This document shows positions 1 through 26,785 of a stretch of DNA of 26,785 bases, piece by piece. The DNA lies in NCBI GenBank assembly GCA_024626585.2, contig JANKJI020000002.1:36718017-36744801 (forward strand). The letters are read 5' to 3'. The notes beneath the pieces are model-generated. The model was given only the letters and a program-made list of their open reading frames with translations. It made no database searches and was not told where the DNA came from. The position numbers and the translations under genes were made by a program. Position 1 is the stretch's first letter. Each line of letters opens with the position of its first letter. Source of the stretch: Ginkgo biloba (taxonomy: Eukaryota > Plantae > Ginkgophyta).

Positions 1-1255
1 ATTTTTATAGTAAAATATTCCCTTTTCAAATTATTTAAGTGAATATTATTTACAACATCAAACTTTATTAAAATTGTTTAGAATGAATTATAAATCAAAA
101 TGACTTTTCTACTATATACATTTATTTGATTGTAAAATTTTGGTTACTTCCATACAATTATTTCTCCTTTAAATGGCAGACATCGAATTCAATATTTATG
201 GTGAAAATGTGTTTGCCTTTGATTTTTCTCCATTTTCCAATTCCATAGTAAAATTGATATGATTTATAAGTTAATCAATTATCCCTTCTTCCATTTTCAT
301 ATCATTTGTTAGGGCGCGTATTGATTATTCTAGCTTTGAGGGGTATACAATAAACTTGCCAACATATTTAAGTTGTAATGTATTCTCCAAGTGAAGTTAG
401 TATAATAATTTCTTCTTATATTCCTTGGATATTTTATTGATATATTTAATTTTCTAATCAACTTCATTATCATTCATGTATATGACATTATCATCAATAA
501 TATGGTAAAATATATATTTTTTTAAATTTAATGGATTCCTTAATATTATCCATCTAATAGAGGCATGAAACCTTATTATTTTCCTTAATACCTACTTACT
601 TAGTAGCATAGTATATGTTCTCCAATTTGAGAAAGAATGTCTCTCTATACCTTACTTTTGTTTGAATTTATCTTTGTCATATTTTATTATAGGTTTTATT
701 TATATTATACCTACTACTATGAAAATAAAAGAATGAAGAGTATTCAAGGTCATACAAAGTCTATATAGCCAATATCTATATAGTCTAAAGGGATGAAAAC
801 ATTAAATATTCATTAGATTTTATTAAGTATTTATAAACTGTGGAAAAAAATTTGATACTTGAATTTTGAATTAAAAATATTATTAAAATTTGATAGATCT
901 TTAAATATTTGTAGAGTCAATGTTGGTTTGAAGGTCATATCAGATAGGAAGTTGAGTTTACTTGGAACTAAGATGAAACAACAAGATATTGTTAAGAGAA
1001 ATTAGAGAGACTTATCTTAGGAGTCAATGAACTCAAATATTTAAATAATATTCTAATATTTAAATATTAAGTCTATAGTTGTTGATTCATCATGGAANNN
1101 NNNNNNNNNNNNNNNNNNNNNNNNNNNNNNNNNNNNNNNNNNNNNNNNNNNNNNNNNNNNNNNNNNNNNNNNNNNNNNNNNNNNNNNNNNNNNNNNNAAT
1201 CATAAAACTTGCTTTGGTCAATAGGCTTGTGATTATTCTTCCCGAAATCCTATCA

Positions 1256-1270
1256 CCACTCCCCCTTTAA
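1256..1270 (-). promoter_or_regulatory. Polypurine tract followed by putative 3' LTR start (TG at 1255)
   Basis: Minus strand reads TTAAAGGGGGAGTGG|TGATAGG, a typical LTR-retrotransposon PPT abutting TG; the LTR runs into a gap at 1197. Confidence 0.55.
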
Positions 1271-1559
1271 GAAAAAGGAAGATAATTCAAAAGTAACAAA
1301 AGAGGAAGAATAAACCTTATTATTATGTATGCCACTAAAATTAATAGGTGTTCCCTTATGCTAAGATTATGTCTTTTTAATTTCTTCTTAATATTTAAAA
1401 TAAATTTATAATATTTTTCCAAGCTAACAATTGGAATTAGTTCCAACTCCTACTGATATGATGAATAAAATTAGATAATAAACTTGAGTGAAAAATTATA
1501 CTTGTTATTGATCCTAATGTGGAACTCAATGGGAAACTCATTAATAGCACAAATGTTAC

Positions 1560-2059
1560 TGTCTTACAACCTAGCATTAATGTTACCAACTCTTGGTTAG
1601 TTGTTCCTAATGATCCATGGGGTATAAATTCCTACAAATATACTCATTTATCTCATCCCAAGTGGTGATAGGTACTAATCAAGCTATATTGGCACTCTAT
1701 AAACATAGTTCATCTCACCATAAATATACATGCTTAATCATATTGAGCTTAACAAATAGACATTATTTCTTATCCTTAAATCCCTATGTCTTAAAGTGTG
1801 CTTCAATATCATAAAACTATGCATCTATCATATTGGCATTAATAGTCCCATTAAATGATAGCAATTTAATCTTGGTGTCAATCTTAGTTAAATACCTAGA
1901 ATAAAGAAGAGAATTGGTCAATGAAGAGGTATTGATACTAGAAACACTATATCTTATTGTTGTAAGATCTATCTATATGAAAATGATTTTCTTCCTTCAC
2001 ATTTCCACTTCCTCCATGAAAGTAGAGGGAGGATTTATGGGAGCCTTATTATTTTCCAT
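1560..2059 (-). mobile_element. Decayed Ty3/gypsy Gag (retrotransposon gag domain)
   Basis: Manual translation: KIKLLSFNGTINANMIDA*FYDIEAHF...KHVYLW*DE...PITTWDEINEYICRNLYPMDH*EQLTKSW*H. This fits the plant gypsy gag pattern (LPxFxG...W...LWW...TWxE...FYP), with many stops. Confidence 0.75.
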
Positions 2060-3110
2060 AGAAATCCTCAATAAATAAAATATCCAAGCACCAAAATAAA
2101 TAAAAAGATAAAGAGATGAATTAATAAAAAATTAACAATATAGAAAAACTCAAGAACTTAAAAGAAACTTCAATACTAATTAGGGTGATAATAGAGGGTC
2201 AATTATTAGATAAAAATTAAAGGAATCTCAGTGGAAATATAATAAATTTTCTAAGGATTACCCATAAGCTTCTTCCCTAGTAACTAAATAACTCCCATAG
2301 TTAGTATTTTGTTTCCTTGCATTTAGAATTTGGATTTTGATCTAGCCTCCCACCTCAATTCTCCTAAAAAATCCTTAGGCTAACATCTCAATGTTCCTTT
2401 GAAGTCTATAATGAGCATTTGATTCATGGAGTTCTCACTTTCTCTTACCTGAATCTTTGATTCTGGACATCATGGCATTTTAATCCTTACTTATCCTAGT
2501 GTAGTCTCATCAAAAATTTGGTGGGTTGGTTCATAAGTCCTCTATGCCATAATCTAGCTCTATTTTATTATGAACTTAGTGTCTCCCTCTTATTACCTAG
2601 TTTCAAACACAACACAACCCATCTCCTGAGGCATTTCCAACACTTCTAATGATCATCGATACCTTCTACATACCTTAACTCAGTTTCTTTGGCATTCCTC
2701 ACTCCATACACAACTCTATTCTTCATTACAAGGACACATATAAACCATTTAACTAGTTTGTCCATAACTCCACATAGCATATTCACAAACCAAACTTCTC
2801 TCAACCAGTTTGCAACTAGAATAAACCTATCTTCAAGGAATGTCCCACAGTAAAAAATAATTACTTAGTTTCTCATTCTCATAGAGATATCATGAGTTTT
2901 TCTTACACATTAAAATTTCACTAAAGACATAAAAATATCCTCTAGGATTTAAGAATTAATCTTAAAAGAAGCCTCTCACAATTCAGAACAACCACTAAAA
3001 ATCCCTTAAACACCAAAAACCACCTCATTTATTAATGAAAAAACCCAAAAATAAGCACATATCTACTTAATTCATGAACCTCATATAATTCAGGATAAGG
3101 ATATCCCATA

Positions 3111-3122
3111 TCTTTGATACCA
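3111..3122 (-). promoter_or_regulatory. tRNA-Met primer binding site after an LTR end
   Basis: Minus strand ...TTAACA TT TGGTATCAAAGA: LTR terminus CA at 3125-3126, then a near-consensus TGGTATCAGAGC. Confidence 0.75.
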
Positions 3123-3124
3123 AA

Positions 3125-3438
3125 TGTTAAAACATGAAGTTAGAATTGATCTAACAACATAGAGATACAGACATAGAACACTAAAAATTTGGTAGCATTA
3201 GTCTACCTGCAATTTCATTAATGCTTATTCCTTCATATACGTACAAAGAATTTACATGTATAAATACATATTACAATCGGTAACGATCATTTTATGATTT
3301 ACCACATGTCCAGACATGTGTCACATAGGAAATGACCTAAAGATGACTCACCCCTATGACACATTGACCCACATTAATTGCCTTAAGTATCATATCATGG
3401 TTATGACCCTAGTTATAATATGTAAACATTAAATATAT
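3125..3438 (-). mobile_element. Partial 5' LTR (truncated by gap)
   Basis: Ends in AACA immediately before the PBS; other end lost in an N gap. Confidence 0.55.
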
Positions 3439-4178
3439 NNNNNNNNNNNNNNNNNNNNNNNNNNNNNNNNNNNNNNNNNNNNNNNNNNNNNNNNNNNNNN
3501 NNNNNNNNNNNNNNNNNNNNNNNNNNNNNNNNNNNNNNAAACTCTTGTTGTTAACTTCATTAAATGCGAAGTTCCTCATAAAAAATTTGGCTCATCTCTA
3601 TAGAATGTTCATGAGATTCTTCTTCTGAAGTGAGAACGATATGACCCTATTTGTTAGCTATGTTTGTGTAGGTTTTGTTTAAGTGAGAGGAGAGGAAAAC
3701 TAGAACTCCGTAAAAGCCTAGACAAAAGGTGCACTGGGAGGAGAAGCTATAGAGATAGTTTGAGCAATGGGATTGACCTTTCTCTGTGGCAAGCACATGG
3801 TCACCGATACTAGGAAAGTGCAATGATAAACCCCCTCAGGTCTATCTTTCTTGGAAGCATGCACTTTGACACTTTGTAGAGTTCTCAAGGTCAACACACA
3901 AAAGACTCAAACTTAGGGTGCACAGTAAATAGTCTCCGAGTAATGTTAACTATCAGAGAAAAAGTTATCCCTCCCTAAATGAGTGGTCCTACGAGAAGAA
4001 GAAAAAGTGTGTAGTGAATGTTTTCAGAGTGCCAAAAGAAAAGTTACTAAAGAGATTGAAAATATTGTCAAATGGAACAAAAAACATAAAATAAACCATA
4101 AGTAACTTATAGTGAATGGAGTGGTAAGTATATGAGTCGTTGAGAGTAGCTGTGAAAAAATTGCTTGAAAAATTTATA

Positions 4179-4376
4179 AAAACCACTTTTTGGAGAGTGG
4201 TTTTAGATAAACCGTGATTTTAGAGAAACCATTTTGGCTTGGAAAGTGGTTTTAGAGTTTATTGAAAAAGTGATTTTAAAGAAACCACTTTTGCTTGGAG
4301 AGTGATTTTGAAGACCCCACTAGTTGAAAGAGAGTGGTTTAAAAAAGTTGGTTTTGGGAAAATCACTTTTTAAGTG
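4179..4376. repeat. Degenerate array of AAACCACTTT...AGTGGTTTT inverted-repeat units
   Basis: About 4 imperfect hairpin units, e.g. AAAACCACTTTTTGGAGAGTGGTTTT (4179-4204) and AAACCACTTTTGCTTGGAGAGTGATTTT (from 4282). Confidence 0.7.
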
Positions 4377-5095
4377 AACTCCTAAAAATTTGAGGTAAAA
4401 TTAGAAAAATATGGAAATAATTTCTTAAAATTACCTTAAAGAGTGAGGAACCTAAATTAGGCTCTCATATAAATTGAATGTGAGCAATGGGACCCACAAA
4501 TGCCAAAGGTTTGGATGAAGTAGTTTATAGATTTTCTTGGTACAATAGCATGCACAAGAGATAATTATTTGAGATTAAAACTAGCATGATTTACTTATAA
4601 AGTATAAATCATAAATAGAAGTACAAATTATAATGTCACTTTCACTTGTACATTGCGACATAAAACTTAAGTGAAAATTAACTCAAAGATAAATTAGACA
4701 CACTTTATAACAAAATACTTAAGTCACTTAATGAGTTGAATAGTGACTAAGTACCATGAAACTACTAGTGTCCAATACAATATAGAATTGAAGCTCATCA
4801 ATTATAATCCATGCAGATGAAGAAAAACTAGCCTTGAAGGAATCAAAGAAAGAATAAATTGAAGATAAAGAGAAACTTATTGAAGAACATAAAGGAGATA
4901 AAGAACATGATGTTGAATAAGGATGAACAAGNNNNNNNNNNNNNNNNNNNNNNTAGTTATTATAAGTTATGAAGATAAAATACATGATGAAGAAAAGTTG
5001 CAAAAAGAATCCTTTATGGAAGAGATACCTAAGGAGAAACCAAGAGTTAAGGACATATAGACCAAAAATTAATATAGGAATAAGAGGTGAAAGGT

Positions 5096-5425
5096 TCTCT
5101 AGAAGTAGTATCAAGACTTCCAAAGCTATACACATTTAGGACTCATGGCTACATAAAAAAATCTAAGCTACTCATGATGGTACATTCAAGAGCTATACAA
5201 AACTTTATGGATAAAAGGAAAGTTAAAAGATTGGAATTATAGATCAAACTACATCTATTTACTATTATGAACCCTAGACATAAGAAGATTATATGTGAAT
5301 GAATATACAAAAATATGCAAGTATAAATTGGTAAACATATATTAAATAACTATTTATTTGTTGCTCTACTTAGAGGTATCGATGCAATATTAGGATTTTA
5401 ATGGTTACAAACTTTGGGAATGCAT
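5096..5425 (+). mobile_element. Decayed Ty3/gypsy aspartic protease
   Basis: SLEVVSRLPKLYTFRTHGYIKKSKLLMMVHSRAIQNFMD...LRGIDAILGF*WLQTLG, degenerate versions of (L/V)DSGATHNFID and GxDxILGxxWLxTLG. Confidence 0.8.
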
Positions 5426-5609
5426 GTGAAAAATCACATAAATATTTTATGGAATTCAAGCCAAAATGGATAAATTACAAGATCCATGGCATAAAATTAA
5501 CCTAAGTAGATTAACCACAACTCAAAAAAGGGGGGAAAATTTAAGCACTGGAAGATTATTCAGTATGATAGTATGACCAAAGGTATAGAGAAAGGATATG
5601 TAGGGGATA

Positions 5610-5720
5610 GAAATAAAAGTTGAAGACCATGATAATATCATCCCACTTGACATCAAAGGTAATTATTACACATGCCATATCATCCTAGGATGAAATAAAA
5701 GTTGAAGACCATGATAATAT
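5610..5720 (+). repeat. Perfect 29-bp direct repeat (5610-5638, 5692-5720)
   Basis: GAAATAAAAGTTGAAGACCATGATAATAT occurs twice, 53 bp apart. Confidence 0.95.
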
Positions 5721-6036
5721 ATAGAGTTAGCACTCCTTTTAATTACTATAAAGGAATGATGAGAAATAAAAACAATCCCATTGCAATAAAACATTCATCA
5801 TAAAAGAAGAAAAGAAGGACAAGAATATGGAATTGTATTGACACCCCCAATCTCATGAAGTCGGATGTATTGAATTAAATAAAGAGAGATCTCTGATAAT
5901 GGAAAATTCAATGATTCATAACATATCAAAATTCACNNNNNNNNNNNNNNNNNNNNNNNNNNNNNNNNNNNNNNNNNNNNNNNNNNNNNNNNNNNNNNNN
6001 NNNNNNNNNNNNNNNNNNNNNNNNNNNNNNNNNNNN

Positions 6037-6598
6037 CCTCTAATCTCTTGGTGGTTTCAAATCCATTATGATTTTAACCTTGGCCATGTCTCCCATGATT
6101 CCATCTTTACAAACGATGTGGCCAAGTAGTACTCCAAATGGAGTAAAGAAAATGTTCTTTTTGATATTTAGGTACAATCTCACTTGTCAACACCTCTCGA
6201 GCATCATCCTTAATTGCTTGATGTGGTCTTTGAGAAGACCATAGACTGTCCACTCGTGAAAGTATGCTTCCAGGAATTTATGCATAAATTCTTGAAAGAC
6301 TTTGACTAGAATCCTTGAAAATACTTCTGGCGCATTCTTCGACCCAAACAGCATGATAGTATATGCGAAGGATTCCCATTCCGAGGTGAATGTTGTCTTG
6401 TGTCGATCTTCGACAATAATCTTAACTAGATTATACCTAGAAAATTTATCTATGAACAAAAATATATCACTCCTTGAGATGTTCTATAATATATCTTCCA
6501 TTTATGGTGTTAGGAATGGATCCATGATTATTGCCTTTTTAAGTTCTCTATAATCAACACAGACACACATTCTATTTTTTTGTTTCTTTGATACCAAT
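6037..6598 (-). mobile_element. Decayed Ty3/gypsy reverse transcriptase
   Basis: KKQKNRMCVCVDYREL...DKFSRYN...EDRHKTTFTSEW...MLFGSKNAPEVFSR...AYFHEW (YxDD eroded)...LERC*QVRLYLNIKK...LLGHIVCKDG. Confidence 0.9.
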
Positions 6599-7843
6599 TC
6601 TAACATGCATATTGTAAGCATACTTAAAATTAACTTCTAGAATGGAAAACCATTAATCTTGCTAAAATAAATAGGTTACAGTGGAATAAATTTAGTATTT
6701 ACAAAATTATTATAATAATATATGATATATGTTAAGTACCTAACTCTCTTTGGGATGAAACATTTAAAACGTTTAATCGATGACAAGTAATAAGTAACCA
6801 CCTATCTTCAAGATAGAACACATTAAACCTCAATCAAAGAGAATTGATGTGTGAGTGAATCATTTTTTTCTTGTTGTACTACCTATAATAATACCTCTAC
6901 TCATTATTATATTGGATGATACAAATGCACAAAATAATAAATAGGGATTTATTAAGAATCTAACCACATACACCAATCAAATAATAAAATGGGAGGCTTT
7001 CATATGTAGTATAATTATATTCTATTTCTATTTCGTATTAAAATTTCATATCATTAATAATAAATTTATTGTCAAAATATTAGAACCACAAATCCATCAT
7101 GACATTTTTGTTTTCACATTATTATATTATATCATACAAATTGAAGTAATTCAACATACTATAGCCATAGAAAAGGTTGAAATAATGCAGTATTTATTAA
7201 TACTAATATGAAAATATGAACTTAGTCTATTTTAAGATTATATCCCATGATAAACTTATGTATGAAATTAATTCCATATTAAATTATTTTTTTGGCCAAG
7301 TTAAAAATAGAAAACTAGGCAATTAATGCCTTTATGATCTTACTTCAGGACTTTCATTACCAGATGCATTGTCATTATGGGTTGGAAAAATAATTTGATT
7401 TATCTTTATTTAGATATTAATGTAATACTAAACTAGTGATTTATTTCCATTAATCCCCATTAAAGCCAATAATTTTATATCTGAGAAGAGATAAGAAAAA
7501 GTTCATCCCTCCCATATTATTATTCTTTTGTAGTATTTTATCACTTGTGTTTCATACACTCATTAAATTAGATATAGCACTTTAGGTGTAATTTCCATAA
7601 GGAGGAATGAAATAATACAATTATGTCTACTAACAATATGGTTATTTTATGTTTAGTTCCTTATATTGTGTAGGCACAATATTTCAATGAATATACCAAC
7701 TCTATTTTAGGAATTAAAACTTACTACATCACATGATTCAATGCATTAATATATGAATGCTTAGACATGATAGATCAAAAACCATTGTCATAAAGAATTT
7801 ATAACCACATACTTCTCATGATGCATGAAATCACTCAAATGTT
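6572..7843 (+). repeat. ~1.27-kb dispersed repeat, copy 1
   Basis: Collinear with 14490-15763 at near-constant offset (7918-7920); 51/60 identity in the one 60-nt block counted. Confidence 0.92.
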
Positions 7844-9005
7844 TATCTCATGAAACCCCACAATGTAGTTTTTTATTCAATGGGATTCACATATATAAGT
7901 TATAGCCAAAGAATGTTTATTATATAGACAAATAATAGATTTATTCTTGGTCATGTGATTCAAAGAAACATATTCAATGGAGAGAGAATAATCATATGAT
8001 ACATTATGATTTTAATAGGGTATTTATAATAAAAAATTATATAAACCATCTCTCCTCTCTTTGGTATTTGTCATATGAATAATCCTCAATATAGATATTC
8101 AAAAATGAAAATATATAGGATTTCAATTTCTTCATTATATAAATTCCATGATTACTTTTTATGGAAACCTTCATATGTCATGAACAATAATTATGTAATT
8201 TCTAAAGTAAGAAGATAGACCTATTGTCTTGAATCATGAAATTAAAAAACTAGAAAAGGTAACCACATTTAATAAAAATATGTTATTCATAATATATAAA
8301 TTAAGAAAATAGTTTCAGTATTTTTTGAGAATTGACTTTGAATTTGACTATAAACATCCACACAAAAGAAGAAAACATAATGTGTAAGTAGATATTTTTT
8401 TCAAAACAACCAAAAGAAATAATATTGTTTATGATTACTATGATAATCATCGTATGGATGAATGAAAATTAAATAGAATACATAAAGTATAAATATATTG
8501 TTTAAATATNNNNNNNNNNNNNNNNNNGTTCACTATACACTTTTAAATCTATTTAGAAAGTATCATTCTATAGTGCACAGAAAGGATCCACTTTAGACTA
8601 CAATCTAATTTTCAAAAATAGGTTTCATGATAAGGGTACATAATGCACCTATTATGATGTATAGTATTTTGAGTAAATATAATATATTTGATAATAAAAT
8701 AATTCAAATACATATCATATAATATGATATAAGTCAAACTAAAAAAATCCATACATNNNNNNNNNNNNNNNNNNNNNNNNNNNNNNNNNNNNNNNNNNNN
8801 NNNNNNNNNNNNNNNNNNNNNNNNNNNNNNNNNNNNNNNNNNNNNNNNNNNNNNNNAATTTTCATTTCACAATCACCAATCCTCCAACACTAAGTAGGTA
8901 CATCAATAAACAAACTAAAAATAATGGGACACAATCTTAAATGGAATTTTTATTAATATTAAGATAGTACATAAAATAAATATAACTTTTTTGAGAAGGT
9001 GTGGA

Positions 9006-9636
9006 TGTTAACTAGGCCTAAGATACTCCATAAATAGTATGGTAACTACTCTTGTCCAATAAAATATTCTCTTATATATTTTCATATACAAAAAAATAGT
9101 TTTTCCATTAGGTAAAGACACTTTTGATAGATGCCAATTAACTCCTAACTAATTCCTAGATTAACTCCAACTATCTCCTACATTCTCTCAAATTTATTCC
9201 TAAAATAACTCAAACAAACTCCTAAACTAACTCTAAATGTATCTTAAACTAACTTCAACTAATTTCTAAACTACCTCCAATTATCTCCTAAACTATTGCT
9301 GGGCATTTGTTAACCAAGGTCTTAGGACTGTAAGTGCAACAATGATAACAATCAAATTATTCCATTAATTTTTGTGAACAACATCTTGTTGAACATTCTT
9401 TGATAGTATTATACTTATTTGTTAATGCTCAGGGCTCATTTATTAGCCACATTTCTCATTCATTGAAACTCCATTACCCATTCATCAAAGTTGCATTGCC
9501 CATTTTTTGAACTCTATTACTCGTTCATCGAAGTCCTTAGGTTGTATGTCACCATTATTGTAGAGTCTTAGATGAATAATCATTTTTAGTAGCAACATCA
9601 TGACTATTGTATTTATTCATAGATGGAATCATAACA
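9006..9636 (-). mobile_element. Putative 3' LTR (631 bp, possibly copia-type)
   Basis: Minus strand starts TGTTAT (9636) and ends TTAACA (9006), giving a TGTTA/TAACA terminal inverted repeat. It is preceded by a PPT and contains a degenerate AACTCCTAAACT tandem block (~9140-9295) and a TATATAAG near 9072-9079. Confidence 0.7.
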
Positions 9637-9650
9637 TTTCCCCCTCATTT
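9637..9650 (-). promoter_or_regulatory. Polypurine tract
   Basis: AAATGAGGGGGAAA directly followed by TGTTAT. Confidence 0.75.
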
Positions 9651-9692
9651 AATTGATTTTTCCTAAAGAAATTAGAGTGACGGATGTTATAG

Positions 9693-10815
9693 TATTTCTA
9701 GGCTTTTCATGATTGTTGCAATAATGGAACGATTCAATTCAATAATGGGGATCATCCTTATGTTCATGTAAATAGTACTTATCCTTTAAAACATTCAATC
9801 TAGGGTATTTCAAGTTATTCCATCAAGGCCAAATTATAAACATAGGATGCAAAAGGTGCCATTCCATGATAACATCATCCCCCTATATGGATAGGATCTG
9901 GAATGAAATCATATCTAAGTGAATGCATTATTAATAATGATGCCACCCATGTTATATATATATAATCATAAACATAAAAATCTTTTGTAAGAGAAGTATA
10001 TACCACAGGTTTAACAACTCTAATAGTAGGATTGATGTTTCCTGTTAGTTTCTCAAGATTAAATGGAAAAGAAAGGCCTACAAAGTTAAATCCACCACAT
10101 GTGTAGTATACAATTTTATTTGGGATTTCTCCCAAAATTTCCACTTATATTATACATTCCTCACTAATAATTATGGTGCATAAGTTCATGATTAAGTATA
10201 ATACCCAAGGAATATTGGGTGTCGACATTAGTTAATGCCACCTCTACTACCTCTAAAACTATAATACTAAAACTACCTATACTATTAGGGTCTTTACTAA
10301 TAATGAATCACCCTATATTAATCAAGTCATATGGATTCAGATGGAATTTTTCTCCCCATGTTTCCATCATCATTTTATGATAAGGCTTATGATCATAAGA
10401 AGCACGAACTTGCCATACCTTAGACTGGAGATCAAACAAACTGCATACAAAGGCTAGTGCACTGCCCCATTGCCCAGCACCAGTTTCTGTTACAAGGCTT
10501 TTGACACCTTCATATTTATAGTAAATCCTTGAAGGAGTTCCAAGCATCTTCTATAATCTATTTTCCCTAAAAAAATATGTTGATCGCCAACATTTGTACA
10601 CCTCAAGCACCTCTTCTGGAATGTCAATGTATCTCCGTTGACTGGCTTCTTGCATGATCATTTCTTTTGGAAAGAGAGGGAAAAAATCTTTGAGTTTAAG
10701 CGGTTCACGAGTCTCTGGATTTAAGGCAGGTGGAGGTGGCTCAGGAAGGTCAGCAATCAAATTGTACCACTTACGAGGCATATCTTCATCATCCAGCATT
10801 ATCTTCAGCCTTGAG
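9693..10815 (-). pseudogene. trpB2: Type-2 tryptophan synthase beta chain (At5g38530/TrpB2-like), intronless, 3'-truncated; 3' half of chimera
   Basis: MPRKWYNLIADLPEPPPP...IDIPEEVLEVY...RIYYKYEG|VKSLVTETGAGQWGSALAF...DPNSIGS...GGFNFVGLSFPF...DFIPDPIHIGG*CYHGMAP...IP*IECFKG. Stops at 10551, 10308, 10145, 9875 and further 3'; frameshifts near 10172 and 9757. Confidence 0.95.
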
Positions 10816-12124
10816 TTGGGAGAGATACGCCCTACAATGCCAAAGTTAAGAAAGCCAATCCGTCCATCATGAAGCACCCACAAATTTCCTGCATGAACAT
10901 CTGCATGGAAGGTTTCACAGGATAGTAAACTCCCAAACCTGCAACAAGTTTGGCCTGTAGGTTAGTTCTTAAGTTCTCCAAAATATTTAAATTAGACAGC
11001 CCAGATGAATCATGTCCCTAATTAATAACTAACTCTAAATGAATTAGCAAATGCTTAGAAGTAAGTTCCTTTTTTTCCGAGCCTATTTCTCTAAGAATTC
11101 ATCCATACCAGACCAAAGACTAGAAGACTATATTCTAATTCTCCATTTCTAGGAATTCTTCTTCTCTGATGCCACAATAAATACTGCACCTAAATTCCCA
11201 AAAGAAATATGACGACTATATTCTAATTCAAGTGTCACAAGGTGTAAGCAGCATACCATACATTAAGTGCAGTTATCAAACTCGCCTCTGGACTACGAAC
11301 TAGTGATCGTATCGAATCCAAATCTGTAAGAGGAACACCATATAATCGCTCCATTGTTAATACTCTTTGATTGTTGCAGTGATAATAAACTTTTGGGGTT
11401 GTTGCTTGTCTTGTGAGCCCCATAGTTTCTAGGTATTTTCTGAAAGAGTCAATATTTGTAGCTTCCTTTTAAAATTCGACTTCTTCCCGCATTGATTGCT
11501 TTACGTCTCCAACAATACCTACGAGTGACGTATGACTGATTTGAGGATTTAGAAACTCCACTATCCTTGCAACCTCATACAAGAAATTCAGGTCTGCAAT
11601 AAAAAAATCCTCAATTCCTGGCTTTAGAACCTTGAACACCACTTCTTTTTGGGACCCTTTTAGCCTGGCACCATGTACCTCTGCAATTGAAGCTGAAGCA
11701 ATTGGTACTGGATCAATATACTCATATACATTTTCCAATGGTTGCATGAGTTCATCCCATATTATGGCTTCGATTTCTTGAAAAGGCACTGCAGGGGCCT
11801 TGTCAAAATCGTTTTGGAATTTTGTGACATAATCTGTTGGGAACAAATTTGAGGTTGAGGCTAGAAATTGGCCCATTTTGATATCGGTTGCACCCATACG
11901 TTCAAGCACTTGTCGTAAATAGACAGGATTGAGCAATCCAAGCTGTAGTGCACTGAAGGCATCCCTAGAAGTATTTGCAGTTATTGATACTTCTAACAAC
12001 CATTCGTTACCAATGGCCATAACTACTTGAATTCCTTGTGCTAATCGTATAGCTCCTCGTGGCCCAGTGTTGATAGAAGTTTGAAAAAGATCTCCAACCA
12101 ACTCAGGGAGTTTGTCCATCCTAT
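10816..12124 (-). pseudogene. ABC1K9: ABC1/AarF atypical kinase, ABC1K9 (At5g05200)-like; exons 12124-11257 and 10938-10816; 5' half of chimera
   Basis: QTSINTGPRG...ERMGATDIKMGQF...PIASASIAEVHGA...VVFKVLKPG...EEVEF*KEATNI...VLTMERLYGVPLTDLDSIRSLV...ITALNVW|FGSLLSCETFHADVHAGNLW...GFLNFGIVGRISP. One in-frame TAA at 11469-11471; lacks transit peptide and C-terminus. Confidence 0.93.
10939..11256 (-). other. 318-bp spliceosomal intron (phase 2)
   Basis: TG|GTATGC donor at 11256, CTAAC branch candidate at 10961-10965, TTGCAG|G acceptor at 10939. Removal restores ...ALNVW FGSLL... exactly. Confidence 0.9.
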
Positions 12125-12229
12125 CTGCAATAATGTCCACATGCTTAAAAAATCAATTAGGTTAGACCAACCATGTTCCAAAGTAAAACAACTTCATTCA
12201 CCTTAATGGAATTTAAATGTAGTACATAC
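12125..12229 (-). other. Putative 105-bp intron upstream of the ABC1K exon
   Basis: G|GTATGT donor-like site at 12229, CTAAC/CTAAT branch candidates at 12156-12165, TTGCAG acceptor at 12125 exactly where kinase homology begins. Confidence 0.55.
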
Positions 12230-12661
12230 CAAGAAATTCCTATAAGTAGCGCAATGTTACATAATATAAGGGCCAAATAATGATGTTACATTCATTACAT
12301 TTAAATTTGCATTATAATTAGAATTACAATTGACAAGATGAGTAACAAATATAAATGTATTTCACTCTCCTTCCCATCAAACTATGCACAAATGGGAGAT
12401 TGTGCCTTGGGTGATTTGATTGGCAACATGATCGAGGGAGGGAAGGATATGAGGAGGGATCTCCCTCCCACCAAATTGTGCTCTCTCCTTGTTTTCATCC
12501 ACACTTATCTCCTTAAATCGATATCATAAGGTATTCAATTTCTCCCCCTTGATTGGATAATGAAGCTAGTGTTTTCTCTACAATCAAGGGCTCTAGATTC
12601 ACCGAGGTCTCTTCTCTATTACACGACGGTAGACTAAGCTTCTCAACAAGGTCCTAAATTA

Positions 12662-12678
12662 GAATGATGTTTTATAGG
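12662..12678 (-). promoter_or_regulatory. LTR-type TATA box facing the chimeric gene
   Basis: CCTATAAAACATCATTC resembles CTATAAAAGGGCCATCATTC in the LTR at 20401. Confidence 0.35.
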
Positions 12679-14246
12679 TTTGAATATGCGACCAAATCCA
12701 CAAGGGACCAACAAAGTAAATGAACCAACAAAAAATTTGGAAATCTATGGGAGTATTGTTGATTGAAACAAGGTTAGGAAAATCTTATATATCCGTCCTT
12801 TTTCACTCCGTAAAACCTCCCATGCTCTAGTATAGAACATGCATAATTTGCGGTTAATGACTAATCCAAAAGCATAGAGATTGATTTTAACCCTAAGAAA
12901 ATCATCCAATATAAATNNNNNNNNNNNNNNNNNNNNNNNNNNNNNNNNNNNNNNNNNNNNNNNNNNNNNNNNNNNNNNNNNNNNNNNNNNNNNNNNNNNN
13001 NNNNNNNNNNNNNNNNACACTTGGAAGATATGCAGTTTAGGTTTATTATTATATAAGGAGGTTTTAGAGAGCTTAGGGATCATCTTGAGCTATTGTAATA
13101 ATATTATCAAGTACATTGTGGTGTTTCTCTTTTAGTCTCCTTCTATAATTAGTTACTTTTCTATTAATAAAGCTTGGTTTGATCATATTTTGGCATATTT
13201 TGTGCATTTCCTTCTTTGCAAATAGGATTCAGTTTGTTCCACCCACCTTCACCTAACATTTTCATACCAATCACATTATTATTCACAACTATTATAACAC
13301 TTGTGTTTCTTCTACCAAATGGATTTGGAAATGAGTAAGTGTGTAATTTTTTATTTGTTAATGATTCCAAGTGTATCCCTTGAATCTTTTCAATTCCATA
13401 TCCTATCCTACATGCATATGGTGAGATTAGTACTAATTTATTGCCAACCACTTAAGTGCTATGTCTAAATTCCTAAATATTTTATGTGCTTGTCTTTATA
13501 GAATTTGTTTAGCTTGTAAATTCATCAAGGACATAATTAATCTATTTAAAATCCAATATCATGCCATAATCATTTTTATCTAATTCACTGAGTTGGTGAT
13601 CAATACACTATTCCATAACAATTTTCTTAACATAAGGCTTAAGTTCCTCTAGAGACATCAATTGATAAATAATAAATGTTGCTTAATCATCATACTCTTC
13701 TTTAGTAAATTTCAATTAGTGAGCTAAAAAATCACCTGCTTTACTATTCTTATATTTTTCTTCTCCATTCTATGTCCTCATATAATCATATACTTTTCTT
13801 TTCTCATTTCACTAACCTTTAAGTACCTCCCTTCGCCTATCTTGAAGTCTTTTATGACCTTATTTATCAATACTACTCTTGTGTCTTTATCCCCTTCTTT
13901 CATTTGCCACATGCAATGAGAATATGTCTTATACCATTTCACCCATGGATACTCTTATCTCTTCCAAGAGGTTATTTATATATTCCTCTATTAATAAAGA
14001 AATTTTAATTCTTAAATTATCATCCATATGAGTGTTGGAGAATGATTCCATTATTAGTGTTCACCCACAAGGCCAAGAGTGTGGCTATCATACCATTGTT
14101 ATTTTCCAAACTAGTTACAACTAATACAACTGAAGGAAAATAAACTNNNNNNNNNNNNNNNNNNNNNNNNNNNNNNNNNNNNNNNNNNNNNNNNNNNNNN
14201 NNNNNNNNNNNNNNNNNNNNNNNNNNNNNNNNNNNNNNNNNNNNNN

Positions 14247-14325
14247 AGGAAGTCATTTACATATTAAGTGTAGATACAAAAGGTAAGTCACTTTCATATT
14301 AGGTATAGGTGAAGTCACTTACAAT
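14247..14325. repeat. AAGTCACTT-motif short tandem repeat
   Basis: AAGTCATTT/AAGTCACTT three times; same motif as 25115-25290. Confidence 0.55.
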
Positions 14326-14489
14326 CAAAGTTTTCATCTAGATCAAATATCTACCACATTTAAATGTAAACACACTAGGATAGACCCTAGATATGTTAGT
14401 CTTATTTTAATATTTAGGCTATTTTATTCAATTGATATCCCCGACAGTTAACAATTGTCAACATATGATTAGTGTATAATAAATTAATT

Positions 14490-15763
14490 ATATTCTTTTG
14501 TCTCTTTGATACCAATTCAAACATGCCTATTATAAGTGTACTTAGAACAAACTTCTAGAATGGAAAACCATTAACCTTGCTAGCATCAACAGGTTATGGT
14601 GGAATCAATTTAGTCTTCTCAAACATCTTGTAGGAATAAAGGATATATATTAAGTACATAAATCTCTTTAGGATGCAACATTTAAAATTTTTTATAGAGG
14701 AAAATTAATAAGTATCCACCTATCTTTAAGATATAACACATTAAACCTCAATCAATGAGAATTGATGTGCAAATGACTCGTATTTTTATTATTGTACTAC
14801 CTCTAATAAGGCCTCTAATAATTATTATAGAGGATGATACAAATGAACAAAAGAATAAATAGGGATTTATTAAGAATATACTCGCATACACCAATCAAAT
14901 AATAAAATGGGAGGTCTACATATGTAGTGTAATTATAGGGTATTTCTATTTGGTACAAAAGGTTCATGTCATTAATAACAAACTTATTGTTAAAATATTA
15001 CAACCACAAAGCCTTAATGAAATTTTTTATTTTGAAATTATTAGATTATATTATACAGATTGAAGTAATTAAAAATACTATAGCTATAGAAAATGTTAAA
15101 ATAGTGTATTATTTATTAATACTAATATGAAAATCTAAATTTTAGTCTATTTTAATATTATATCCATTAAGAAAATTATGTATGAAATTAATTCCATATT
15201 AAATTATTTTTATGGCCAAGTTAAAGATAAAAAATTAGGGAATGAATTCCTTTATGCTCTTACTTTAGGGATTCCATTACCATATGCATTATCATTATGG
15301 GTTGGAATGATACCTCCATTCATCTTTTTTATATCTTAATGTAATACTAAAAATAGTTCTTTATTTCCATTAATCTTGTTTAAATCCAATAATGTTATTT
15401 TTGAAAAGAGAGAAACAAAATTTCATCGCTCTCATATTATTATGATTTTATATTCTTTGATCACTTGTGTTTTGTACACTCATTAATTTAGGTGTAGCAC
15501 TTTAGGTGTAATCTCCATAAGGAGGAATGAAAGAAGACAAGTATTTCTACCAATAATATGGTTATTTTAGGTTTAGTTTGTTATATTGTGTAGACACAAT
15601 ATTTCAATCAATATTCCAACTCCATTTTACAACTTAAAACTTACTACATCACATGATTCAATGTATTAATATATGAAGATTTATACGTTGTAGATCAACA
15701 ACCATTGTTATCAAGGATTGACAACCACACATTTCTCATGATGCATGAAAGAACTCAAATGTT
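14490..15763 (+). repeat. ~1.27-kb dispersed repeat, copy 2
   Basis: Direct repeat of 6572-7843; similarity stops where a TGTTGA-starting element begins at 15760. Confidence 0.92.
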
Positions 15764-16084
15764 GACTGAAATTCCATCCTAACCATGAGGGGGATAGAAA
15801 ATGGTTTTATAAAGGTCTAAGATTGTAAGGAGGTTATGACCATAAGGAATCCATTGAAGAGATTTTACTATATTGGGTCTTTCTCATCCTAGCTCATATA
15901 TATATTATTACTTAATTAATATTGAGTTAATAAAGTATCTTATCTAATTATCTTTAGGCTAATTCGAGTTAGTGAATGTGCAAAGGAATATTATTATTAT
16001 TAATATGGAATTTAAAAGACATTGGCTAAAACATGTGACTTTATTAGAGGTTGAAGGGAATAATGCATGGAATATCTCCCAAGG
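15760..16084 (+). mobile_element. LTR-like family X, copy A (5' part, cut by gap)
   Basis: Starts TGTTGA; aligns in reverse complement to 18156-18483 (shared GTTAGTGAATGTGCAAAGG, TTATTAGAGGTTGAAGGGAATA, GCATGGAATATCTCCCAAGG). Confidence 0.75.
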
Positions 16085-16184
16085 NNNNNNNNNNNNNNNN
16101 NNNNNNNNNNNNNNNNNNNNNNNNNNNNNNNNNNNNNNNNNNNNNNNNNNNNNNNNNNNNNNNNNNNNNNNNNNNNNNNNNNNN

Positions 16185-16900
16185 ATTTTTCCTCAAATAA
16201 CATTTATCCATATTATCATGAATGTAATGATTTAATGATACTCTAAAATAGAATGAAAATGATGAAAATTCTCCTTCTAATTATTTCTAAAAGTCAATAT
16301 GTCATCAACATAAAGTACTACAAACTCATCCAAAAAAAGGTGAAGAATGTCATTCATCATACTCATGAAGGTGGATAGAGTATTATTTAATATAAATGGA
16401 AATACAANNNNNNNNNNNNNNNNNNNNNNTATATTTTGAAGGCAGTCTTCCACACATCTTCTAGCTTCACTCAAACCCGGTGATAGTTTCATTATAGATC
16501 AATCTTAGTAAAATACCATGCTCCCTACAACTAGTCAATTAAATCATCAAACTATGATAGTGAATAGAAATTATTAATAATAATTTTACTTAATGTATAA
16601 TATTTAATGTATAATATCCATGATATATCATTCTCAAGGACTATAATATTAGGATATCCATATGGTTCTAAAATATCNNNNNNNNNNNNNNNNNNNNNNN
16701 NNNNNNNNNCCATCCTCAATCAACTAGTGAATCTACCTTTTTAAATATATTAACTCAAGTATAGAGGTATTATATAAAGGATTATTGGGAAAACTTTAAG
16801 GAGGAAATAGGTATATGTGGCACATTATATCTCTCATTAGAGGAAATCCCTTCAGTTTCTCAAAAATATTTGAACAAGAATCGAACAACCCACTAAATGA
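16185..16900 (-). mobile_element. Decayed Ty3/gypsy pol (linker plus RT)
   Basis: IFEKLKGFPLMR...FDDLID*L*GAWYFTKIDL**NYHRV*VKLEDVWKTAFK...STFMSMMNDILHLFLDEFVVLYVDDILTF. Confidence 0.9.
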
Positions 16901-17260
16901 TGCATCCACATGGTATTTGGAGGGTTTTCACAAGTATGCAAAAGCATGATTAAAAATCCAAGGGGTTAATATTATTTATTAAACCCTTGTATTATTTTTT
17001 ATCTGGAATAAATCTCTCTAGTCAAACTATATATTCAAAAATTTATTCATAGTTGATTTTCTTAATACTATATAAGTGTGCATGGTTATAGAGAATACTA
17101 TATAAGTGCACGCTCTTAGAGTGTACAGATCCACGATACCATATTAGTGATATGCATAAATGCAATGAAGTATGTAGAAGCATAGTAAAGATTGTAACTC
17201 ACCAAAAATACAAATCAAGAACCCAAAGAATTGAATTCTTGCATGCAACCAAAAGATATG

Positions 17261-17762
17261 ATTTATACTTGTCCTATAAACCTATCAAATCATGTACAAG
17301 ATATCCTACTTAATATTCTATGCACTTATGGAGATTTAAAATCTAAGCTCTATAACCATTAAACTAGATTCTAAGATAAATTTAAGACAATAAACCATTC
17401 ACAAATATTTTGTACAAATAACCAAACTCTCTTAGTTCCACTTGTAAATTATAATTCAATAATACAATATGTTTTCAATAAGTGTGTGTGAGGAGGAACC
17501 CAATGTCCTTTTATGAGAGGATCCTTCATTACATTTAGTAGATTCCCTTGGGATATATTATATTTAATATTCCCTTCAACCTCTAATAACCTCACATGTT
17601 TTATTCAATGTCTATTAAAGGTCATATCAATAATAGTAATATGCCTTCGCACATTCACTAACTAGAATTAGCCTAAAGTTAATTAATAAAGTAATAAGAG
17701 AGATATGTGAGTTAGGAAGAGAAATACCTAATCTAGTAAGAACTCCTTCAATGGTTTTTCTT
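17261..17762 (-). mobile_element. LTR-like family X, copy C
   Basis: Direct repeat of 17863-18400 (e.g. AAACTAGATTCTAAGATAAAT, TATTCCCTTCAACCTCTAATAACCTCA). Confidence 0.8.
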
Positions 17763-17862
17763 NNNNNNNNNNNNNNNNNNNNNNNNNNNNNNNNNNNNNN
17801 NNNNNNNNNNNNNNNNNNNNNNNNNNNNNNNNNNNNNNNNNNNNNNNNNNNNNNNNNNNNNN

Positions 17863-18483
17863 ATCTGTACTTTTTATATGAACCTATCAAATCACCTACA
17901 ATATATCCTACTTGATATTCTATGCTCTTATGGATATTTTTAATCTAAGATCTATCACCATCAAACTAGATTCTAAGATAAATTAAAGACAATAAACCAT
18001 TCATAAATATTTTGGACAAATAACCACACTCTCTTAATTCCACTTATAATTCAAGAATGTAAGAATTTGCTAAGAAGTGTGTATGAGGATGAACACAAGT
18101 TCCTTTCATGAGAGGAATCCTTGGTTACATTTAGTATATTTNNNNNNNNNNNNNNTTCCTTGGGAGATATTCCATGCAATATTCCCTTCAACCTCTAATA
18201 ACCTCATATGCTTTAGTCAATTTCTATTAAAGGGCATATCAATAATAGTAATATGCCTTTGCACATTCACTAACTAGAATTAGTTTAAAGTTAATTAATA
18301 AAGATAATTTATTAACTCATTACTTAATAAATTAATAAGAAATATGTATGAGCTAGGAAGAGAAAGACCTAATATGGTAAGAAATCTTCAATGGTTTCAC
18401 TTTGGTCATATCCCCTTAATAAGATAGAATCTCATAGAACCATGTCCTAGCACCCTCCTAGTTAGGATGGAACATCACTAATC
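17863..18483 (-). mobile_element. LTR-like family X, copy B
   Basis: Homologous to copy C (direct) and copy A (inverted). Confidence 0.8.
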
Positions 18484-18639
18484 TTTATATGTTGTTACTC
18501 CTCTTCACCTAACTACATACTAGATAAACATTCTATAAAACCATAATGTGGTTTGATAAGAAGAAGATTGAATTGAAGATCCATGTTAGCAAGATTTTTG
18601 TCTTGTTTAGGAGAGACCAATGGAATAGAACCATATCTA

Positions 18640-18895
18640 TAATGAAGGCTATAGACATTACCATCCTTTTATAAATTATAAGTGTTGGTTTTTCTATCAT
18701 ATGATGCATGGTGATCAAACTAAAATAGTATTCCAAATAACAAGTCATAATAGTCTATGGTACTATATCACATGTCACCTCATATATATATAATGATGTA
18801 TGGTAAATCAAACTATGCAAATAAAATTCATATAACTACGAGTACCACTAGTAGTAACCCAAACAAGGGTGTATGGAGAAGGATGTAATCATATA
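18640..18895 (-). mobile_element. Decayed Ty3/gypsy protease C-terminal half
   Basis: LHPSPYTLVWV...YEVTCDIVP, frameshift, DYYDLLFGILF*FDHHASYDRKTNTYNL*KDG. Confidence 0.75.
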
Positions 18896-19051
18896 GAAAG
18901 CTAAATATCATGAACAAGTTCTTCATGCTTCCATTGTTAAGTGTAGTTTGCTAATGGGGAACTACTTAATAATATTAACAAAATTAATAGTTTAATAATA
19001 TAAAATATATATTTAATTAAATAATGTTAAATATTATAAATTAGAGAGGTT

Positions 19052-20767
19052 TGTGGGGCACCTTATATACATGTTTGACCATCTCTTTAGCAGCNNNNNN
19101 NNNNNNNNNNNNNNNNNNNNNNNNNNNNNNNNNNNNNNNNNNNNNNNNNNNNNNNNNNNNNNNNNNNNNNNNNNNNNNNNNNNNNNNNNNNNNNATTTAT
19201 TATATTTTATATTTATTTATGGTCATGTTTATCATTATTTTTTATTATTTACTAATAGAAATTGTTTAGGTCTCTACAAGTGGTATCAATGCTAAGTTCT
19301 AAGTTCTTAATGAGGTACAACTAAAGTCTAATCAATTTTGTGTTTAATAAGGAAAAAATCATTGAACCATTTTACATATTCTAAAATGTCATATTGAGCT
19401 ATGAATTTTTTTTTTAAATGTTTAATTTTGAGTTTGGATTCTTTTAAACATNNNNNNNNNNNNNNNNNGAAGTTAGACTAAAAATTATCCATTTTGGATT
19501 TATTTGAAAAATATTTTTTAAAACATAGATGTTTTAACAAATACTTTAGTGAAATTTGTATAAAAAAAGTATATGGTTATAAAGTAGACATCAATCCATG
19601 AATTTTCAAAAAATAAATTGAGTTAATTCAGGTTCAAAGAGAAACTAGAAATCTTAATATAAGTTTATCTATGGTTTTTTATCCTTCTATAAGGCAATGA
19701 CTATAATTATAAATTTACACTAGTAAATTCATAAATTTCTTTAAAAAAAGTTAGAGATTCAAAAATTTAAATTATCCTACCAAAATTCATATAAATACCA
19801 TCAAATAAGCCACTATATGATCCTTAAATAACTCTCAAAAGATAGTGCAAATTTTGGAGCTACATATAGGGTTTCTACCAATAGTGTATGAATTAGATAT
19901 GCTTTTTCTTATTTTTCTTTTAAATTTTTATAATTTTTTTCTACAATTAAATTCTAGTCTATTATAGTGAATTAAAAGAAAATTCGAGCTGAATAATCCT
20001 TGGAAAGATTTGGTAATGCTACAATCAAGTTTAGGTATGATTTAAGGCCTTTAAGTTAAACTTGTAAGGGTAAGAGTATTAATGGAAGAAGTTGCAAGAA
20101 GAAAATAACACATGGGATACATAAATATTTATACAAATCCACCATATTTATAAATTCTTTAAGGGTAAAACATAATGAGAAGGGGGGATATGTTGTGTCC
20201 TTAAGACATAATTAGGACCTATAAGGAGCTAACTAAGAAACTAAAGTGAAGAGCATAAGGATCCTTAAGTGGCTTCATTTAGACTCTCAAAGGAGATAGA
20301 ATAGGGGTGCTCAAGTTCTTAATATTAAGGGATATTTTTGGATCTAAACAACATCCTCGACCAACATAGTAAAAGATCAAGGTAATTTTTAATGTTTGGG
20401 CTATAAAAGGGCCATCATTCATCTCATTTTAGTATCATCAATTCATTAGAATATTTTACTTTCCTTCTTTGGAAGAATACATATTCAAGAAGAAGGTTCT
20501 TCTAACTTGTTCTCTTATGGATCGTAAGTGCCNNNNNNNNNNNNNNNNNNNNNNNNNNNNNNNNNNNNNNNNNNNNNNNNNNNNNNNNNNNNNNNACATT
20601 CTATTATTATCTCTCTATATTTCTCTATCTTGATGATTTTTATTATCTCTTTTATAACTAAGTATGATATAAATCCATGATTATTTATTATATAATTTAT
20701 TATTTATTTATGGAAATCTATTGTTATTTTTAATTCTTTAGTAGTATAACCTATTTGGGTCACTACA
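19052..20767 (+). mobile_element. Small non-autonomous LTR element (LTR-PBS-noncoding-PPT-LTR)
   Basis: 5' LTR ends GGTCTCTACA (19278); PBS TGGTATCAATGC at 19281; PPT GAGAAGGGGGGATA 20177-20190; 3' LTR TGTTG at 20191 with TATA at 20402, ending GGTCACTACA (20767). The last ~85 bp of the two LTRs align; the 5' start at 19052 is tentative. Confidence 0.7.
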
Positions 20768-22439
20768 CTATTAGTAAATCTTATTTTTATAAAATTTATA
20801 AAAAAGNNNNNNNNNNNNNNNNNNNNNNNNNNNNNNNNNNNNNNNNNNNNNNNNNNNNNNNNNNNNNNNNNNNNNNNNNNNNNNNNNNNNNTAATTATGA
20901 TAAGATATTATTTAAACATTACTTTATAACTCATTAGTAGCATCTTAATTATATCCTATTTTATTATAATTAATTTTACTTTAAAAACTATTAATTTAAC
21001 CATAGTTATAATTAATCCAATAATTATTAAGTATTGATTTAGATATAGTAATGTTTGAATCCAACTAGTGTTAAGTATTGGATTGGTTAGATTAATGCCT
21101 TTTTTAATATAGCATATATAAATTTACTGTACCTTCCCAAAGGAAGGAATGTTGAATTCACATGTTTTGACTGAATTATTTCAATGGCATATCACTAATT
21201 ATAAGTATATCTCTAAGGGGAAGGTACTCATCACTACATGTATATTGTTATTAATCTTATTATCCTTAATAATTGAGTCAACCATATGTAATCACTAACT
21301 TGACCATAGTTAATTATTAGTTAAGCATGATTAAGTATGGGTTTATTCATATAAATTTCTATTTTTGGATTTAGGTTTTATATATGTTACTCTATAAATT
21401 TCTCTCTCTCTCATCATATATTTGAATGNNNNNNNNNNNNNNNNNNNNNNNNNNNNNNNNNNNNNNNNNNNNNNNNNNNNNNNNNNNNNNNNNNNNNNNN
21501 NNNNNNNNNNNNNNNNNNNNNNNNNNNNTATTACAAGTTCTCTTTATATCTTAAAATTCATATTATTTGGGATAAATCTATATTTATCCATTACCAAATA
21601 ATTTAATTGGTATTGTTGATTAGTTATTCATTGTTGTATATGTGACCATATAGATCGATGATAAAAATATTTAATAATTTATAACTCTTAATTGAGTTAC
21701 CCACGAATAATCATTACATTAGAATCTTAGATTGATATCTTTAAAGCAAGTAGCATCTCATCCAGTTAGTATTACCTATCAAATGGGAGTAAAATCAAAT
21801 ATTTAATATGATATTGATGTACCTCTTAGTTTTTTGTCAAGTTTTCTTTCATCTTTATGATGTTTTCTACTATGAATAACTATAGTGAGGACTTTCCTTA
21901 TTTTTACTCTTTTGCATTTGCTTTGGTGATCATATGTCGTTCATTAACTAGTTTATCGCATTTATATTATGTCTCCTTAAGTGTAGGCTCTTCTTTATCT
22001 ATCCTTTTAAGAATATTGTTGCATTCTATACTTTTTTCTCGGTCCCTTATTTGGTCCTTCCATACTTTATCCATATTCAATTGATGTTGATTTACTTAAT
22101 GGGTTCTTACATGCTCCTAAGGCTTCATCAATATCATTTCCAAATAATTATTCGAAGATATTTTCTCCTAAGATAAATTTTTCATTTTTCTCTTTTGATA
22201 TCCATTTTTTGATTTCATCTTATAATGAGAGTATCTTGATATGGATTTTTTATACTTGATAGTTAGTTATATTATGTTCCTTTGTTATTGTCCATAGTAT
22301 TGTGAACATCAACTATGCTCTTTCCTTTAAGCAATTTCAATTAGTTTAACAGCTTCAAAACTGGTTGTATTCTCCTATCAATTGTTGCCCTTGTCTAATG
22401 TTATTCTCTATTATTTTAATCATATATTTTATTCATAAG

Positions 22440-22651
22440 TTTGTTTAAATAAGAAAGAGAGGTTAATTAAATATGATTGGATGTCAAGACATCAATAAAG
22501 GATTAGAGAGGCATGAATCTACCTACTAAACACAATAAAATTGATGATGATATTAAAACTTAAGTGGTACAATCCCATCATATTGAGATAATGATCAAAA
22601 TAATAATGATATAGTGATAAAATAAAAATAAAATAACAATTGATATCAACA
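22440..22651 (-). mobile_element. Possible LTR start inserted into the LINE
   Basis: LINE homology stops at a TGTTGATATC boundary (22651); distal end not defined. Confidence 0.4.
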
Positions 22652-23158
22652 CAAGGGTATATATTCCTTTAACAAATCTAGTATGATCTAGTCTACTATT
22701 GTGGGGAGTATATATTTGATCATTTTGGTTATAACCTCAAACAAATTCTTATAAGACACATCCATTAAGGTTATTAGTCTTCAACTTGTAATCATATTTG
22801 GGTCACCCACTTTGGAAATTAGTTCTTATATCACCTTGATTAATAAGTTCCCCTAAAGTTTCCTTGATTAAAGATTCTTAACATACTTTGGGTAAAATAC
22901 AACCAGTAAAATCCCAAATGGATTTGTAAAGTCACTAGGGAATCCATCCATTCCAAGGGATTTTTTATTTTCCATGTCATATAAATAATATTTTGTATCT
23001 TCCATATTTAGAGGGGATTCATAGATTCTTATATCTTACTTTAAACTTATCTTATACAGTATTTCTTTCTTATAGTATTTGAGAGATTTATAATGAGCTC
23101 CTAAATCACCTTAGGACTTGAATATTTGGAAGTAGTTGATGTGAAAATCCCTTAAAGG
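22652..23158 (-). mobile_element. Decayed L1-type LINE reverse transcriptase
   Basis: KKSLGMDGFPSDFYKSIWD...LISKVGDPNMITS*RLITLMDVSYK...ILPTIVD...HTRFVKG matches KSPGxDG...FYK..W, LIPK...WRPITLLNxxYK and QxGFVKGR. Confidence 0.88.
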
Positions 23159-24860
23159 NNNNNNNNNNNNNNNNNNNNNNNNNNNNNNNNNNNNNNNNNN
23201 NNNNNNNNNNNNNNNNNNNNNNNNNNNNNNNNNNNNNNNNNNNNNNNNNNNNNNNNNNNNNNNNNNNNNNNNNNNNNNNNNNNNNNNNNNNNNNNNNNNN
23301 NNNNNNNNNNNNNNNNNNNNNNNNNNNNNNNNNNNNNNNNNNNNNNNNNNNNNNNNNNNNNNNNNNNNNNNNNNNNNNNNNNNNNNNNNNNNNNNNNNNN
23401 NNNNNNNNNNNNNNNNNNNNNNNNNNNNNNNNNNNNNNNNNNNNNNNNNNNNNNNNNNNNNNNNNNNNNNNNNNNNNNNNNNNNNNNNNNNNNNNNNNNN
23501 NNNNNNNNNNNNNNNNNNNNNNNNNNNNNNNNNNNNNNNNNNNNNNNNNNNNNNNNNNNNNNNNNNNNNNNNNNNNNNNNNNNNNNNNNNNNNNNNNNNN
23601 NNNNNNNNNNNNNNNNNNNNNNNNNNNNNNNNNNNNNNNNNNNNNNNNNNNNNNNNNNNNNNNNNNNNNNNNNNNNNNNNNNNNNNNNNNNNNNNNNNNN
23701 NNNNNNNNNNNNNNNNNNNNNNNNNNNNNNNNNNNNNNNNNNNNNNNNNNNNNNNNNNNNNNNNNNNNNNNNNNNNNNNNNNNNNNNNNNNNNNNNNNNN
23801 NNNNNNNNNNNNNNNNNNNNNNNNNNNNNNNNNNNNNNNNNNNNNNNNNNNNNNNNNNNNNNNNNNNNNNNNNNNNNNNNNNNNNNNNNNNNNNNNNNNN
23901 NNNNNNNNNNNNNNNNNNNNNNNNNNNNNNNNNNNNNNNNNNNNNNNNNNNNNNNNNNNNNNNNNNNNNNNNNNNNNNNNNNNNNNNNNNNNNNNNNNNN
24001 NNNNNNNNNNNNNNNNNNNNNNNNNNNNNNNNNNNNNNNNNNNNNGTAGTGTATCAGAAAAAAGATGCATATTAAAGAGGTTTGACACATGTTAAACCTA
24101 ATTCAAACCAAGTACCTACAATTAAATACCAAATTCAACAAAGAAGTCAAAGATATAAGTGGGAAAGAAGAAGAGGCATTTGAAGAGGAATCGGGACTCT
24201 TAAGAGATAAAGGGAGAAGTGAAGAGACAAAAGCCAAGAAAACCTTAGGAACACACATTATTATATTTAAGAAAAGCAAAGTATGAGGGAGGATGCATTA
24301 ATTATCCATATCTTATCTTATCTTTCCTAGTCTTATAGTTTGTAAGCTTCTTCTAATAACAACTTAGATTTTTATTGCTAGATTATAATGATGGATTTAT
24401 ACAAGTATATACCTTTGTACTTATGCTAAGACATTGTTATTTTTTCTACTATTGGAGGATAATTATTTGTTCTAGAAAGGAGAAGGGCATTTAACCTAAT
24501 ATAGGTTAGGCAATTACTCATGGAGTCTAAGAAATCATTTTGGCTTACTATTTACAGGGTTGTGTTATCATATGGTAATTGGGTATAGATCTCACATGAG
24601 GTGTGTCATCTACAAGGGGATGGTTGGATAGCATATGAGTTCACTAAAAATGATGATATGGGAGTGAATGTCATTTCCCTTTGGAAATTAAATAGTGCCC
24701 TTACATTGGTAAGCACTTTGTATTTCCTTTTCTATCAAGAATAAAATTGGATCATTCTTATTTATTTACTTTCTAAGTTCTTTATCTATATTATACAATT
24801 CTATTTCCAAATTCATATTAAATATTTGCAGGTGTTGAACATTGCTTGGTTGTGTTATAG

Positions 24861-24872
24861 TGGTATCAGATC
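24861..24872 (+). promoter_or_regulatory. tRNA-Met primer binding site
   Basis: TGGTATCAGATC after an eroded LTR end (TGTTATA); implies LTR sequence upstream. Confidence 0.6.
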
Positions 24873-25114
24873 CTAATTCAATTCATGGTTCTAGTTACCA
24901 AATATAACTACATAAGAGGAATTTTTAAGGGATAAATTGAGTGTCTAAGAAACTTGATTGAGATCTCAAGAGGATTATGTAGAAAAATTAGAGAGTATGA
25001 TCAATGCATTAATCAATGGTAATAAAGTTTGTGATGACAATAATAATACCAACCATGAGACAATTGACAACATAAGAAGTGGTATATTTGAATGAGTTTA
25101 TGAATCCATTTGCA

Positions 25115-25290
25115 TATAAGTTACACGTAAGTCATTTGCATATAGAATACAAGTAAGTCACTTGTATTCAAGTTACAAGTCACTTTCATGCAAGTTGCAA
25201 GAAAGTCACTTGCACACAAGTTGAAGGTGATTTCTTATTAATTGTCGAAAAGCTACCTGCACTTAAGATGAAAGTGACTTTCTGTCACTT
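25115..25290. repeat. AAGTCACTT-motif degenerate tandem repeat
   Basis: About 5 units of (A/C)AAGTCACTT(G/T) at ~20-26 bp spacing, plus an inverted AAGTGACTT. Confidence 0.65.
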
Positions 25291-26716
25291 TCTAAATAGT
25301 CAACTTACAAGACAAATTGGGCAAAATCCATATAGATAAAACCTTTGTTCAAATAATAAAATTTATAACATTTTCTATTAGCTGAAACAATCCCAATAAG
25401 ATGAAAATTAGAGTTATGGTTTTTAATTTATGGTCAAAATTGTGACTTCTTGCNNNNNNNNNNNNNNNNNNNNNNNNNNNNNNNNNNNNNNNNNNNNNNN
25501 NNNNNNNNNNNNNNNNNNNNNNNNNNNNNNNNNNNNNNNNNNNNNNNNNNNNNGTTCTTATCATAAAAAGGTATTAATAGGCTCCATAATAGTGTAGAAA
25601 ACTCCCTAAATAATACTAATAGTTTTGGGAACTCAAACTAAACTAGTTAGTTGTAAATTATTGCCTTTTTAAGAGAAAAAATATTAGTCCATTGACTCTT
25701 AACAACTAGATTCCATTGTAAGTCCAAAGGCCACTAAGTAATACTTTATTCCTCATCTTAAAATTTTTATAAGTGAACAAGAAAAAACCTTTGATGAGAT
25801 ATATTGGACATCACTTTCCAACCAAATGTATTCTATGATTTATGAATCCAAATTATAAGGATAGACTCAAGTGGAGGACAACTAAGAAAATTACCTATTA
25901 AGGTACAAAAAGCAATATTATCAATAATAAGGTTTAAATGCTCTAGTTCTATAATGACATCAAGGTCACTAGACCTACCTCCTAGAACACTTTTAGGAAG
26001 AACTTGTAATCCCTCTTTGGGTCCATCCTTTGAAATGCCTTGAGTAGTAGGTTTAGAATGATCACCCTATGAAATAGAGTAGGCAACACAATAATATGCA
26101 AAGAGAGATTGAACTAGTGTCATTTTTTTCCATTATTTAAAAAATTTAGTGGCCTTATATGGATCGATTAACAAATCAAATCATATTCCTATGGGAGATT
26201 AATTACTAAAGATATGACAAGACATTGAGAATTACTTAGATAGGACAAGATAATATGGGGAATTAACCTATAGTGTTATATTTTTCTTATAAATTATATA
26301 CTCTAAGAATATAGAAGTAACAAAATCCATAAAAAACTTAACATGAGAAAGCATGTAGAGTTAAAAGTTTTAAGAACTTTTAAAAACTTGAATTATTCAA
26401 TCTTAAAAATAATGTATAAATATAAGTTATTGAGGTAAATCATTTGACTAAAATACTTATGCTCTAGATCCATGATGTCTTAAGTTATGCATTTCCATAT
26501 GATTAATCCTATATTAGATGAATCTTAGGTTGAGGCTTCAGTCATGGCTAATTATACCTCCTATCACCTAGTCTTATTTTACGTGGACCCTAGTACATGT
26601 GCATAACAAATAATTACCATAAACTATTATTTTGTTATATATTAGTAATATATTATGATTAGTTTAATATAATGATAGTTAGTATTAATTTAACCATAAT
26701 TATATATTTTTCTAAC

Positions 26717-26785
26717 TATAATTATGATGTCCATCATTCCTTGAGAGGGCTAGTACATGATCCTATGGATATGGCTCGTTGAGGG
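26717..26785 (+). mobile_element. LTR-like family X, divergent copy D (start, runs off window)
   Basis: TGATGTCCATC...GAGGGCTAGTACATGATCCTATG resembles the start of copy B (TGATGTTCCATCC...GAGGGTGCTAGGACATGGTTCTATG). Confidence 0.5.

Follow-up and report, generated by a model that had tools for sequence, protein, structure and literature searches.

The 26,785-nt stretch of Ginkgo biloba DNA analysed here, which we call the window, carries on its minus strand a chimera in which ABC1K9-type kinase sequence runs in frame into sequence of a type-2 tryptophan synthase beta subunit (TrpB2). Introns are missing from both halves, a polypurine tract (PPT) and a long terminal repeat (LTR) adjoin the TrpB2 end, other Ginkgo copies have the same joints, and the window copy has decayed neutrally. 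We consider it very probable that the chimera is a retrocopy made by an LTR element in the manner of maize Bs1, an element, probably of gypsy type, having captured host RNA and then spread, after which its copies decayed.

The kinase-TrpB2 junction and its reading frame

Both halves belong to the families originally named for them, the kinase through Pfam ABC1 matches and orthologs of the At5g05200 type, which we take to be ABC1K9, and the TrpB2 part through best scores with the type-2 NCBIfam models PRK12391 and TIGR01415. The Ginkgo parents were represented by conifer, Nymphaea and Arabidopsis orthologs and by the loose ends of RNA reads. The initial annotation had the kinase reading pass without interruption into TrpB2, and this is what the minus strand encodes: G-I-V-G-R-I-S-P leads into the TrpB2 N-terminus at 10817-10820 (Table 1). 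On the kinase side the parent continues P-T-T-W, with eight RNA loose ends at 10817, and on the other side T-T-P-N-S-R is found in the model Gb_27241, taken as the TrpB2 parent's 5' exons. Parental identity at the junction, around the common Pro codon, may be anything from 1 to 6 nt, the TrpB2 parent being represented by Gb_27241. The junction falls about 22 nt into kinase exon 9, which is a mid-exon position and not a splice site.

Several assemblies bear on whether the junction is genuine. It lies inside a gap-free contig stretch (8857-12916), and a run X1 contig covering 10730-12097 spans it with 0 differences, which answers the concern over misassembly raised at the outset; X1 is not fully independent, because it may come from the same tree. 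Run X10, from another study, yielded exact contigs over intron 7, the 5' edge and the LTR start, and a diverged paralog contig that crosses the junction by 25 nt, below the 31-nt bridging threshold. Beside the gap at 8757-8856 the X1 contig diverges from the window (8860-8973), and it carries on for 39 letters within the gap at 12917; where the assembly borders on gaps it may therefore not be trustworthy. The recurrence of the junction in six other Ginkgo models, described below, is the stronger evidence that it is genuine. No listed match from other species carried both kinase and TrpB2. An 18-nt junction pattern gave 16 matches in metagenomes, which were set aside as having no wider similarity to the window.

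The open frame first described, from ATG 12119 to TGA 10308, does comprise 497 codons plus the TGA when spliced, with two internal stops at 11471-11469 and 10553-10551, but its ends are not those of a gene. TGA 10308 is a third premature stop, TrpB2 similarity to conifer mRNA extending on to 9694, and ATG 12119 is internal, lying about 60 residues into the kinase, and is not the parent's start. Past 10308 the aligned TrpB2 frame meets seven more stops, one of them due to a local frameshift at 9874-9877, with further frameshifts at about 10171 and at 9758; in all, the window copy has about ten stops and several frameshifts. The joined spliced model served for local comparison and counting only, and database searches were made with the separate pieces.

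Within the TrpB2 part, a 69-nt (23-codon) deletion with a 6-nt Glu-Gly overlap takes out the PLP-binding lysine of the SHK motif. The deletion is common to all seven copies, none of which therefore has the SHK lysine of an active type-2 TrpB. The kinase fragment lacks about 60 N-terminal and 150 C-terminal residues. Neither half could have worked from the start, because the kinase is truncated at both ends and TrpB2 is without its catalytic lysine.

Table 1. Features of the chimera and of the element sequence around it (window coordinates)
Feature	Position	Strand	Remarks
3' LTR, 631 bp	9006..9636	(-)	TGTTA...TAACA; 22-bp tandem array; 3' half high copy
Polypurine tract (PPT)	9637..9650	(-)	Paralog models read through the same tract
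Element tail	9651..9693	(-)	In frame with TrpB2; paralogs have E-G-x-E/K-I-L-Q-H-P
Nearly full-length TrpB2 coding sequence	9694..10816	(-)	Without 4 introns, transit peptide and last ~55 codons; stops 10553, 10310 and further ones; frameshifts
69-nt in-frame deletion site	10506..10511	(-)	Between two Glu-Gly codon pairs; RNA loose end at 10511; missed in the initial annotation
Kinase/TrpB2 switch point	10817..10820	(-)	Pro codon found in both parents; kinase R-I-S-P-T-T-W, TrpB2 R-T-T-P-N-S-R
Kinase exon 8 and about 22 nt of exon 9	10817..10938	(-)	Intron 8 gone; DFG reads NFG
Retained kinase intron 7, 318 bp	10939..11256	(-)	Phase 2, within a Trp codon; same position in Nymphaea
ABC1K9-type kinase exons 3-7, spliced	11257..12124	(-)	Introns 3-6 gone; private stop 11471-11469
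Low-copy intron-like segment	12125..12916	(-)	Branch-point-like motif and CAG acceptor at its end; probably 3' part of kinase intron 2
tRNA-iMet PBS-like motif (14095) and decayed gag-like frame	13017..14097	(-)	An N gap lies between it and the cargo; possibly part of the same element

Intron loss and the surrounding element

Taking intron positions from angiosperm orthologs (Nymphaea for the kinase and Arabidopsis for TrpB2), we found nine of ten internal parental positions empty, namely kinase introns 3-6 and 8 (five) and each of the four TrpB2 introns that the covered part would contain. The exception is kinase intron 7, the 318-bp intron that had been recognized from the letters alone, and which runs from 11256 to 10939 with GT..AG borders. 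It is skipped by 13 RNA reads and by two X10 DNA contigs of other copies, and another study's DNA contig contains it with 0 differences. Intron state thus varies by copy: wherever contigs of X10 and X15 cover intron 7, they match the window copy exactly.

At the opposite end of the cargo, the acceptor at 12125 falls where the Nymphaea ortholog has its conserved phase-1 intron 2, parent mRNA reads exit the window at 12126 into exon 2 (as loose ends), and depth from other copies falls off at 12124. An independent DNA contig matches 12060-12807 with 0 differences. Because kinase similarity begins at the intron 2 acceptor and parent reads exit there, the ~790 bp upstream of 12124 is probably an intron 2 remnant, a reading drawn from this boundary. 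With its intron 7 and this remnant, the window copy is either an early form, other copies having lost introns in later cycles, or one that later recombined with parent pre-mRNA.

The PPT-LTR begins 43 bp beyond the cargo, and its start is common to the paralogs. The short tail between TrpB2 and the PPT resembles, as we see it, the end of a gypsy chromodomain, and a G-L-P-P/L-D motif directly before the kinase in two models looks like a piece of gypsy pol; profile and database searches gave no confirming match for a gypsy identity of either. No 5' LTR partner or target-site duplication was found within the window, where N gaps at 12917-13016 and 14147-14246 interrupt the context. The gag-like remnant has 46% identity to the N-terminus of Gb_30919, and the sequence before the PBS-like motif at 14095 differs from the 3' LTR.

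The locus is flanked by two 1.27-kb direct repeats, 84% alike (6569-7843 and 14487-15763), whose minus-strand ends are tRNA-iMet PBS-like. We rejected them as unproven LTRs of this element, both ending PBS-like and neither matching the LTR behind the PPT. The lower copy adjoins a gypsy reverse transcriptase fragment, and the pair may be two LTR-PBS ends of another family. A decayed reverse transcriptase fragment lies at 6190-6459 on the minus strand (RVT_1, E 0.0011). Elsewhere in the window are an ~500-bp duplication across an N gap (17266-18472, 78–91%) with an inverted copy at 15772-16084 (75–82%), and related 26-bp tandem repeat units at 14248-14310 and 25107-25280, probably from the LTR of one family.

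A decayed copy family and the poly(A) reads

The search for paralogous chimeras proposed with the first description was productive, the closest proteins being Ginkgo gene models. Six other Ginkgo models (Gb_40135, Gb_06259, Gb_09404, Gb_30919, Gb_00832 and Gb_36200) have the same junction and the same 23-codon deletion, from which it follows that one founder chimera was amplified as a family. The stops at 11469 and 10551, and likewise that at 10308, are private to the window copy. Up to 9–11 variant contigs per site were present in X10. The founder joints seen are all in frame (the junction, the 69-nt deletion and the 3' joint to the element tail), as is a fourth in two models, where a pol-like G-L-P-P-D-R motif is joined to kinase D-R. 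DFG has become NFG in four copies, and the six models look patched with invented introns. Five paralog models (P0032, P0033, P0034, P0035 and P0303) have in common an upstream N-terminal peptide that is missing from the window and could represent either element sequence or a third captured gene; nothing reliable was found for it in Pfam, Atlas or viral contigs. Two models contain runs identical to the window copy while differing elsewhere (141 aa in Gb_30919, window 11685-12107, and 52 aa in Gb_36200, about 10593-10748), which suggests gap-filling mosaics in a draft assembly or recent gene conversion.

Protein identity from copy to copy is 59–81%, as against 82% between conifer and water lily kinases, and DNA differs by 11–16% among copies and by 5–7% for contigs taken as parent mRNA. 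At a substitution rate of 2.2e-9 per site per year (PMC5118899), a crude clock would place the founder's spread roughly 25–35 million years ago, a little before the LTR burst reported for 16–24 million years ago; the true age could be lower if hypermutation contributed.

The dN/dS comparison that had been suggested points to neutrality. Coding differences from the parent and paralog reads were counted at the 34 displayed, best-supported sites out of 587, picked by depth and not by codon position, and comprise 27 nonsynonymous and 7 synonymous changes. This ratio fits the neutral expectation of 73–78% nonsynonymous (p 0.45–1.0), and an omega of 0.15, as under purifying selection, is rejected (p=2.5e-9). 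Relative to the poly(A) reads there are 102 GC-to-AT and 26 AT-to-GC changes, an excess such as methylated, silenced repeats would acquire. Among residues common to conifer and water lily, 43 are changed in the window copy, the reverse count for the conifer being 13. Branch-wise dS from a three-way comparison was set aside, Nymphaea being saturated (dS above 2). The window copy is a neutral, decayed pseudogene without enzyme function, and all copies seen have decayed.

Raw poly(A) reads came from one library, run X24, of which 6% was sampled. These reads represent parent transcripts: they splice out intron 7, break at 10817, 10511 and 12126, and, in all but one read, carry non-window alleles at the displayed sites. 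No chimeric junction read was found in the X24 sample, which has no coverage at all over 10628-10763, immediately beyond the junction. Run X15, which contains RNA, yielded spliced parent-like mRNA along with low-depth contigs, one from a paralog, reaching 25 nt across the junction, and another identical to the window copy's intron; DNA carry-over is possible. The initial annotation supposed that the chimera may once have been translated and could now act as RNA on the parents. Translation is possible for the founder element only, neither half being enzymatically active and the window copy decaying neutrally, and an action on the parents finds no support in the poly(A) reads.

Origin of the chimera and related systems

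In the origin that we favour, a non-autonomous LTR retrotransposon, probably of Ty3/gypsy type, would have taken up host RNA during reverse transcription. The reverse transcriptase would have departed from the element just upstream of the PPT onto a spliced TrpB2 mRNA, left out 69 nt flanked by two Glu-Gly repeats, and switched at the common Pro codon to a partly spliced kinase transcript. The two captures may belong to successive cycles, and retrotransposition would then have carried the founder to at least seven loci. The gypsy identity, the order of these events, their age and the joining of the parts by template switching are what we infer; switching had been proposed from the start, and it and an RNA origin are supported by the intron loss, the mid-exon joint at the common Pro codon, the PPT-LTR next to the cargo and the identical joints throughout a multicopy family. 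Capture of DNA is argued against by the nine missing introns and by the size of the conifer ortholog genes, 242 kb and 117 kb. More than one parent gene is represented by an incomplete copy largely stripped of introns, as is expected of chimeric LTR retrocopies.

It is quite improbable that two retrocopies were instead joined as DNA, by microhomology-mediated deletion inside an element, or that a chimeric RNA first arose by read-through or ligation and was then amplified. The short homologies at the joints suit DNA end-joining equally, and the 5' edge at the intron 2 acceptor suits read-through from an element inserted in kinase intron 2; however, no unjoined relic appeared among the matches and the joint does not fall at a splice site. 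Either route would lead to an identical end product, amplified in the same way.

A working chimeric gene or selected RNA, like maize Bs1, in the founder or an unseen surviving copy is very improbable. Selection for one open frame, whether for protein function or escape from nonsense-mediated decay, would explain why the founder joints, including the pol-like joint of two models, are all in frame; the private nature of the window copy's three listed stops and the X15 contigs of the paralog junction and the window copy's intron also favour it. Against this, every copy has lost the catalytic lysine, the kinase is without its N-terminus and C-terminal part and reads NFG in four copies, the six models look patched and the copies are less alike than the kinases of conifer and water lily, and X15 may contain DNA. 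In-frame joints need no selection, because codon-aligned microhomology yields them, yet four of them leave room for selection on the founder RNA. Misassembly, capture by a DNA transposon (Pack-MULE or Helitron) or a LINE-made processed pseudogene is barely credible. The draft assembly does have many gaps, the two identical runs suggest some mosaic assembly, and one intron is retained. On the other side, the junction lies in a gap-free contig, is spanned by X1 and recurs at six loci that have diverged from one another; nine introns have gone; the cargo is not bracketed by terminal inverted repeats; and it has no poly(A) tail, ends inside TrpB2 coding sequence and runs into the PPT-LTR.

One further reading, which we hold to be unlikely, is that the founder's frame stayed open from its own pol through both captured parts to its tail because in-frame cargo helped the RNA to survive and spread, that the family preserves a stepwise loss of introns from cycle to cycle, and that transcription of some copy, or small RNAs from it against both parents, may persist; if true, the family would be a test case for reading-frame selection in non-autonomous plant elements. 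The chimera does not amount to evidence of a new enzyme fusion. The family does provide a clear case, in a gymnosperm, of exon shuffling by an LTR element in the way of Bs1, and its copies are numerous enough for the order of capture, deletion, loss of introns and spread to be reconstructed. In protein databases the numbers of ABC1K and TrpB2 members are inflated by at least six Ginkgo gene models that appear to be decayed copies of the element.

LTR elements that carry chimeras of two genes have been described before as a class (Bs1; Tan et al. 2016, PMC5131818). Gene capture is very frequent in gymnosperms: a recent survey reports about 400,000 captured fragments per gymnosperm genome, with two or more fragments in 13.68% of host TEs, and in the parts of that survey available to us in-frame two-gene fusions, common joints, the word 'chimeric' and the ginkgo family do not appear (Bao et al. 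2026, PMC13477047). The plant precedent for a chimeric gene-carrying retroelement is maize Bs1 (Elrouby and Bureau 2001, 2010), which contains three genes and is reported to be transcribed and translated (PMC13317346, PMC5131818). In contrast, the ginkgo family contains two identified genes and is older, and its window copy keeps one intron, decays neutrally and has no detected poly(A) transcript. Tan et al. 2016 describe LTR-mediated retrocopies with partial mRNAs, multiple parents, microsimilarity and switch points common to copies, and in Drosophila the young LTR retrocopies are in frame in 82% of cases (PMC5131818). The ginkgo copy differs from these in its partly spliced template, which is unusual, and in being known with a PPT and 3' LTR alone, but shares with them partial mRNAs from multiple parents, repeated retroposition and a frequent in-frame arrangement, and may share short similarity at the switch points.
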